Below, one piece after another: positions 1 to 64,000 of a stretch of 64,000 nt of DNA. The stretch covers positions 37,888 to 101,887 of IMG/VR virus record IMGVR_UViG_3300042514_001262. The stretch is one strand, 5' to 3'. Source of the DNA: a virus. A program made the translations under genes and the position numbers. Within the stretch, counting starts at the first letter, position 1; each line of letters starts with the position of its first letter. Below the pieces are notes generated by a model, which was not told where the DNA came from, searched no databases, and worked only from the letters and a program-made list of their open reading frames with translations.

Positions 1-208
1 CGAGCCATCCACACCTGAAGTACCACTTGAGCCGTTAGTTCCTGATGAACCAGAAGTTCCTGATGAACCAGAAGTTCCTGATGAACCGCTAGTACCTGAC
101 GAGCCATCCGCACCTGATGTACCACTTGAGCCGTTAGTTCCTGACGAACCAGAAGTTCCTGATGACCCACTTGAACCTGAGGTTCCGCTGCTACCAGAAT
201 TACCCGGT
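1..208 (-). repeat. 9/18-nt coding tandem repeats (Gly-X-Y tract 2)
   Basis: Repeated cctgatgaaccagaagtt-like units encode GTSGSS on the minus strand. Confidence 0.85.
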
Positions 209-1614
209 GCTCCCTCAAGATTTATAGTCCAAACACAATATTGCGAATTACCGTTAAGTATTGATGTTATTTCAACAACAAATTCTCCTGTTGTTGGGTT
301 ATACGATGCGACATCGCCAGTGAACAAATTATTAACATCATAAGCAACCAAGATTCCTTGCCCTACAGTTATACTTAAATTAGTTGTTCCTGTGAAATAT
401 ATTAAATTACCTATAGAATACCCTGAAAGGGTTAAACAAGTGTTTGATGTTCCATTATATATTGGACTTATCCCTGAACTACCACTTGAACCAGAAGTCC
501 CTGAAGAACCTGAGCTACCATCCGAACCGCTAGTTCCTGATGAACCTGAGCTACCATCCGAACCACTTGAACCATCTGTACCTGAACTACCGCTTGACCC
601 GTTTGTACCTGAGCTACCACTTGTTCCACTTGAACCATTAACACCACTTATACCACTTGTTCCTGAACTACCGCTTGAACCTGAAGTTCCTGATGAACCA
701 CTTGTCCCTGATGAACCTGAAGTTCCAGATGAACCACTTGTCCCTGTACCACCTGTAAAATTGATTAAAACATTTCCACCACCTTGGTTAATAACCGTAG
801 CACCTGAAAATGTCATACCTGTAACAGATGTTACAGTAACACCTGATGTGGAATCATATACCGTTAAAGAACCTGAACCTGAAGTAATACCTGTAACATT
901 AACAACACTTCCATCACTATTATTTAAAGTCAATGTTGAAGTACCGCTATTGTATGTTCCGCCAGTTATAGTTCCTGTGAATCCTGTAATTGTTACAGTA
1001 CCACCCGTATTATTATATAAATCTAAAATTTGTGTACCCGAAAAATATGTACCACCTGTAATTTGAACATCACTTCCCGAAAATATTCTCCATCTTGCAT
1101 CATTATGTGAAACACCATTAACCCCTTCAATTGTGCTTCCTGTCCAAGAATTGATAAAATCTTTACCAGCTTGAGAACGATTGTTTACAATAGTACTATA
1201 CTCAGAAGTAGTAATAGCCGAACTACCAGTTAAACCTGTTACCGCATTCCATAAAGTGTCATAGTTCGGAATTGTATATTGATAAACAGTATCTGTTTCT
1301 TGAACATAAACCTGCATACCTAATCTTCTTCTACCTGAAGATATATTATCAGAGTTTAATGTAACAAAATCAGGTGAGAAAGCAGAACCAGTTCCTTTTG
1401 TAAAATTGATTGGAATAGTGTTTGCAGATAATTGAATGTTAGCAGGATAAGTTGTTGCCGTCAACACTAAATCTAAATCACTTAAGTTATAAACTTCCAT
1501 GTGTCCACCTGTCTGTAATACAGAAAAGTTAGTACCGAAAGTGCTAGTCCTTACAACACTAGTAGGTCCTGCTAATTGAGCCGAAGATAGGGGGTTTTTA
1601 TATGGAAATGACAT
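1..1614 (-). CDS. Collagen-like (G-S-S/G-T-S) tail fibre/appendage protein, 3' end beyond the window
   Basis: Not in the ORF track because it runs off the edge. ATG at 1614 (MSFPYKNPLSSAQLAGPTS...), open to position 1, with two Gly-X-Y tracts (GTSGSSGTSGSS...). Confidence 0.8.
   Translation of the reverse strand, partial: MSFPYKNPLSSAQLAGPTSVVRTSTFGTNFSVLQTGGHMEVYNLSDLDLVLTATTYPANIQLSANTIPINFTKGTGSAFSPDFVTLNSDNISSGRRRLGMQVYVQETDTVYQYTIPNYDTLWNAVTGLTGSSAITTSEYSTIVNNRSQAGKDFINSWTGSTIEGVNGVSHNDARWRIFSGSDVQITGGTYFSGTQILDLYNNTGGTVTITGFTGTITGGTYNSGTSTLTLNNSDGSVVNVTGITSGSGSLTVYDSTSGVTVTSVTGMTFSGATVINQGGGNVLINFTGGTGTSGSSGTSGSSGTSGSSGTSGSSGSSGTSGISGVNGSSGTSGSSGTNGSSGSSGTDGSSGSDGSSGSSGTSGSDGSSGSSGTSGSSGSSGISPIYNGTSNTCLTLSGYSIGNLIYFTGTTNLSITVGQGILVAYDVNNLFTGDVASYNPTTGEFVVEITSILNGNSQYCVWTINLEGAPGNSGSSGTSGSSGSSGTSGSSGTNGSSGTSGADGSSGTSGSSGTSGSSGTSGSSGTNGSSGTSGVDGS
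465..750 (-). repeat. 9/18-nt coding tandem repeats (Gly-X-Y tract 1)
   Basis: Repeated cctgatgaacc/accacttgaacc units give GSS/GTS/GSD triplets. Confidence 0.85.
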
Positions 1615-1649
1615 ATTATATTTCGTTATTTATTAGTATATTATTATTA

Positions 1650-2750
1650 TTATGATTTAGTATCACCTTTAACCCAGAAAGTCGTTGTTAATGGAGGTGA
1701 AGATGGTTCAGAACACAATTCATTCATCCACAACACTCTATATGTTCCAACAGGAATTGCACATCCACTTGGAACTACCACATTTACACCCGCATTTATA
1801 ACATCAGGTACACCATTATCAATTATTGATGTTGAACATGCATTACCTAATCCCACATCTAAAGTCATGTTGGTCATTGTTCCTCCAACACCAGATAAAG
1901 GTATCCAAACAGTATATGTATATTGAATTGATGGGTTCACTTGTGATGTTGTCACAGGGATACTACTAAAACTATATTGATTTTGAGAACATCCATAAGA
2001 ATCAACACCCGAACCTGAAGATTGTCGTATTGGACCATTCAATGTTGATACGTTTGTTATGAAATTACCAACAGACCCTGTCCAACCTGAGAATTTAGCA
2101 TAAATTGCCATATCTGATGCGTAGTTTAGTCCCGCAGGTGTTCCACTATTACCCCATCCAAAGAAGGATACCGCACCTGTATCATACATATATTGACCCA
2201 AATTATTCAATGATGTTGGGTCTTGAGGTTCAGGGAATAAATAAGCACTGAACGCTGCCGGACTCGGTGTTGGAGTATTTGTAGGTGTTGAGGTATTTGT
2301 AGGCGTTGCAGTATTTGTAGGCGTCGGTGTTGGTGTTTGTCTTGTTGGTGTTACAGTTGGAGTTTGAGTTTGTGTTGGAGTTGTAGTATTTGTTGGTGTT
2401 GGGCTTGGAGATAATCCTGGTGTAGGTGTTATAGTAGGTGTTATAGTTGGTGTCGCAGTATTTGTTGGTGTAGGTGTAGGTGTTTGGTTTGTTGGAGTAA
2501 TACTTGGTGTTGGAGTAGGTGTTGGAGTAATACATTCAACATTTACAAGAACCCCATTCAACATTTCAGTTCTTGTTTGGTCTTCATAAACCAGTGTAGA
2601 ACCCAAATAAACATTAAATGGACCTAAAGCGCTTGAATTAGATGTTAATCTGACAATATATGTTGAACAACCCGATACCGTTATTTGCTGTTCAATTTCA
2701 TTATCACAACCAACAGCATTATTGGTAACGGTTATAGTGTATGTAGCCAT
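1650..2750 (-). CDS. Virion appendage protein with long Pro-Thr linker
   Basis: 366 aa with a central ~90-aa TPTPTPS/TPTNT tract between two beta-rich domains; lies in the tail gene cluster. Confidence 0.65.
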
Positions 2751-2855
2751 CCTCGGTATTTTATTAAATAAATACCTTAAACGATTACTTTTATTTAGAA
2801 ATTGGGAAAATTAAACAACTAATGAATTAAGTTAGTTGTTGTTAATATTGAAAAC

Positions 2856-3131
2856 CTATGTATCAAGTTCAACAATGATTTCAAATGCACATCCAAAGGT
2901 ACAATCTAATATTTTGAATAATTCACAACCATTATCGTCAATCAATTTTAACATCACCTCAGGTGCCGTTTCAAAAATTGACGGGATTGTTGAATTGTAA
3001 GTTTGAACAGGAGGCACAGGTCCTGGATTTATTGTTGCAAGTTGATATTGGTTGTTTCCATAAACATCCGAAATAAAAACTTGAACCGGGTACGTAACTC
3101 CTGATATTTCTGTAATTCTTATTTGTACCAT
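2856..3131 (-). CDS. Small hypothetical structural protein
   Basis: 91 aa, co-oriented and tightly packed; its C-terminal DDNGC motif resembles a single SprB-like unit. Confidence 0.6.
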   Translation of the reverse strand: MVQIRITEISGVTYPVQVFISDVYGNNQYQLATINPGPVPPVQTYNSTIPSIFETAPEVMLKLIDDNGCELFKILDCTFGCAFEIIVELDT

Positions 3132-3141
3132 TTTTTTATTT

Positions 3142-5280
3142 TTAACAAGTTAAACACATTATATCATAGACAATTATTAATTCAACAATAATTTCTTGTC
3201 CGTTTAATGTATTGTCACCAGATTTAGTGTTAATAGTTATTTGATTATTTAATGAATCAATTGTTACTCCTCCAACACCAGGAACAGTCAATAATAAATT
3301 TTTAACTGTATCATAGTATAAGTTATCACTTGGTGCGCTAACCAATGTTGTACCTGTGAAGAAAGCATCGCTTGTTGTTAAACCTAATGGTTGTACACTC
3401 ACATTAACACTAAATACTGCAGATATCAAATCACAATTTGTTCCACCGCTAGTCAAATCGTTAAATCCTTCATTCAACATTTGAAGTAATCCATATTTTG
3501 TTTGTGATTGGATTACAAATTGTTCTCCACCCATAACATATGTTTGATAAGAAACATATTGAGTTTGGCAATCTATATTTGTAGTTCTGCTTAATGAACA
3601 CCCAATTGAATCAACAACTGTTAAACTATATGTTCCGGCAGTTAGTCCTGTTATTTGTATTTGTTGTGGATTACCCTGAACATTATTTGACCAATTGAAA
3701 TTAAATGGTGGTGTGCCTGTAGATATTAGAGCAGTTAAAGTTCCGTCCGAACCATTACCACATGAAGTGCTGTATAATGTAAAATCTAACGGGTCACTTT
3801 CACTAACATAAACTTGTGTTGTTTGTGTACATCCTGTTGCATCTGTAACGGTAACAGTGTGTTGACCTGAAGAAACATTTGTAAATGTTATTGCCGAAAG
3901 TGTCGTGTTAAAAACATTTTGAATCCCATCTAACGAATAATTGAATGGTGATTGCCCCCCATCTGTTTTTTCAACATAAACCGCACCATTACTTTGATTA
4001 CAAGTTGTTCCTGTAATTTCAGTAGTAATTTCAAAAGAATTTGTTGCAAATAAAGTAATTTCATCCGTGTAAGAACATCCCGACGAATCTTGAATTACAA
4101 CTGAATAAGTTCCTGTTGATAAATTACTAAATAATTGAGAAGTTTGACTATTAACAATATTAAGTGTGTTTCCATTGGGATATATTAAGGTGTATGTATA
4201 TGGTGAAACCCCTCCAGCAACTGAAACGGTTATTGAACCGTCGGTACTTGAACATGTTGAACCTTGACTTGATATTGTAACTGAAGCAATCCCAAGTGGT
4301 GTTAGTAATGTTGTACTAACAACTATACTACAAAAAGCGGAATCTGTTACCGAAATTGAATAATCCCCCGCAGATAATCCTGAAATTGACCATGTTTGAC
4401 CATATTGAATTTGAACATTACCTGTAGATGCAGAGTAATAATAAGGTGCAGTACCTCCAGTTATCTGAAGAGTTAAAACACCATCTGAAGAAAAACAAGT
4501 TGGTTGTGTCGCAGTAAACACACCAAACCCAAGAACATTAACATCAGTAACTACACCTGTTTGAGTTTGAGAACAACCCAAACTGTCTGTTACAACAACA
4601 GAATATGTCCCCGATGTTAATCCCGTAATACTACTTGTTGTGAACCCATTACTCCATAGATATGTGTAAGGTGCAACTCCTGTTTGTCCAGTTACAATAA
4701 TTTTTCCAATTGGCGTTCCCCCGCAACTTGAATTTGGAACAACATATAAACCATAATTAAAAGGTCCACTATCTTCCACAATAAAATCAGATGTCTTACC
4801 TGTACATCCCCCTAAATCTTGGGCTATCATATAATATGTTCCCGCAGTTAAATTGCCAAAAACTATGTTTGATGTATTAGTGTTTCCTGAATTTATGTAT
4901 GTATTGTCGGACAAATATAAATAAAAATTTGTTGACGAATAATTTGAAGAAGATGTGCTCGTTACCGAACCATTATCCAAACCACATGTGGTATTTTGGA
5001 CTGAAAGTACACTCGCACATACACCTGAAGAAACAGGGATGTTAATATAAAATTGTAAGTTTGTCGGTACGGTACTATCATTAACATTTACCGCATATGT
5101 ATCAGCACTTAATGAAGTTCTGATAGATGGATTAGTTGTTACAACATCAACACCCAAATTAGGTGATACCCATTGAACAGTATAGGGCGGTGTTCCTCCC
5201 GTTAGATATAATTCGACGGCACCAGAATTTGTATTCTGACAATCTCCCGTTATTATAATATTATAATTAAATGCCGACAT
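3142..5280 (-). CDS. SprB-repeat adhesin-like protein (putative fibre/receptor-binding protein)
   Basis: Repeated units with TC....G, GGT(A/P)PYTY.WSNG, GL(T/S)AGTYSV.VTD..GC, typical of Bacteroidota SprB repeats. Confidence 0.75.
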   Translation of the reverse strand: MSAFNYNIIITGDCQNTNSGAVELYLTGGTPPYTVQWVSPNLGVDVVTTNPSIRTSLSADTYAVNVNDSTVPTNLQFYINIPVSSGVCASVLSVQNTTCGLDNGSVTSTSSSNYSSTNFYLYLSDNTYINSGNTNTSNIVFGNLTAGTYYMIAQDLGGCTGKTSDFIVEDSGPFNYGLYVVPNSSCGGTPIGKIIVTGQTGVAPYTYLWSNGFTTSSITGLTSGTYSVVVTDSLGCSQTQTGVVTDVNVLGFGVFTATQPTCFSSDGVLTLQITGGTAPYYYSASTGNVQIQYGQTWSISGLSAGDYSISVTDSAFCSIVVSTTLLTPLGIASVTISSQGSTCSSTDGSITVSVAGGVSPYTYTLIYPNGNTLNIVNSQTSQLFSNLSTGTYSVVIQDSSGCSYTDEITLFATNSFEITTEITGTTCNQSNGAVYVEKTDGGQSPFNYSLDGIQNVFNTTLSAITFTNVSSGQHTVTVTDATGCTQTTQVYVSESDPLDFTLYSTSCGNGSDGTLTALISTGTPPFNFNWSNNVQGNPQQIQITGLTAGTYSLTVVDSIGCSLSRTTNIDCQTQYVSYQTYVMGGEQFVIQSQTKYGLLQMLNEGFNDLTSGGTNCDLISAVFSVNVSVQPLGLTTSDAFFTGTTLVSAPSDNLYYDTVKNLLLTVPGVGGVTIDSLNNQITINTKSGDNTLNGQEIIVELIIVYDIMCLTC

Positions 5281-5282
5281 TG

Positions 5283-8264
5283 TTATGAACAGTTAATACT
5301 AATGTTTATTCCCACATTTAAAGAAACCGTATCAACGATATTCTGAGTTAAACATGATAAATTTGTAATGGTTAATGTATTACCATTTAGATAATATGTG
5401 TAGCCATAATTGTATAATTGGGGTAAATAATTTATTAAAGCATTTCTCCATTGTGTGTTAGTTGGTACATCCATCATACCATAACCAGTGTAAAACGAAT
5501 CTTTAATAATTTGTTGTCCATTTATTTCTAAATCAACATACCAATCACTCAATACCGAGTTTTGAGAACATTGATTTAATGTTAAACCACTTTGAGCCAA
5601 CATATTATTAACCCTATTCACTAAAATAGAACTGAAGTTTGATACATTAACATCTCCATTAAACCAAGGGTAGATATTAAAATCCGCATATTCAGTGTTA
5701 CATGTATAATCAAAGATATTAGAAATGATATAACATGGGTCAACAGGAACTGGAACAAACTGACAACCTCTTTGTCTTCTATAAACAAATTTTTGTTTGT
5801 TCAAAATAGAGTTTTCTAATCTCACACCACCATTCCAAATTGTTGTTGCAGGAACCATTTGTTCAACCAACTTTGTCCAATAAGGACCAATACCATTTAC
5901 ATAATCAATTAACTTTTGGTAAGTATATTTGTTATTGGGTAATCCAACTGTTTGTTCTGATTCAATGTATTTCCAAAAAATAGATTGTAGTGTAGGATAA
6001 CCACCTGTTTTACCATCTGTAATATATTGTCTGTTTCTTGTATTAACCATGTTCTCCCAAAATGTTTGAGAAAATTCAAAGAATGTTTTTTTCTTTGGTT
6101 CAGGATTCACATATGTCCAATCAACTCCTCCAGGAACAGGATAACCAACCGTTAATCCTGATTCAGGAATAGGATAGTCATATTGTCTTGATTGTTCCCA
6201 AACATCATAAAGTAATCCTTGTGCAGGATTTAAGAATATGTCCACATTTTTAACATTCAATACTAATTTTTCATTATCAACGAAATAATAAGCATTGTAA
6301 TCACCTTGTGTTGAAACCCTAATTTTATCGTCAGTTGACAACCATGATTTATTATTATCAACAACTTTTTCCAACTTGAATCCTTCATTCATATATGGGA
6401 AATTCCTATATCTGTTAAGATATGTTTGACCATAAGTGAATGGTGTTAGTTGGGTTTGAATATTATAGTTTTGTCCTGTATACACATTACCCGTAAGTTG
6501 AACTTCATCAGGACTTCTGTGTTGAGGAGTTGTCTCATACCAACCTGCACCGATTTGGAAGAAGTATGTTTCCGTATTTACAGGTGATTTTGGATAACCC
6601 TCAACATCCATCGGATAATCTTCTAATAGAATATTAACATTTTGATAGGTTGCCGTTGAAGTAAATGCAGTATATAATTGACCTTTAACTTTATATGTTT
6701 CTCCAGGTAAATAACTCGGAACATTGTCCACATAAGTACCACCTGATATCTGAGCCCATTGAGTGTAAAATTGGTCAAGGTTAATTTTTTGGTCCGCCAA
6801 GTAAATGTGTTCATTATATTCTATCAACGAATCAGGAGCACCAATCAATCTTAATAAAAATTCAATTGACCTTCTTGTTCCCTTTGACTTGAAAAGATAA
6901 GACGCATTTAAGATTAAATTTCTATAGTACGCATAATTTAACTCTGTTGGTGTAAGAGCTCTTGCATATCCAGGATAAGTCGGTGTTGAGGTGTTACCAA
7001 ATACTGAACCTAAAAAATCTTCGTTTGTAATTGGTGAGAAATTTGAAGACCACCCTAAAGTTCTTGACAAGTTAACCAACAACTCTGAAGGTATATCATT
7101 TGAAGGATTGTAGTTTACTGAGTTCATGTAAGCCAACCCATCAATAAATTGTTTGATTTGGTCAAAACTTCGGCCATAAATCTGAAATATTTTCTCAACT
7201 TTTCTACCCAAAGTATCAAACTCTTTTAGAGAATCTGAAACTAAAAATCTTGAAATTAAATTTGTTTTAAATGAATCAAGGTTTACGGCAATTGATTGAA
7301 TTTGTTCCAAATAATTGTCAAACAAAAATGAACGAATATCTAAGTTCCATGTACCTTGTTTCGGCCATGTCACTTGTTGATAATCTGTATATGTTTGACC
7401 ATATTCATTTTGTTGAGGTACTTGGAAAACGGCAGTGTATTCAGGTCTAACCAATCTATTCACCAAGAATTTTTCAACCTCATCAAAAGATTCTTGGAAA
7501 ACTTTATCAACAATGTAATCATTAGGTCTGATTTGATAATCGTCATTGATTGTAGTTGCAGTTGTCCCAAATGGCGCACCCGAAACATAAAATTGAAGAT
7601 AACCTAAAGATAAAGTTTCAGATGGTACAAACGACAATACCTTATATATGTTATCGTTAATACTAATACAATAATCAAGGTAAGTATTATATAAATTTCT
7701 GTATGGAGATACGATAATTTCTCTGATTGACAAATTGGTTGCCGCACTTATAGAATAATCAATATCAAAAGGATTATTGATTCTATCTACATTCACTTTG
7801 AAATATGTATCATCATTCTGAGTGTCATAAACAATGTCGTATGCAGTGTTAGCGGTAACATAAAAATCATTATTGAACATTACATCCAATGATGCTGGAA
7901 AATAATTTATAATTTTTGTAATTGAAACACTAAATCTTTTAGATAACGACCCATACATCGAAAAGTTTAGAACTTGTGAAATGTCATAATTAGGATAAAC
8001 TCTGAATTGAGTTGCAAGAATCCTCCTACTTTGTTCCAAATCATCAATCCCCAACATATCAAGGGATATCGGTTCAGAGAAAGCCCCGACATTAAAAGTT
8101 CTGTTAACCTTTTCCGTTACACCAGTGGTAAATTCAAAATTACCTTGAGTAAGTCCTCCACCCTCAACAGTTTGTAATCCTACAATGTTGTCAGAGAAGG
8201 TACCCGCACCACTACCTGGTCTTGGGGGATAAAAATATTTCGTATTTTTTATATCTACCGCCAT
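5283..8264 (-). CDS. Baseplate wedge-type structural protein (P2 gpI / T4 gp7-like region)
   Basis: 993 aa; LVNLSRTLGW...YLFKSKGTRRSIEFLLRLIG matches the 'KGT..SIE.LL' motif of gpI-like wedge proteins. Confidence 0.6.
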   Translation of the reverse strand: MAVDIKNTKYFYPPRPGSGAGTFSDNIVGLQTVEGGGLTQGNFEFTTGVTEKVNRTFNVGAFSEPISLDMLGIDDLEQSRRILATQFRVYPNYDISQVLNFSMYGSLSKRFSVSITKIINYFPASLDVMFNNDFYVTANTAYDIVYDTQNDDTYFKVNVDRINNPFDIDYSISAATNLSIREIIVSPYRNLYNTYLDYCISINDNIYKVLSFVPSETLSLGYLQFYVSGAPFGTTATTINDDYQIRPNDYIVDKVFQESFDEVEKFLVNRLVRPEYTAVFQVPQQNEYGQTYTDYQQVTWPKQGTWNLDIRSFLFDNYLEQIQSIAVNLDSFKTNLISRFLVSDSLKEFDTLGRKVEKIFQIYGRSFDQIKQFIDGLAYMNSVNYNPSNDIPSELLVNLSRTLGWSSNFSPITNEDFLGSVFGNTSTPTYPGYARALTPTELNYAYYRNLILNASYLFKSKGTRRSIEFLLRLIGAPDSLIEYNEHIYLADQKINLDQFYTQWAQISGGTYVDNVPSYLPGETYKVKGQLYTAFTSTATYQNVNILLEDYPMDVEGYPKSPVNTETYFFQIGAGWYETTPQHRSPDEVQLTGNVYTGQNYNIQTQLTPFTYGQTYLNRYRNFPYMNEGFKLEKVVDNNKSWLSTDDKIRVSTQGDYNAYYFVDNEKLVLNVKNVDIFLNPAQGLLYDVWEQSRQYDYPIPESGLTVGYPVPGGVDWTYVNPEPKKKTFFEFSQTFWENMVNTRNRQYITDGKTGGYPTLQSIFWKYIESEQTVGLPNNKYTYQKLIDYVNGIGPYWTKLVEQMVPATTIWNGGVRLENSILNKQKFVYRRQRGCQFVPVPVDPCYIISNIFDYTCNTEYADFNIYPWFNGDVNVSNFSSILVNRVNNMLAQSGLTLNQCSQNSVLSDWYVDLEINGQQIIKDSFYTGYGMMDVPTNTQWRNALINYLPQLYNYGYTYYLNGNTLTITNLSCLTQNIVDTVSLNVGINISINCS

Positions 8265-9172
8265 TAAGTTGTTATTGTTGTGAAGTTTTTACTGAAATCA
8301 ATATTATTTCCTCTACTTTGTCTAACCTCATAAAGAAGAGCATTAAATTGGTCTCTAATCTCATACAAGTTGTATTGTCTGTAGATATTATTTTGAGAGT
8401 CGTAGATTGTGTAAATTCCGTCATCAATAGATTTTGTTTGATTACCGTAAAGAGCAATCGCAAGAGACGAAATATCATATTCAACCATATCAACTTCTAT
8501 CGTAACAGGATTAAAAAATGTGTTAGATATAATAATATTTTGATTTGGTTGCCCAATAAATGGAGTTGCATTTGGTTTGTTTGTTGGTGACGATGATGGC
8601 GATAAAGTCAAAAATATTAAGTTTGAATTACCGTCAACATATCTATATCTTATTGATTTTTGTGTTGTATTGATTTCATTAGTTACAACAGGCTCACAGA
8701 AAAAAGATGATGTCACAACCCTAAAGAAGTTAGGAATTTTTGAACCATCGGCATTTAAGTATTCAATTCTAAAACCCACTAATCCTTGAGGTACGAATTT
8801 ATTTTGGAATTGTGCTGGTACATTTGTAATATCAATAACGATACCCTTAACATTTGGTAATGCGCTTAACACACCACAATCCGTAATTACTGTTCTAATT
8901 TGAGCAGGTCTCAAATACAAAGTGTAAATTCCAATCGCATTGAATTGTTCTGCAGGTAATGTTAAATTATATAACCCACCCAAAACCTCAACATTAGCAT
9001 TTCCTCCTGTTTGAGTATTATTAAAATAAGGTTTTAATAATGTTTGTGCATCAAGTTCCGTTAGGATGAAATTATCCGTTACATCCCTTGTTGGGGTATA
9101 GTTCATTATTATCTGCACATCTTCAGGTGATACGTCTGAAGGTCTTATTGTTCCATATGAGCCGATTGCCAT
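8264..9172 (-). CDS. Hypothetical baseplate-region structural protein
   Basis: 302 aa, beta-rich, stop/start overlap with the downstream gene. Confidence 0.55.
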   Translation of the reverse strand: MAIGSYGTIRPSDVSPEDVQIIMNYTPTRDVTDNFILTELDAQTLLKPYFNNTQTGGNANVEVLGGLYNLTLPAEQFNAIGIYTLYLRPAQIRTVITDCGVLSALPNVKGIVIDITNVPAQFQNKFVPQGLVGFRIEYLNADGSKIPNFFRVVTSSFFCEPVVTNEINTTQKSIRYRYVDGNSNLIFLTLSPSSSPTNKPNATPFIGQPNQNIIISNTFFNPVTIEVDMVEYDISSLAIALYGNQTKSIDDGIYTIYDSQNNIYRQYNLYEIRDQFNALLYEVRQSRGNNIDFSKNFTTITT

Positions 9173-9199
9173 AGTTTCTTTTTATTTTATAAATACTTA

Positions 9200-10309
9200 T
9201 TAATTCTTTTTCACAACATTAAAGAATCCGTAACCATAGTTAATCATATCTCCAAGATTATCAACCTCACCAATTCTTTGGATTCTTTCATATGCTGAGT
9301 TCTTTCCTCGTTCAATGAACAGGTTAGTTTGTATTTGCGCTTGGTCAACAACTTTTAATAATACTTCATCTTTTGTGATTGGCACTTGCGTTAAATTGTT
9401 TTCAGTAAATCCTGATGATGGTTCAAAGAATATTGTTGTCCCATCAATATAATCATAATAACTAACACCGTTTATTGTGTACGCAGTATAAATTGGATTC
9501 ATATCTGTAATTACCCCCCATATTTGTCCGTTTTTAATCACAGGGACCCCAACTTGATATTTTACAGAACCGTAGAGTGTCAAATCTGTTATACTTGATT
9601 TTGTTAATCCTGAAACCGTGTAAGGTACACTAACATAATTCCAAGATGTTTGAGCAGATACTTGATTGATTGCATCTCCTGAAAAAATATAATCATAACT
9701 TACAGGTGTACCAGCCCAGTTTCCACCAACGGGAATAAAAAACGCCTCTCCATTTGGATTTGTTGGTGTAACCAAACTATAAGGTGTTGTTATTGTTTTA
9801 GAGACCCTTGTTATTCCCCAAGGATTTGTTTGTTCTAATGAAATAGTATATTGAGCATTTGCCGTTGGATAAGTATGACTCAACGAATTTGGAGTGTAAC
9901 TTGTAATTGTTTGTTTTGGTGAACCGTCACCCCAATCTACTTTATATGAAGATAAATCTAAAAACTTTTGAAATTCACTTGATGTATTATAAATGTTATA
10001 AACATAAGGATTGATGGTTGTTGATGAAAATATGAAATTTGCAACAACATCTTTTTGTAATACCGCTCCATCAAATGGACTATAGTATCCAACATCAACC
10101 GCAGTTTGTCTGATAAGAATTGGAATTGTCAATCCAGTTAATAATGAAGTACCATTTGGTCCTGCGGTTAATACTTGGGTCATTGCAGAATAAACCCCAA
10201 CAGTTTGACCTGTGTAAGTATTATTCACATTCTGACCTTCAAGATTTACAAGGAATAAATCTCCAAGTATTGTTTCGGGCGATACTATTACTTTATAAAA
10301 ATCTTCCAT
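9200..10309 (-). CDS. PKD-domain structural protein
   Basis: YKVDWGDGS...SHTYP...YTISL PKD signature. Confidence 0.65.
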   Translation of the reverse strand: MEDFYKVIVSPETILGDLFLVNLEGQNVNNTYTGQTVGVYSAMTQVLTAGPNGTSLLTGLTIPILIRQTAVDVGYYSPFDGAVLQKDVVANFIFSSTTINPYVYNIYNTSSEFQKFLDLSSYKVDWGDGSPKQTITSYTPNSLSHTYPTANAQYTISLEQTNPWGITRVSKTITTPYSLVTPTNPNGEAFFIPVGGNWAGTPVSYDYIFSGDAINQVSAQTSWNYVSVPYTVSGLTKSSITDLTLYGSVKYQVGVPVIKNGQIWGVITDMNPIYTAYTINGVSYYDYIDGTTIFFEPSSGFTENNLTQVPITKDEVLLKVVDQAQIQTNLFIERGKNSAYERIQRIGEVDNLGDMINYGYGFFNVVKKN

Positions 10310-11151
10310 TATTTTGGATTAACATATTCATACCATTTTATGGGTACTGAAGCCCCCGCTCTTTGTCCTAAATTACTATAATCCGTTTGGTAAGGATTCA
10401 TATTAAAAACTTGATAGTTTCTTTTTTCATAATCTAACTCAACTCTATAATAGAAATATTTCGTACTATCAAAAGTGAATTTATCACCGACAATTGATGA
10501 TTGCGACATATTCATCATCTTTGTGAAATATCCATTTTTAGCATCATAAAATTTAGCGGTCATGTAGAACGTGTTTATGTTCAAGAAATTTCTCTTCTTT
10601 AACCAATAAATGAAAAATCCTTCTTTATCCCCAACATAATCCAAAACGAAATAAGGTTTTTTTATTTTAACAGGAGTTCTTTGCATTATAGCATCCATTT
10701 TTAAACCTTGTTGTGTTGGTATAATAATCGTTATATAATTTGTTTGACGTTTTTCATCCACATTGTCATAGAAATCCAACTTAAAAAATGAATTAGAAAA
10801 ATTGTTTGTATAATAATAAATTTCTTGAGTTGTAAAACCCTCCATTAGGTAATTACATTTCCAATTGGTAGAATCACTTAACGAACCGCCAGAATAAAAA
10901 TTAAACTCGTATTGAATATCCGTAATTTCATTCAAATTATTTGTTAAAGGGTCTTGAATTATAAGAGGTGCATGTGCAAACCTATCAACCTCAAAGTCAC
11001 CATAAGTACCCGTAACTTTCTTAATGACCTCAGTTTCATATTCATCAATACTTTGGTCTAATCCTAAGTAATCCCACGTCAATTCAATTGGTATGACCAA
11101 CTCTTTATTGGTAAATCCGTCTTTTCTTATTTCTATTTTATTCACATCCAT
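10309..11151 (-). CDS. Hypothetical baseplate-region protein
   Basis: 280 aa, overlaps both neighbours. Confidence 0.55.
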   Translation of the reverse strand: MDVNKIEIRKDGFTNKELVIPIELTWDYLGLDQSIDEYETEVIKKVTGTYGDFEVDRFAHAPLIIQDPLTNNLNEITDIQYEFNFYSGGSLSDSTNWKCNYLMEGFTTQEIYYYTNNFSNSFFKLDFYDNVDEKRQTNYITIIIPTQQGLKMDAIMQRTPVKIKKPYFVLDYVGDKEGFFIYWLKKRNFLNINTFYMTAKFYDAKNGYFTKMMNMSQSSIVGDKFTFDSTKYFYYRVELDYEKRNYQVFNMNPYQTDYSNLGQRAGASVPIKWYEYVNPK

Positions 11152-12832
11152 CTATCAAAGGTTTAACAGGGTATGGTACTCCAAGTAAGTCGGAGTTGTA
11201 GTTTATTCCTTCAGGAATCAATCTGAATTGAGTTTCCTTGAATGGATAATGAGCAAAGTTTAAAAACGGATAATTAACACCTCTATCTAAATTATCTCTG
11301 AACCCATATGTATATAAATCCCTCCATCTGAATTGTTGGTCAGAATTTGAGAAATAGGCATACGTTGGAACACCTTCAACAAACTGAATGTCTCCCGTTT
11401 CAACATAATCAGAAAAAACTCTAATCGTCATTGGGATATGTGGTTCATAATAAAATCCTGGAGCATTTGTTGTTGTGGTTTGTGTTGTTTGAAACACATT
11501 CTCATTATATTTCAATTTGTGATAATAAGGTGAAACAACTCTCTCCAATTGCTCATAGTCATTCCACTCACAAAAATCACCATCAATTGTGTCACCTGAC
11601 ATTAAATCTTGGTTATAATAAAAAGTTTTTGTAACTCCGCTTGATAAAGTATAATTTGAAGTTTGGATATTTGTATTTGAATTTAAGTTTGTTAAGTCCC
11701 ACCAAGTGTTTGATGTTTTTGTCAGATTAAATTCCCAACCTTGTTTCAAACCAATACCGTTGTTAGGATAATTGAAATATCCCGTATATCCTTTATTGAT
11801 TATTGTTAAGTATAACTCACTTATTGGTCGTTTTTGATTATCAATCAATCCTTCAAGATTTATGTCATAGTTTACAGTTACGTTATAAGAATTACTACTT
11901 GTTTTTTGAGAAACTCTTGAAACATTATTAGGTGTTATGGAACTAAACTCATATTTTTTTTCCTCAACAAACACATTTTTTTCAAAACCATTTTTGGTCA
12001 TGACACAATCATTCACATTTGTTAAAATTTTATGTTCTCTGACATAGTATTTTGACCTTGTTTCTAAAATAGTATCAGGATTGATTACCCTTTTAAATGT
12101 TCCTGTTGTTTTGTTTGCAAATGTTGTACCAGTATACCCAATATTATAAATATTAAACACGTAAACATCACTTCCAAATTGTCCATTACCTAATGAATAT
12201 ACTTGAAATAAATTTGTATTGTTATATGTTAATGATAATTCAACATACTCACCAACAGATAATCCATGTGGGCAAACACATTGGAATGCAATAACATTAC
12301 TTCCGTTTTGTAATGCGTTGTTCACATAAAAAGGGATTCCATTAGATGCTTTCCAATTTAAACTTGTACCATCCAAAGCATAAAATAATTGCCTATCATA
12401 ATTGTTCTGATAAGCATAACTTATATAGTAAGTCCAATTGTATGTATACGCACTTTTAGCATGATAAACAATATGTTGGTCAGCAATATTAGGTCTATAA
12501 AAATCAAATTCATAATACTGTGGAAATCCTTTCCAAATTCCACTTTGTTTTGAGGATATAGGGTCAACATAATAAAGCAAATTTCTAAACGGAACGTATT
12601 CTGTTGTTCCTGTATAAGTGTTTGAATATAAGTAATTTACCTTAAATGTTGGTCGGAAAATTGTACATTTCTGTCTTTCGTCATCATATAATTGAGCTAA
12701 ACTAATACTTTGACTTCTACTATATTCAGTAATCTGTTGACTTTGTTCTTCTAAAGACAAAGAAATCTCTTGGTCAACAAAAGGAGCTGACTTGTATTTT
12801 TGACTGCTAGGTATGATTGTGTACTTATTCAC
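11138..12832 (-). CDS. Hypothetical baseplate-region protein
   Basis: 564 aa, overlaps both neighbours, aromatic- and Asn-rich. Confidence 0.55.
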   Translation of the reverse strand: MNKYTIIPSSQKYKSAPFVDQEISLSLEEQSQQITEYSRSQSISLAQLYDDERQKCTIFRPTFKVNYLYSNTYTGTTEYVPFRNLLYYVDPISSKQSGIWKGFPQYYEFDFYRPNIADQHIVYHAKSAYTYNWTYYISYAYQNNYDRQLFYALDGTSLNWKASNGIPFYVNNALQNGSNVIAFQCVCPHGLSVGEYVELSLTYNNTNLFQVYSLGNGQFGSDVYVFNIYNIGYTGTTFANKTTGTFKRVINPDTILETRSKYYVREHKILTNVNDCVMTKNGFEKNVFVEEKKYEFSSITPNNVSRVSQKTSSNSYNVTVNYDINLEGLIDNQKRPISELYLTIINKGYTGYFNYPNNGIGLKQGWEFNLTKTSNTWWDLTNLNSNTNIQTSNYTLSSGVTKTFYYNQDLMSGDTIDGDFCEWNDYEQLERVVSPYYHKLKYNENVFQTTQTTTTNAPGFYYEPHIPMTIRVFSDYVETGDIQFVEGVPTYAYFSNSDQQFRWRDLYTYGFRDNLDRGVNYPFLNFAHYPFKETQFRLIPEGINYNSDLLGVPYPVKPLIDGCE

Positions 12833-15800
12833 TTACCGAGTATTTTGTTTTGAATTTATCTAAAGCAGTTTCACCCTTAACAGTTCCAAAATAGAAATGG
12901 AATGGTGCTCCAACTATAAATTTATTGCCCGTTGCATTAAAAGCATTACTTCCAGTATATTGACCACTTGCATCAACACTGAAAATATATCCTCTCGCAT
13001 ACAAATCATTAATACTTGATGTTGTAGGTCTGAAATAATTTGGATTACCCAAAAATGTTCTATCTAAAGATTGATACCTAACATTTTGAACAATATCAGA
13101 ACTATTTGTCGCCCAGTTATTCAACTGACTACCAAAAATTAAATTATTAGTATTATTTCTTAACTCCCATTGATAATGTGGTACCACTTGTGACTTAATA
13201 CCGTATGGATATGGATAATTTGCACTATTATCTGGTGTTCTAAAATTTATTCTACCTGGAGTTAGATAATCTTTCATTTGAATATCTTGAGTAGTTGAAG
13301 AAAACCAAACCGCCATTACAGGATTACCCGCACTTCCAAGAACATTAGTAGGAGAATTTGTCGGTGTTGTTGCATAAAATTCGGGAGAAAAGTTAATATT
13401 ACCAACTTCACTATTTATTGAACACAATTGAACAAAATCACCGTCAACTCTAGCTTTAGGTGCGAAAAACCCTAAAACACCTGAACTACCATTAGGTCTT
13501 GAAAATAGAGCCCCAATCGAATCATTTGCAAAACTTACTATTTGTGTTATAAAACCAGCGTCTACCATTCTTGAAATAACAAAAAGATTTACTAAATCAG
13601 AAGTGTCTCCATAACTTGTCGGGTTTAATTCAGGAAGAATATATGCCTTAGTAGAAGGGTCAAAAACTATTTCAGAATATACAATGTCTTTAAAACCTAA
13701 ATTTATTAGTGTTGTTGGGAACATAAGATTAAGCACATTAACCGCACCACTATCGGTCGCCAATCTTCCAACAAATTGTTTTGTATTGATATTATAAGGA
13801 CTACTTCTAAAATAAAAATTTGTAGTATTCTTATCAAAATAAACAAGGTTTTTAGGAATTACAGGGTCGTTAGGTTTGTTTTGTGTATTATAAAAAGTAT
13901 CCACTTGAATTGGGAACATATATAATGAACCGTTAACCCAATTGTTTGTAAATGTTTGTGAAAGAACACCTCTACAAAGTCCGTACATAAATCTAAATCT
14001 ATATCCCCATTCTCCCCAAATTTTCCAATCATCTATGAATCCCAATAAATTCAATGGGTTGTGAAATAAAATATAACAACCATTCTTAACAAAGTTATAT
14101 CCCGTGCCTAAAGGGTCATCACATGGTGTTTTAACTTGGAAAGTGTTCCCAAAACCTTCATAACAATCCAATGGTGCCATACCTGGACAGCTGAAACTAG
14201 CTAATACTTCACCTTCATAAGGTTGTCCGTCTAAATCAGGCCCTACTTGAGACGCACCCGCACCGTAACCCGCATTTTGTTCACCATTCGCACGTACAAT
14301 AAAATACATCGCAAAATTCAAATTTTGTTGTAAAATGCTTGGATTTATATTCCAATCAATACCATCTAAATTGTCTGAAGTTGGTAACCTATCAGTCCTC
14401 ATAACATTATTAACGGGGTTACTTATACTCATCGTAAATGATGGGGTAAAAGCCTTTGTATAATAATACCTCAGATTGATTGGGTTAGTTGGCCATAATC
14501 CCGATATTGGAGTTGCATTATATGGTTGTATGGACATGAAACTTATACCGGACACGTCTTCAGCGTTGTCGTATTTTGAACTATTTGTTGTTATACTATA
14601 AAACCCGTTGAAAGTATTTGATATTAGTTTATTACCACTAGTCATCAACGATGATGAAGGAACAATTACAGGTAAATTATTAACATCTATTGAACCATAA
14701 TATCCAATATTATTTGTAGTGTATGATGAAAATTGTAATCCAATTGTACTACTACCAACAATACCAGGTCTGAAAAAATATGATGAATAAAAAATGTCAT
14801 TTTGATTAGAGAACGGTTGAACACTAATGCTCGTTGTGTTAAGTGCCTGTATTGGAACATTCAATCTAGTGTTGGCACGTACTATAATATCATCCTCATT
14901 TGGATATCCCAATAATTTACCTATTCCATATTTGTTCTCAAACGTTGGTGAGTATGGGTCAACACCTCTTTGTAATATTAAAATAACTTGATTAGAATAA
15001 TTTTGTAATTTTTCTAAAGCATTAAACGAATATAACGAAAGTGAACTAGTCCATTGAGTTCCTCCAGATGGGATTTGTGTTTCCATCCAATAATCAATAT
15101 TACTTGGCTCGTTTAATATGTTTGGAAAACTTTGGGTTGAGCCTGTGTTCCAAATCAATGCCGCCTCAGAAATAGTTATAGCGGTTACAACTTGGTAATA
15201 TTCAAGGTCTGCCGCATATATATTTTGAGTGATTGTTGACCCTGAAGGTAGATTGTAACTTATTGGTGTGGAATTAGTTGTTTGAGTTGACGCGTATGTC
15301 ACATTAACTATTGAAGGACCAGTATTATATGAAGTACCACTGATACCATACGTAATACCTGTACTTGTTGAGCCAGTGTATAAATAGTTTTTATCTTTAC
15401 TGTTTATAGGCGAAACAAAAGTTATTAAATCACCAGCGTTATAACTTGTAATGCCAGTATTGGCTAAAACGGTTATTGTATTATCAAAGTGAGATTTACC
15501 AATATTTGAATTTTCAGCAAAAGTAACTTTAATTTTATTTACACCTGAAAAGAAACTATTTCTTTGGTTGAAAATGTTTATACGCTCACCTAATGGTAAA
15601 CTTTTTGAGGACATCGCAACATTTCTTGAATTAGTAAAACTATAAGATGGTGTGTCGGTTACAGGTATTTTATAATAACTTTGCGATTTATCTCCCGCAA
15701 ATCCAGCAGTTGCAATGGATGTCATAGTTGAAAACGTATCAATATCTTGACTATTCAAAGTACCGAGGTTTTTATAAAAAATTTGATAACTATTAAAAAA

Positions 15801-17672
15801 ATATGGTGGATACGAAACATAACTCAAAAATCCAGTAGCTGTTGGCTCATTTGGATTTTTTGGTAAATCTTGTGTTTGGTTATTAGCATCAACAGTACAT
15901 TCACAAGTTTCACAATCAGGATAAGTTAACATTGTTAACGCCATTGAAGTGTTCCACGAATCACAATTGATATTTAAACCGCTACAAATCCAACCAAAAG
16001 GATATAGTGTTGTGAACCCCAATGGTATTCCTATTCCACATAATAGACAGAAAAATCTTATCACTAAACTATATAGGAATAAAACAACACGTGCAATAAA
16101 AATTAGAGGTAATCCAATTAATTGAATTATTTGAAATATGAATGAAAATAAAAAATACAACAAGTCAAAATTTCTAAATCCTTCGTTCACGGGAAATTTA
16201 TTTACTGTTGATTCACAAGAATTATCATCAATTTCTTTGATACCGATAAACCTACCTCTACCACCTCTTTTATATTCATCTACTAATTGAGATACCGTAT
16301 ACACTTTATTAAAATTAAATTCATAAAAAGTATCATCACAATCAATAACTTCATTTAACCTATCATAATAGTCAGTACCTGTAAATCCATCTGTATACCC
16401 GCTCCACGATAATCCAAAATAATATGAGCTGGCCAATTTTTGTTTGTTACTTGTACTTAATCCATTCAAAGGGTCCGATGAAGAGTTTACCCATCCATAC
16501 TCTTTAACATTTGGAACTAAAAAATAAGGTCTTCTAGTTTGTTCAGTTAGCGTTGGTGATTGTTGCCATTTTATTTTAAATCTATATTTGGCTTTAGTTG
16601 GAATACCGACTGTAGGGTCGTTTGATAAAACTTTTTCTCCAAACTCATTTGTGATAAAGTAATCCAAATTCATTGGTAATTCGGTTAACCAAACTCCACT
16701 ACCATCAATAATATTACCAGATTGTTCTAATTGATATTGCTCAAGAACAGGATTACCATCACTGTCTTGGTAAATTGTTTGTCTGATTGCCAATATTTGA
16801 CCAGGTCCCGCAACCAACGAACACAAGTTACCCATATTGTCTTTGGGTTTGTTATTACGCCTAACCCTCATGTTGTCAGGACTACTAAATATAGAACCCA
16901 TGAATGTTGCTGTTGGTTGGATATCAATATTTGCCTCATCTCTTAAATCAAAATCCAATCTATTGATTGCAATATCACATAACTCAGGGTCACCCCACAA
17001 AGGTGAAACCTCAACTGATTTAACAATATTGATAATTTGTGGTAATGAATTTAAATCGGTTGATGTTCTAAATCTATTACCCGCAACCTGAGCCTCTGTT
17101 GCAAGTCCCATTCTAATTAAATCTTGTGGTGTTAATGAAAACTCACCAATATCTGATAAGTCAACATCCATAACTAAAGTGTGGTTACCTTGTGGTACAC
17201 CCATAATCATGTAATCACCACTTTCATTTGTTTTTGAAGAGAACTTGTAGTACTTGTCGTATATTTCAATCGCAGTATTACCCGTTAAAGCATCTAATCT
17301 TGTGGGTAACGTACCCGTTGAGGCGTGTGTTGAATATGATTTTTCATACGGTAAAAGATTGTATCTATATCCATCTTCATTTCTATCATTAGGAGATTTG
17401 TACGGATAGATACTTGAAATTAAAGGATTTGATTGGTCAACTGATTCAATAGGAATAAAGATTGCAACTCTAGCATTTGGAATCCCAAATCCATTATTTG
17501 CGGTAACTCTACCTACAACAACTCCATATTCCGCACAACTTTTTACGTATACATCTTCCTGTTGTAGTGTTAATGATAATACTTCTAAAAACTCAAACTG
17601 TTGGTCCAGTTGAACATTTATTGTTTTATTAACCCCTAACTCAGTCCTTATTCTATATGATTGACCCATCAA
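12825..17672 (-). CDS. Large virion-associated protein with internal hydrophobic hairpin
   Basis: 1615 aa; N-terminal GRVT...IPNARV (prealbumin/carboxypeptidase-regulatory-like fold) and a ~65-aa hydrophobic Cys-flanked segment; lies directly downstream of the baseplate J gene. Confidence 0.55.
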   Translation of the reverse strand: MMGQSYRIRTELGVNKTINVQLDQQFEFLEVLSLTLQQEDVYVKSCAEYGVVVGRVTANNGFGIPNARVAIFIPIESVDQSNPLISSIYPYKSPNDRNEDGYRYNLLPYEKSYSTHASTGTLPTRLDALTGNTAIEIYDKYYKFSSKTNESGDYMIMGVPQGNHTLVMDVDLSDIGEFSLTPQDLIRMGLATEAQVAGNRFRTSTDLNSLPQIINIVKSVEVSPLWGDPELCDIAINRLDFDLRDEANIDIQPTATFMGSIFSSPDNMRVRRNNKPKDNMGNLCSLVAGPGQILAIRQTIYQDSDGNPVLEQYQLEQSGNIIDGSGVWLTELPMNLDYFITNEFGEKVLSNDPTVGIPTKAKYRFKIKWQQSPTLTEQTRRPYFLVPNVKEYGWVNSSSDPLNGLSTSNKQKLASSYYFGLSWSGYTDGFTGTDYYDRLNEVIDCDDTFYEFNFNKVYTVSQLVDEYKRGGRGRFIGIKEIDDNSCESTVNKFPVNEGFRNFDLLYFLFSFIFQIIQLIGLPLIFIARVVLFLYSLVIRFFCLLCGIGIPLGFTTLYPFGWICSGLNINCDSWNTSMALTMLTYPDCETCECTVDANNQTQDLPKNPNEPTATGFLSYVSYPPYFFNSYQIFYKNLGTLNSQDIDTFSTMTSIATAGFAGDKSQSYYKIPVTDTPSYSFTNSRNVAMSSKSLPLGERINIFNQRNSFFSGVNKIKVTFAENSNIGKSHFDNTITVLANTGITSYNAGDLITFVSPINSKDKNYLYTGSTSTGITYGISGTSYNTGPSIVNVTYASTQTTNSTPISYNLPSGSTITQNIYAADLEYYQVVTAITISEAALIWNTGSTQSFPNILNEPSNIDYWMETQIPSGGTQWTSSLSLYSFNALEKLQNYSNQVILILQRGVDPYSPTFENKYGIGKLLGYPNEDDIIVRANTRLNVPIQALNTTSISVQPFSNQNDIFYSSYFFRPGIVGSSTIGLQFSSYTTNNIGYYGSIDVNNLPVIVPSSSLMTSGNKLISNTFNGFYSITTNSSKYDNAEDVSGISFMSIQPYNATPISGLWPTNPINLRYYYTKAFTPSFTMSISNPVNNVMRTDRLPTSDNLDGIDWNINPSILQQNLNFAMYFIVRANGEQNAGYGAGASQVGPDLDGQPYEGEVLASFSCPGMAPLDCYEGFGNTFQVKTPCDDPLGTGYNFVKNGCYILFHNPLNLLGFIDDWKIWGEWGYRFRFMYGLCRGVLSQTFTNNWVNGSLYMFPIQVDTFYNTQNKPNDPVIPKNLVYFDKNTTNFYFRSSPYNINTKQFVGRLATDSGAVNVLNLMFPTTLINLGFKDIVYSEIVFDPSTKAYILPELNPTSYGDTSDLVNLFVISRMVDAGFITQIVSFANDSIGALFSRPNGSSGVLGFFAPKARVDGDFVQLCSINSEVGNINFSPEFYATTPTNSPTNVLGSAGNPVMAVWFSSTTQDIQMKDYLTPGRINFRTPDNSANYPYPYGIKSQVVPHYQWELRNNTNNLIFGSQLNNWATNSSDIVQNVRYQSLDRTFLGNPNYFRPTTSSINDLYARGYIFSVDASGQYTGSNAFNATGNKFIVGAPFHFYFGTVKGETALDKFKTKYSVSE

Positions 17673-17761
17673 GTTACTTTAATTTATAAATAGTTTATGT
17701 GGAATTTTTAAAATAGACCGCGTGATTAAATTATAAATTAAAATAAAAGAAAATAAACTTG

Positions 17762-19600
17762 TTATGAAAAAGTAACTGATTGGAAGTTCTTAACAGAGAT
17801 TCTAATGTCTTTGTTTGGGTATCTAACTTGATACACTTGAGATGGTTGTGCAAATATCGTATCATCAACAGGTCCAATCAATTTTGTTTCAGGGTTTGAG
17901 TATTCCATTGATGTTTCAGCCGATGAGTACTGTCCGCCAACCTCGTTAAATACATCTATATTCGTAACCGTCAAAACACCATTTGTATTTTGAATTAAAC
18001 TTCTAATCTCAGAAAGATATACGTTTTGTCCAAGTTGTCTGATTTGAGGATTGAAGTATGTAGATACTTTATCCACCACACTTGAAATAACTTGACCTGA
18101 GTTTTGAGCAGAATCCAAAACGATTGAGATATCCAAACTTAAATCAATAACCTCAGCAGTGAATATTGAAATGTAATCATTCATCATCCTGTAGTTTGAT
18201 AAATAATTTGCAATATTTTGTTTCAATGTATTTGATACAATGTTTGTTAACTTACCTGAAGTATCATAAGACAAAATTTGAATTAAGATTTTGTTATCGT
18301 TTTCTGTAATTGATACTTTTGCAGGTGCTCCGAATTGAGCTGGCATGTTTCTAATTAACGATTCATAATCTTGAACAGTCACCGCTCTTTTTTGAGCAGC
18401 AAAGTTAAATGAAACATAATTTCTAATTTCCTCCAATGATGGTATTCCCGCACCACCAACAGCTGCAGTTACGTTAACACATCTCAAAGAGTTCACAACC
18501 GATGAGTTTGTTGTTTCTGAAGGACCATTAACAAAGAAAGAAACCGTACCAATTTGATTAATAACGTTTGTTCCCAAGTTTGTCGCTAATCCACCACCGA
18601 CTCTATACTGAATAAACAGTGTTGAGTTAGGTGTTAAAGTTGCCCCTAAAGATAAGTTGTTTGAATATTTTTGTAATTCTAATGTTGTACCTAAAGTTGT
18701 AAATTGATTCAATTGGTCTTGAGCGGTATTTGTTCCACCACCAAATGTCATCTTTTTAAATCCTTCAGGTGTATATTCAGTGATAAATCTATCTTGTGTT
18801 TGAATGTATTTACCAACTTTGATACCTGGTTGGTCAGAAACTTTTGTAGGGTCTTCAACAAACACCCTATCTTCCGCCAACGCATCTACTTCATACCATC
18901 TGTTTTCTAAACCTAAAAATTCGGCAGTTGTTGGTGTGTTTGTATAGCTGGTACCATTTTTTAACAATACACTTGTGATACCTAAAACATTTTTTTCAGG
19001 TAAGAATAATTCAAAGAACGGCTTTACATCATTTGCATTTATAACTCTTTTGAATACTTTGGTAATACCATTTACAACCACTTCTCTTTTTGTAATTGTA
19101 TAATTAACCAAAACATTGTTGGCATTAAAATTAGGTATTTTTAATCTATTCGGGAAACCTTGAGCATTGTATGGAGACGCAAAATCAATATCATAAACAT
19201 TTTCAAAAACAATACCAGCACCTACCACTTGAGAACCTCTTGTCAATGTTCCAAGATATCTTTCATCTTCTTTATCACCATAAGCAGGAACCGTAACTGA
19301 GAAATCAACCAAAGCAACTGAAGGTCTTTGACCCGGTAATTTCAAACCATAAGTTCTTGCGATGTTATAAATTGAAGACCTTTGTTGTGCATATTGTAAT
19401 ACGGTTTCCTGAATACTTCTATCAATATTATAATGTAAGTTATCAGCAACCGCAGCATTTAAATCAAGGAATACAGAGAATACCGAAGCGTCATTAAAAT
19501 CTTGAATTAAATCAGGATAATATGTTTTTGCGTAGTTTAAGAGCTCAGTTCTTATTGACTGATAATCCCTACTTGTATATGATATTCTATTATTTGCCAT
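17762..19600 (-). CDS. Baseplate wedge subunit (T4 gp6 / baseplate J-like)
   Basis: YTSRDYQSIR..., YRVGGG...N, GG...SLEEIR, QKRAVTVQDY motifs; adjacent to a gp25-like gene. Confidence 0.9.
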   Translation of the reverse strand: MANNRISYTSRDYQSIRTELLNYAKTYYPDLIQDFNDASVFSVFLDLNAAVADNLHYNIDRSIQETVLQYAQQRSSIYNIARTYGLKLPGQRPSVALVDFSVTVPAYGDKEDERYLGTLTRGSQVVGAGIVFENVYDIDFASPYNAQGFPNRLKIPNFNANNVLVNYTITKREVVVNGITKVFKRVINANDVKPFFELFLPEKNVLGITSVLLKNGTSYTNTPTTAEFLGLENRWYEVDALAEDRVFVEDPTKVSDQPGIKVGKYIQTQDRFITEYTPEGFKKMTFGGGTNTAQDQLNQFTTLGTTLELQKYSNNLSLGATLTPNSTLFIQYRVGGGLATNLGTNVINQIGTVSFFVNGPSETTNSSVVNSLRCVNVTAAVGGAGIPSLEEIRNYVSFNFAAQKRAVTVQDYESLIRNMPAQFGAPAKVSITENDNKILIQILSYDTSGKLTNIVSNTLKQNIANYLSNYRMMNDYISIFTAEVIDLSLDISIVLDSAQNSGQVISSVVDKVSTYFNPQIRQLGQNVYLSEIRSLIQNTNGVLTVTNIDVFNEVGGQYSSAETSMEYSNPETKLIGPVDDTIFAQPSQVYQVRYPNKDIRISVKNFQSVTFS

Positions 19601-19605
19601 CTTAT

Positions 19606-20076
19606 TTAAATATTGATAATTACAAAATCACTTTGCCCAAATGTAGAACCATTGGTTGAGTAATCTATTCTTATTTTTGCAGTATATTCTGAAGTTCCTT
19701 TACCAGGGAATCTGTAAATTGATGATTCACTACTTCCAACTAAATTTTGACCTGTCGCAATATCAACTTCTTCTTGTGGGTCTGCCGGTGTAATACTTAA
19801 ACTATTTACTAATAAATTCGGCATAAAGTTTTCAATCGCATCCCTAATATCCGATTCAATCGCATTGAATGTTAGTCCATCAAACGGTTCAAAAAGAAAT
19901 TCATACAATCTTGTACCAAATTGCGGTAAAAAATATCTTGAACCTTTTCTAGTTAATAACAAATGAATGAGGTCAGCTTTAATTTCTTGTGATTGAAATT
20001 CAGTTAATTCCAAATAATCACCCCTTCTGGAATCCCTAAAGGGGAAATTTAAACCGTATGTTACTCCATTAGCCAT
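19606..20076 (-). CDS. Baseplate wedge / sheath initiator (T4 gp25 / GPW family)
   Basis: LLLTRKGSRYFLPQFGTRLYEFLFEP gp25 signature. Confidence 0.92.
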   Translation of the reverse strand: MANGVTYGLNFPFRDSRRGDYLELTEFQSQEIKADLIHLLLTRKGSRYFLPQFGTRLYEFLFEPFDGLTFNAIESDIRDAIENFMPNLLVNSLSITPADPQEEVDIATGQNLVGSSESSIYRFPGKGTSEYTAKIRIDYSTNGSTFGQSDFVIINI

Positions 20077-20281
20077 TGTTTATAAATATAGTAGTATTTC
20101 CTTTTTGTGCCTTGGGCTCAAATGCACAATGTCTACAATTATTCCCACAACAATAACCCCTCTTTAAATGAAAATGTTCGGTAAACACATATTTCCCATC
20201 TTCAATATAAAAGTCAAAAGGGGGAATATCTTCCCCCTTGTTTGACTCATCAATATTTGTATGTGTTTTATTTAATTTCAC
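20069..20281 (-). CDS. Small Cys-rich protein (DUF5522-like)
   Basis: VFTEHFHLKRGYCCGNNCRHC motif. Confidence 0.7.
   Translation of the reverse strand: MKLNKTHTNIDESNKGEDIPPFDFYIEDGKYVFTEHFHLKRGYCCGNNCRHCAFEPKAQKGNTTIFINNG
20218..20239 (-). terminator. Hairpin downstream of nrdJ, inside the small Cys-rich ORF
   Basis: Minus strand AAGGGGGAA-GATA-TTCCCCCTT followed by TT; 9-bp perfect stem. Confidence 0.55.
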
Positions 20282-22127
20282 AACCTAAAGCCCCACATGC
20301 AATTTCACCACTCAAATCAGTTTCATCACTTAGTTCAATAACTTTACTTAAATCAATTGAGTGAAGTTTCGAGAACAATCTTTCAAATTCTTCTTTGGTA
20401 CAGTCGGTAAAAGGTGCTTGGATATACGAACCCCCATCGTAGGGTAATACAGATAGACCGTTATAGAAATCTCTGTTTTCCCACATCCACTCACCAGCTA
20501 ATTCCCAATCTTCAGGTTTTAAACTGATTGTTGCAGATACGTTGTGACTGTTTGAACCAGTTCTGTGTCCAGGTCTAACCCATTCTTGTGTGATTTTCTT
20601 AACACGCTCCAGTAATTGGAAAGGGCTTTCACTTCTTAAAATTGCCCCTTCAGGTGCTTTTTGTGGGACTGAAATTACCGCTGTGTCGTGTGGACGGAAA
20701 AACTCATCTTCAACCAATTCAGGGTGATTTGTCGCCAAGTAACTATAAATCGCCTCATTTTTACCTACACGGATTCTACGGATGTAGTAATCATTGTGCC
20801 AAGCATGAATACCTGATGAAGTACCTAAAGTTAACGAAGTTGTCCCCGCAGGTTTAACAGTTGTCATACGAGCTGATTTATTAATACCAATCAATTCAGC
20901 AACTCTTGTATTTTCTTCTTTAACCGCCTTTGCAGCTTCTTTCATGTTATAACCTAAAACAACACCCGAACCAATACCCGTCATAGATACACCAATCAAA
21001 GCATCTTTTTCTGTTGTTCTTTTCCAAATGTCTCTTAAGTAATGGAAATCAGTGTAACCCGCCTGTAATGTTCCGATGAACGCAGCCGCTTTAACACGAG
21101 CATTTAAATCTTCTTGTGATTCAATGTCAGATACATTAACCTCACATAAATTACAGAATTGGTTTGGTCTCAACGCAATTTCACAACAAGGATTTGTTCC
21201 CCAATCTTTATCGTTTGTAAAGTAGATACCAGGCTCACCTGCACCTGAAGCCTCAACACGTTTCCATAAATCCAAGAAAAATTCTTTTGTAATTTTATGT
21301 CTAACAAGAGCCGCTGAGTTATTAGCTCTACCTCTTTGTGGATTTGTTTCCCACCATGAACCTGATTTACAAGCAATCATTTCGTGGTCATCTGCACTGA
21401 ATAAAGAAATAAGTGCAGCTCTGCGAATACCTCCCGCCAACACCGCGTCAGCAATATGACAAACCATATCATGAACTTCAATTGGAGTCAATTTTTCACC
21501 GTCTTCTTTCGCATCCAACATCCCTTTTAATTTGTGAAGACAATCTTTCAAAGGTTGAGGACCTGGTGCTTTACCACCCGAAGTTACAAGTTGAGCACCT
21601 TTTGGTCTAATATCAGAGAAATCAAACTCAGGAGTTGATAAGTTGTCACCAAAGTAAGATTTGAATAATACTTTAATTGCGTCAGCCCATCCTTCAATAG
21701 AATCACCAATTAAAAATCTTCTTGTTCTGTTTGGGTTTGGTTTTCTTATTTCAGGTAACTTTTCAACATGATGTTTTTGTACTGAGTAACCAACACCTGT
21801 TCCTCCTAACAATAAGAACATCGACTCAGCAAATGCATCCAAATGGTCAATAGGTAAGTAAGCACAGTTGTAGATTCTATTTGGAGAAATCTCAATTGGT
21901 TTACCACCAAATTGCATTGACCTCATTGAGGGTAATACTTTCTTATTGTATACCATTTGATATACATCTTTAATTTCATCTTTCAATGATGGGTATTTTT
22001 TAATATGCATGTTCATATTACGGGTTACCAATTCTTCCCATGTTTCACGTCTGTTTAATTCTGGTACGAACTTTGCGTACTTCATGTAAACTGTTAAGTC
22101 TGACAATATCTTTTGTGATGCGTCCAT
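20268..22127 (-). CDS. nrdJ: Class II (adenosylcobalamin-dependent) ribonucleotide reductase, monomeric RTPR type
   Basis: YNCAY, NPCCEI, CNL.E, TVKPAGT motifs; C-terminal CGALGC redox pair; no beta-subunit gene adjacent. Confidence 0.9.
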   Translation of the reverse strand: MDASQKILSDLTVYMKYAKFVPELNRRETWEELVTRNMNMHIKKYPSLKDEIKDVYQMVYNKKVLPSMRSMQFGGKPIEISPNRIYNCAYLPIDHLDAFAESMFLLLGGTGVGYSVQKHHVEKLPEIRKPNPNRTRRFLIGDSIEGWADAIKVLFKSYFGDNLSTPEFDFSDIRPKGAQLVTSGGKAPGPQPLKDCLHKLKGMLDAKEDGEKLTPIEVHDMVCHIADAVLAGGIRRAALISLFSADDHEMIACKSGSWWETNPQRGRANNSAALVRHKITKEFFLDLWKRVEASGAGEPGIYFTNDKDWGTNPCCEIALRPNQFCNLCEVNVSDIESQEDLNARVKAAAFIGTLQAGYTDFHYLRDIWKRTTEKDALIGVSMTGIGSGVVLGYNMKEAAKAVKEENTRVAELIGINKSARMTTVKPAGTTSLTLGTSSGIHAWHNDYYIRRIRVGKNEAIYSYLATNHPELVEDEFFRPHDTAVISVPQKAPEGAILRSESPFQLLERVKKITQEWVRPGHRTGSNSHNVSATISLKPEDWELAGEWMWENRDFYNGLSVLPYDGGSYIQAPFTDCTKEEFERLFSKLHSIDLSKVIELSDETDLSGEIACGALGCEIK

Positions 22128-22145
22128 AATTCTTCTTTGTTTATT

Positions 22146-23528
22146 TTAATTTGTATTATTGTTTTGTTCTCTTTGTTTTCTTTTCTCCAAAAGTTCTTTA
22201 ACTCGGTCACGTTTTCTTTCTTCTTGTTGTCCTTCAAAACCTAAGAATGTTACCGAACTTTCTGTATCTATTTCAAGTAGTTCGTTGTTGAATTTGCAAT
22301 TTTCAAAAACCACACCATCTTTACCAATACGTGACTTGGTAATTGCAATTGTTGCCAAGTTCATTTCTTTTTGTTGTAGTGTTTTTGCTACCGATATGAT
22401 GACGTGTCCTACTTGGGCTTTCTTAATTGACCCACCCATTTGGTCTGTTGTTACAACCTCAGAAGAGATTGATGACCTGTTACCTTGTGTTGCCGTCCAA
22501 CCTACCAATGATAACTCATGACACATTGCCTCAAATCCTCTCATTACTGACCCCTCAGCCTTCCACTCATCTTTAGAACTACTTTCAGGAACCACACAAT
22601 CAATATAGTCCAAAAGAACTAAATCAATTTTTGTTCCGTCAGCAATCATTTTTCTGATTTGACTTTTGATTTGATTCATTGTCATAGAATCTGAAGGGAG
22701 TTTCTTTAAAATCAACTCGTTCTTCATTGTCTCTTTAATCTCAGTGATTTTACTAATTACGGTTTCTTTATGTAGAACCAAATTATCAGGTTCAATACCA
22801 GTCCATAAGGTGAAGTGTTTACGTTGTACAATCTTCGGATTGTCTTCAAAGAAGATTTGTAAAACATTATACCCAAGATTAAAAGCCGTGTTAGCAATTT
22901 TAGTTAAGATAGTTGTTTTACCAACCCCCGTAGGAGCCAATATAACACCTATCTCACCCTTTGCAAGACCACCCTTAAGTAATCTGTCAATTCCTGGTAT
23001 TCCGATTGGAATTGGGTGTCTAAAATCCTCATCTAATACCGTATCAAGGTTAGAAAAGATATCGGTTGTACCCATATCTCTTTCTCCAACTTGTAACGCC
23101 AAACGAATTAATCCCTCAACTTTATCATAAGATTCAAAATCACCTTCTGTGATAATCTTTTGAGATTTATCCATCGCTTTTTGAAGTTCTTGTTGTTTAC
23201 AAAACTTCAAAGCCTTTTCTTGAACAAATTGAGTTCCTTCAAATGGTGCGTCTTTGATTTGTGAAATAGTGTCAAGAACGATTTTAGCAACCAATTCTTG
23301 TGAGATTTCGGATTTGACGATTTGCTCAAGAGTATCAAAGTTAGGGGTTGATTGATATTTCGCATGATACTCCTTTGTCATCTGTAGGATGATTTTAAAG
23401 TACTTGTTGTCAAAATAAACACTTTCAATTACATCCATAATTGATGTTGAAAATTCTTTATCTACAATAAGTTGGTTTAATAACTGTATTTGAAATGTGT
23501 TCCCTAAATAATCAAAATTCTTGTTCAT
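22146..23528 (-). CDS. Replicative DnaB-family helicase (T4 gp41-like)
   Basis: Walker A APTGVGKT, LLDYID, WTATQGNR, KSR.G motifs. Confidence 0.92.
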   Translation of the reverse strand: MNKNFDYLGNTFQIQLLNQLIVDKEFSTSIMDVIESVYFDNKYFKIILQMTKEYHAKYQSTPNFDTLEQIVKSEISQELVAKIVLDTISQIKDAPFEGTQFVQEKALKFCKQQELQKAMDKSQKIITEGDFESYDKVEGLIRLALQVGERDMGTTDIFSNLDTVLDEDFRHPIPIGIPGIDRLLKGGLAKGEIGVILAPTGVGKTTILTKIANTAFNLGYNVLQIFFEDNPKIVQRKHFTLWTGIEPDNLVLHKETVISKITEIKETMKNELILKKLPSDSMTMNQIKSQIRKMIADGTKIDLVLLDYIDCVVPESSSKDEWKAEGSVMRGFEAMCHELSLVGWTATQGNRSSISSEVVTTDQMGGSIKKAQVGHVIISVAKTLQQKEMNLATIAITKSRIGKDGVVFENCKFNNELLEIDTESSVTFLGFEGQQEERKRDRVKELLEKRKQREQNNNTN

Positions 23529-23563
23529 ATATCGTTTTTGTAATCCCCTGTTTTATTAAATAG

Positions 23564-24016
23564 TTACTTTCTTAGGTCAAGACCCAAATAATCAAAACTT
23601 AATTTTCGGGATGAAAAAATGTAAGTTAATTCTCTCAAAACTTCTTTTAAAAATGGTCGTACATCCACCGTATAACGAACTTTTGGTGGGAATAATTTTC
23701 CATCAAAAAATCTATGACAAATTGTCTGTTCTCCAATTTTGATGTAAAGGTTAAATTGTTCACTTTCATCGGTAAATGATGTATTCATAATTGATGTGTC
23801 ACTCATAATTGCTTCTGTGTTGTCAATCATGTAGGTGACCGTTTTCATCTTTAAATAATACTCAAGTTCTTGTTTGAATTGTATCATGTAATAATACAAT
23901 TCCAATGAATTTTTTGCGTTTGGATTGAATCCTCTGACATTGAAAAATCTTTGGACGACAATGTTGTCATTCAATGTCATCAGGAACTCCATTTTGGTGC
24001 TGTCTTGCTCTTTCAT
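23564..24016 (-). CDS. Hypothetical protein in replication block
   Basis: 150 aa, tightly packed between the exonuclease and helicase. Confidence 0.6.
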   Translation of the reverse strand: MKEQDSTKMEFLMTLNDNIVVQRFFNVRGFNPNAKNSLELYYYMIQFKQELEYYLKMKTVTYMIDNTEAIMSDTSIMNTSFTDESEQFNLYIKIGEQTICHRFFDGKLFPPKVRYTVDVRPFLKEVLRELTYIFSSRKLSFDYLGLDLRK

Positions 24017-24019
24017 AAT

Positions 24020-25024
24020 TTAATTTTTGTTTGTTATATTTCTTTTTTCTTTTCTTGTTAATTTCATAAACGGTTTTAGGAAGTTGACCCACGCCTCATC
24101 GTTCTTCGGTAGATACTTAAACAGACCATCCTCCATCATCATTCTCATCAAGTTTTTATATCCCCTATCTGTAGGGTCTATACTGTCTGTCAATATCTGT
24201 TCAACCAATTCTTTTCCATCATCTGTTATCAAAGGGTTAGTTAAATCAACAATCTTTTTGTTTGTTGTATAGAACTCTTCCCCAAGTATAGACAATTTTG
24301 TCTTACCGGTCAAAATATTAACCAATGTTTTTATGGGTTTATTTTGTGGGATATTTCGTGCATAATCCAAGATTTCTTCTACTGTACATGGTTTCTCCTG
24401 CACCTGAGGGAAATATTTGATTAATGTTTTTTCCCCAAGCCCTTCAATTCCACTGATGTTATCGGATTTGTCCCCTGTAAAGATTTTAGTTAATAATACA
24501 TTATAATGGGGAATATCAACCTTATTAATGGTTATCATATCCCCATTCTTATAATATTGTTTTGATATTGGCGAATAAATGGTTACCCTCTCGGAGATGA
24601 GTTGGGTAAGGTCTTTGTCCGCAGAGAAGATTATAATGTCCTCATCGGTTGCAATTTGTGTATAAAACGCCATAAGGTCATCCGCCTCGTTGTTAACCAT
24701 TTCAACCTGACGAACAAATATTTCTTCAAGGTATTGTTTAACACGGGACTGTTGATACAAATACGATTCGTACTTGTATTCATTCATATCCTGTCTTCTG
24801 TTCGCTTTATACTGGGGGTATAGACCTTTTCTGATGGATGAATTTGAGTCCCCATCCCACATCACAATTACTTTATCATGGTTGTGCTCTTCAAGGAATT
24901 TGCGGAGTATGTTCACAAAGTGAAATACCCCACCCACATGAGCACCGTCATTATACACGTCTTTCGCTCCGTGGAATCCTATCTTGAATAAATTATTTCC
25001 GTCTACTAATAATGTTCTAATCAC
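24020..25024 (-). CDS. 5'-3' exonuclease / flap endonuclease (PolI N-terminal, T4 RNase H-like)
   Basis: LLVDGNN, YKANR, EADD, SADKDLTQL, GDKSDNISGIEGLGEKT motifs. Confidence 0.93.
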   Translation of the reverse strand: MIRTLLVDGNNLFKIGFHGAKDVYNDGAHVGGVFHFVNILRKFLEEHNHDKVIVMWDGDSNSSIRKGLYPQYKANRRQDMNEYKYESYLYQQSRVKQYLEEIFVRQVEMVNNEADDLMAFYTQIATDEDIIIFSADKDLTQLISERVTIYSPISKQYYKNGDMITINKVDIPHYNVLLTKIFTGDKSDNISGIEGLGEKTLIKYFPQVQEKPCTVEEILDYARNIPQNKPIKTLVNILTGKTKLSILGEEFYTTNKKIVDLTNPLITDDGKELVEQILTDSIDPTDRGYKNLMRMMMEDGLFKYLPKNDEAWVNFLKPFMKLTRKEKRNITNKN

Positions 25025-25053
25025 CTGTGTGATTTAAAGTGTGATACAATATA

Positions 25054-26058
25054 CTAATCTTCCTTTTCTTCTTTCAAATCAAAATCTAATGATGTTACAC
25101 CAAGAATATCTTTCCAATAGTCAGCATATTCTTTTTTGTAAGATTCAATAGATACCTTTTCTTCAGCCGCTTCTTTTCCCGCCAAGAAACCGTGTGGTGT
25201 TACAATTATCTTTCCGTCTTCATAACCCAATCCATTGATGTGGTTTTTCATAACAGAAACTTTTGTTCTAATCGCAAACTTTACACTTCTCTTGTCTTTT
25301 GTTGCGGTAATCTTGTTTGTTCCCGCACCTTTTTGGTTACCAAACAAAAATACCAATGATGAGTTTAACCAAATGGCTTCACCACCTTTAGCCTTAATTT
25401 TTGGTTGACCGAATGGATTGTCAGGTAATTCAACCCAAGGTTGGTTAACAATAACCAATGTATTTTCGTATTTAGAATCTGCTTTACGAGAACCTGAAAT
25501 ACGCTGATTGATACCCATACCAATTTTGTCAGCAAGTGTAGATGCGTTGTGTTGCTTCCCACCTTTACCTTCAAAGGTCATTTTACAAGGAACTGAACCA
25601 ACAGAATCCCATAAGAACAACAAACTATAATCTAACTCACCTTTTTCTTGAGCATCTAACAAACTGTTGATATAGTCCGTGATTTGCTCAATGTAATCAA
25701 AGTCATTATTAAAGATGTAGAAACCATCCCAATCAACTTCACCTGTAGATTCATCAACAACTTCTTCACAATCAAAACCCATAAGTTTTGCATGTTCAAA
25801 AGACCATTTTTGTTCTGTAATAATGAATACAGGTAAAATACCTTTCTTCTGAGCATCAACGGCAGTTTTAACCAACGCTGTAGTTTTTCCTGTATCTGAG
25901 TGACCCAAGAACATATTCAAATGTCCGATAGCGGGACCAGGTAATCCAACCGCATCTAAGAAATCTTGTCCTAAATCAAAAAATCTTTGGGGTTTGTATT
26001 TTGCAGAAGTTGAGAATTTCTTCTTAACTGAACTGAAATCGTTTTTCTTTATTGCCAT
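25054..26058 (-). CDS. RecA/UvsX-family recombinase
   Basis: GHSDTGKTT Walker A, WDSVG Walker B, IVNQ, KGG..I, KNH motifs. Confidence 0.88.
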   Translation of the reverse strand: MAIKKNDFSSVKKKFSTSAKYKPQRFFDLGQDFLDAVGLPGPAIGHLNMFLGHSDTGKTTALVKTAVDAQKKGILPVFIITEQKWSFEHAKLMGFDCEEVVDESTGEVDWDGFYIFNNDFDYIEQITDYINSLLDAQEKGELDYSLLFLWDSVGSVPCKMTFEGKGGKQHNASTLADKIGMGINQRISGSRKADSKYENTLVIVNQPWVELPDNPFGQPKIKAKGGEAIWLNSSLVFLFGNQKGAGTNKITATKDKRSVKFAIRTKVSVMKNHINGLGYEDGKIIVTPHGFLAGKEAAEEKVSIESYKKEYADYWKDILGVTSLDFDLKEEKED

Positions 26059-26072
26059 AATGATATAAATTA

Positions 26073-26108
26073 ATCATGTATGGTACCATACAAGATACCA
26101 TACATGAT
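26073..26108. repeat. Nested inverted repeats in the SSB-recA intergenic region
   Basis: ATCATGTATGGTA (26073-85) pairs with TACCATACATGAT (26096-108); it overlaps the perfect palindrome TGTATGGTACCATACA (26077-92). Confidence 0.8.
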
Positions 26109-26121
26109 GTGTTTTGTTTTA

Positions 26122-26982
26122 TTAGAAAGGTAAATCTGTGTCAACCTCGTCATTTGATTGAGGGTCAACGATAGGTGCTTTTGTTTCAACTTTTTTAGCC
26201 CCACCCATAGATGTTGTAGATTCGGTATCATTACCGTATACATAACCACCTTTATCACTATCCCATTTTGGAGTTTCTCCACGAGCAATTGCCTCAAGAT
26301 AGTCAACAGGTTTTTTAGAATATACATCCAACCAAGTCAACTCGTCATTAATCCAAGAATCACCTTGAACTTTTTCTTCGTGTATTGGTGTTGGGTCGTC
26401 ATACATAACTGTAGACACACTTGTGTATTCTTTACCTGCAGGTGTTTTAGATTTTGTCAATTCAATGATAAGGTCTCGTCCTTTTTCAGGGTCAGTGATA
26501 TCACCTTTGTTTCTCCAAATTGGGATGATTTTATCCAAGATACCATCGTTCTTGTAATTGTGTTTAAATCTCCAAAATTTTGGACCGTCTTCTTCTCTGT
26601 CTCTATCAATAACCTTTACAATATAGAATTTACGAGACTTATATTGTTTCGCTAATTCTTTATCAGATTCTTTACCTGTTGACATCAATTCTTCATAAAC
26701 CTCATTTAAAGGAGAACGCTCATTGTCATTCTTTCCTGGGTCATAAAATTTTTGCCATTGTCCACCTACTTGGATTTCGTGATACCAAGCCTCTTTAAAT
26801 GGTGAAGAACCATCTGGTGTAGGTAGGATACGTACTCTACGTTGTCCTGATTTCTCTTTGTCTCCTAAGATTAAAGCGAAATACTTTTTCATTCTTTCGT
26901 CTTGCGACATTTTGCTTTGGGCCCCGCCCCCTTGTTGTGCTTTTTCGTACTGTGCCAATACGGCGTCTAATGAACTCATCAT
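26122..26982 (-). CDS. Single-stranded DNA-binding protein (T4 gp32-like)
   Basis: VRILP, ITDPEKGRDLII motifs; acidic C-terminal tail ending DLPF. Confidence 0.85.
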   Translation of the reverse strand: MMSSLDAVLAQYEKAQQGGGAQSKMSQDERMKKYFALILGDKEKSGQRRVRILPTPDGSSPFKEAWYHEIQVGGQWQKFYDPGKNDNERSPLNEVYEELMSTGKESDKELAKQYKSRKFYIVKVIDRDREEDGPKFWRFKHNYKNDGILDKIIPIWRNKGDITDPEKGRDLIIELTKSKTPAGKEYTSVSTVMYDDPTPIHEEKVQGDSWINDELTWLDVYSKKPVDYLEAIARGETPKWDSDKGGYVYGNDTESTTSMGGAKKVETKAPIVDPQSNDEVDTDLPF

Positions 26983-27015
26983 GTTTTTTAAATTTTAAAT
27001 TATTAAGTTATGTTA

Positions 27016-27047
27016 CAAAGGTAATCTAGTTTTTTGATTTTGTCAAA
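27016..27047 (-). promoter_or_regulatory. Bacteroidota sigma70-type promoter for the replication block
   Basis: Minus strand TTTG-N20-TACCTTTG matches the -33 TTTG / -7 TAnnTTTG consensus, 33 nt upstream of the SSB start. Confidence 0.8.
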
Positions 27048-27076
27048 TAAAAAAAGCCACCTCAAGGGTGGCTTTT
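27048..27076 (-). terminator. Rho-independent terminator
   Basis: AAAAGCCACC-N5-GGTGGCTTTT plus a T-tract, just after the 27099 stop. Confidence 0.85.
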
Positions 27077-27098
27077 GTAAATAAACTTTTTGTTATTA

Positions 27099-27758
27099 TT
27101 AGTATTTCAAATCATCCTTAAATCCGTTTCCTTGGAAAGAACTTTTGATGTCACTTACGTTAATGTCAGTTACATCATCGGGAGTTAAAACATAATCATT
27201 TTTTCCCGTTTTTTCCATATCTTCTTTCTTGTCGTCAAAAAATTGTGATAATTTCTGATTAAATGGATATGAATCGTAACTTCTTAATTCTAATTTTTCT
27301 TGTGGAGTTTTTTCTCTGTATTTCTCAATTTTGTTTTCCAATGCATTGAGTTTATTCATAATTGCATCCATCTCACCTAATCTTGATTCCAACTTATTTA
27401 ATTGACCAAACAAATTTTCAAAATAATCATCTTGTTTTGATTGAATATCTTTTTGAGCGGTTACTAATTCGGTAATATCTAATTCTTCTGAACCAGAACC
27501 TTTGTCTTTATTCTCTTCAGATTTACCATTGTCGTCAATTTTTTCAACATCGGGGTCGTTATCAACATCAATTGGTTCTGAACCACTTGGTGGTGGAGGA
27601 GGAGTTGCAGTTGTTTCTGCCGGTGGAGGTGGAGGAGTTGCTCCGGCTTCAGGCTCTAATGCTCCTAAAGCAAGAGCGTCAGCATCTTGTTCAAAGATGT
27701 AATTATTGATACTTCTGTATCTATTTATTTCGCTCAATATTTTTTTATCTAAAGCCAT
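27099..27758 (-). CDS. Hypothetical acidic/Pro-rich coiled-coil protein (possible head scaffold/core)
   Basis: 219 aa; ILSEINR leader, poly-Pro stretches, heptad region LNKLESRLGEMDAIMNKLNALENKIEK. Confidence 0.55.
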   Translation of the reverse strand: MALDKKILSEINRYRSINNYIFEQDADALALGALEPEAGATPPPPPAETTATPPPPPSGSEPIDVDNDPDVEKIDDNGKSEENKDKGSGSEELDITELVTAQKDIQSKQDDYFENLFGQLNKLESRLGEMDAIMNKLNALENKIEKYREKTPQEKLELRSYDSYPFNQKLSQFFDDKKEDMEKTGKNDYVLTPDDVTDINVSDIKSSFQGNGFKDDLKY

Positions 27759-27762
27759 TTTA

Positions 27763-27987
27763 TTATCCGTTTAATAATTGTTTTATTCCGTTAGAGGTTT
27801 CAACCCTAACTCTTCTGTTGGCAGTTGTTTGATGACCCGCTCTCTCAATAAGACCATCTCTTTCTCTTACAGTATAACAATCGCCAGTGTCTAAATCACA
27901 AACTTGTTTAGTTCCGTCACCGTTATCTTCTTGTGAAAATCTAGTTGATTTGCCAAGATAGTTATCTAATGCTGTTTTAATATCCAT
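27763..27987 (-). CDS. Small hypothetical protein
   Basis: 74 aa with VCDLDTGDC; TATTTAT motif upstream. Confidence 0.65.
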   Translation of the reverse strand: MDIKTALDNYLGKSTRFSQEDNGDGTKQVCDLDTGDCYTVRERDGLIERAGHQTTANRRVRVETSNGIKQLLNG

Positions 27988-28018
27988 AATAATGTTTCTA
28001 TATAAATATACGATTAGT

Positions 28019-31000
28019 TTATAAAGTGAATGGTGGTGATGTTACACTACCATTTATTGGTTTACCAAAGTTTGATGAAGTTGTATCAGTAACCACATAA
28101 TCTTCTGAAGTATATCTAACCTCAAGTTGGAATGCTCCTACACTATTCAATTCAATAACATTTGTGTATTTCGTATCTGTATTATTGGTTATTTTAATAT
28201 TTTGTTTATCCACGCTAGGTATTGAATATACCTCAGCGCCTCCCTTAGAAATTAGTCCTTTACAAGTAAATTGATATGTAATGTATCCTCCAGTTGGTTT
28301 TTTAATATTGTAGTAATCATCACCATTAAAATTTGGTAGATTTTCCCCATATGTTTCGGAAACTTTAAATAATGCTCCTGGTTGTGTTTGTGTTGTTGAG
28401 GATATTGGTCTAAATGCAAAATTAAACGATTGCGATACATTTTGAGGATTTTTAACTTTATCCGTAGGAACTGCGGTAACTGTAAATTTAATATTAGCAA
28501 TTTGACCCTCTTTAATAGGAGCTGTTTGGAATTGAGGTATTGGGTTATTAACTAACATACCCTCAACATTATTATAAGTCATGGTGAATACATTACCCGA
28601 AACATAATTAGAAACTGTTGTTGTTACCGTTCTATTTAATGTTTGCGTTGTAGTATTGTTAACAACAGAATTATCGTAAACAGAAATAATCATTGTAACA
28701 TTTTGCTCTAATGTCCATGTATTTAATGCCGCTGCTTGTGGATTAACAGAAACCGTTAATTGTTGTGTAACCCCACCTGTCGATGTTTGTGTTTGACCGT
28801 CTAAAGTAACGGGTCCTGTTTGTTGTGGTTGTGTGTTTGAGTTATTTGGATTACTTGGAACAGGTGTAACTTGAGCTGGGTTATATGTGAAGTTAACCAC
28901 ACTTGCACTATCTCCATGAGTACCTAATACAATTATAGAATTGTTTTGAGCCACCGTTGTATTACTATACGGAACAATAACACTGATATTAAATGAGTTG
29001 TTTATTGTAATACCTGTAGTTGTTGTTACACCATTTATTGTTGCACCAATAACTTGGTCTAAATCTTTACCAATTATTGATACTATTGTACCACTAATAC
29101 CCGATAACGGTGAGAACGAAGTTATTGTAGGCGGCACACAAATCACAGGTATTATAGTTGTATTTAAATTGTTTGGTGTTGTCGTAATCCCTGCATATGT
29201 GTTTTCAATTTTTTCTTTTTGTTTCTTATCTTCTTTTCTTGCTTGAGTTATTGAATCAACATTCAGACCAACACTACCCGCAGATTTAAAACCTTCAGCA
29301 ACTTTTGTTTGAAGAGTATTAAATTCACTAAGGTGACTATCATAATAACTTTCTGATGTGGTTTCATAAGTTCCATCCCAATAACAAGCATAGTATTTAT
29401 CTATTGCAATACCAGTACCTGATTGTCCACCAAAAACTCTTTCAACATTATTCGATAATCTTGATATCATAAAATCTAAGAATGTATCAACATTTTCAAA
29501 GTTTGCAATTGGTAATGATAATTGCTTGTTTGCCGGTGTGTTTATATTCACACAAGAATAAGTTTTAGAAATAAAATAACTATTTCCCTGACCATAATCA
29601 TTTGTTAATGGTAAATTAACAAAATTATTATTATATCCGTAAAATTGCTTTCCTTGAAATGTTTGAATATAACAAATGATGTAGATTAAAACTTGTAAGT
29701 TGTCGTTTGTGGTTTTGCTCTTTATTTTGTTCGCAAATTCCCCTGAACTTAATGGAGATGGTGTTGATTTTTTAGCATCACCCCAATACACGAAAGCTGA
29801 GTTAAGTTTTTCACTGCAGGAGTTTTCCGCCGCAGGTGTACTATCACCTGTTTGACTAACAAGTTTTGCACTACCAGCATCCGTAACTGGTTTGATATCT
29901 ACCTCAGTTTTCTTACTCTTAATAATCGCCTCAATCTTACTTAATAGATTTTTATTTATACTTTGTAAATAATTTTCAATTGCAGGCAAATCATATATTC
30001 CTTGTCTTGTACCTGTAAATGTTGTTTTGAAAGAACCTTGCGAAATCGCGTGATTTACTTGAGTTATCAAATACGGTCCATTAAACATTGGAACATGTCG
30101 TAAGTTAAAATACATTGTTGGTTGCAACAAAGCATTACCTAAACATTCTACTTGACATTGATAACTTCTTTGTTTGTATAAGTTATATAAACTGATGTTT
30201 TGAGTCGCAACATTTCTACCATTTGCTTGGTCAACCATGTTCAATTGAGTTTGAAGTGATTCAGATGTTGCTTTACCACTATCCATGGAAACATTCAAAG
30301 AATAGAATATATTTTGGTTTCTAATTCCAACATCGACATTAAATCCGACACATTTATTAGATATCGCCCAATCTTTTTTATTTACTTGGTTCTCTATCAA
30401 AGGATTATCCGACGCTCTTCTCAATTCAAATGCATCATCCCTAAATCTTGAATTACCTTTTGGCAAATCCAAGTGGCTTGATGGTTGTCCTGCATAGAAA
30501 CAAATCATTTTTGGACCAGAGTTTCTATAATCCACATTCAAAAATGTACCCCACATATTATCAGCAAAATCTAAATTTCCTTCAGGTTGAGGGATTGTTG
30601 TCCCATCAACATCTTGTATATTATAGAAATTGACATATGCCGGTAATGGCATTACATTGAATTTATTTTCAATTAACAACCCACTCATAAATGTGAATAC
30701 ACTCATCTCCATGTTTAAACTGTTTTCACTAAACATGTCTTTTAAGTCAAAAATATCTACAATGATAGTATCCCCAATATTTCTTGAAGCTCTATCTAAA
30801 AACATAACATCTTCAAATAATGTTTTTGATACATAATCTGAACCGGCAATCCACTTATCATTTAAAGCTTTAAACACTTCATAATTTTCTACTTTACTTT
30901 GTTGTCCATCAATCACACTCTGAATTACTCTTTCAGGTAATTCTTGTTGGTTTGGTAATGCAACTCTGACATTATTTAATACTTGGTTCAGAATGTTATT

Positions 31001-34000
31001 TTGGAACACATCGGTCGTTCCCAAATATGTTTGCAATCTATTCTTGAACACATCATTTGATAAATTTGGTGTATACAATTTTTGAGTGGCATACATTTTA
31101 ATTATTGGAGATAATAAAACAACATTATTTTCTGTGAACTCAATATTATTATCAATGAAGAAATCGGTGATATAGGAACCATTATCATCGTAAACCAAAT
31201 TCGGTATTGTTGAAAACCCTACTTGGGTTTCCAAAGCTAACCAAGCGGCGGCGTTTTGAGCTTTAGATGTTCCTAAACTAATTGAACCTGAACTAGATGG
31301 TAAACTATTTTTAACATACGGATTGAAAACAATCGGGTCCGTTATTGGGTAAGGATTGTTTCCTTGCGCCAAATAAGATGCGAATGTTCTTCTTCTGTAT
31401 CCAGATGGGTTACCATATTTAAGAATAACATCATATTCCATGAAAGCCTTAATAGTACTGGAAAATAATACAAGTTGTTTTTCACCAATAGTATTAAAGT
31501 ATTGACCCGTAGTTAGTGTACTATTTTGCGGTTCAATTTCCATCATATTTGTAAATAAATTTTGGAAATTCTTAAATAGAGCATTTGGGTCAACAGGTGA
31601 TTGACCAATCTGAAGATTTGGTTGAACACCCAAATCAATATCAGCAACAGATTTAGAAAAGTTTAAAAACTCTTGTTCAAACTTATCTAATACACTTTTA
31701 TCAAATACCGAAAATATTTCTTCAATCTTTGAATAATCACCATCTATTAATAAGTTGAACGGTGATTGTTTTGTTGTGCCCGTTTGTATTTTATTAACAT
31801 AAGCATCGGGTTGTGGTTTAGCAATTTGTGAATTATTGAAATAACCAAAATTTGGTGATGACCAAAGTAATCTTACAGAACCATTATAGATTGATGGATT
31901 ATCAATAAAAGGACATTTTGGCTCATTTGCAACCAAACACTCAGAATTAACTTGGTTAATTGATGAACCAAACGATGGTACCACATAATATTTTAAACTA
32001 TTAGTATTGTTAGAGGGGTTACAAATCGCACCGTCCGTTATTGGTGGTCCAATAACACTTGGTAAAATCACAGACCATGTTTGTATTTTTGAGTAACTTA
32101 TTGGTGTTGTAATCGGAAACGCAATTGTTTGTGCATTTATATTTGAATCTGTAAAGTTGAATACTTTAACACCATTATCAATACTTGTTTGAATTTCGGC
32201 ATCAGTATAATTTACATATAAATCATATCCATTATAAAAAACATTGAAATCGTTAATCACTTTTGGGTAGAACCCTGTTTGAAGTGAAGTTATATTGTTG
32301 GATACATTTTGTAGTGTAATTTTATTTTCACCGTCAAACTTGAATGTGTATGTTTTTGTATCTGAACTTGTAATTGGGTCAAAATTTGTTTTGAATGCAA
32401 AATCTTTCCAACAGGTGTCTAATATGTCAACATTACTTGTTTTATAGGTTTTATATCTATACCATATTGAACCCATTTTTAAAACCCAAGCATACGGCAT
32501 TTTATGGATAGCACCATACTTTTTAAAGCATGACGCAATGTAATCTAAGTCACTTGACGCCCCTAAAGTTTTATATTTTTCTTTTAACGATGCTAAAGGT
32601 AAAGAATTAATAAAAAGGTAAGCAGCTTGAGTATAGGGATATGGGTCTTTTTTTCTCCATTGGTAAACACCATTTTGAATCGCGTTTACAAAATATGGCG
32701 TGTTTAACATTGATGTTGTTGTTTCAACACTAATATTTTTACTTGGTGATAAATAATTTACATATCCTTCAGTTGGTACAAAGAAATCAGGGTCTTTTCT
32801 AGTATCATAAAACACAGATAAATTAGTTACCGCAACTTGATTTGCCGGGTTTGAAACTTTTAGATATGAAAAATTTGTAACAGGTCTATTTGTTGAGTAG
32901 TCGTAAACACTGTTGAAATTAGAAATAACATCCCTATCTTCAAAAACAGTCAAAACTTTGTTCGTGTTATAAACCGCATTTTTTGCATTATCAACACTAT
33001 TTGCCATGTGTGTTGACACCCATGTTGGGTCTGTAAATGGATATGTATCAATAACCAATGGTTCATTATTTGCGCCTTTAACCAACTGTAATAAACCTTC
33101 AGTTTTTGTATTAGTTTGAGGCTCTTTACCTAAATCAGTCAAACTTAATATGTTAAATGAGTTTTCCGTTAAGTTTTTAATATACGGTGTTACAAAGAAA
33201 TCTCTTATATAATCTTGATACGCTCTACCTGTTCCTTGGTTTGAAATTGTTTTTAGAAACGTAGGATAGTTTTGTGCTGTTATATTATAATTTTTTAATT
33301 TAAGGGTAAGGTATGGTGAACTAACACCTAAACCAGTAACAATGTTATTTGTTTCGGCACTTACTATTAACTTGGTAAGTTGTTCTAACTGATTATTATT
33401 TGCTCGGACGAATCCAGAATAATTTGAACTCAAGAATTGTCTCTCCCAAATCTCATAGAAAAATTTAATTTCCTCTTTATTAACATATGCAATACCTTCG
33501 GAAGGGTATTCTATCGCATTAACATTTATAATGTTTGTAGTGTTTTGACTATCAATAGGTGGTTGAACAACTGGTTGGGCAAATTTTTGAGCTAATCCCT
33601 TCATATACTCTTCAACAAATTCCACTTCAGGCCATTTTTCAAATGAAAACCCTTTTGTTAAATTCACTACAGATGGGTCGGCAATATATTTTAATTGAAA
33701 CCTTCCTTTTTTGTCTTCAGGTGTTTCAACAAAAAATTGAGGCCATGGGTATACAGGTATTTGACCATTAACCAATCCTTGATTTGAGTCCTGAGCAGTC
33801 GGGCTAATTTTTGTATCATCCAAAGTATCGGTTCCTTTTGCCGAGGATGGATTATTTAGTATCGCGTTTTTTCTTACTGGGTCATACCTTACGTTCCACG
33901 CATTAGTATGTACCTCATCCAATAATCGAATAAATCCTTCTGCAGACGCCATAATAACCGCACAAATGTTTCTGACAGTTGGTTTAAATCCAATACCCGT

Positions 34001-35689
34001 TGATGAACTTTCAATTTTTCTAGCCAAATCTGTAGTGATAGCGGTTTCGTATTCCGAAAGTTTTCTATTTGCTTCCGTTTCCATTGCTGACAAAAGATTT
34101 TGGAAATTAGAAAAAATAAATAATGGTGGTACCACTTTATCTCCTAATGTATTTTCAAATCTTTTATCCGCAGTATCTTTTTCCAAATTTGATTTAATTT
34201 GTCCTACCAACAATTCTTGGGTTTTCAAAATATCATTCTCTGTTGGAGCAAAAATTCCATACAAAGAAGTTGTTGTTTTAACCAAATCGATATCTGTTAA
34301 CGCAACTTGTTTTACAAAAGTATTATAGGTTATACTATTTTTTATGGGTGTTTTACTATTAACCCCTAATGTTTTGTTTTCCGCTAAAGAATTTCTGAAC
34401 TGAATTGTATAACCACTTAATTGACTAATTGCCTCTTGTTTTATTGTAGGATTGTCTATAATTTCTTTTTTAAAAATATAACACTCTTGACCCGTACCTT
34501 GTAATATTATTGGTTTAGGGTTTATATAAGTATTGAACCAAGATTTATTACCTCCGTATATTGTATTAAAATAGTTGGTAAGGTTTTCCTTATATGTTCT
34601 AATATTAGTTAAGGGTTCTACAATAACAGGTGGGTATGATTCTTGAATTGTTTGTTCAAAACGAAGTAATTTATTCATCAATTGAGCTAAAGTCAATTCC
34701 GGAAAGTCAGGACTTACTAATCCTTTTGCTTTATATTCACTATAAACTTCTGAAATTTTTTGATACCCTTTTTCACTAACAACTTCACTATTAATATTAT
34801 CTGATGTTATATTTGATTGTTTAGATGTTACATTATCTACCGAATTAAGTTGGGTTTGTGTTGTTGCATTTCCAGCACCTTCAGGTGAAGTAACTGATTT
34901 TGAAACACTAAATGTTTTACTATACATATGTGGTGTTGCAAACAAACTACCCATTGATATTTCATTAAGAATGTTGAATTTATACCCAACAAACTCCAAT
35001 TCAATTCGATAGTTTCCACTGAAACTATTAAAACTGGCATTGAAAGTTTTTAAATTTAATTGATATCTTATAGCTTGTCCGTAATATCCTTTAAGAGTTA
35101 AGTAAAATGGGCAATAAGGTAAGTTAAAAAAAGCAGAGTAAGGTGAGTCGTTTCCAAGTTGGAAAAGTGCTCTTCCTTGAATATCTTCCAAAGATATACT
35201 TACACTTGGAACAAAAGATGTATTAGTTTTTACATTTATACTTGTCATACCCAATAAACCATTATCTGTGGCCTTTCCTCCCGGGTCAGTCAAAGTAGTT
35301 TTAACATATGGTTTTGTACCATCTTTTGGGTCAATAATTTCAAATTGTTGTTGATTATCACCTAAACCATTTACAGCACCTTTACCGGTCAACTCATCAT
35401 AATATCCTGTAGTTAAATTACTTTTTTCCGTTGGTCTTAAAAAATTCATTTTAGCAACAGAAATAGTTCTGATTCTATCTTCAGGACTTCCTCCCACAGA
35501 TAGTTTTGTTCTTGGGACCACTTCAGCCTCCAAATTGGCAAACATGACCAAATTTTCATGGTCAACCAATCTTTCTTTTACATTTTTTAAAGCATCAATA
35601 GTTTTGTTCGGGTCAACTAAAATAATATTGTTGTAATCGAACTCCACATATATATGCCCACTTTTGTCACCTTGTACACTACCTGCCAT
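28019..35689 (-). CDS. Giant baseplate hub protein (gp27/late-control-D-like) with C-terminal IPT/TIG domain
   Basis: 2556 aa; CQVECLGNALLQP...GPYLITQVNHAISQGSFKTTFTG hub-type motif; PPTITSFSPLSG..GTIVSIIG IPT/TIG motif. Confidence 0.65.
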   Translation of the reverse strand: MAGSVQGDKSGHIYVEFDYNNIILVDPNKTIDALKNVKERLVDHENLVMFANLEAEVVPRTKLSVGGSPEDRIRTISVAKMNFLRPTEKSNLTTGYYDELTGKGAVNGLGDNQQQFEIIDPKDGTKPYVKTTLTDPGGKATDNGLLGMTSINVKTNTSFVPSVSISLEDIQGRALFQLGNDSPYSAFFNLPYCPFYLTLKGYYGQAIRYQLNLKTFNASFNSFSGNYRIELEFVGYKFNILNEISMGSLFATPHMYSKTFSVSKSVTSPEGAGNATTQTQLNSVDNVTSKQSNITSDNINSEVVSEKGYQKISEVYSEYKAKGLVSPDFPELTLAQLMNKLLRFEQTIQESYPPVIVEPLTNIRTYKENLTNYFNTIYGGNKSWFNTYINPKPIILQGTGQECYIFKKEIIDNPTIKQEAISQLSGYTIQFRNSLAENKTLGVNSKTPIKNSITYNTFVKQVALTDIDLVKTTTSLYGIFAPTENDILKTQELLVGQIKSNLEKDTADKRFENTLGDKVVPPLFIFSNFQNLLSAMETEANRKLSEYETAITTDLARKIESSSTGIGFKPTVRNICAVIMASAEGFIRLLDEVHTNAWNVRYDPVRKNAILNNPSSAKGTDTLDDTKISPTAQDSNQGLVNGQIPVYPWPQFFVETPEDKKGRFQLKYIADPSVVNLTKGFSFEKWPEVEFVEEYMKGLAQKFAQPVVQPPIDSQNTTNIINVNAIEYPSEGIAYVNKEEIKFFYEIWERQFLSSNYSGFVRANNNQLEQLTKLIVSAETNNIVTGLGVSSPYLTLKLKNYNITAQNYPTFLKTISNQGTGRAYQDYIRDFFVTPYIKNLTENSFNILSLTDLGKEPQTNTKTEGLLQLVKGANNEPLVIDTYPFTDPTWVSTHMANSVDNAKNAVYNTNKVLTVFEDRDVISNFNSVYDYSTNRPVTNFSYLKVSNPANQVAVTNLSVFYDTRKDPDFFVPTEGYVNYLSPSKNISVETTTSMLNTPYFVNAIQNGVYQWRKKDPYPYTQAAYLFINSLPLASLKEKYKTLGASSDLDYIASCFKKYGAIHKMPYAWVLKMGSIWYRYKTYKTSNVDILDTCWKDFAFKTNFDPITSSDTKTYTFKFDGENKITLQNVSNNITSLQTGFYPKVINDFNVFYNGYDLYVNYTDAEIQTSIDNGVKVFNFTDSNINAQTIAFPITTPISYSKIQTWSVILPSVIGPPITDGAICNPSNNTNSLKYYVVPSFGSSINQVNSECLVANEPKCPFIDNPSIYNGSVRLLWSSPNFGYFNNSQIAKPQPDAYVNKIQTGTTKQSPFNLLIDGDYSKIEEIFSVFDKSVLDKFEQEFLNFSKSVADIDLGVQPNLQIGQSPVDPNALFKNFQNLFTNMMEIEPQNSTLTTGQYFNTIGEKQLVLFSSTIKAFMEYDVILKYGNPSGYRRRTFASYLAQGNNPYPITDPIVFNPYVKNSLPSSSGSISLGTSKAQNAAAWLALETQVGFSTIPNLVYDDNGSYITDFFIDNNIEFTENNVVLLSPIIKMYATQKLYTPNLSNDVFKNRLQTYLGTTDVFQNNILNQVLNNVRVALPNQQELPERVIQSVIDGQQSKVENYEVFKALNDKWIAGSDYVSKTLFEDVMFLDRASRNIGDTIIVDIFDLKDMFSENSLNMEMSVFTFMSGLLIENKFNVMPLPAYVNFYNIQDVDGTTIPQPEGNLDFADNMWGTFLNVDYRNSGPKMICFYAGQPSSHLDLPKGNSRFRDDAFELRRASDNPLIENQVNKKDWAISNKCVGFNVDVGIRNQNIFYSLNVSMDSGKATSESLQTQLNMVDQANGRNVATQNISLYNLYKQRSYQCQVECLGNALLQPTMYFNLRHVPMFNGPYLITQVNHAISQGSFKTTFTGTRQGIYDLPAIENYLQSINKNLLSKIEAIIKSKKTEVDIKPVTDAGSAKLVSQTGDSTPAAENSCSEKLNSAFVYWGDAKKSTPSPLSSGEFANKIKSKTTNDNLQVLIYIICYIQTFQGKQFYGYNNNFVNLPLTNDYGQGNSYFISKTYSCVNINTPANKQLSLPIANFENVDTFLDFMISRLSNNVERVFGGQSGTGIAIDKYYACYWDGTYETTSESYYDSHLSEFNTLQTKVAEGFKSAGSVGLNVDSITQARKEDKKQKEKIENTYAGITTTPNNLNTTIIPVICVPPTITSFSPLSGISGTIVSIIGKDLDQVIGATINGVTTTTGITINNSFNISVIVPYSNTTVAQNNSIIVLGTHGDSASVVNFTYNPAQVTPVPSNPNNSNTQPQQTGPVTLDGQTQTSTGGVTQQLTVSVNPQAAALNTWTLEQNVTMIISVYDNSVVNNTTTQTLNRTVTTTVSNYVSGNVFTMTYNNVEGMLVNNPIPQFQTAPIKEGQIANIKFTVTAVPTDKVKNPQNVSQSFNFAFRPISSTTQTQPGALFKVSETYGENLPNFNGDDYYNIKKPTGGYITYQFTCKGLISKGGAEVYSIPSVDKQNIKITNNTDTKYTNVIELNSVGAFQLEVRYTSEDYVVTDTTSSNFGKPINGSVTSPPFTL

Positions 35690-36002
35690 AATAATAAAAA
35701 TAATTAGCTAACTCCGCTTTATAATCCTGTAAAGAAGGTAGGAGAGGAAAAGGAATAATCAATACCGCACCATCATAAATATAATTTTCTAAACCACCAA
35801 ATTGAGGATTAGCTTGTAAAATCAACCATCCAAAATATGGTGAGTTATAGAACTCTTGAGATATAATATCTAACCTACTTCTACCAACTTTATATACATA
35901 TGTTTGGTCAGTGGTTTTTTGAGGTATTTGCACAAAAGGAACAACGGTTTGTTCACCATTGATTAAGAATTCACTGTATCTGTTCCAATATTGATATCCC
36001 AT
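35679..36002 (-). CDS. LysM-like baseplate protein (T4 gp53 / P2 gpX-like)
   Basis: RLDIISQEFYNSPYFGWLILQANP...GAVLIIP. Confidence 0.85.
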   Translation of the reverse strand: MGYQYWNRYSEFLINGEQTVVPFVQIPQKTTDQTYVYKVGRSRLDIISQEFYNSPYFGWLILQANPQFGGLENYIYDGAVLIIPFPLLPSLQDYKAELANYFYYYGR

Positions 36003-39000
36003 TAGTTAAGTTTCGCTTTTGATATAAATACATTTGCAGGACTTTCGTCATTCCATGTTTTATTATTTGTGTTTTGGTTACCTGTCGCACCCAATCCTTT
36101 TATCAATGATTGTTGAGCATCTGTATTTGCATTCTCTGTTGTATAAGTAAATGTTCTTTTCTTTTTAAGACTAAATGGCGTATATTTTAAGAAATCTTTT
36201 AATCTATTTTTTTCCATATCCTCAATAAACGCTTTAGTAATTGTGTTTTCTTCTTCAAAAACAGATTTAACACTTACTTGATTAGGTGAACCTACTAACC
36301 AATACTCATCAAACGCATTACTAATAGCATTACCATCACCTTTTGTTAAAGCGGTATTATTAAGTATATTACCAATTAACGCATTTTTAAATGATTCATA
36401 TTTTTTACTATCGGTAACATCATTAGAAACAATCATATAAACTCTTCTAAAAACATAACCATTAGTATTACTATCAAATAATGAATTAGTACTAAATGGT
36501 GTGAATACTTGTTCTGTTGGGAACTTATAATTTGGTTCAAAAACTAATTTACCTGTATACGATTTAGCGTTGTATGTAAAAGTATTTGCACTCCATACAA
36601 CAGTATTAAATTCAGTGATACCACTTTTTATCTTTTTAATATCATTAATAAGTTCATTCATAGTGTTTGTAACACCTTGTGAACTTGGGTCTACTTCTGT
36701 TGTTCCTGATATTATATAAGAAACAACTTTTCCATCTTTTATTTGGTACCCATCAGTACCTGTGTCCGAATACCCAGGTACATTATATGATATAGTATTT
36801 ACCCTTCCAATATATCCAATATAACTTTGTTGAACGGAAACCATACCATTTGTTATGTTAGTAACAGCACTTTGAAAAGAACTTCTTTTGTTTTTAACAA
36901 AATTTGAATAGTTTTCTTGAACTTGGTTAACTAACCGATTTGAAAAATTTTTAGAAGGGTTCGAAATAAATTGAATAAATCCTTCATTTCCGTCTTTGAT
37001 GTCTTTCTCTAGTTGTCCAAAAATCTCATCAGTTCTTTTTTCTAAATTATAAGATTTACCAAATAAAATGGTGGGACTGTCTTTAGTTAATGTAAAATTA
37101 CCATTCTGATATGTCCTTTCCATCATCCATTGTTGACGAACGGCATTATTATATTGGTTTAAAGTTTCTCTATTTTTATTAACAACATTTGTAAAATATG
37201 ATTGTGTTTGTAATACCACCATATCCATAAATGTACTATAATTTATAGAACCAGTTTGACCTGTTTGACTTATAACATTACTTGTAACCGTACCAATTGG
37301 TTTATCATTACTTTGACCATTTTGTACTGGAGCTTGATTTATTGTCGGTGGTTGGACATTACTTCCAATTGTTTTAAGGAAATCGGCATCAATAACTTGA
37401 TAACTTAAATCCGTTGTGTCCGCTCTATCATCGTAAATTTCAGTATTAGCATAATAATTAAAAGTCAACGCGTTTTGTAATTTATCCACAGATTCTTTTA
37501 ATCCACTACCCCCAACAAAATTAAACGCTAATGTAACATTCGCAATCATTGGTTGAACTCCAATACCTTCAGGATTAATATCCAGATTTTCATAAGTGAT
37601 ACCCAATGATGTTGGGATTATTTTAGTATTATAAAAATCGCCTACTCTTAAAATCAATACTGGTGGTGCACCAAATGATGTATTTGTAGCATTACTATAG
37701 TCAGGGGCTGTAGTACCATTAACATTTTTAATTGTCGGAATGGTATCTCCAGGTCTCATACATTGTTGTAAGAAAGTCAATCTTGAGTTTAAACCTTCAG
37801 GTGTTATTGAGTGGAACGCTGGTTGGAAAAACTTGAGTTTGTCTTTCAAGTTATCATAAACCATTGGAGTATCTTGTTTTATAGTTTCAAAATAATCACA
37901 CTCAGATAATAAAGCTCGTAAAACTTTTTTACTTATATTGTTAGTGTCTTTTCTAACAACATTTGCCTCTGTTACAGGTTCGGTTTCAGTTTTTGTTACA
38001 ACATTACCTGTAACAACAGTAGTTTGTTTTGCCGGTAAAACCGCTGCGGGCGCTTTTAATGTTGATTGTATATTTGAGATATACGCTCTTCTGCAAGCCA
38101 TTGCGTTTGTAGTATAAATGTCTTTATTTAAAGATTGACTATTACCATCATTATCCCCACAAGACACACTACTACCAGGGACAAATTTTTGAGTTTTTTC
38201 GTCGTACCTTAATACTTGTGTAAATTCACCAAATCCTTGACCGACTTTAACAATCAATCTTTGTGGTGTCCCTGTTACGTATTTTGTCATCTTACTATTA
38301 CCTGTAATGTATATTGCCGCTGAGTTAATTCTCTTAGCGGATAAAATGTTGTTGTATGCCTGTTTTGCCGATGGTGAAGTACTACTATCAATTGTAATTG
38401 TTACAGTACCTTCAGGATTATTTTTAAATTGTTTGTCTAACTCATCTATCAATTCATCAATTTTATTTTTGTTTGGTGTAACTACACTATCAAAAAAAGA
38501 CGAAGTTTGTTGAGCAGTACTAGGTGATTGTTCACTATAGTATGTTTTTTGTCCAATATATGGTGTATAGGTATTTATAAAGTTTTCATTAAATTCCGCT
38601 GGTTTATCATTATTAAAATAAAACCCTACTTGTTCAAAACTTTTAAGTGTTGATTCAGGCGCACTACCAGTACCTTTATCACCAGATACTTGTGGTATTG
38701 TTTCAATTGTATTAACTGTATATTCAATTTGTTCTCTTGTTAATTCTTTTGAGGACAAAGCTTGTTGTATATCAAACAAGTCATTTGGTGGTATAGTATA
38801 ATATTTTTTAGCTAACTCATACAAGTCGTATTTTCTACATCCTGCAAAAAACGATTCCAATATAGAATCAATTCTAGTTTTATTTGTTTGGTCAGCCAAA
38901 ACTTTATTAACAATCACATTCAAAACTGAAGGATGGTCAACAACTATTTTCCACTGTAAGCTACCAGTTCTACTTGTATTTTTATATGTGTAAATTGGTT

Positions 39001-41044
39001 CAGGTCTTCCAATAAAATCATTACCTTGCCAATTCGCGCTTACGGTCTCACTAAATGTTAATCCATACGGTGGGAACCACATTACTCTACCTCCATTAGG
39101 TCCTCTTTCACACACTGGTAAATCACCAACCCTAAAACCTGGTGTATTAGATGTTGTCCAAGCCAAGTTTTCAAGTGAGAACATATATTTTTTTGCCTTA
39201 GCATTATTATATGAACCAATCAAGTTAGTTGAATCTTGTCCCCCTTCTTGTTTGTTTGGTGAAATGTTTAGGTTGTAAGCTTTATCTAAAACAGAATACG
39301 AAAATCTTCTACCTTCAGTAACAATACCATCTTGTTTTTGTAAATCATTATATTGTAGATATGGAATATCTTTTGCAAATACTCTACAGTATTCAGTCCC
39401 AACTTCTTGTCCGATAGAACCTGTATATTTAATAACTCTTGAACCCTTGGTTAATTCTTTATAACCGTCATTGAATACTTTACTCACTTGGTCAATGGCA
39501 TTACCAACATGTTGTAATCTTTTACCTCCTTGAGGTTGGCTATCTATGATTCTTTGTGTGTCATCAAGAATGGAACCTTGTCTAAAAGTTCTTTCAGTTG
39601 ATTCTGTTGAATTATAAGATGAAGGTTTAAAATCCTCATCTTGATTCATGATTTCACCACCGATACCAACTTTCTTACCCGCATTACCTTTGTATTTTGG
39701 AGATACCCATGTAAATCCACCCTCAATACCGCCACCATTACTATATGTTGGACCGTTAGCACCTAACCTAACATCTTTACTTGGACCTTCGTATAGTTGA
39801 GCCAATTCTTGTGGACCATATACAGGTGATTGTTGTTCATTACCAAAAGCGTCAACAGGTAACGCACGGCTTGGTGAAAACACTCTCGTTGGGTCAGAAG
39901 TATCTGAACCAATATAGAAATTTGAATTGTTAGTTTGAGTTCCAACAAGCGCACCTCCAAGTCGGTCAACTAGTGTTCTATCGTAATTAGGTTTATATCT
40001 ATTATAATTTATGTTTTTCCATAAAATAGATTTTTGACCAGCACCAGTATTATTGTAAAATATTTGAGTTCCTGTCTTACCTGCGCCTAATAAATTACTT
40101 ACAAAATTACCTACAGCTGCTAATGGATTGGCAAGTAAAGATTGTTGTATTGTTGTTGGTGAAGGTGGATTGATATTTGGGTCAAAATATGAACCAGGTA
40201 TCAAAGAAAAAGGCAATAAACTTCCTCCCAATCTTAATGCAAAATCAGCAGATGCAGTTATTGGATTTGATGGAACGGTAATTTGATAGTTTGGTTCTAT
40301 AATTGGAACATTACCTGTTAAAATGTTAACAAGATTTGTACTACTATTAACATTTAATATATTTGCTCGTCCAATAGTTTCTCTAATAATGGCTCTACCA
40401 ATTCTATCTTCAAATTCCTTTTTGAGCGTTTTAGCACCCAATCTAGCAATAAATGAATCTTGACTTAATAAACCATTACTACCCGTTGGGTCAGGGTTTA
40501 ATAAAATTGATAATGGTGTATAAGATGAAGGGTTAAATACTGATGGATATGGTTGGTTATTATATAATGCTTTAATACCACCTGGTATTGTACTTGAAAT
40601 TGTATCAGGTGTAGTAATATAAACACCCGCATCATATTGTTGTAATCCTCCATTACCAAACGCATTAGCCGCAATATAAGGTGTGGTAATACCTGCAAAA
40701 CCTTTTTGAGCCGCTATTTTTGCTTGGTCAATTATATGAGCATCTTGTTGTCCTGGTCCATACTCACCTTGATTTGATTTTGTATTTAAGTTACCCGAAA
40801 CATCAGGTGCTTGTTTGTAACCACCTTCACTTCCCCATTGATTAAGTGGGTATTGCTTATCAGCAAAAAATGTTGTATCAATTAAGAAATCAGGACTATC
40901 AATAACAGATAAATCTGATTGTACCACCTCATAAGTAATAGGAGGCGTAGCCTTATTAGGGGATTTAGCATAAGGTACTAAATTCCTTGTTATAAGTTTT
41001 TTTCTAAAACCTTCCGTACTAATATAATCTAATGGACTACCCAT
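36002..41044 (-). CDS. Baseplate tube-initiator-like protein with inserted OmpA-like domain
   Basis: 1680 aa after the tape measure gene; FSETVSANW...FIGRPEPIYTYKNTSRTGSL and GAPPVLILRVGD tube-initiator halves flank an OmpA-C-like segment (YFNND...YNNILSAKR...RRA). Confidence 0.65.
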   Translation of the reverse strand: MGSPLDYISTEGFRKKLITRNLVPYAKSPNKATPPITYEVVQSDLSVIDSPDFLIDTTFFADKQYPLNQWGSEGGYKQAPDVSGNLNTKSNQGEYGPGQQDAHIIDQAKIAAQKGFAGITTPYIAANAFGNGGLQQYDAGVYITTPDTISSTIPGGIKALYNNQPYPSVFNPSSYTPLSILLNPDPTGSNGLLSQDSFIARLGAKTLKKEFEDRIGRAIIRETIGRANILNVNSSTNLVNILTGNVPIIEPNYQITVPSNPITASADFALRLGGSLLPFSLIPGSYFDPNINPPSPTTIQQSLLANPLAAVGNFVSNLLGAGKTGTQIFYNNTGAGQKSILWKNINYNRYKPNYDRTLVDRLGGALVGTQTNNSNFYIGSDTSDPTRVFSPSRALPVDAFGNEQQSPVYGPQELAQLYEGPSKDVRLGANGPTYSNGGGIEGGFTWVSPKYKGNAGKKVGIGGEIMNQDEDFKPSSYNSTESTERTFRQGSILDDTQRIIDSQPQGGKRLQHVGNAIDQVSKVFNDGYKELTKGSRVIKYTGSIGQEVGTEYCRVFAKDIPYLQYNDLQKQDGIVTEGRRFSYSVLDKAYNLNISPNKQEGGQDSTNLIGSYNNAKAKKYMFSLENLAWTTSNTPGFRVGDLPVCERGPNGGRVMWFPPYGLTFSETVSANWQGNDFIGRPEPIYTYKNTSRTGSLQWKIVVDHPSVLNVIVNKVLADQTNKTRIDSILESFFAGCRKYDLYELAKKYYTIPPNDLFDIQQALSSKELTREQIEYTVNTIETIPQVSGDKGTGSAPESTLKSFEQVGFYFNNDKPAEFNENFINTYTPYIGQKTYYSEQSPSTAQQTSSFFDSVVTPNKNKIDELIDELDKQFKNNPEGTVTITIDSSTSPSAKQAYNNILSAKRINSAAIYITGNSKMTKYVTGTPQRLIVKVGQGFGEFTQVLRYDEKTQKFVPGSSVSCGDNDGNSQSLNKDIYTTNAMACRRAYISNIQSTLKAPAAVLPAKQTTVVTGNVVTKTETEPVTEANVVRKDTNNISKKVLRALLSECDYFETIKQDTPMVYDNLKDKLKFFQPAFHSITPEGLNSRLTFLQQCMRPGDTIPTIKNVNGTTAPDYSNATNTSFGAPPVLILRVGDFYNTKIIPTSLGITYENLDINPEGIGVQPMIANVTLAFNFVGGSGLKESVDKLQNALTFNYYANTEIYDDRADTTDLSYQVIDADFLKTIGSNVQPPTINQAPVQNGQSNDKPIGTVTSNVISQTGQTGSINYSTFMDMVVLQTQSYFTNVVNKNRETLNQYNNAVRQQWMMERTYQNGNFTLTKDSPTILFGKSYNLEKRTDEIFGQLEKDIKDGNEGFIQFISNPSKNFSNRLVNQVQENYSNFVKNKRSSFQSAVTNITNGMVSVQQSYIGYIGRVNTISYNVPGYSDTGTDGYQIKDGKVVSYIISGTTEVDPSSQGVTNTMNELINDIKKIKSGITEFNTVVWSANTFTYNAKSYTGKLVFEPNYKFPTEQVFTPFSTNSLFDSNTNGYVFRRVYMIVSNDVTDSKKYESFKNALIGNILNNTALTKGDGNAISNAFDEYWLVGSPNQVSVKSVFEEENTITKAFIEDMEKNRLKDFLKYTPFSLKKKRTFTYTTENANTDAQQSLIKGLGATGNQNTNNKTWNDESPANVFISKAKLN

Positions 41045-41087
41045 CTATACTTTTACTAATAAATAGGTTAATAGTATTTTTTTATCA

Positions 41088-42926
41088 TTAACCATAACTA
41101 ACAACACCTTGATTTTTACCTTCTGTATTTGATTTGCCTACCTTTACAATATATTGTTTAAACTCTTGACTGTTAAACACATCATTTAATTGTTTTTGGG
41201 ACACTCCTGAGGGAGTTTTTACATCAATAGTGATTGTACCACCAAAATTTACTTCTGAATTCACTTGTTTTTGTTGGGATAATGTTTCGTTATATTTTTT
41301 TTTGGTACTTAATGCTTGTTCTATTGTTATAGGTTTTGATTTTGTTTGAGTTCCAGATATTACCCCTGTTTTAGTATTTGTTGGGGTTGTAGTACTTCCA
41401 GTCTTTCCTAATATAGCTTCTTTAAATAAGTTTTCAACTTGGCTATTCCCTCTCAATCCTGTTGCAGTTTGTTTTGCCAAATCTTGAATTACTTTAAACA
41501 TTTTGTCATCCATATTTGAACTTTTTTGTAACAATGTTTCTTTCATTTTATTTATAGATTCTCCGAAAGTTATGGATTGAAAACCATCTTTCATTCCAGT
41601 TGACAAAACATTTTGTATATTTTCAACCACACCCTTAACCCCTAATCTTATTTCATCACTTTCAGGAACCATTTTTTGAGCATTACTAGCAAAATTTTTA
41701 ACTATACTTGTTAAACCCTCAATGTTTGCTGCTTGGGAACTTGCCAATCCAAGAACCAATTTATCTTTTATCGCTCTAATATCGGCTTCAATAGATTTTG
41801 TAAAACCCAATTGACTTTTTTGAATCTCTTCCATTGTTTTTGGAGCATCTTTTTGTTGTTTGATTAATTCGTCAAATTCTTCTTGGTTAAGGTTTTGTAA
41901 CTCTTTTTTAGTATTATCTTTAAGAGTTACTTCATATTGACCTTTTTCACCCATTTTTGCAATATTTGCAAGGTATTGTTTGTCTTCTTCGTTTGCAAAT
42001 TTTAATCCCGCCGTTTTAACTTGTGATAATCTTCTATCCAAATCAGCGGCAGCCAATCCCATTTTACTCATCTCAGCCGCACTAACACCAATTTCAGTTT
42101 CCATTTCCCTCAATGTTAGAACACCCTGAGGATTTATTTTAAATGATTGTGTTTTTTCGTCAAAATATGTAAATGATTTTGCAACGTCTGCCAAGCTATT
42201 TTGTAAACCAGATGGGTCATTGATTGATTGGTTCATCAACGCAAATGGGTCCGCTAAATTACCTACGGACACCCCTAATCTTTGAAACGCTGCCGCAACG
42301 TCTATAGCTTTTCCGGGGTCCAAAACTTTATTTGCTAACTCAAAAGTTTGTTTCATATCAAATCTTAACATTGAAGCTTGAGCAGCCATTTTAGCTAAAC
42401 CAGCAACACCACCTTCAAATTGGAAACGATTCATTTGTCCCATATTAGCAGTAACGTCTTTCATTACTGATGTTGCGTTTAACCCAACACTTTGAATATA
42501 TCCAATTGAATCCTCTAAATTTACACCGATTTGAGATGTTTCATACCCAACATCTTTAAAACTACTGACTAATGCGCCACTGGTGGTATTCAAAACTTTT
42601 GCTGATGCATACAATTTTGCAACCACATTTTCATTTTCTATTACATTTCTATTAGATGATGCAGCAATTTCACTCATAGTGACCGCCACATCTTGTAAAT
42701 TACCACCTAAACTTTCAACTCCAGCAGCACTATCAACGAATGCCAAATTCATTTCAATAATTCTTGACCTAGCTAAACCAAAATTTTTGTTTAACAGGTT
42801 TCCACCTGCAACCATGGCATCAAAACCATCTACAATAGTTTGAAGTGGATTTAAAAGTGATACTACAGTACTTTCTAAATCTTTAATATCGTTTTTTTTA
42901 CTATCTAAATTTTCTTCTGTTGCCAT
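41088..42926 (-). CDS. Tape measure protein
   Basis: 612 aa, Ala/Leu/Gln-rich and helical; canonical position after tube and chaperone genes. Confidence 0.8.
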   Translation of the reverse strand: MATEENLDSKKNDIKDLESTVVSLLNPLQTIVDGFDAMVAGGNLLNKNFGLARSRIIEMNLAFVDSAAGVESLGGNLQDVAVTMSEIAASSNRNVIENENVVAKLYASAKVLNTTSGALVSSFKDVGYETSQIGVNLEDSIGYIQSVGLNATSVMKDVTANMGQMNRFQFEGGVAGLAKMAAQASMLRFDMKQTFELANKVLDPGKAIDVAAAFQRLGVSVGNLADPFALMNQSINDPSGLQNSLADVAKSFTYFDEKTQSFKINPQGVLTLREMETEIGVSAAEMSKMGLAAADLDRRLSQVKTAGLKFANEEDKQYLANIAKMGEKGQYEVTLKDNTKKELQNLNQEEFDELIKQQKDAPKTMEEIQKSQLGFTKSIEADIRAIKDKLVLGLASSQAANIEGLTSIVKNFASNAQKMVPESDEIRLGVKGVVENIQNVLSTGMKDGFQSITFGESINKMKETLLQKSSNMDDKMFKVIQDLAKQTATGLRGNSQVENLFKEAILGKTGSTTTPTNTKTGVISGTQTKSKPITIEQALSTKKKYNETLSQQKQVNSEVNFGGTITIDVKTPSGVSQKQLNDVFNSQEFKQYIVKVGKSNTEGKNQGVVSYG

Positions 42927-42954
42927 AATTTTTTTTACATTTCTATATAAATAG

Positions 42955-42982
42955 AAGAAGGACTAAAAAATTAGTCCTTCTT
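42955..42982 (-). terminator. 12-bp hairpin spanning the stop codon of the small chaperone ORF
   Basis: AAGAAGGACTAA-N4-TTAGTCCTTCTT perfect inverted repeat. Confidence 0.6.
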
Positions 42983-43150
42983 ATTCTCTTGAATCCATTT
43001 ATCAAGTAAATACTTTCTAACAAACACCGGCATTTGTTGGAAATCTTGATATGTGATTTTCATAAGGGTGTTTAAATAATAAAATTCGTCAATTTGATTT
43101 TTTCTATAATCAGAAGAAAGGACGAAAAAAGTCAACCCCGAAACCAACAT
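42971..43150 (-). CDS. Second tail-assembly chaperone ORF (59 aa, or frameshift extension of the upstream gene)
   Basis: Below the ORF-track cutoff; reads (MLVSGLTFFV)LSSDYRKNQIDEFYYLNTLMKITYQDFQQMPVFVRKYLLDKWIQENKKD*. Its position and MP...R motif fit chaperone 'GT' segments. Confidence 0.7.
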   Translation of the reverse strand: MLVSGLTFFVLSSDYRKNQIDEFYYLNTLMKITYQDFQQMPVFVRKYLLDKWIQENKKD

Positions 43151-43853
43151 TTACTGTTAGTTTTTCTCCTGACGGGGCTATAATCATTTTAGTCATATCC
43201 AATCTCGGTTCGTTTTCGTTCATAAAATTTCTAAGATATTTTGAATCTGCAATTGGCATAGATTCAATAAATTTTGAAATCATTCCTTTATCAGTTGAAC
43301 CATCAATTTCAAATATTTCTTTTTGCATTTTCCAAGTAACTTTTGGTACTATTCTACCTTGTGGGTATGTATCCGCCATTCTATTAATTTCCATTAGTTC
43401 ACCATAACTTAATGGTCTAACTTTGATTGTTGATTGACTTTTAGGTAAAGTTACAGTGAATGTCCCATCTTCGTTTGGTTGTTGACCATTTATGATGGTT
43501 AATTGGTCCAACATAACCGTTGTCTGAAATTGTTTTTTTGTTACTGGGTCAGTAACATTTAAATTTAATTCAGGTCCAAATGCAGTATTTCTTAAAAAGA
43601 TTAATATCGCCTCCACATCACCTTCAAGTAAATCTTCAACCCTAACATCAGGCTCATAAATTTTAGCCCTTAACAAATTGATTGTAATGTCTGAGGTTCC
43701 GCCCATCAAAATATTTTCATCGGACGCGGTTAAATAACCTACTTTTATTGATTTTTTTTTGTTTCTGTAAAAAATACCCTGTGAAGGTAATTGTACCACA
43801 TCGTGTGGTAAAGAAAAATTTTGTTGACCGTAGTCGATTGTTTGATTATCCAT
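43110..43853 (-). CDS. Tail/baseplate hub assembly chaperone (T4 gp26-like)
   Basis: VQLPSQGIFY, LTASDENIL, GDVEAILIFLR, LPKS motifs and DFFRP C-terminus; lies between tube and tape measure. Confidence 0.8.
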   Translation of the reverse strand: MDNQTIDYGQQNFSLPHDVVQLPSQGIFYRNKKKSIKVGYLTASDENILMGGTSDITINLLRAKIYEPDVRVEDLLEGDVEAILIFLRNTAFGPELNLNVTDPVTKKQFQTTVMLDQLTIINGQQPNEDGTFTVTLPKSQSTIKVRPLSYGELMEINRMADTYPQGRIVPKVTWKMQKEIFEIDGSTDKGMISKFIESMPIADSKYLRNFMNENEPRLDMTKMIIAPSGEKLTVNVGFGVDFFRPFF

Positions 43854-43856
43854 ATA

Positions 43857-43898
43857 AAAAAATTAACCGTAGAGAGTTTATAGTGTCCCTACGGTTAA
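43857..43898 (-). terminator. Rho-independent terminator after the tail tube gene
   Basis: Minus strand TTAACCGTAGGGA...TCTCTACGGTTAA followed by a T-tract, ending a few nt before the chaperone ATG. Confidence 0.7.
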
Positions 43899-43938
43899 AT
43901 ATAGTTAGTATTGAAAATTCGTAAATAGTATTAAAAAA

Positions 43939-44427
43939 CTAATACACGAGAACACATCTATCCATGCGTAATGTCGCAGAAATTGTCGCTAACGCGTCTC
44001 CATTGTAAGCCAATGAATCAAAGTTAACATCTGTTAAGAATGTTCCATAAAGAATCCATTTCTCAACAACAACACCCGTTGGGTCCAACATTTCAAGGTC
44101 AATGTCTTTTTTGTAACCCGCAGCATAACCCATACGACCTGTAACTGACTCAGCATGTAAACGAACCCATTCCATAAGAGCTTGTGCTGCTGAAGGTCCA
44201 ATTGGGTCACGGAATTTAACTGGAATAGTTTGCCAATTAAATCTACCTGCAACATATGTTGAGGTGTTTAGGAAAGGAATTTCAACAGGGTTAATTGTGA
44301 TGTGTGGTCTAGCCGTTGACTCAACAAACCATTCATTTATACCCAAACTTGATGGAAACCTTAAAATGAATCGGTTCTGACGTTTCGGCTCATAAGGTAT
44401 CGGCATTTTCATTAATAAATCAGCCAT
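43939..44427 (-). CDS. Tail tube protein (T4 gp19-like)
   Basis: EPKRQNRF, AGRFNWQTI, YKKDIDLEMLDPTGVVVEKWIL motifs. Confidence 0.92.
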   Translation of the reverse strand: MADLLMKMPIPYEPKRQNRFILRFPSSLGINEWFVESTARPHITINPVEIPFLNTSTYVAGRFNWQTIPVKFRDPIGPSAAQALMEWVRLHAESVTGRMGYAAGYKKDIDLEMLDPTGVVVEKWILYGTFLTDVNFDSLAYNGDALATISATLRMDRCVLVY

Positions 44428-44528
44428 GTTATTTTAATTTTTTTTTTAAGTTCTTTTTTATTTATATCTATAAATATAGTCTTGTTAAAAAATTTTTCTC
44501 TTTACTTTTTTTTTGATGAGATTATTCT

Positions 44529-45356
44529 TTATTTATATTCCTTTTTAATGCCTCCAGCAGTAGAATAAGTTTTAACTATATTATCTGGTTTATCTTTAAA
44601 ATGTTTACTCATTACTTCTACATTTCTTATATCATCGTCTGAAAATCCTATACTAGGTTCCATTGGTATAAAGTTATTTGAAATGTCATTTTTAATAAAT
44701 GCTTTCTTATTAAGTATACCAGCCATCCCTTTTATATAAGAAACAAAATCTTCCATTGCCCTAACTTTTAATTCTTCAGGGTTGGCAGCATCTCCTTCTC
44801 CAAAAGTAACTGGATGATATTTGTTGAGTTCTAAATATGATTTAATTAAATCGTCGTCACTCATTTCTTCCTCACCGACAAATGTCCTATATTTTTTAAG
44901 GTTCTTAACTAGTTGGTCTTTATCAATACCATTAAAACCACTCACGATATAATTATATACCGCTTGTTTTAATGTTTCAGGATTGTGACCTCTAGCCGTG
45001 ATTATTGAAAAAATTGACCCGTTATTGATTGCTTCTCTGAAATCACCAAATGCTGGACCTTCTTTTGCTCTCATCACATCAATTAAAAAATCTTTATCAC
45101 CTTTGGTTCTAAAATTTCTAAAAGGTTCTTCCCCAAATCCAACTATGGTATCTCCTTTATATTGAAATGGTTTTTTTCCCAAAACATGTCTATATTCCGC
45201 AAAATCATCCGTACTCATACCAACTTCATTACCATCTTCCGTTTTAACCATGATTTTTGTTGGCATATGAACAATATTGTCATCCCAATCAAAGGCATAG
45301 TATTTCATATCTGGAGTACCTTCCTTGTTAAATCCTTCTCTAAGTTGTTTTCTCAT
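44529..45356 (-). CDS. HAD-superfamily phosphatase-like protein
   Basis: Motif I AFDWDDN, motif II ITARGH, motif IV GFSDDD; ATG at 45356 preferred over TTG at 45365. Confidence 0.65.
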   Translation of the reverse strand: MRKQLREGFNKEGTPDMKYYAFDWDDNIVHMPTKIMVKTEDGNEVGMSTDDFAEYRHVLGKKPFQYKGDTIVGFGEEPFRNFRTKGDKDFLIDVMRAKEGPAFGDFREAINNGSIFSIITARGHNPETLKQAVYNYIVSGFNGIDKDQLVKNLKKYRTFVGEEEMSDDDLIKSYLELNKYHPVTFGEGDAANPEELKVRAMEDFVSYIKGMAGILNKKAFIKNDISNNFIPMEPSIGFSDDDIRNVEVMSKHFKDKPDNIVKTYSTAGGIKKEYK

Positions 45357-45365
45357 ATTAGGCAA

Positions 45366-45390
45366 TTAAAGGGGATACCGAAGTATCCCC
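45366..45390 (-). terminator. Terminator with UUCG tetraloop after the sheath gene
   Basis: Minus strand GGGGATAC-TTCG-GTATCCCC-TTT. Confidence 0.85.
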
Positions 45391-45400
45391 ATTAAGTTTA

Positions 45401-48400
45401 TTAAATATTTTCAAACGAAGCTCCTGTTGGAGTGATGAAGAACTCAATATCAATGAATTCTAATGCCTTCGTAGGTTTTAAGTAGATTTTACCTACTAGT
45501 CTGTTAGCATCTAAATCTTCAGGTGTTGAAGACACTGTTACACGGAAATCATAAAGACCTCTATCTCTTCTGATTGAATCCAAGATTGGATTTACACTAT
45601 CCAAGAATTGTTGTCTAACAATTTGGTCATTTTGTTCAAATAACAATCTAACTGCAACTGCTGAAATCAACTTACGAGCTTGAAGTAATAATCTTCTTAC
45701 ATTCAATCTGTTAAGTGCCGTATCAGCAACTTGTAATGTTTTGTTACCCCAAATTACAGTTCCAACATCAGAGAAAGTTGCGATAGGGTTAATTCTACCT
45801 TGATATAATGTATCTCTATCAGTTTGTGTAAGTTTTTGTCTAGCTTTGATTGAGTTTACAAGACCTCTTGTGTAACCCGCTGATGCGAACCATGGGAATG
45901 AAATGTTATCAGTCAACGCTAAGTTTCTACAAACCTCACCAGTTGGTGGTAAGTAAATTTGTGTATTATTAACTGTATCACGAACTAATATCCAAGGATA
46001 ATAAGTTGCGGTATAGTTAGAGTCAATTCCTGTGTTATCAAGATTATCTACCGCTTCTTGAGAGTAGATAATATCTTGAGGATTTGTTGAATCAGGAGTG
46101 TACATGTTGTAGTCAGGGGTTGTTGCGATATAAACCGAGTCTGCTCTTGAATATTGAACCATGTCAATTGCTTCTTCAACAAGATTAGAGTTATTGATAT
46201 AATCAATACTTGAAGTTGCGAATATGTTAATGTTTGTAGATTCAGGATTTGCAAATGTTAAGATACCAAGTAAGTAAGCGTAGTAGTCAGTATTTGCAAA
46301 ATCTTGAGTGTTATTTTGAACAACAATTCTCTTGAATAAACCATCACCTGTAGCTGTTGGGTATCTTGAAGATGCTGATGCACCTGCCAAGTAACCTGAA
46401 GCTCCTAATTGGAATCTGTCTTGGTTAGTTCTCCATTCTCTGTAGATATCCCAACCATCAAAACCACCAGCAAAACATACTGTGTATTTTCTTGAGTATA
46501 TAAAGTAGTAAGGATTTTCTTGAGTTTGAGGGTCATTGGTGAAATCAGCAACACCACATTCAAATGCTGTTTGACCACTTGACATATAAGTGTTAGCAAT
46601 TGTAACAACCGTAGCACCTGAGTCCATGTGGAAACCTTTACTGATAATATTCCAAGGTTGACCTTCAACTAAAGGATTTGAAATCCAGTTTGAAGGATTC
46701 TGTTTTCCTTTATATGTTAAGAAAGATTCGTCAATACCAAATTGAGTTGAAAAACCTAAATAACTTCTTCTAACAATGTCTCCCGCAGATTCAACAGGTG
46801 CTCCACCCGCATTTGCACCAAATGGTGGGTTAGATATAACCTCTCCAGGATAATAGTATTTTGTTTTAAATTTAGGATATGGTGAAGGGTATGTATCAAA
46901 ACTTGAATATTCTCTTTGTGTATAACCATAGAAACCACAAGGTAATGCGTCAATAGGTGCCTCATCAGCCATTTCAATCATAATGTATTTTGAAATTAAA
47001 GCAAATTCACCGTTAGACGAACCAATTTTCTTAGCAACGAAGTTGTTAGATGCTGGGTCCATATTACAGTTTGTAAATTTCTCAATAACAACTGGATTAG
47101 CATCCGTATCAAAGAAATTTCTAACTAAAACATCAAAACTCATGTTGTTATACGATAGATTCGCAATTGAAACTTTAACTTCAGTATTTGCAGCATCTCC
47201 ATCAGAAATTGAAATGAACTTGAATAATTTATAAACTTTATTACCTCTTAATTCTGAAACTAAAAATGGTGTTTCAGGTGATTGGTATCTTTCTAAATTA
47301 TACGCAATAGATGATGAATTTTCACTTCTAGCATCAGGTAATGCAATTAAATCACATGCCAAACCACGAATATATCCTTGATTATAGGCATAATTTAAAG
47401 AACCCTGATAAGCTTCCTCAACATAAATTGGGACTTCAAATCTTGATTTTCCAAAATTATCCACACCTAATACTTTAGTGATATATTTTGAATCCGAAGC
47501 TAACATAGATGCTTCAAATGTGAATGTATTGTTATCTTTAGTTACACCTGATAACAAGAACTGTGAATATGGTGAACTTGTGATTTCTGAATATTGTCCT
47601 GTACAAATTAATTGAAGGTTGTTTGGTACCCAAGTGTTATTATTATCGTAATCAATACCAACTTCATAAACGGGTCCATGGGAAATACTTGAACTATTGT
47701 TTTCATAGTTTGAAATACCTCTTGAACGAAGAGTTGCAATCACCATGTTGTTAAACTCTGTATAAGGAGTACCTGTAAATGTATATGAATTACCTACAAC
47801 AGTACCTGTGAAAGCTCCACTAGCACCTGAGATTAAATTTGAAACTGAGTAATAGAATGAATACCCTGTGTAGTTGTTAGTTAATGAATCTCCGTTTTGG
47901 AAATTAAAGTCAGCATAATACCAAGAATCATTATTACTTGCAGTTAAATCATTTTGTGCGAAATTATTTTCACAATCAAAAGGGTTTATAATTGTTGAAT
48001 ATTGACCAGTTACTGAAAAATATGCTGATTCAGGAATTGCACCATATATTACAGCGGTTGTTGCTGATGTTGATGGTGTGTCCATGACAGCATCCAAATA
48101 GGTGTTAAAATCTGTTTGTAATGAAGATGTACTTCCATCTTGTAATTTGTATTGAACTGAAAAGTTTGCAATAACCTGTGCAGGTAACGAACCTGAAATA
48201 AAGTTCACAGTATTTCCTGTTGAGTTCCCTGTGAATGTTGCAGTAAATGATGTTCCAGTAGATGGGTCACCAATAGTTGTTGGGTCTACATTTGCTGTAA
48301 CTGCAAGAGACCATGATGGACCTGCATCGTAACCCGATAAACCTAAAACTCTTGTAACAAACAATTGGTTTGATTGTTGTAAATATGATTTAGCGATATA

Positions 48401-48643
48401 TGCCGCCTCATACTTTGGTATTTGAGTGTTATAAAACTTAACGGGCTCAGTTCCCCCGAAATAAGCTTGAAACTCATCGTAGTTAGTTATGAATACTGGT
48501 TCAAATGCTGGACCTTTGATAGTTTCTCCAACAAGACCTAAAGTCGTTACACCCACACTTTGGGCTACGAAAGATAAGTCGGTTTCAGATGTGTACACCC
48601 CTGGTGATACATATACTTTTTGATTTGCTTGTGCTGTTGCCAT
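45401..48643 (-). CDS. Contractile tail sheath protein (T4 gp18-like)
   Basis: SPGVYTSETDLS, PWFASAGYTRG, RINPI, WGNKTL, RLNVRRLL, KPTKALEFI motifs. Confidence 0.96.
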   Translation of the reverse strand: MATAQANQKVYVSPGVYTSETDLSFVAQSVGVTTLGLVGETIKGPAFEPVFITNYDEFQAYFGGTEPVKFYNTQIPKYEAAYIAKSYLQQSNQLFVTRVLGLSGYDAGPSWSLAVTANVDPTTIGDPSTGTSFTATFTGNSTGNTVNFISGSLPAQVIANFSVQYKLQDGSTSSLQTDFNTYLDAVMDTPSTSATTAVIYGAIPESAYFSVTGQYSTIINPFDCENNFAQNDLTASNNDSWYYADFNFQNGDSLTNNYTGYSFYYSVSNLISGASGAFTGTVVGNSYTFTGTPYTEFNNMVIATLRSRGISNYENNSSSISHGPVYEVGIDYDNNNTWVPNNLQLICTGQYSEITSSPYSQFLLSGVTKDNNTFTFEASMLASDSKYITKVLGVDNFGKSRFEVPIYVEEAYQGSLNYAYNQGYIRGLACDLIALPDARSENSSSIAYNLERYQSPETPFLVSELRGNKVYKLFKFISISDGDAANTEVKVSIANLSYNNMSFDVLVRNFFDTDANPVVIEKFTNCNMDPASNNFVAKKIGSSNGEFALISKYIMIEMADEAPIDALPCGFYGYTQREYSSFDTYPSPYPKFKTKYYYPGEVISNPPFGANAGGAPVESAGDIVRRSYLGFSTQFGIDESFLTYKGKQNPSNWISNPLVEGQPWNIISKGFHMDSGATVVTIANTYMSSGQTAFECGVADFTNDPQTQENPYYFIYSRKYTVCFAGGFDGWDIYREWRTNQDRFQLGASGYLAGASASSRYPTATGDGLFKRIVVQNNTQDFANTDYYAYLLGILTFANPESTNINIFATSSIDYINNSNLVEEAIDMVQYSRADSVYIATTPDYNMYTPDSTNPQDIIYSQEAVDNLDNTGIDSNYTATYYPWILVRDTVNNTQIYLPPTGEVCRNLALTDNISFPWFASAGYTRGLVNSIKARQKLTQTDRDTLYQGRINPIATFSDVGTVIWGNKTLQVADTALNRLNVRRLLLQARKLISAVAVRLLFEQNDQIVRQQFLDSVNPILDSIRRDRGLYDFRVTVSSTPEDLDANRLVGKIYLKPTKALEFIDIEFFITPTGASFENI

Positions 48644-48763
48644 TATTAAATTGTTCTGTTACAGATTTATTTTATTGATAAATATTCAATATTATATGAA
48701 AAAACTTTACTTTTGGATAAGTATTTATAATCGGTAGGAAATAATTCTACCTTTTTTCATACC

Positions 48764-48925
48764 ATGAAAACAAAGAAAGAAATTAAAAATATAAAAATAT
48801 CCCCTGAATCACATGAAATACTAAAAAAGTACTGTGATAAGAGGGGAATTAAGATTTATAAGTTTTTGGAAAATTTAATTATAGAAAAGTGTAAAGAGAA
48901 GAAAGATATCTACGGAGAAGATTAA
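48764..48925 (+). CDS. Ribbon-helix-helix DNA-binding protein (53 aa), divergent from sheath
   Basis: Missed by the ORF track: MKTKKEIKNIKISPESHEILKKYCDKRGIKIYKFLENLIIEKCKEKKDIYGED*; beta-strand-helix-G-helix pattern. Confidence 0.7.
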   Translation: MKTKKEIKNIKISPESHEILKKYCDKRGIKIYKFLENLIIEKCKEKKDIYGED

Positions 48926-49965
48926 ACTAACTTACTATCAAATGCAATTTTTGATTCTTTTGTATTATCTGTTTTTGTTACTTCAATTCTCAAAACATCG
49001 TTTGTTGTAATCTGAATTAATGCAACATCACTACCATAGAAATCATCATTAATGTAGACATCATAACTATTAACATTATCGGAACCTAACCAAGACATGT
49101 TTGCAGTAAAATCTATTCGGTCAACTAATGTTGTGTTTCCCGAAACAAATAAAAAATCACTTTGAAATTCATTTGGATTTTCAGGATATTTTTTTCTTTT
49201 TTGTTTTCTTGTTGATGTATCTAACTCAAATAATTGTGTAATTCTTTGAATTGCGGGTTTAACTTCAAACTCATCTTCATCTATTAGATAACCCAACATT
49301 GTGAAATCATAATTTTGAATATAATACTTTCTAGCATCAATAGTCATTTGAGATTCATCCGAAACATTATCCATAATAATTGGAACATACTGCCCTTTAA
49401 TAAAAGTATATGCTTGTCTTGAAGCGAATGTTTGCATAACCACTTTATTAAGTTGGTTAAGTTCTCTCATTCTATTACATATAATTTTAACACTATATTT
49501 GATATCTACAGGAACAGGTTGTGGAATTGTGTAAATGTCCATACCCTGTTCATTTCCATTCCATGTTGGAACCGATGCATAATAAAATTGTTTTCTGTTA
49601 GGAATTGTATACTGAAGTGATGGATTTGTACCATACTTAACTTCAGGATTTCTAACTACCGTAATGAATGGTGGCGAGGGGTTATAATCTAAATCAACAA
49701 ACTTCCAAGTTTCTAAATATTGTGACCAGTTTTGTGTTGTAATAATAATATCCAACATTGGTACTATTTTACCTGCAGTAACAACCTCTAATTCGGTCTT
49801 AACAAAATCCAACATACCCCTATCCAAATCAGCATGTAATACTGATTTAGGTAGATAAGTTCCATCTTCTTTAATATACTCTAATAGTTGTTCTCTACGA
49901 GCAGATAGTTCTTTTTTTGGAACTAACGGCAATGTTGGTTTAACTATATTTCTTGGTAATGGCAT
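48922..49965 (-). CDS. Tail terminator / sheath stabiliser (T4 gp15-like)
   Basis: IPQPVPVDIKYSVKII...ELNQLNKVV motif; located upstream of the sheath gene. Confidence 0.65.
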   Translation of the reverse strand: MPLPRNIVKPTLPLVPKKELSARREQLLEYIKEDGTYLPKSVLHADLDRGMLDFVKTELEVVTAGKIVPMLDIIITTQNWSQYLETWKFVDLDYNPSPPFITVVRNPEVKYGTNPSLQYTIPNRKQFYYASVPTWNGNEQGMDIYTIPQPVPVDIKYSVKIICNRMRELNQLNKVVMQTFASRQAYTFIKGQYVPIIMDNVSDESQMTIDARKYYIQNYDFTMLGYLIDEDEFEVKPAIQRITQLFELDTSTRKQKRKKYPENPNEFQSDFLFVSGNTTLVDRIDFTANMSWLGSDNVNSYDVYINDDFYGSDVALIQITTNDVLRIEVTKTDNTKESKIAFDSKLV

Positions 49966-49966
49966 T

Positions 49967-50380
49967 TTATTCTTTTACAACAAATAGTTTATTTTGTGAG
50001 TTTATCATGTCAACTTCACTTGCATGATAAACAGGTTCTTCGGTATTTTTAAATACAAACGAGTCGTATTTGTATGGGTCATATGTAATAACATTATTTG
50101 ATAATGATGTTGGGATGTTTTTACAAGGGTATTCAAAGTATTCTAATAATTCTCCAATAACAAAGGCGTGAACATTCTTTCTTTTTTCACTACGGACTTT
50201 TTCTTTTCCACCTTGTCTAACTCTAAATTCTACATCTTTTAATTTAACATAATCGGCATACATAATAACCTTACCGTTATGAGTAACAGAGAAGGTATGT
50301 TTTTTTAAGTTATAATATACCATAACTTTCTTACCGATAAATAAAGAATCAAATTGTGATTCTGTTACAACAACTTTCAT
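49967..50380 (-). CDS. Hypothetical phage protein with MKVVVTE leader
   Basis: Likely start at ATG 50380; VYYNLKK..FSV, RKNVHAFVIG, ITYDPYK motifs. Confidence 0.65.
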   Translation of the reverse strand: MKVVVTESQFDSLFIGKKVMVYYNLKKHTFSVTHNGKVIMYADYVKLKDVEFRVRQGGKEKVRSEKRKNVHAFVIGELLEYFEYPCKNIPTSLSNNVITYDPYKYDSFVFKNTEEPVYHASEVDMINSQNKLFVVKE

Positions 50381-50381
50381 A

Positions 50382-50894
50382 TTAAATTCCTCTAAATTCA
50401 TTTTCACTTACATATGTGGCAACAATTGTTCTATAGAACGGTTTGTAACCACCATAAGTATGTTTATTATCTGATTTTACATATCCATCATCAGCAACTG
50501 AATAATACCTTACCCTACTTTCAGTTTCATAATATCCTAAATAATCCCCTTGAAAAATTTCAACACCCAAATCATCAAGTTGTTTTTGATATATTGAAAA
50601 TTTCATATTTCCAGGTTCCTGTTGTTCAACTTTTGAATTACCTAAAAATTTATGTGATGGTGCAAGAACTTGAACAAGACCTTTTAATTCAATAGGTGCC
50701 AAGAATTGTACACCATCTTCTAAAACCTCACCATAAACTGCATCTGTTTTTGTCTTATATCTGTCAATACGATATAAAATAACGGTAAAGTTCATATCGC
50801 CTTCTAGCCACTCTTGACCCATACTGGTATCTAAAGTATAATCCTCCCCACCAAAAAATTTGCCTAATCTTGTTATTGGAACTAATTTTTGCAT
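50382..50894 (-). CDS. Head closure / neck protein (T4 gp14-like)
   Basis: Likely start MQKLVPITRL at 50894; T.TDAVYGE and L.DLGVEI..GD motifs. Confidence 0.65.
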   Translation of the reverse strand: MQKLVPITRLGKFFGGEDYTLDTSMGQEWLEGDMNFTVILYRIDRYKTKTDAVYGEVLEDGVQFLAPIELKGLVQVLAPSHKFLGNSKVEQQEPGNMKFSIYQKQLDDLGVEIFQGDYLGYYETESRVRYYSVADDGYVKSDNKHTYGGYKPFYRTIVATYVSENEFRGI

Positions 50895-50895
50895 A

Positions 50896-51219
50896 TTATT
50901 TTTCTTTTTGTTTATTGTGGTATGATTCAGATGATACACCCGATGAATTGATTATTATGTCTGTATTAAAATAATTTTTAATTGATTTTTTTATCTCATT
51001 ATTCCACCCCATTCTAATATCGTTGAAAGAGCGAGGAGATTTACCCATATTTAATAATGGGCTATCATCAGGAACAATATATGTTATTTCCATATAAAAC
51101 TCATCATCTCTAATACCCAACGGAACCAAACGAAACTCAATATCCAATACCCCATTAGGTTTAATCACATTAATCATTTTTTTAATTAATTTGGTTAATT
51201 TATCTTCAGACATTTTCAT
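50896..51219 (-). CDS. Small hypothetical protein (MKMSE leader)
   Basis: 107 aa; TATTTAT 6 nt upstream; ends IKNYFN similar to ISDYFG of the 57122-57442 protein. Confidence 0.65.
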   Translation of the reverse strand: MKMSEDKLTKLIKKMINVIKPNGVLDIEFRLVPLGIRDDEFYMEITYIVPDDSPLLNMGKSPRSFNDIRMGWNNEIKKSIKNYFNTDIIINSSGVSSESYHNKQKEK

Positions 51220-51275
51220 ATGTTGATAAATACTTTATTTTTACTTATATTTAAAGCAAACTTTTATTTAAAAGA

Positions 51276-53027
51276 ATGGAAATAAGTTTGGAGTCAAAAG
51301 CGATGGCGATTCTTGAAACATATGAAGGTGGTAATAACTACCTTTTGGAACTGAAACGGAAATCACAGATTAACAAGAAGTTCTACCCAACAAGAAGCCA
51401 ATCGGAGTATATTTTATCATTCCACGACAAGCAACCAAAGGTTGCAAAGAAGTGGGTGATTCTTGATGCCTACTTTGCTCAAAAGTTAGCAGACGATAAA
51501 TTATATACAGAAATCCCACAAAAAATATGGGTTGAGAAGCTATTAGCCGATAAAGAAAAGGCATACCACATTTGGGGTAAAGTTTTTGAAAAAGAAGAAT
51601 TACACGATTTTTGGTTACCAAAAGCCGCTATTATTAAAGATAATTCAGTTAAAGATGTTGTTATTGATTATTCCAAATATTCTCACCGTCCACCACTTGA
51701 ACACCAAAAAGAAGCAATCCAAAAATTAGTTGAGAATAAAAAGTTTATATTATCAGACGATATGGGACTTGGCAAAACTACGTCCGCTATTATTGCGTCA
51801 TTAGAATCGGGTTCAAAAAAAGTTTTAATTATTTGTCCAGCAACTTTAAAAATTAACTGGAAAAGAGAGATTGAAAATTATTCAGATAAACCAATTTATA
51901 TTGCTGAAGGAAAAAACTTTAATACGGATTCCGATTTTGTTATCATCAACTACGATATCATTAAAAATTTCCATGACCCAAAGAAAAAGGACGATTCTCA
52001 GATATTAAAATCAAAATTTGATTTAATTATAATAGACGAATGCCATATGGCAAAAAATCCTCAGGCTCAGAGGACAAAACTAATTAATGATATTGCAAAA
52101 ACATCGGAAAGATTATGGTTATTAAGTGGAACTCCAATGACCTCAAGACCAATGGATTATTTCAATCTATTAAGTTTGGTTGATTCTCCTGTAAGTAAAA
52201 ATTGGATGGCTTATGCCATTAGATATTGTGCTGGATATCAATTTAATGTTGGTGGAAAAAAAGTTTGGAATGTAACGGGAGCATCAAACCTTGAAGAATT
52301 AAGAGACAGAACTTCAGGGACAATTTTAAGAAGGTTAAAAGAAAATGTTCTTGATTTACCTGACAAGATTATTACCCCCGTGTATTTGAAATTAAAATCA
52401 AAACAATATGAAGAGGTTATGGGTGAATATTATGATTGGTATGATAAAAACCCTGAGGAGTCAAAATCACTTACCGTTCAGTTCACCAAACTGACAAAAG
52501 TTAGACAAATTATTGCCGACGAAAAAATTAAAGAGACAATTGAACTTGCGGAAAACATTTTGGAACAAGACAAAAAAGTTATCATATTTTGCAACTTTAC
52601 TGATTCACTAAATAAAATAACCGAACATTTTGGAAAGTCGGCGGTTAAATTAGATGGGTCAATGTCTCAACATGAGAGACAATATAGTGTTGACCAATTC
52701 CAAGAAAACCCAAAAGTTAAAGTTTTTGTTGGTAATATAAGGGCGGCAGGAACGGGTATTACTTTGACGGCAGGAGAAGCAGCAATATTCAATGACCTAT
52801 CATTCCTTCCGTCAGACCACGCCCAAGCGGAGGATAGAAGTTATCGTTATGGTCAAAAAAACAATGTTTTGGTTTATTATCCAATATATCAAAATACAAT
52901 TGAAAGTGTTATTTACGATATTGTTAATAACAAGAAAAAAGTTATTGCAACCGTAATGGGTGATGATAAAAACCCCGCCGATACCGCAGAAGAAATTCTA
53001 AAAAGAATTAATGATTTAAGAAAATAA
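51276..53027 (+). CDS. SNF2-family (SMARCAL1/HARP-like) helicase
   Basis: DDMGLGKT, DECH, LSGTP, ILRRLK, GTGITLT, QAEDRSYRYGQ motifs. Confidence 0.93.
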   Translation: MEISLESKAMAILETYEGGNNYLLELKRKSQINKKFYPTRSQSEYILSFHDKQPKVAKKWVILDAYFAQKLADDKLYTEIPQKIWVEKLLADKEKAYHIWGKVFEKEELHDFWLPKAAIIKDNSVKDVVIDYSKYSHRPPLEHQKEAIQKLVENKKFILSDDMGLGKTTSAIIASLESGSKKVLIICPATLKINWKREIENYSDKPIYIAEGKNFNTDSDFVIINYDIIKNFHDPKKKDDSQILKSKFDLIIIDECHMAKNPQAQRTKLINDIAKTSERLWLLSGTPMTSRPMDYFNLLSLVDSPVSKNWMAYAIRYCAGYQFNVGGKKVWNVTGASNLEELRDRTSGTILRRLKENVLDLPDKIITPVYLKLKSKQYEEVMGEYYDWYDKNPEESKSLTVQFTKLTKVRQIIADEKIKETIELAENILEQDKKVIIFCNFTDSLNKITEHFGKSAVKLDGSMSQHERQYSVDQFQENPKVKVFVGNIRAAGTGITLTAGEAAIFNDLSFLPSDHAQAEDRSYRYGQKNNVLVYYPIYQNTIESVIYDIVNNKKKVIATVMGDDKNPADTAEEILKRINDLRK

Positions 53028-53065
53028 AAGTTTAACTTTTACTATATTAGCAGATATTTATAATT

Positions 53066-53221
53066 ATGGGAAGACCACTAAAAAAAGAAGAAGAAAAAAA
53101 AATTAAAATTGGTATTAGTTTAGATAGAAAACTATATAATACAATAATGAAAGATGGTGGCAAAGTTTCTCGTATAATTGAAAAAATAATTAAAGAGCAT
53201 TGTGGAAACAAAAATTTGTAG
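53066..53221 (+). CDS. Ribbon-helix-helix-like protein (51 aa), cassette copy 1
   Basis: Missed by the ORF track: MGRPLKKEEEKKIKIGISLDRKLYNTIMKDGGKVSRIIEKIIKEHCGNKNL*; paralog at 60755. Confidence 0.75.
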   Translation: MGRPLKKEEEKKIKIGISLDRKLYNTIMKDGGKVSRIIEKIIKEHCGNKNL

Positions 53222-53951
53222 TAAATGTAAGGTTGAGAAACTATTAGAAAATTTCGTTAAAAAAAATAATAGTCCTGATGGGTGTGGAAATACTTGTAAT
53301 CAATGTAACAATGAGAGGGGAAGGAAATATCGTATTAAAAATAAAGAAAAAATAAAAAATTATTATATTGAAAATAAAGAAAAACACCAATCTTACAAAA
53401 AAGAACATTACACTAATAATAGAGAAAAAATAAAATCCAACAGTAAAGAATATTATATTAAAAATAAAGAAAAACAAATATCACAAAAAAAAGAATATTA
53501 TATTAAAAATAGAGAAAAAAAACTATCTAAACAGAAAGAATATAATATTAAAAATAAAGAAAATCTACAATCTTACCGTAATGAGTATGAAAGAAATAGA
53601 AAATTAAATGACCCTATTTATAAGTTATCAATTAATGTTAGAGATAGATTAAGAAAATATCTAAAGAGTGTAGGTATCACCAAGAATAAAAGAACATTTG
53701 ATATTGTTGGTTGTTCTCCACCTGAATTAAAAGAACATTTAGAAAAACAATTTGTGGATGGAATGTCTTGGGATAAAATGGGGAAAAAAATACATATTGA
53801 CCATATAATACCATTATCTTCCGCAAAAACAGAAGAAGATATATATAAATTAGCCCATTACACGAATCTTCAACCACTATGGGCTGAAGATAATTTGGCA
53901 AAATCAAACAAACTGGATTATTTATATACAACGGATAATCCAAAATTATGA
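53202..53951 (+). CDS. HNH homing-type endonuclease, copy 1
   Basis: N-terminal CSKC...CNQC zinc finger, KEYYIKNKEK repeats, HIDHIIPL...HYTNLQPLWAEDNLAK; GTG start. Confidence 0.88.
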   Translation: METKICSKCKVEKLLENFVKKNNSPDGCGNTCNQCNNERGRKYRIKNKEKIKNYYIENKEKHQSYKKEHYTNNREKIKSNSKEYYIKNKEKQISQKKEYYIKNREKKLSKQKEYNIKNKENLQSYRNEYERNRKLNDPIYKLSINVRDRLRKYLKSVGITKNKRTFDIVGCSPPELKEHLEKQFVDGMSWDKMGKKIHIDHIIPLSSAKTEEDIYKLAHYTNLQPLWAEDNLAKSNKLDYLYTTDNPKL

Positions 53952-55480
53952 AAAAAACACAAAAGAAAATCCAACAACTAGAAACACAAATACTTGAAAA
54001 CCACATTAACCAAGAAAAGAAGTTGTTGATTACAGAAATGAAAAAAATAGGGATAGAAAAATTACCTTACTCCTATTCAGCCTTGAAGACGTTTATTGAC
54101 CCTGAGACAATGAATCTACATTACAATAAACACTATAAAACATATGTGGATAAATTGAACGATGCCCTCGCAAAAAAAGAATACGGGGATTTAGATTTAG
54201 AAAAAATAATAAAAACAATCAGTCGTTTTGATAAGACAATAAGAAATAACGCTGGCGGTGCGTTTAATCATGCATTGTTTTGGAATTTCTTAACCCCAAT
54301 CCCAAAAAAACTTGAAGGTGACCTTTACAAGAAGATTACCAAACAATGGGGGACATTCACCAACTTCAAAAAAGAATTTGAAAAACAAGCCAAAGACCGA
54401 TTCGGTTCAGGATGGGTATGGCTAATACTAACTTCAAAAAATACTTTGAAGATTATGTCCACACCAAACCAAGATAACCCATTAATGAATGTAATTGAAG
54501 GTGGTGGATTTCCATTACTCGGATTAGATTTATGGGAACATGCTTATTACTTGAAATATAAAAACAAAAGAGATGAATACATTACAAACTTTTGGAAAGT
54601 TGTTAATTGGGATTTTGTTAGTAAAATGTATGAAATGAAAATTGAAACGAAATTGGCGGAATCAACCAAGATGAAACAAGTATTAACTGAAGGTAAATCT
54701 GAAATGTGTTCTTCTTCTGAAAATGAATTTTATAGAATGTTATTCAATGTTAATTCAGATATTAAATGGACTTACATGAATGGGATTAACAAAATTATGA
54801 AAGAAATGTTTTCTGAAAATTATATTTCAACACCCGAAAATGACCAATTACCTGGTGTCTATAATCTTGAGGGTCCTGGTAGGTCGGTAATCAATAAGTT
54901 AAATACAAATTATACTGCGTTCTGTATTTTGTTGAAGGATTTGAATAAAGTGATTGCAACTATTCCAAACAAGGTTCCAATAAACTTCATGGATAAAACT
55001 CCATCAGAGCAGAAAAAAGAGGTTGAAAGATTTATAAGAGCAATAGACCATTACAAATATAGAATATTTGATAAAGATAGTTCAACTCTTCATAACTTGT
55101 TAAGAACCTTAACTGAAAAAGATAAATCCGGTTCAAAAAGAGAAGCGATTACAGCCGCAATTATTAGAAGACATTTTGGCAACGAGTTTGAAGTTGAAAT
55201 AATAGGTGAGTTAGGAAGTAAGAAAGATGCCATCCAAGGAATAGATTTGGAATTAAAAAATAATGAGAAAAAATATACCGCTCAAATCAAACCTTTCAGA
55301 AATATTATTGTATCTGAAGATGGTATTACCTTAGAAGGAACTGCGAGTGTTAAGATTTATAACACAGACCTCATGATTTTTCAAAAAGGAAAGAATGTTT
55401 TAATATTTAATAAAAAACCAAAAATCGTAAGAGGTAATTTTGTGTTTCCTGTGGATTCACTAATGTACAATATACAATAA
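53948..55480 (+). CDS. Fe/Mn superoxide dismutase (Mn-type signature) fused to a C-terminal PD-(D/E)XK-like domain
   Basis: LPYSYSAL, HYNKH, NNAGGAFNH, FGSGW, NQDNP, DLWEHAYY; extra ~270 aa with E...D..QGID...TAQIKP. Confidence 0.85.
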   Translation: MKKTQKKIQQLETQILENHINQEKKLLITEMKKIGIEKLPYSYSALKTFIDPETMNLHYNKHYKTYVDKLNDALAKKEYGDLDLEKIIKTISRFDKTIRNNAGGAFNHALFWNFLTPIPKKLEGDLYKKITKQWGTFTNFKKEFEKQAKDRFGSGWVWLILTSKNTLKIMSTPNQDNPLMNVIEGGGFPLLGLDLWEHAYYLKYKNKRDEYITNFWKVVNWDFVSKMYEMKIETKLAESTKMKQVLTEGKSEMCSSSENEFYRMLFNVNSDIKWTYMNGINKIMKEMFSENYISTPENDQLPGVYNLEGPGRSVINKLNTNYTAFCILLKDLNKVIATIPNKVPINFMDKTPSEQKKEVERFIRAIDHYKYRIFDKDSSTLHNLLRTLTEKDKSGSKREAITAAIIRRHFGNEFEVEIIGELGSKKDAIQGIDLELKNNEKKYTAQIKPFRNIIVSEDGITLEGTASVKIYNTDLMIFQKGKNVLIFNKKPKIVRGNFVFPVDSLMYNIQ

Positions 55481-55504
55481 TAAACTAATTGATATTTATT
55501 AGAT

Positions 55505-56626
55505 ATGGCAGTTATTCCAGAACCAGAAAGGTCAAAAATTTATACCAGAGTCAAACATTTATTGGGTGCCCCAATTAGGAGTGTTGAAATTGAAGATGAA
55601 ATGATGGATTCTTTAATGGAACTCTCTATACAAGATTATGAACAATATATCTTAAATTGGTTAATTGATAGTCAGTGGGTTAACTTGGTTAATCTTAATA
55701 TGACCGAAAAATCAGTTTCAAGAGCATTGATTACAAGAACAATGGATTTTGAACAACAATTCTCATATTCATATTCAAAAATCGTGGGTCTTCAGGCGGA
55801 AGGTCCTTGGGTATTAAAGAAAGATTATATCATTCTTGAACAGAACAAACAAAACTACGAAATCCCTGCTGGTCGTGAGATTAATGAAGTGTTATGGTTC
55901 AGTAATCAACCTATTACCGCATTTGGTATGGGTGGTATTGGGGGATTTGGTGGTGTAGGTCTTGGAGCCAACGAAGCTGGATTCGCTCAAATGGGATACC
56001 AAGGTTCTTATTTTATGATGTCAGGTTTTGATTATCTAATAAGAATGCAAGAATCAAACATTTTAAATAGAATTCTTGGAGGTTCTTTAACTTATAGAAT
56101 TACTGCATTACCTGATGGTAAAAAAGATTTACAACTATACAACGCACCTGGTAATCAATTTAATTGGGGTAACTATAGTCAATATGTTGGTAGAGCTGTG
56201 TGGTATTGGTATTACGATGTAACACCTGACAGTAGAGCCGATTGTTTAAAAAATAATCCTGATGTAATTAAATCACCAAATGATGTTCCATTAGAAGAAC
56301 TTACTTGGTCTGACTTAAATGTACCCGCACAACAATGGGTTAGAAGATGGTTTACCGCTTATGTTAAAGAAACATTAGGTAGAGTTAGAGGGAAATACAG
56401 TGGTAATTTAAAAACACCTGATTCTGAAATAACTATGGACTACACAAGTTTGTTGACCGAAGGTAAAGATGAAAAAACAAAATTAATAGAAGAACTTACA
56501 GGTGCTGAAGGTTGGTTAACAAGATTGAGACCTGAAAAAGTTATGGAAAGAGAAGCATTAATAGCTGAGAACTTAAATAAACAAATGAAGTTCAGAGCAA
56601 TGCCTCGTCAAATATATGTAATTTAA
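55505..56626 (+). CDS. Neck / head-tail adaptor protein (T4 gp13-like)
   Basis: LLGAPIRSVEIED N-terminus; KETLGRVRGKYSG C-terminal motif. Confidence 0.78.
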   Translation: MAVIPEPERSKIYTRVKHLLGAPIRSVEIEDEMMDSLMELSIQDYEQYILNWLIDSQWVNLVNLNMTEKSVSRALITRTMDFEQQFSYSYSKIVGLQAEGPWVLKKDYIILEQNKQNYEIPAGREINEVLWFSNQPITAFGMGGIGGFGGVGLGANEAGFAQMGYQGSYFMMSGFDYLIRMQESNILNRILGGSLTYRITALPDGKKDLQLYNAPGNQFNWGNYSQYVGRAVWYWYYDVTPDSRADCLKNNPDVIKSPNDVPLEELTWSDLNVPAQQWVRRWFTAYVKETLGRVRGKYSGNLKTPDSEITMDYTSLLTEGKDEKTKLIEELTGAEGWLTRLRPEKVMEREALIAENLNKQMKFRAMPRQIYVI

Positions 56627-56630
56627 TATT

Positions 56631-56966
56631 ATGGCAATTATAAGAACAATCCCGTCTACAAGATTAATCAACGGGGAAATTTTAAAAACATCAGAAGTAT
56701 CAATAGTATCCGAGTCGGAATATAGAACCAACGGAGAGGAATGTATTATTGTGAGAAATGTCAGTGAATCTACAATTATTTTGGATTCCAAAACAACTGA
56801 CCATATTGTGGTAAAGGCAATGACAAAAGTAACAATCAAACCTAATATAGGTAAGATTGATGAGGACTATGATGAAATAGTTGCCGACAAGTATGCTTGT
56901 ATTGAATTCAGATTTTGTGGTGGAAACTGGTATATTTTGTCGTCAGACGGATTGAAAAGTTCTTAA
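56631..56966 (+). CDS. Small hypothetical beta-rich protein
   Basis: 111 aa, 4 nt after the neck gene; ends GGNWYILS. Confidence 0.65.
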   Translation: MAIIRTIPSTRLINGEILKTSEVSIVSESEYRTNGEECIIVRNVSESTIILDSKTTDHIVVKAMTKVTIKPNIGKIDEDYDEIVADKYACIEFRFCGGNWYILSSDGLKSS

Positions 56967-57193
56967 TTTATTTCAAATTGAATCTATTTTCAACGAATTT
57001 TTATACACTACCTGTGCATTGGTAGGTGTCTATGACTTTCAAATTGTATCTATCTTCAACAGACCCTTGGACTATGCGCAGATTGTTGCGGGTGTCTATG
57101 ACTTTCAAATTGTATCTGTCTTCAACTTGGTATAGGTATATCCATCACAAAATGGTAGGTGTCTATGACTTTCAAATTGTATCTGTCTTCAAC
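56959..57193 (-). CRISPR. Orphan CRISPR-like mini-array, type VI-B-like repeat
   Basis: 36-nt repeat GTTGAAGAYAGATACAATTTGAAAGTCATAGACACC at 57158-57193, 57091-57126 and 57025-57060; degenerate terminal copy matches the adjacent repeat at 22/24 over 56971-56994; unique spacers of 31, 30 and 30 nt. Confidence 0.8.
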
Positions 57194-57442
57194 CCACTTA
57201 CCGATAACCTTTAGGGTATCAACCTTCTCCAGTCCGAAGTAGTCAGAAATTTCGTCTCTTAATTTGTAATAAACATATAAATATCCCGGTTTTTTCCATC
57301 CTAAAACACCATATTCCTCACCAGGAAAGTGAAAAACAATATCAACAAACTTACCTTTTTTTTGTTCAAGAGCACCGTATTCCGTATCCAAAAATTTGAA
57401 TATAACTTTATCTAATCTATTTTCTGTTATAATGTATTTCAT
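57122..57442 (-). CDS. Small hypothetical protein (MKYIITE leader) whose 3' end is the first array repeat
   Basis: 106 aa; TATTTAT 5 nt upstream; VEDRYNLKVIDT is encoded by repeat 1. Confidence 0.8.
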   Translation of the reverse strand: MKYIITENRLDKVIFKFLDTEYGALEQKKGKFVDIVFHFPGEEYGVLGWKKPGYLYVYYKLRDEISDYFGLEKVDTLKVIGKWVEDRYNLKVIDTYHFVMDIPIPS

Positions 57443-57481
57443 TAATAATAAATATTAGAAAATATTTTTTATTACCTTTTC

Positions 57482-60205
57482 TTAAATTATTGTTGCTAGA
57501 TTATCTTGCCAACCATCTTCTGCTAAGTCATACATATAGTCAGAACTTAAACCTCGTTTTTCCCAATAAGACATTTCAGCGTCTGTAATTGCTAACACAT
57601 CTTCCAACTTATCTTGGTCAGAATCTTCAAATGGTAACCCATTTATTAATTCACACTGAGCGGTTGTAAAGATACCTCTTTGTTCAGGGTCATTTACAAT
57701 TAAACCATTTCTAACCTCATCTTTAAAACAAACCAATAATGGCTCAATTCTTTTATTAAATGTTGTTATTGCTCTCGGCACATTATAATCACCTGTTAGA
57801 TTAGGGTCGTTATCTAAAATATCTTTATCTAACATATAACAATTAATTTGAACACCATCACCTTTCTTTTGAACATCACCGTGAGATGATTTAATACCAT
57901 TGTTAACATACAAAATAACATCACCCAAACTCACATTTAAGTTTGACTGTAAAGCTAACTCCATGTGAGCCATACGACTCATACTATTACCTGATTTAGT
58001 TTTTTCTGTTAAACGTTTCTTATAGTCCTCCATTGACAACTTAACCTTAGCTCTTTGAGCAATCTTACTTAACGGTATTTTCTTATCAAAGATTGTTTGT
58101 AAATACTCATAGTAGTATTCCACAAATGATTTACCGTCACCCTGAAGTAACATCTTAATTCCTTTATCCAAAAAAGCCTCAATATATAGTGGAAGTTTTT
58201 TTGATTTAATACTATTACCCGTTAATTTGATTTTACCTTTAGAATCCATAACGGCATAGTTCTTACGAGCCAAGTTAATACATGAAGGCCAAACCCCATC
58301 AGTATCAAGAGCCATTTCACCTCTCATGAAGATATCATTATACTCCGCAACATCCGCTTCAGGACCATAGTATTCTTTACCTTCTTTAACCTTCCAATTT
58401 AACCCACGACCAACATATACCCTATCCTTCGCATCTGGCGGAGTTGAAAAGTTCACTCCGTCCGTATCCATTACCAAAGGAACATAACCTTTAGTCATGA
58501 AGAACTTAATCATTTGACGAAGGTATTGTCTACCCGTACAAGTAATCTGTTCTCCCATATACATGTCACCCCAAGCATAAACCTGTGGTGCCGACAAAGC
58601 TCCGAACATGGAGTTAATAAAAATTTTAATTGGTAATTGTTTGTTACCGTATGATTCAGATTTTTTACGGTCTGTCTCATAAAACTCTTCCGCAAGTTGT
58701 TTGTATTTGATACGAGTGTCACGGAAATACTTTAACATTCCTTTCATTGCACCTGTTACATCACAGTCGGGGAATACATCGTGTACCAACTGAATAGAGG
58801 GATATAGAGACGAGAAGTCAAGTTTGAGAACATCTTTAGAGTAACCAACCTTAAGTAGTCGTGAAAGACCCCCTACGAAGTCTGTCTTACCTTGTTTCTC
58901 AGGAATGGCAAGTCCATGTTTATAAGACCAAGCCAACATCAACATCTTCCATAATGTTGCGGTTCCCATGGTTGAAACCCTTTCATATGTTGTTGGAATC
59001 ATCGCAGCCAACAAGAATGAACCTTGGTTGAACTCTTGGTCAACCTTTAGGGTTTCATCTAAGTCATCGTCAAGATACATCTCAACTAACTTGTCACCTG
59101 TAATTTTGTTATAAACATCAGAGCGTTTTGAACACGCATCATCAATCTTTGAATCAACCCCAACTTTCTTGTACTTACCGTTTTGAGTGTTTAACCAAAA
59201 ATCTTCTTTCTTCACATAAAATGGTCCGATATCCAAATGGTCAATATAAACACGGTCAGGAGCTTCAGCGTTAATATACTTGGTAATATATTTCAAACCC
59301 GCAGCTTTAATACTTGAGTTAATCGCCTGAGCCCTACGAACCGCATGGATAATATCAATTACATTGTAACCCCAAATTGAAGTTTGGGTAAAAGTTTCTA
59401 CCTCATTCGCAAGCTTTAACATACTATCTTTTCTTGTGAATGAATGGTCGGGGTGTAATGACTTACATATTTTCTTTGGGTCAATTCCCAATATATTACA
59501 TCTTTCAAAAATCCAATGCCAGTCAAAGTTTGCCGAATTATATCCACCAATTATACTTGGTTTTAATTCGTTAATCACTCTAAAAAATTCAATGATTGCA
59601 TTTTTTTCTTCTCTCTCATCCATACACTCAATCACTCGGTGATAACCCTTGTTTGTTTTAATTCCAATCATGAAGATACGACCATCCTTTGGTTCAAGAG
59701 CGGTCGTCTCCAAGTCATATACAAGTCGGGTCACTTCGTCATAGTTCTCGAAACCCTTAAATAATCGTTTTTCTTTTGAGATGAGATATTGTTCTACAGG
59801 AGGTAGAATCATTACTTTGTCTTTAGTTTTTTCTCCCCATGGGTCACATCCACCTTCTCTGAAGAATTGGATAAGTTCTCTATAACCTTTAAGTGATTTA
59901 ACCATGAACGTCATACCGTTCTGTAATCTTTCATTACCGTGGGTCTCCAATTTGTCAATCATAATACCATGTTTGGTCATGGCTTCTTTCTGAGCTGCTT
60001 TTGAATTACCGTAAAAGTTAATACCACGCAGGTCACCTACCCAAGCGAATGGGGTGAATGTATCTTTACGGATTTCTTTTCCCTTACCGGGTATTTCACG
60101 TACCTTGTAAATGGAATTTTCGCGATAATCGTATTCTATTGCGACTATAAATTCTTCGGGGTCATTCCCGTGTAAGAACGATTCAATTTCTTCGTTTGAT
60201 ATCAT
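57482..60205 (-). CDS. Family B DNA polymerase
   Basis: Exo DLETT and GYNSANFD; pol DFSSLYPS, KIFINSMFG, MDTDG, KNYA. Confidence 0.96.
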   Translation of the reverse strand: MISNEEIESFLHGNDPEEFIVAIEYDYRENSIYKVREIPGKGKEIRKDTFTPFAWVGDLRGINFYGNSKAAQKEAMTKHGIMIDKLETHGNERLQNGMTFMVKSLKGYRELIQFFREGGCDPWGEKTKDKVMILPPVEQYLISKEKRLFKGFENYDEVTRLVYDLETTALEPKDGRIFMIGIKTNKGYHRVIECMDEREEKNAIIEFFRVINELKPSIIGGYNSANFDWHWIFERCNILGIDPKKICKSLHPDHSFTRKDSMLKLANEVETFTQTSIWGYNVIDIIHAVRRAQAINSSIKAAGLKYITKYINAEAPDRVYIDHLDIGPFYVKKEDFWLNTQNGKYKKVGVDSKIDDACSKRSDVYNKITGDKLVEMYLDDDLDETLKVDQEFNQGSFLLAAMIPTTYERVSTMGTATLWKMLMLAWSYKHGLAIPEKQGKTDFVGGLSRLLKVGYSKDVLKLDFSSLYPSIQLVHDVFPDCDVTGAMKGMLKYFRDTRIKYKQLAEEFYETDRKKSESYGNKQLPIKIFINSMFGALSAPQVYAWGDMYMGEQITCTGRQYLRQMIKFFMTKGYVPLVMDTDGVNFSTPPDAKDRVYVGRGLNWKVKEGKEYYGPEADVAEYNDIFMRGEMALDTDGVWPSCINLARKNYAVMDSKGKIKLTGNSIKSKKLPLYIEAFLDKGIKMLLQGDGKSFVEYYYEYLQTIFDKKIPLSKIAQRAKVKLSMEDYKKRLTEKTKSGNSMSRMAHMELALQSNLNVSLGDVILYVNNGIKSSHGDVQKKGDGVQINCYMLDKDILDNDPNLTGDYNVPRAITTFNKRIEPLLVCFKDEVRNGLIVNDPEQRGIFTTAQCELINGLPFEDSDQDKLEDVLAITDAEMSYWEKRGLSSDYMYDLAEDGWQDNLATII

Positions 60206-60261
60206 ATGTTATATAGTTGGTTTATTAGCTTTCACACCATCGTGAAATTTACCTTCTATCG

Positions 60262-60292
60262 CAAATATAAAATAAAACTTTAAATAATCAAA
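60262..60292 (-). promoter_or_regulatory. Bacteroidota sigma70-type promoter for DNA polymerase
   Basis: Minus strand TTTG-N19-TATATTTG, 56 nt upstream of the ATG. Confidence 0.8.
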
Positions 60293-60670
60293 TTAACAAC
60301 AAGCCGTTTCTGAAATAAAACTTGGTTGGATGTTGATATATAATTCTTCTCTGATTGGAAGAATTAAATTACCTTCGTCGTTTTTAATTAGTACCTGACC
60401 CTGATACCTTCCTGGTGTGTTTGTATCTCTTGAACTAAATTGGAAATAGACATAGTATTCAGGTGTGGCACCGACAGGTAATATTAAAGGTACAATACCG
60501 CAAGGTGCCGAAACTATTTTAGGAATCCCTGTCTCCACATCTATCATTGTAAAAAAGATTGTAGAGACCGCTAAATCTTCCATCAATTGTTGATACCCTG
60601 CTCGCCCATCCTTCACGACCTGAAGTTTCAAAATTGGTAAAGTTGCTCGTTCCTTGATATAGAATTCCAT
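60293..60670 (-). CDS. BppU-N-like virion protein
   Basis: FYIKERATLPILKLQV...DTNTPGRYQGQ...LILP pattern. Confidence 0.6.
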   Translation of the reverse strand: MEFYIKERATLPILKLQVVKDGRAGYQQLMEDLAVSTIFFTMIDVETGIPKIVSAPCGIVPLILPVGATPEYYVYFQFSSRDTNTPGRYQGQVLIKNDEGNLILPIREELYINIQPSFISETACC

Positions 60671-60754
60671 ACCAATAAATACTTGATAAATAAAAAATAT
60701 TTAATTATTATTATTTGGTATGACTTTTCACACTTTACAAGATATTTATATTAT

Positions 60755-60910
60755 ATGAAACCAAGAAAAAAAGAAGAAGATAAAAAAATTAAATTCGCTA
60801 TTAGTTTAAACCCAAAATTATTTAAACGAATGGAAGATGAAATAATAAACAAGTCAGGATTGATTGAAAAATTATTGAGAGAACATTATGGAAAAAAAGA
60901 TTTGCAGTAA
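60755..60910 (+). CDS. Ribbon-helix-helix-like protein (51 aa), cassette copy 2
   Basis: True start is likely ATG 60755: MKPRKKEEDKKIKFAISLNPKLFKRMEDEIINKSGLIEKLLREHYGKKDLQ*. Confidence 0.75.
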   Translation: MKPRKKEEDKKIKFAISLNPKLFKRMEDEIINKSGLIEKLLREHYGKKDLQ

Positions 60911-61628
60911 GTGTAAAATTGAAAAAGATGTTTGTGAGTTCTTTACTGACAAATCAAAAAAGGAGGGGGTATACCCTTCCTGTAAAGTTTGTAAAAAACA
61001 ATATTTTTCAAATAATGATGTTAAAATTAAAGATTACCAACAAAAAAGACGGATGAATAATCCCGACTATGGTAAACAATTCCGAGAAAAAAATCCGGAT
61101 TATGTTAAAAATTATTATATAAATAATAGAACTAAAATGATTGATTCGGTAAAAAAACATTATTTTAAAAATAAAGAAACGATTTTAACAAAAAATAGAG
61201 AACGAGCATTAAAATATTATTATGAGAATATTGACATAATTAAAGAAAAACGTAAAGAATATGATAAAAATAATCGAGAAAAACGTAATAATTATATCTC
61301 CGACAGGAAATTAAATAACCCAATTTATCGATTATCTCACATTGTCAGAAACAGAATTAAACAATTTCTCAAAACAAATAACATAACCAAAAAGAACAAA
61401 ACATTTGATATTGTTGGTTGTACTCCTGAATTTCTTAAAGAACATTTAGAACGAAAATTTACGGAAGGAATGTCTTGGGATAATCAGGGTAAATGGCACA
61501 TTGACCATATCGTTCCATTATCTTCGGCAAAAACTGATGAAGAAATTTATAAGTTGTGTCATTACACAAATCTTCAACCACTATGGGCTAAAGATAACTT
61601 AAAGAAAGGAGATAAGATTATATCTTAA
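60888..61628 (+). CDS. HNH homing-type endonuclease, copy 2
   Basis: CSKC...CKVC, WHIDHIVPL...HYTNLQPLWAKDNLKK; clear paralog of 53202-53951. Confidence 0.88.
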   Translation: MEKKICSKCKIEKDVCEFFTDKSKKEGVYPSCKVCKKQYFSNNDVKIKDYQQKRRMNNPDYGKQFREKNPDYVKNYYINNRTKMIDSVKKHYFKNKETILTKNRERALKYYYENIDIIKEKRKEYDKNNREKRNNYISDRKLNNPIYRLSHIVRNRIKQFLKTNNITKKNKTFDIVGCTPEFLKEHLERKFTEGMSWDNQGKWHIDHIVPLSSAKTDEEIYKLCHYTNLQPLWAKDNLKKGDKIIS

Positions 61629-63298
61629 CATTCTTTTCTTAAACTTCTTTCATAATGGTCAAATCTATCGTGTTCAGTTGGTGTCATAAGTAATAATCCG
61701 GGATATAAACTACCATTTTTAACTAACTGATACATGTGACTCATCCACGTTTGTTCAAAACTATGAGCCCAAGTTGTGTCTAAAAACATTTTTTGATTAC
61801 CTGTTCTACTAACTATTTGAGGCCAATTACAATAATAAATTTCACCTGTTACATATGGTACTCCTTGATATGTGTTGACAGAATTATAAACAGCTCTTGG
61901 AGCATTTGGGTCTAATCCTTGTTCTGGTAATCTATTCTTACCTGGCCAATATTGTTCTCTAATATGTTGTGGGACATTATACCACGCCCATTGAGTTCCG
62001 TTATCTCCAAAAAACTCACTAAAGTTTAATTTTAAAAAATCAAAGTTTTCTTTTTTAACAATTTGAAGTGTTTTGGTATATAAATTTGGGACATATCGGT
62101 TAAATCCATTACGACATACATCACCTTCTTTAGGATAAAAGAACATATCGTCTTCAAAAAACAAATAAAAATCTAAATCAGTTTCATTTTGAAAATGTTC
62201 TGCAATCCATTGACGACCACCGCAAATACCTAAATTGTCTTTTTTAATATGTTCAAATCCATACTCTTCACATAATTTCAAATATTCCTCGGTGGTTGAT
62301 AAATCACTTGAATTATCTAATAAGAATTTCTTTGTTTTAGATATATAATCCTTATCGTATGCATTCATAGAGTCAATTAAAGTTCTGAATTGATTAGGAC
62401 TATTAAATGTTATAACATATAAACCAACTTTATTAGTATCTAAATTATTTTCCACTTTAATACTACTTTCAGATTTTGGTTTTAATTCATCATTTTTTAA
62501 ATCCTCAAAAAATTTACCAAATAAACCATTAGATTCAATCTCAAAATAATTAATTAAATCGGAATGAGTGTAACACATAATACTAAAAATAGATTCTTCA
62601 GTACCCATATAACCTTCCTCTAATGTAGTTTTTAGAAAATTATAATATATTCCATTCATGTCTGTTATGGTATGTTTTGGTCCTCCAAAAAATCCACCTC
62701 TAGCAACTTTATCAACTTTTGAACCCGCAACAGAATTTAACTTATTAAATTCAAATCCATGTATTTCAGTATTCGCCTCATATGGAAAACAAACAAATGA
62801 AAATTTTGAAATATATTTTGGTAATTTTTCTAACACTTTGTCGTGAGTAAAATATCCTGGGTGAACCGTGTTTGTTAATCCAGCGTCAATCCAAAACATC
62901 ATTTCAGAATTAAATGGGTCCATAATTCTGGCATCATTTAGTAAAAACATTTTAGACATTACTAAAGGATTATACATATCCAATTTTGCTTGAGTTGATT
63001 CAGGTAACCATCCCGCAAGATTATACCATTCAGGATTATTTCTTATTTCTTGAATTTTATTATAAAAGTCATTATTTTTAAACCAGTCTTGACTACGAGC
63101 AATGAATTGAGTGTTTTCGCGACTTCTTCTTTCAAATACAAAAGATTCTAAATCGGAATCACCAAAAATAATCATTGGATTATCAACCGTTAAAAGTTGT
63201 TCAAATTTATCTAAATAATGTTGAAACGAACGAGACCATCCTTGAGTTAGTTCATCTCTTTTAATATTCCAAAGTCCTGTTACTAATGTTATACTCAT
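61625..63298 (-). CDS. HtrL/YibB-like glycosyltransferase fused to a GT-A-like domain
   Basis: ITLVTGLWNI, FWIDAG, GGFFGG, GTEESI in the N-half; LLDNSSD, NLGICGGR, FFEDD in the C-half. Confidence 0.7.
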   Translation of the reverse strand: MSITLVTGLWNIKRDELTQGWSRSFQHYLDKFEQLLTVDNPMIIFGDSDLESFVFERRSRENTQFIARSQDWFKNNDFYNKIQEIRNNPEWYNLAGWLPESTQAKLDMYNPLVMSKMFLLNDARIMDPFNSEMMFWIDAGLTNTVHPGYFTHDKVLEKLPKYISKFSFVCFPYEANTEIHGFEFNKLNSVAGSKVDKVARGGFFGGPKHTITDMNGIYYNFLKTTLEEGYMGTEESIFSIMCYTHSDLINYFEIESNGLFGKFFEDLKNDELKPKSESSIKVENNLDTNKVGLYVITFNSPNQFRTLIDSMNAYDKDYISKTKKFLLDNSSDLSTTEEYLKLCEEYGFEHIKKDNLGICGGRQWIAEHFQNETDLDFYLFFEDDMFFYPKEGDVCRNGFNRYVPNLYTKTLQIVKKENFDFLKLNFSEFFGDNGTQWAWYNVPQHIREQYWPGKNRLPEQGLDPNAPRAVYNSVNTYQGVPYVTGEIYYCNWPQIVSRTGNQKMFLDTTWAHSFEQTWMSHMYQLVKNGSLYPGLLLMTPTEHDRFDHYERSLRKEC

Positions 63299-63304
63299 AA
63301 ATTA

Positions 63305-63931
63305 TTATTTTGTTTTACAAACCCATACCGCCTGAGAAAATTTATCTTGATTATAAGATTTAAGATTGTTTTCAACAACAGATTGCTCAATATCAGATTC
63401 AGTTATTTCACACCAATTCCAAATTTTGTCTTTAATTTCTGATTCATATATTTCTTTACTAACTGAATAATCGTGAGCTAAAATATAATCACCATTTTTA
63501 ATTAATTTTGAAAAAATCTTAAACTCTCCAATTTTCCATCCTCCATCACAAAGAACTATTGTTAATCCTTCTTGTTGAACAAAATCAACAACCTCTTGTT
63601 TAACTCCACTCCAATCTTCATTAAAGATATTTTCAACTCTAACATCAATTCCTTTTTCAATCATTTGATGATACCAAGGTTTTTCTGAAATATCGTAAGA
63701 TAAGATTTTAGTATTTAACTCTAACTCATCTGTAATGATTTTTAAAAACTCTGTAAATCCACCTAATGAGGTCCCAATTTCTAAAATTCTAACAGGTTTA
63801 ACTTCAGATATGAAATTATAAAAAACCTGATAGGCGTTATGACTTTGTTGTGCGGTATGCCCTCTAAAGGCAGATAAACTATCGTTTTCACTTAGGTTCG
63901 TAAACCTGGTTATATTTTCTTGTATATTCAT
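63305..63931 (-). CDS. SAM-dependent methyltransferase (CmcI / Methyltransf_24-like)
   Basis: ILEIGTSLGG, SYDI, LCDGG, ILAHDY motifs. Confidence 0.75.
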   Translation of the reverse strand: MNIQENITRFTNLSENDSLSAFRGHTAQQSHNAYQVFYNFISEVKPVRILEIGTSLGGFTEFLKIITDELELNTKILSYDISEKPWYHQMIEKGIDVRVENIFNEDWSGVKQEVVDFVQQEGLTIVLCDGGWKIGEFKIFSKLIKNGDYILAHDYSVSKEIYESEIKDKIWNWCEITESDIEQSVVENNLKSYNQDKFSQAVWVCKTK

Positions 63932-63933
63932 AA

Positions 63934-63999
63934 TTAAAATCTTATATGTAAATTTCCTGATTTATCGTGAAATTCAAAACAACTCGGTAATAATCCTCT
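63934..63999 (-). CDS. 3' end of an upstream gene (partial)
   Basis: Open frame ...RGLLPSCFEFHDKSGNLHIRF* ends 2 nt before the methyltransferase start. Confidence 0.5.
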   Translation of the reverse strand, partial: RGLLPSCFEFHDKSGNLHIRF

Positions 64000-64000
64000 A

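Follow-up and report, generated by a model that had tools for sequence, protein, structure and literature searches.

Structure of the Locus

The window, that is, the whole 64,000-nt stretch analyzed here (positions 37,888 to 101,887 of the virus record IMGVR_UViG_3300042514_001262), carries on its minus strand a gene of 106 codons whose 3' coding end is the first repeat of a short repeat–spacer array. The features are listed in the 5' to 3' direction of the gene.

57448–57454, minus strand: TATTTAT motif, 5 nt 5' of the ATG, within the 39-nt gap after the PolB gene
57122–57442, minus strand: 106-aa ORF of a wide phage family with the N-terminus MKYIITEN; residues 1–95 are the conserved domain
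57158–57193, minus strand: repeat 1, codons 84–95 (VEDRYNLKVIDT) of the 106-aa ORF; gene-proximal, with new spacers appearing beside it
57127–57157, minus strand: spacer 1, 31 nt, the newest; tail reading YHFVMDIPIP
57091–57126, minus strand: repeat 2, identical to repeat 1; supplies the stop of the ORF
57061–57090, minus strand: spacer 2, 30 nt
57025–57060, minus strand: repeat 3, one mismatch (C-to-T)
56995–57024, minus strand: spacer 3, 30 nt, the oldest
56959–56994, minus strand: decayed terminal repeat, 26/36 identical; reads VENRFNLK, then stop

The repeat has a constant length of 36 nt and is present in three copies and a decayed fourth, with a period of 66–67 nt, and the spacers of the window (31, 30, and 30 nt) are mutually unrelated. 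The TGA stop codon of the ORF (57122–57124) corresponds to nucleotides 3–5 of repeat 2, and residues 96–106 are encoded by spacer 1 together with the first bases of this repeat. The arrangement described in the first-pass annotation, namely, 36-nt repeats at the C-terminal coding end, spacers of 31, 30, and 30 nt, and a degenerate trailer, was found again in full. The repeat did not occur elsewhere in the 101,887-bp virus record, and a non-coding AT-rich leader was absent at the first repeat, the gene body lying upstream instead. The decayed terminal copy, which overlaps the 3' end of a convergent gene (56631–56966, plus strand), is probably the original 3' end of the gene; in the relative L006, the equivalent terminal copy reads through to a stop codon abutting the next paralogue. 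As judged from its sequence, the TATTTAT motif is a possible phage promoter element, and neither a sigma-70-like promoter nor an intrinsic terminator was found above chance level at the locus. A 151-nt contig from a lake metatranscriptome run covers positions 57221–57371, a weak hint that the gene is probably expressed; among the assembled contigs of that run, none lies over the array, which says nothing either way.

Homologues of the Gene and Turnover of the Array

The first-pass annotation had missed that the repeat goes back to coding sequence ancestral to a widespread protein family, and likewise the host origin of the spacers and the translation, under selection, of the newest one. The same gene end carries arrays in homologues diverged to ~30% identity, the 36-nt repeat differing from one homologue to the next, and arrays were present in most of the family members found, one genome having them in as many as four paralogues. 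All eight metagenome matches to the window repeat (8/8, JGI metagenomes) were linked to the phage gene, and BLAST against a phage collection gave no match, whether the query was the whole locus or just the array. Spacers across phages are 28–32 nt long, those of 29 and 31 nt breaking the reading frame, and in some relatives the whole array is in frame and free of stops. In the array-bearing members examined, the repeat started with G(T/G/A)TG(G/A)A and had ACA(C/A)C or GACC at nucleotides 32–36; nine array-less members had kept the peptide motif but not the array-end bases.

The gene-distal spacer (spacer 3) is common to the window phage and to its relatives L005 and L055, and the gene-proximal spacers differ, with two in the window, one in L005, and four in L055; in single lake samples, further spacers adjoin the same repeat. 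The window thus contains a genuine, growing CRISPR-type array. Its initial description as a phage gene joined to a true CRISPR-type mini-array was borne out by the constant repeats, the unrelated spacers, the polar turnover, and the protospacers given below. Chance is excluded, since the same architecture with other spacers was present in IMG/VR and in eight metagenome contigs, and 3/3 protospacers were found in one genome.

Origin of the Spacers and the Probable Host

All three spacers of the window were matched in one metagenome-assembled genome (MAG), Loclat_bin-12876. Spacer 1 (31/31) corresponded to an M1-aminopeptidase gene, in the sense orientation and in frame; spacer 2 (28/30) was antisense to the gene of an S8 subtilase that has a T9SS sorting domain; and spacer 3 (30/30) lay within a DUF6089 gene, in the sense orientation but out of frame. 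The matches fell on three contigs of this MAG, and 200 further genomes from its family had no such match. The spacers of relatives added three more exact matches, bringing the total to 6 of 8 distinct spacers, and the six protospacers lie in ordinary host genes, three being sense and three antisense to host ORFs, with no evident PAM. Loclat_bin-12876, a Chitinophagaceae lake bacterium whose MAG is incomplete (2.6 Mb in 306 contigs), is the likely host, linked to the phage by the spacer matches alone. A Flavobacteriales host was rejected, as BLAST of the array against 400 sampled Flavobacteriales genomes gave chance-level matches only.

Comparison of 40 spacers with the 101-kb record and the collected loci revealed no self-match, and in a complete 309-kb relative (G001), none of the 11 spacers recurred in its own genome. 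The sources of the spacers of the B-type relatives L051 and L052 were not found in G410, G481, or 201 Chitinophagaceae genomes, with few candidates scored per genome. The core of spacer 1 was absent from IMG/VR, and that of spacer 2 was missed in an exact GTDB scan because of its two mismatches to the MAG. The GC content of the spacers did not differ from the phage value.

These matches bear on whether the locus is of CRISPR type at all. A coding tandem duplication, or replication iterons near the polymerase gene, would agree with a repeat that is coding, with the in-frame arrays of some relatives, and with the position of the locus behind PolB; however, the inter-repeat pieces are mutually unrelated exact copies of scattered host genes, and the 29- and 31-nt spacers disrupt the frame. 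Contradicted by polar addition and by protospacers in host genes, this explanation was rejected as having almost no probability. The first-pass annotation had associated an ordinary duplication with homologues lacking arrays and with spacers that resemble each other and have no protospacers; instead, many diverged homologues do carry arrays, and the spacers are unrelated and have protospacers.

The Protein and Its Translated Tail

Searches of Pfam and PHROGs with the 106-aa protein gave no match. The AlphaFold2 model (pLDDT 89.4, pTM 0.81) contains a confident last strand, residues 94–98, which runs into the spacer-coded part. No fold relatives of the model were found (best E = 0.23 in Foldseek against PDB; best Z = 4.3 in the wide VIA-align search), and its matches in BFVD and the ESM Atlas were only uncharacterised viral proteins. 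The suggestion that the small protein is itself an RNA-guided effector found no support, the model being confident and without a fold relative.

The pN/pS ratio of the gene body was 0.55, and synonymous divergence was 0.12 in the repeat 1 part versus 0.21 in the rest of the gene. In the gene frame, a first stop within spacer codons 1–5 was found in 3/45 spacers, compared with 64/225 in the other frames (p = 0.0008); the depletion was confined to these codons, with none further along the spacer. Since early stops are depleted in the gene frame, the tail is translated, and by this codon statistic the newest spacer is under selection against early stops.

According to one explanation, the ever-changing C-terminal tail is itself what is selected, for example against a host sensor or protease. 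It is suggested by tails that differ in nearly all homologue clusters (98 distinct tails among 116 clusters), by the stop depletion, by the confident strand that enters the spacer-coded part, and by the stop-free, in-frame arrays of some relatives. On the other hand, because the depletion ends after codon 5, what is needed seems to be just a short extension and no particular tail. Array-less members end 1–2 residues beyond the repeat-equivalent peptide, the tails are arbitrary host fragments in any frame, and the tail-length statistic, being based on cluster representatives, favours long members, the DNA-based stop test having been relied on instead. Consequently, selection for diversity of the tail is considered unlikely.

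Alternatively, the arrays may be neutral scars left where the host integrase acted off target on a sequence that resembles a repeat by chance; they would be tolerated while the protein survives and would bring the phage no benefit. The peptides W-(V/L)-E-(E/D) and T-T/T-P easily encode GTTGAA/GTTGGA and ACAAC/ACACC, respectively, the inserts are random host fragments from both strands, and selection is visible only against early stops; the derivation of the inserts from the host rather than the phage fits as well. The array may then be a tolerated by-product only. Against this, arrays are present in most of the family members found, across divergence to ~30% identity, with as many as four array-bearing paralogues in one genome, and the site could be removed by synonymous change, yet the repeat part shows the lowest synonymous divergence. 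Moreover, the start and end motifs shift jointly by one base between lineages with the 36-nt spacing kept, although this may be an ascertainment effect. An origin without any benefit is therefore possible but somewhat doubtful.

Cas Genes of the Phage and the Host

Neither Cas1 (PF01867) nor Cas13b (NF038190), the only cas families searched, was found in the virus record, which is ~33% complete, or in two complete related phage genomes, one of them array-bearing. The initial statement that the 64 kb contain no cas gene thus holds for these two families. The host MAG encodes a type II Cas1 (6.5e-85) and Cas2, and type II Cas1 was present in 21/61 genomes sampled from the host family. The Cas9 model TIGR01865 had no match in the host MAG, and a 332-aa ORF upstream of its cas1 gene had no family match. 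Cas13b was not found in the incomplete host MAG or in its genus mate, and it occurred in 3/301 genomes of the host order, one of them within the family. The II-C repeats of the host family are 46–47 nt long, with a period of 76–78, and 36-nt repeats are known there only from rare VI-B arrays.

Comparison of the Repeat with Bacterial CRISPR Repeats

The dimensions of a Cas13b array (36-nt repeat and ~30-nt spacers), pointed out in the first-pass annotation, were confirmed, as was a resemblance of the repeat to verified VI-B repeats, to which it was identical at 24–27 of 36 positions, with shuffles reaching at most 24–25. The identity was 27/36 with Chryseobacterium-type repeats next to verified cas13b (null 20.5 ± 1.6, maximum 25), the Flavobacteriales VI-B repeat set having been chosen with a motif from a phage repeat, and 24/36 with the repeat of G528, a host-family genome with a verified VI-B array; the best of 300 shuffles scored equally high. 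The likeness to VI-B repeats, as measured on sequence, is modest, and that to II-C repeats was within the null. The ends of the repeat, GUUG/CACC, form three of four pairs, and UUU is present; the folding energy was no better than that of shuffles (z = −0.3). In some relatives, such as G001 (at 292 kb), the repeat ends are GTTG..CAAC. The search for an anti-repeat in the 101 kb yielded none (best candidate 22/36). The exact window repeat was absent from GTDB genomes, although the absence of a host copy is unproven because host arrays assemble poorly. The degenerate repeat of the L017/L030 type had no match in a GTDB scan, and Rfam at a permissive threshold gave only chance matches over the array and no CRISPR-DR family.

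These data bear on two explanations in which the transcript of the array would act. In the first, the array is a working guide array, the transcript of which would yield crRNAs for host Cas13b or Cas9 against host genes or competing phages, to the advantage of the phage. It draws on the VI-B dimensions and VI-B-like repeat, on exact spacer matches to host genes, and, weakly, on the fact that the array follows a probably expressed gene in the same orientation; in addition, Cas-less phage arrays with host-matching spacers are known (PMC7162821). Nevertheless, the guide-supply idea of the first-pass annotation was weakened by the spacers themselves, which copy ordinary host chromosomal genes on both strands and not competing phages; given the split of three sense and three antisense spacers to host ORFs, half of them cannot pair with mRNA. 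Cas13b is also rare in the host order and was found in neither the MAG nor its genus mate, the repeat has an imperfect terminal stem and folds no better than shuffles, an identical repeat outside the phage gene is absent from GTDB and the JGI metagenomes, and the Cas9 route lacks an anti-repeat in the 101 kb. Activation of Cas13 brings collateral RNase activity, which would presumably hurt the phage. A guide function is accordingly rather unlikely.

In the second explanation, the repeats of an abundant phage transcript would act as an RNA anti-CRISPR, soaking up a repeat-binding Cas effector; every insertion would supply a further decoy repeat, and the spacers would be irrelevant. The VI-B-like repeat, conserved at the nucleotide level, the presence of several arrays per genome, and the phage-borne repeat mimics described in the literature point in this direction. 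However, no such effector was found in the host MAG with the Cas13b and Cas9 models, and the predicted structure of the repeat is weak, so that an RNA decoy is regarded as quite improbable.

Proposed Mechanism

The reading that we favour, and hold to be probable, is that an integrase of the host writes host DNA at the repeat-like end of the phage gene, the newest piece becoming the tail of the protein. The last 36 coding bases of the gene would be similar enough to a Bacteroidota CRISPR repeat (GTTG.. start, central TTTGAA, and ..ACACC end) for a spacer integrase to take the gene end as the first repeat of an array and the gene body as its leader. In each event, a 28–32-nt piece, a chromosome fragment of the Chitinophagaceae lake host, would be inserted beside the gene-proximal repeat with duplication of 36 nt, and repeated events would produce a repeat–spacer ladder ending in the old, decaying 3' end of the gene. 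Lineages in which an insert brings a stop within about five codons would be lost. The signature of ectopic integration is present at these loci: a 36-nt duplication, inserts of 28–32 nt, and arrays only where the ends are GTTG../..ACA(C/A)C.

The writer is likely a host enzyme, since the phage is without cas1 and the host MAG has type II cas1-cas2; host Cas1-Cas2 would thus be the integrase acting on the phage gene end, during infection. A simple ruler model does not fit because the II-C repeats of the host family measure 46–47 nt, not 36, and we infer some route to a 36-nt duplication despite this length. As to function, we lean tentatively to an integrase decoy: the phage may keep the repeat mimic because it diverts the integrase, and repeat-binding effectors perhaps as well, from the array of the host. 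A broader proposal, equally tentative, is that the 3' coding end has evolved as a working CRISPR-repeat mimic at which the host integrase adds host DNA to the phage rather than phage DNA to the host array; this would be an anti-adaptation decoy in which insertions remake the tail and the CRISPR array is translated.

If host Cas1-Cas2 writes at this site, CRISPR adaptation acts on natural virus genomes and not only on host arrays, and off-target 'neo-CRISPR' formation occurs in the wild, with its requirements (GTTG and ACA(C/A)C 36 nt apart) readable from many natural cases. A phage genome could then preserve a dated record of its past hosts, and spacers could turn into protein sequence. The three spacers of the window would single out one Chitinophagaceae species, so that the host of an uncultured phage would be assigned with great precision. 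The mechanism also bears on the question raised by Hoikkala et al. (PMC8092290) of how 36-nt VI-B-type repeats arise where only II-C Cas1-Cas2, with 47-nt repeats, is available.

Comparison with Known Systems

A translated gene-end array of this kind was not found in the literature searched. In experiments with E. coli, Cas1-Cas2 reportedly integrates off target at non-CRISPR sites, forming a 'neo-CRISPR'. The phage loci share with such events a repeat-like non-CRISPR site, duplication of a target of repeat length, and stepwise growth; unlike them, the loci are natural, recurrent, located inside a virus gene, and kept over deep divergence. Phages also carry RNA anti-CRISPRs and solitary repeat units, and these are likewise phage-borne CRISPR-like repeats without cas genes. 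However, they closely mimic the host repeat and do not grow by spacer gain, whereas the phage-gene arrays grow.

Among the closest known systems are the VI-B arrays of Bacteroidota (Smargon et al., bioRxiv 10.1101/092577; PMC8092290), with which the phage array shares the 36-nt repeat, ~30-nt spacers, and 66-nt period, the GTTG start, central U-rich TTTGAA, and ACAAC-like end of the repeat, and the absence of cas1/cas2 beside the array. [quoted passage not shown] In contrast to VI-B arrays, the array described here is phage-borne, and cas13b was found neither next to it nor in the host MAG; its repeat is protein-coding, a gene takes the place of the leader, and the ends (GUUG/CACC) form an imperfect terminal stem. 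Whereas VI-B spacers are directed at transcripts of phages, those of the phage array are host DNA without strand bias.

Huge phages carry compact Cas-less CRISPR arrays, some spacers of which match the host chromosome (Al-Shayeb et al. 2020, PMC7162821). Like the array of the window, these are short arrays on large phages without acquisition or interference genes, and hosts have been named from their spacers. However, the arrays of PMC7162821 are non-coding, and those lacking interference and integration genes have host-like repeats, whereas the repeat described here forms the 3' end of a conserved gene and differs from all bacterial repeats found; moreover, translation extends into the newest spacer, and the repeat varies from paralogue to paralogue.

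Organization of the gene and its array

The array lies in an IMG/VR record of 101,887 bp with an estimated completeness of 33%, of which the window spans bases 37888–101887, and the features of this part of the window are as follows:

57482–60205, minus strand: family-B DNA polymerase (PolB) gene
57122–57442, minus strand: 106-aa ORF, directly after the PolB gene on the same strand
57158–57193, minus strand: repeat 1, 36 nt, codons 84–95 (VEDRYNLKVIDT) of the 106-aa ORF
57091–57126, minus strand: repeat 2, identical to repeat 1
57025–57060, minus strand: repeat 3, one difference from repeat 1
56959–56994, minus strand: decayed terminal repeat, 26/36 identity
56631–56966, plus strand: convergent 111-aa gene, overlapping the decayed terminal repeat by 8 nt (56959–56966)

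Spacers 1, 2 and 3 (31, 30 and 30 nt, respectively) were mutually unrelated. Since spacer 1 is 31 nt long, the frame slips and the 106-aa ORF ends at a TGA within repeat 2. The decayed copy is translated as VENRFNLK followed by a stop and looks like an earlier end of the gene. The 8-nt overlap leaves no space for a terminator between the convergent gene and the array, and none was predicted between the convergent gene and the array gene. Further copies of the repeat were absent elsewhere in the record, and the array-gene family had a single member in it. A tandem-repeat scan also detected an AT-rich repeat at window positions 53353–53563 (period of 45/90 nt, 4.5 copies).

Source of the spacers

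The first-pass annotation had read the segments between the repeats as CRISPR spacers, and a search against bacterial genomes bore this out, with protospacers of all three found in one MAG. The core of spacer 1 had a single exact match in GTDB, and the complete spacer (31/31) lies within an M1-aminopeptidase gene whose contig, from the lake MAG Loclat_bin-12876, carries ordinary housekeeping genes. This MAG belongs to the Chitinophagaceae, since it shares its GTDB family with an "uncultured Chitinophagaceae bacterium" genome. When the whole window array was compared by BLAST with 201 genomes of this family, Loclat_bin-12876 was the sole match, on three contigs (spacer 1, 100%; spacer 3, 30/30; spacer 2, 28/30). 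Two relatives with the same repeat yielded three further exact matches in this MAG, and 6 of the 8 distinct spacers of the three phages match it. The remaining source genes encode an S8 subtilase with a T9SS sorting domain, a DUF6089 protein, NifU, a TPR protein and a short ORF. Three of the six matched spacers are sense and three antisense relative to host ORFs; spacer 1 alone is in frame, and the tail of the phage protein, YHFVMDIPIP, is thus the host's own peptide. The complete 309-kb relative has 11 spacers, none of which recurred in its own genome, and those of the B-type relatives had no source in the genomes searched.

Variation of the array among related phages

A 92% identical relative (L004/L005) carries two repeats and the same decayed copy; its gene-distal spacer is common to the window, whereas its gene-proximal spacer (31 nt) is different. 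Scanning JGI metagenomes with the window repeat gave eight contigs, all with the same gene end (..GGTAAGTGG) before the first repeat and no bacterial array among them. One of these contigs (L055) has the same gene-distal spacer with four other spacers ahead. In the three lineages the old end is kept and the gene-proximal end is variable, which is how arrays grow, from one end, in CRISPR adaptation. The window array is a live CRISPR-type array. Spacer length among relatives ranged from 28 to 32 nt. Lake-sample contigs from different years broke at repeats and contained alternative spacers beside the same repeat within one sample.

The 116 homologue clusters (55–98% identity) had 98 distinct C-terminal tails, the lengths of which formed the classes predicted from spacer length: 106 aa with a 31-nt spacer, 111 aa (ending in ..LKIDTI) with a 29-nt spacer and repeat 2 out of frame, and 133 aa with a 30-nt spacer and read-through into repeat 2. 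Eighteen lake or freshwater DNA runs (at least 17 studies, 2020–2025) contained window positions 56800–57600; the phage is widespread and persistent in lakes. In the B-type relative L051 (1–1080), the gene and array occur as two tandem copies, and both arrays end with the same oldest spacer and decayed repeat abutting the start of the next paralogue; therefore, the whole unit of gene and array was duplicated.

The repeat as coding sequence

The 106-aa protein is a member of a broad phage family of small proteins (45 IMG/VR loci), in which the N-terminus is conserved and a C-terminal W-x-E-x-x-(Y/F/L)-x-(L/V)-K motif is kept even by array-less members. Many homologues, checked as the first-pass annotation had proposed, were found to carry 36-nt repeats with variable spacers at their 3' ends; in many diverged members (about 30% identity) the array stands at the equivalent gene end, each with its own 36-nt repeat, and the complete 309-kb genome G001 has four such arrays. 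In the array-bearing members examined, the unit starts with G(T/G/A)TG(G/A)A and has ACA(C/A)C or GACC at nt 32–36, and between lineages both motifs shift jointly by one base against the codon register, at a constant distance of 36 nt. Nine array-less members retain the peptide in different codons. In the window's subfamily, the repeat part diverged less than the rest of the gene at synonymous (0.12 and 0.21, respectively) and non-synonymous (0.02 and 0.11) sites. The repeat is old coding sequence. That the nucleotides of the site are maintained across deeply diverged members and in several paralogues argues against a pure accident without benefit to the phage.

Two variants of the arrangement were observed. 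In one of the four G001 arrays (L102; 291,960–292,240, minus strand), the repeat is of near-canonical VI-B form (ends GTTG..CAAC); the first repeat of this array is a diverged copy with no family ORF of at least 50 aa across it. In relative L012 (5714–6271) and in L103 on G001 (305.1–305.8 and 307.7–308.4 kb), every spacer is free of stops and has a length divisible by 3 (30/30/30/30 or 30/30/27 nt), and thus the whole array is one ORF in which a 12-aa motif alternates with 10 variable residues.

Since each spacer was once gene-proximal, 45 distinct spacers were translated in all six frames, the gene frame being compared with the other five. Stops were found in 9/45 spacers in the gene frame versus 95/225 in the others (p = 0.003), and within the first five codons in 3/45 versus 64/225 (p = 0.0008); beyond codon 5 there was no depletion (6/45 versus 31/225). 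The AlphaFold2 model of the 106-aa protein was confident (pLDDT 89.4, pTM 0.81) and placed the repeat-coded residues at the end of the last helix, in a loop and at the start of the final strand (94–98), which extends into the spacer-coded part. Thus, the gene is functional as a gene in the array-bearing state, and a few residues past the repeat seem to be needed. The fold had no relatives in PDB, only uncharacterised viral look-alikes.

Adaptation machinery and likeness to Cas13b repeats

Searches for Cas1 and Cas13b were negative in the window's record and in two related phages with complete genomes. In Loclat_bin-12876, type II Cas1 (TIGR03639, 6.5e-85) is encoded together with Cas2 on a short contig (C227, 1–2561) with one II-C-type repeat at its end, so that the assembly is interrupted at the array. 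Upstream of cas1, an ORF of 332 aa had no Pfam or NCBIfam match and is probably a diverged Cas9 C-terminus. Type II Cas1 was present in 21 of the 61 genomes sampled from the host family. Cas13b was not found in Loclat_bin-12876 or its genus mate and is scarce in the host's order (3/301 genomes). In F. covae CP067379 (about 3,184,982–3,188,564), cas13b matches its model only in pieces with many internal stops, reflecting either a pseudogene or assembly errors.

The array had been described in the first-pass annotation as Cas13b-like, which held for its size and in part for its repeat. VI-B repeats are defined as 36 nt with GUUG/CAAC ends, a U-rich loop and 30-nt spacers; the window array fits in size, whereas its repeat ends (GUUG/CACC) fit only partially, and the predicted fold of the repeat RNA was no better than that of shuffles. 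The arrays matched by a search pattern built from one phage repeat all belonged to Flavobacteriales or to a single Bacteroidales MAG; beside one array, the large ORF is Cas13b (NF038190, E = 1e-272). The window repeat had 27/36 identity to the best of these repeats (shuffles 20.5 ± 1.6, maximum 25) and 24/36, with TTTGAA in register, to that of a Cas13b locus in the host's family, equal to the best of 300 shuffles; its likeness to the family's II-C repeats (46–47 nt) was within the null. A guide function for Cas13b, with which this partial likeness would agree, is weakened by the failure to find Cas13b in this host, by the lack of strand bias of the spacers relative to host ORFs and by a repeat that is not the host's own.

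Integrase-driven insertion of host DNA is a well-supported origin for the locus: a CRISPR spacer integrase would insert host DNA at the repeat-like gene end, and every insertion would duplicate 36 nt. The integrase is most likely the host's type II Cas1-Cas2, the host here being a Chitinophagaceae bacterium that carries type II adaptation genes. As to benefit, we lean tentatively towards a decoy for the host's integrase, itself a doubtful reading; tail diversification or an RNA decoy may also serve the phage.

Comparison with known systems

The VI-B arrays of F. columnare lack cas1 and gain their spacers in trans through the II-C Cas1 (PMC8092290), and how species with 47-nt II-C repeats produce 36-nt VI-B repeats is unsolved in that work; the phage arrays pose the same repeat-length puzzle. 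Huge phages are likewise already known to carry compact Cas-less arrays, some of them with spacers that match the chromosome of the host (PMC7162821). New relative to the papers searched are a repeat formed by the 3' coding end of genes of a conserved family, a separate repeat for each paralogue, a newest spacer that is translated and under selection, and spacers taken from both strands of host DNA.

Follow-up and report, generated by a model that had tools for sequence, protein, structure and literature searches.

The locus described here raises the question of whether a phage protein gene can end in a genuine CRISPR array, and, if so, how the array grows and what it means for the protein. 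The window, the whole 64,000-nt stretch of DNA that was analysed, makes up the 3'-terminal two-thirds of an IMG/VR record of 101,887 bp (G000) that is about 33% complete according to CheckV. It has a G+C content of 33% and encodes a tail sheath, baseplate J, a family-B DNA polymerase, a DnaB-like helicase, a ribonucleotide reductase, a SNF2 helicase and a SprB-repeat protein. From this gene content the phage is a large myovirus, and the SprB repeats are a hint of a Bacteroidota host.

Three repeats of 36 nt and one degenerate copy were located on the minus strand, spanning positions 56959-57193 (Table 1), with successive units of 67, 66 and 66 nt. Three near-identical 36-mers so spaced are far beyond chance, and the same architecture was found again in independent metagenomes. 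CRISPR arrays in general consist of near-identical direct repeats of 23-50 nt that alternate with unique spacers of similar length. Here the repeats differ by 0-1 change, and 29 distinct spacers of 28-32 nt were collected from the window and its relatives. A degenerate terminal repeat, with polarised turnover at the opposite end, is also present. The usual AT-rich non-coding leader is not, as the sequence upstream of repeat 1 is the coding body of a 106-aa gene. The gene thus runs through repeat 1 into spacer 1, where base 31 and the GT of repeat 2 form a serine codon that is followed by TGA. Read in frame after a repeat, spacer 2 gives RNNLRIVQGS and continues into repeat 3, and spacer 3 gives YQCTGSV-stop; the degenerate copy reads VENRFNLK-stop. 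An earlier sequence-only reading of the locus was accurate in all these details (three alternative tails, a TGA framed by the 31-nt spacer, a synonymous GAC/GAT difference). It had proposed that the repeat is conserved as a peptide, and that spacer capture either diversifies the C-terminus of the protein or creates a de novo array at the gene end. It also considered that the gene end may be a decoy for integration, absorbing host adaptation, or that C-terminal peptides may be exchanged when repeats recombine.

Table 1 Features of the array and its surroundings, in window coordinates
Feature	Position	Strand	Description
Family-B DNA polymerase gene	57482..60205	(-)	Pfam PF00136 and PF03104; 40 nt upstream of the 106-aa gene, co-oriented
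106-aa phage gene	57122..57442	(-)	N-terminus MKYIITE; body, residues 1-83; repeat-encoded, 84-95; spacer-encoded, 96-106
Gene body	57194..57442	(-)	Directly upstream of repeat 1, in the position of a CRISPR leader
Repeat 1	57158-57193	(-)	Leader-proximal; codons 84-95 of the 106-aa gene = VEDRYNLKVIDT
Spacer 1	57127-57157	(-)	31 nt, newest; translated YHFVMDIPIP(S)
Repeat 2	57091-57126	(-)	Identical to repeat 1; its GT-TGA is the source of the stop codon of the gene
Spacer 2	57061-57090	(-)	30 nt
Repeat 3	57025-57060	(-)	One change from repeat 1, GAC>GAT, synonymous (Asp)
Spacer 3	56995-57024	(-)	30 nt, oldest; common to the window, L004 and L056
Degenerate terminal repeat	56959-56994	(-)	Leader-distal end; 26/36 bases match; same sequence in L004 and L056
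Convergent 111-aa ORF	56631..56966	(+)	Overlaps the degenerate terminal repeat with its last codons and stop; bounds the array

A search of 5.8 billion proteins recovered 139 homologs of the 106-aa protein, down to 54% identity. The motif W-VEDR(Y/H)NLKVI(N/D)T stands at the same place in 118 of the 120 homologs listed (of 139), so the proposed conservation of the repeat as a peptide is borne out across the family. Among the same 120 listed homologs, 99 different spacer-encoded tails follow the motif on an otherwise conserved core of 95 aa; for most homologs the tails were analysed as peptides. No motif is shared among them. Their lengths correspond to spacer lengths. A 29-nt spacer places the next repeat in the +1 frame, giving LKIDTI-stop, which accounts for 30 tails of 16 residues, while a 31-nt spacer leads to TGA at once (13 tails of 11 residues) and a 30-nt spacer to read-through into a second VEDR...T (17 tails).

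An array lies directly 3' of a homolog in every locus whose DNA could be retrieved from IMG/VR and JGI metagenomes (L004/L005, L006/L059, L050-L058). Homologs at only about 30-38% identity also begin an array at the gene end, with repeats that are diverged yet recognisably related: WLEETYNLKGLTP in L017 and L046, WVEQHLELGGITP in L013 and L025, and other such forms in L026 and in L030, L031 and L033. At several loci, gene and array are repeated in tandem as gene-array-gene-array modules. L052 has two such modules with distinct repeat variants, and L013 has four genes that each end in a repeat, 0-1 spacer and a truncated repeat abutting the next ATG.

The arrays of close relatives are nested. 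Those of the window, L004 and L056 have the gene-distal spacer and the terminal repeat in common, and differ in the gene-proximal spacers, of which they have two, one and four, respectively. Similarly, L052, L053, L057 and L058 have the distal unit in common and differ in the proximal ones. The first tail of protein P0038 is the second spacer of L006, that of P0003 is the third spacer of L056, and several proteins end in the bare distal unit. The arrays are short, with 1-5 spacers, and turnover is quick. About 16 studies account for the 17 DNA runs (lake or freshwater) that contain the phage region, and four of these runs were compared at the locus. A 1,040-nt contig from run X17 has 100% identical flanks and lacks exactly 133 nt, or two units, leaving the oldest spacer alone. 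Contigs from runs X2 and X5 break off inside repeats, as expected at assembly-graph branches. The nested arrays and the X17 contig demonstrate that the locus varies both between related phages and within lake populations. As judged from these sequences, spacer gain is polar, with new spacers entering at the gene end. Tails could also be swapped when repeats recombine, a process with which the 133-nt deletion variant is compatible; the nested arrays are explicable without it.

Integration by Cas1-Cas2 leaves a signature whose traits are all present here: unique inserts (28-32 nt), exact duplication of the 36-nt site on either side of them, strict polarity and a repeat that has degenerated at the distal end. 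They point to an integrase of this kind as the enzyme at work. The signature argues against an origin unrelated to CRISPR, with the spaced copies of the gene end made by an enzyme of the phage or by slippage and template switching during replication. Such an origin is in keeping with the searches reported below, in which cas genes, a matching cellular array and protospacers were sought without success, and with an associated gene of no known fold or family. It does not account for the signature, nor for a register and a core in common with true Cas13b arrays, and is considered very improbable. The locus is instead probably a genuine, growing, cas-less CRISPR mini-array extended by the Cas1-Cas2 of the host, in which a protein gene is the leader and its last 36 conserved coding bases are the leader-proximal repeat. 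In this mini-array, an integrase of the Cas1-Cas2 type would insert spacers of about 30 nt at the junction of the gene body and repeat 1, duplicating the 36-nt repeat and pushing older spacers away.

The type of CRISPR system involved is suggested by the form of the repeat. Type VI-B arrays have 36-nt repeats and 30-nt spacers, give 66-nt crRNAs with the spacer 5' of the repeat, and carry in their repeats a U-rich open loop and complementary GUUG/CAAC ends (10.1101/092577). The array of the window resembles the type VI-B arrays of Bacteroidota in its 36-nt repeat, spacers of about 30 nt, 66-nt unit and leader-to-array orientation. The phage repeats also have the 5' GTTG and, in the same register, the central U-rich TTTGAA(A/G)G with an internal stem around the loop. 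They differ at the 3' end, which is CACC rather than CAAC. A further difference is that the array lies in a phage and overlaps a gene, with no Cas13b gene beside it or elsewhere in the phage records available. In single-sequence folds, the AAUUUGAA loop is closed by a stem of 3-6 bp in phage repeat types A-C, and likewise in the arrays of G001 and G154; the internal stems of different lineages occupy different columns.

A pattern of GTTG, TTTGRARG and CAMC at the phage register was searched in 401 Bacteroidia genomes and found arrays in three. One of these, in a Chryseobacterium genome, follows a Cas13b gene (NF038190, 914 bits) at a distance of 125 nt. The repeat of the window is identical to the three bacterial repeats at 20-24 of 36 positions (56-67%), the lowest value being that of the Cas13b-locus repeat (20/36). 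The bacterial repeats are identical among themselves at 22-25 of 36; for shuffled controls the mean was 10 and the highest value 21. As 16 of the 36 positions are fixed by the search pattern, the comparison is partly circular and shows a resemblance of class, not identity. A host array of this kind would be expected to have repeats of the form GTTG...AATTTGAA...CA(A/C)C.

A precedent for extension in trans exists in Flavobacterium columnare, in which a VI-B array without its own cas1 and cas2 was shown experimentally to be extended by type II-C Cas1-Cas2 (PMC8092290). The VI-B and II-C repeats of that species share a leader-distal motif, GTTGT on the opposite strand (PMC8092290). At the same leader-distal place the phage repeats, which were compared with VI-B repeats alone, have GGTGT. 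The integrase of the phage array, and any effector, would thus be supplied by the host, probably a member of the Bacteroidota with a type II-C adaptation module that serves type VI-B (Cas13b) arrays. The grounds for this proposal are a repeat that agrees with VI-B in size, unit length, initial GTTG and U-rich TTTGAA core, and a phage lineage in which no Cas13b or Cas1 was found.

That absence was examined with profile searches, for which positive controls worked. No Cas13b (NF038190) or Cas1 (PF01867) scored over the cut-off in G000, in the array-bearing fragments or in three CheckV-complete relatives (309-321 kb). Apart from one, the records with arrays are fragments of 6-33% completeness, and a cas module may lie elsewhere in those phages. 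G408 (locus L026), one of the three complete relatives, carries a one-spacer unit. A Cas1 candidate in G408 was dismissed, its 13 bits being under the cut-off. An array with this repeat family was found in none of 185,579 bacterial and archaeal species genomes (one genome each), a negative limited by the poor assembly of arrays in MAGs. The strict repeat pattern gave 0 matches; the loose one gave 73 single matches, none in an array, where about 100 are expected by a rough estimate of chance. No anti-repeat of the tracrRNA kind and no further solitary repeat was found in the 101-kb record, and Rfam gave no match on the array.

Targets of the spacers were sought at several levels. For the 29 spacers, no protospacer was found in the phage's own 101 kb (G000) or in 45 related loci by blastn-short and ungapped scans, the best match (22/31) being equal to that of shuffled controls; none was found to target a related virus in these loci. 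For the array of the window, blastn found no protospacer in INPHARED, and exact or local searches of IMG/VR with five spacer cores found no target. Comparison of the tail peptides with six-frame translations recovered only other arrays.

The gene end or the repeat could have come first. Homologs without an array (L015, L018, L027, L028, L032, L034, L035) retain the related motif W-x-E-x-x-(Y/F)-x-(V/L)-K-V at the same place and end 1-7 residues past it. In the tree, array-bearing genes fall into at least three groups (the clade of the window; L026 with L030, L017 and L046; L013 with L025), and array-less genes are on much longer branches; 2-4 gains or losses are needed. An AlphaFold2 model of the 106-aa protein, built on 48 homologs, has a pLDDT of 92.8 and consists of a helix (4-22), four strands (26-57) and two further helices (59-69 and 73-88). 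Residues 84-95, which the repeat encodes, supply the end of the final helix together with the C-terminal stretch, a block predicted with a pLDDT of 97. Since the motif is present in array-less homologs and belongs to a confidently predicted fold, the gene end probably predates the array. Off-target integration at repeat-like sites is documented (PMC6698737), and the spontaneous formation of CRISPR loci has been proposed from it (PMC6698737, citing Nivala 2018). The gene end would have been turned into a repeat by an event of this kind. The de novo array of the sequence-only reading is thus the more parsimonious origin, given the motif in array-less homologs and the polar gain at that site. That reading had also named two observations that would speak against it, an invariant locus in population reads and related phages and loss of the repeat peptide from array-less homologs. 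Neither was made, because the locus is variable and the motif is kept.

The same observations have to be weighed in favour of a more modest explanation. The C-terminus VEDRYNLKV may be needed by the protein and resemble a host repeat by chance, so that host Cas1-Cas2 mis-integrates there and the arrays are functionless, neutral or slightly harmful scars, repeatedly gained and lost. Conservation of the motif as protein, array-less homologs included, agrees with this explanation, as do the 1-5 spacers with their fast turnover, the lack of targets in the searches above, the several gains or losses required by the tree and the known integration at repeat-like sites (PMC6698737). Third codon positions among close relatives likewise give hardly any sign of extra conservation, with an identity of 0.87 in the repeat and 0.84 in the gene body, in a test of low power. 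Against it, all 31 sampled members of the clade of the window carry arrays, and whole gene-array modules have been duplicated in tandem.

The nucleotides of the repeat also argue against scars. The window-type repeat begins at the codon after the tryptophan (GTT GAA ... GAC ACC), whereas the types of L017, L046 and L030 begin one base earlier, with the last G of TGG (G TTG GAA ... ACA CC). Because the repeats sit one base apart relative to the frame, the last two residues are D-T in the former and T-P in the latter; the window and L017 types nevertheless are alike in measuring 36 nt, starting with GTTG and ending with ACACC. The retention of ends and length despite a frame shift that changes residues is evidence, at the level of sequence comparison, that selection acts on the nucleotides and not on the peptide alone. 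The repeats of L013 and L025 are a paired variant, GGTG...CACC, with a perfect four-pair terminal stem; the other types have one U-C mismatch in this stem, at pair 2-35. Unselected scars are therefore regarded as unlikely, while deserving to be kept in mind. Most simply, a gene end that already existed was turned into an integration site and has been under a double constraint since.

The tails show one sign of selection, a frame that stays open for at least six codons past the repeat. None of the 99 distinct tails is shorter than 6 residues, which amounts to 0 stops in about 594 codon positions, compared with about 6% per codon at spacer codons 7-10 and 5% per codon in pooled spacer DNA. Selection thus acts against translation ending within about 18 nt of repeat 1. 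In internal spacers, which are older, stops at codons 1-2 do occur (the third spacer of L053 and the second of L056). It would fit this rule that a terminating ribosome must stay off the repeat. A requirement of the protein for a short tail fits it as well.

The open frame and the 99 tails on a conserved 95-aa core could also indicate programmed diversification, in which the phage would use spacer capture or recombination between repeats to vary the tail, possibly that of an injected protein, and so escape host defence. Injection is conceivable from the N-terminus. Conservation of M1, K2, I5 and E7 is 90% or higher in a family otherwise at 25-30% identity, and a T4-type prohead protease (PF03420) is encoded in the three complete relatives. 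The cleavage site of this protease in T4-type internal proteins is (L/I)-x-E. T4 internal proteins, whose capsid-targeting N-terminus is cut by the prohead protease, are presumably comparable in being small, fast-evolving and often tandem paralogs, and MKYIITE contains an I-x-E site. By analogy, the near-invariant MKYIITE and the protease would fit a protein packaged in the capsid and injected, and MKYIITE may be presumed, as a lead only, to be a signal for capsid targeting and cleavage. No function of the 106-aa protein was found with Pfam, PHROGs, Foldseek against PDB, VIA-align wide or ESM Atlas. Its look-alikes are viral only, and the best Z of VIA-align wide was 5.1, among weak rows of helical DNA-binding-like proteins.

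Several observations make a programme of this kind quite improbable. The length and end of a tail are dictated mechanically by spacer length, the tails are without a shared motif, array-less homologs stop 1-7 residues past the conserved motif, and no diversification enzyme was found. The idea that spacer capture diversifies the C-terminus therefore stands as a real consequence, seen in the 99 distinct tails, and no observation marks it as the purpose, the tail end being set by a spacer of 28-32 nt. In the host-extended mini-array, the rewriting of the tail by each new spacer looks like a by-product, constrained by the need for an open frame of at least six codons past the repeat.

The anatomy and dynamics of the array are firmly established; a benefit to the phage, be it guide hijack, decoy or none, is unproven. 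The polymerase gene is likely the transcription context of the gene and array. Between 56500 and 57700 no terminator-like site was found, and a scan for sigma-70 promoters gave a result no better than with shuffled sequence. RNA run X18 yielded just two contigs of 151 nt, one within the gene body (57221-57371), the other in the ORF next to it, and none on the array. Gene and array may form one RNA. If they do, the phage would make guide RNAs of the Cas13b type, or mimics of the repeat, and so occupy or redirect the effector of the host.

This may be carried further, to an evolved leader-repeat module of cas-less freshwater jumbo phages in which host Cas1-Cas2 writes the spacers and the 3' end of the mRNA feeds Cas13b-type guides or mimics to the host effector. 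Translation and guide biogenesis would be coupled in such a module, as the ribosome must run at least six codons past repeat 1, leaving the repeat free. A full module of this sort is rather doubtful. It would be the first type VI-like array in viruses. A 2023 survey of viral repeat units reported no type VI in viruses, ORFs having been masked before the search (PMC10651486). Loci such as the present one are missed by array finders and viral repeat surveys that mask ORFs (SRUFinder method, PMC10651486).

Mini-CRISPR arrays without cas genes are known in viruses (Medvedeva et al. 2019, PMC6858448), as are compact arrays in huge phages (Al-Shayeb et al. 2020, PMC7162821). [quoted passage not shown] They differ in that the leader is a protein gene, the translation of repeat 1 is a conserved segment of the protein and gene-array modules occur in tandem; also, no host array with the same repeat and no spacer matching a rival virus was found in the searches described above. 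Racrs, the RNA anti-CRISPRs of phages, are non-coding single repeats behind a promoter (Camara-Wilpert et al. 2023, PMC10651486). By analogy with them, a repeat mimic of the phage could tie up host Cas, and the imperfect repeat end could give aberrant complexes. Here, however, the repeat lies in coding sequence, and the spacers behind it are real and turn over. In off-target integration and spontaneous loci, too, a repeat-like non-CRISPR site is used and duplicated and can seed an array (PMC6698737; Nivala et al. 2018). The cases described there are laboratory events in plasmids or chromosomes, unlike the present gene family, which is natural, long-lived and spans about 70% protein divergence. 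No description of a protein gene as leader with a translated, conserved first repeat was found in the literature searched.

A single stretch of 36 nt here serves both as codons and as a site of integration, so that the leader and first repeat of a CRISPR array can be protein-coding. The family offers a natural and long-lived instance of the way in which a repeat-like site may give rise to an array. Should Cas13b be engaged by the repeats, a phage would here be using or sabotaging a CRISPR system that targets RNA; only one protein inhibitor of such a system is reported (10.1101/2024.11.17.623997). The 99 or more natural variants can be used to study what Cas1-Cas2 needs at the leader-repeat junction, and with 17 runs from about 16 studies, the phage group that carries them is common in lakes.

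Among the 99 distinct tails encoded by the spacer after the first repeat (window 57122–57157 and the 120 listed homologs P0001–P0120 of the 106-residue protein), the shortest has at least six residues, the earliest in-frame stop being at codon 7 after the repeat. Stops at codons 1–2 do occur in older internal spacers, unlike in the gene-proximal first spacers.

At the other end of the protein, residues M1, K2, I5 and E7 are near-invariant in a family with just 25–30% identity elsewhere in the sequence. A T4-type prohead protease (PF03420) is encoded in the three complete relatives G408–G410. Because of these two observations, the N-terminal heptapeptide is considered a candidate signal for capsid targeting and cleavage, in which case the protein would possibly be injected.

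Positions of the features discussed
Feature	Location	Strand	Match or remark
N-terminus MKYIITE of the 106-residue protein	window 57422–57442	(-)	conservation among homologs
373-residue ORF	window 55505–56626		head-tail adaptor Ad2, PHROG 211, E 4.5e-10
510-residue protein	window 53948–55480		Fe/Mn superoxide dismutase, PF00081 and PF02777
712-residue protein with SprB repeats	window 3142–5280		PF13573, near tail genes
Cas13b-adjacent CRISPR array	L145:14269–15029		G001, Chryseobacterium sp.

The gene-array module is repeated in tandem in the related phage loci L013 (6001–7413), L052 and L050, and in L059 and L055 after the array. Up to four consecutive paralogs are found, each with a repeat at the gene end, no or one spacer, and then a truncated repeat directly adjoining the next ATG. 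Additional repeat-spacer units with the repeat type of the main array are present in L030 (around 6077) and L046 (around 4437). They lie 1.4–1.8 kb from the main array of the same locus and are probably parts of other paralog modules.

The match of the 373-residue ORF to a head-tail adaptor places the module where the replication module meets the structural module. The complete superoxide dismutase occupies residues 36–226 of the 510-residue protein and is followed by about 280 residues without assignment. The SprB-repeat protein hints at a Bacteroidota host.

In contigs from three lake runs, window position 56936 is joined directly to 57504, so that 567 nt are skipped. These contigs come from relatives with 85–90% similarity; the whole gene and its array may therefore be absent or replaced in some relatives.

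The Chryseobacterium array shows several repeat variants on the cas13b-proximal side and at least five identical repeats on the far side. It may consist of two arrays, or of one with unusual polarity.
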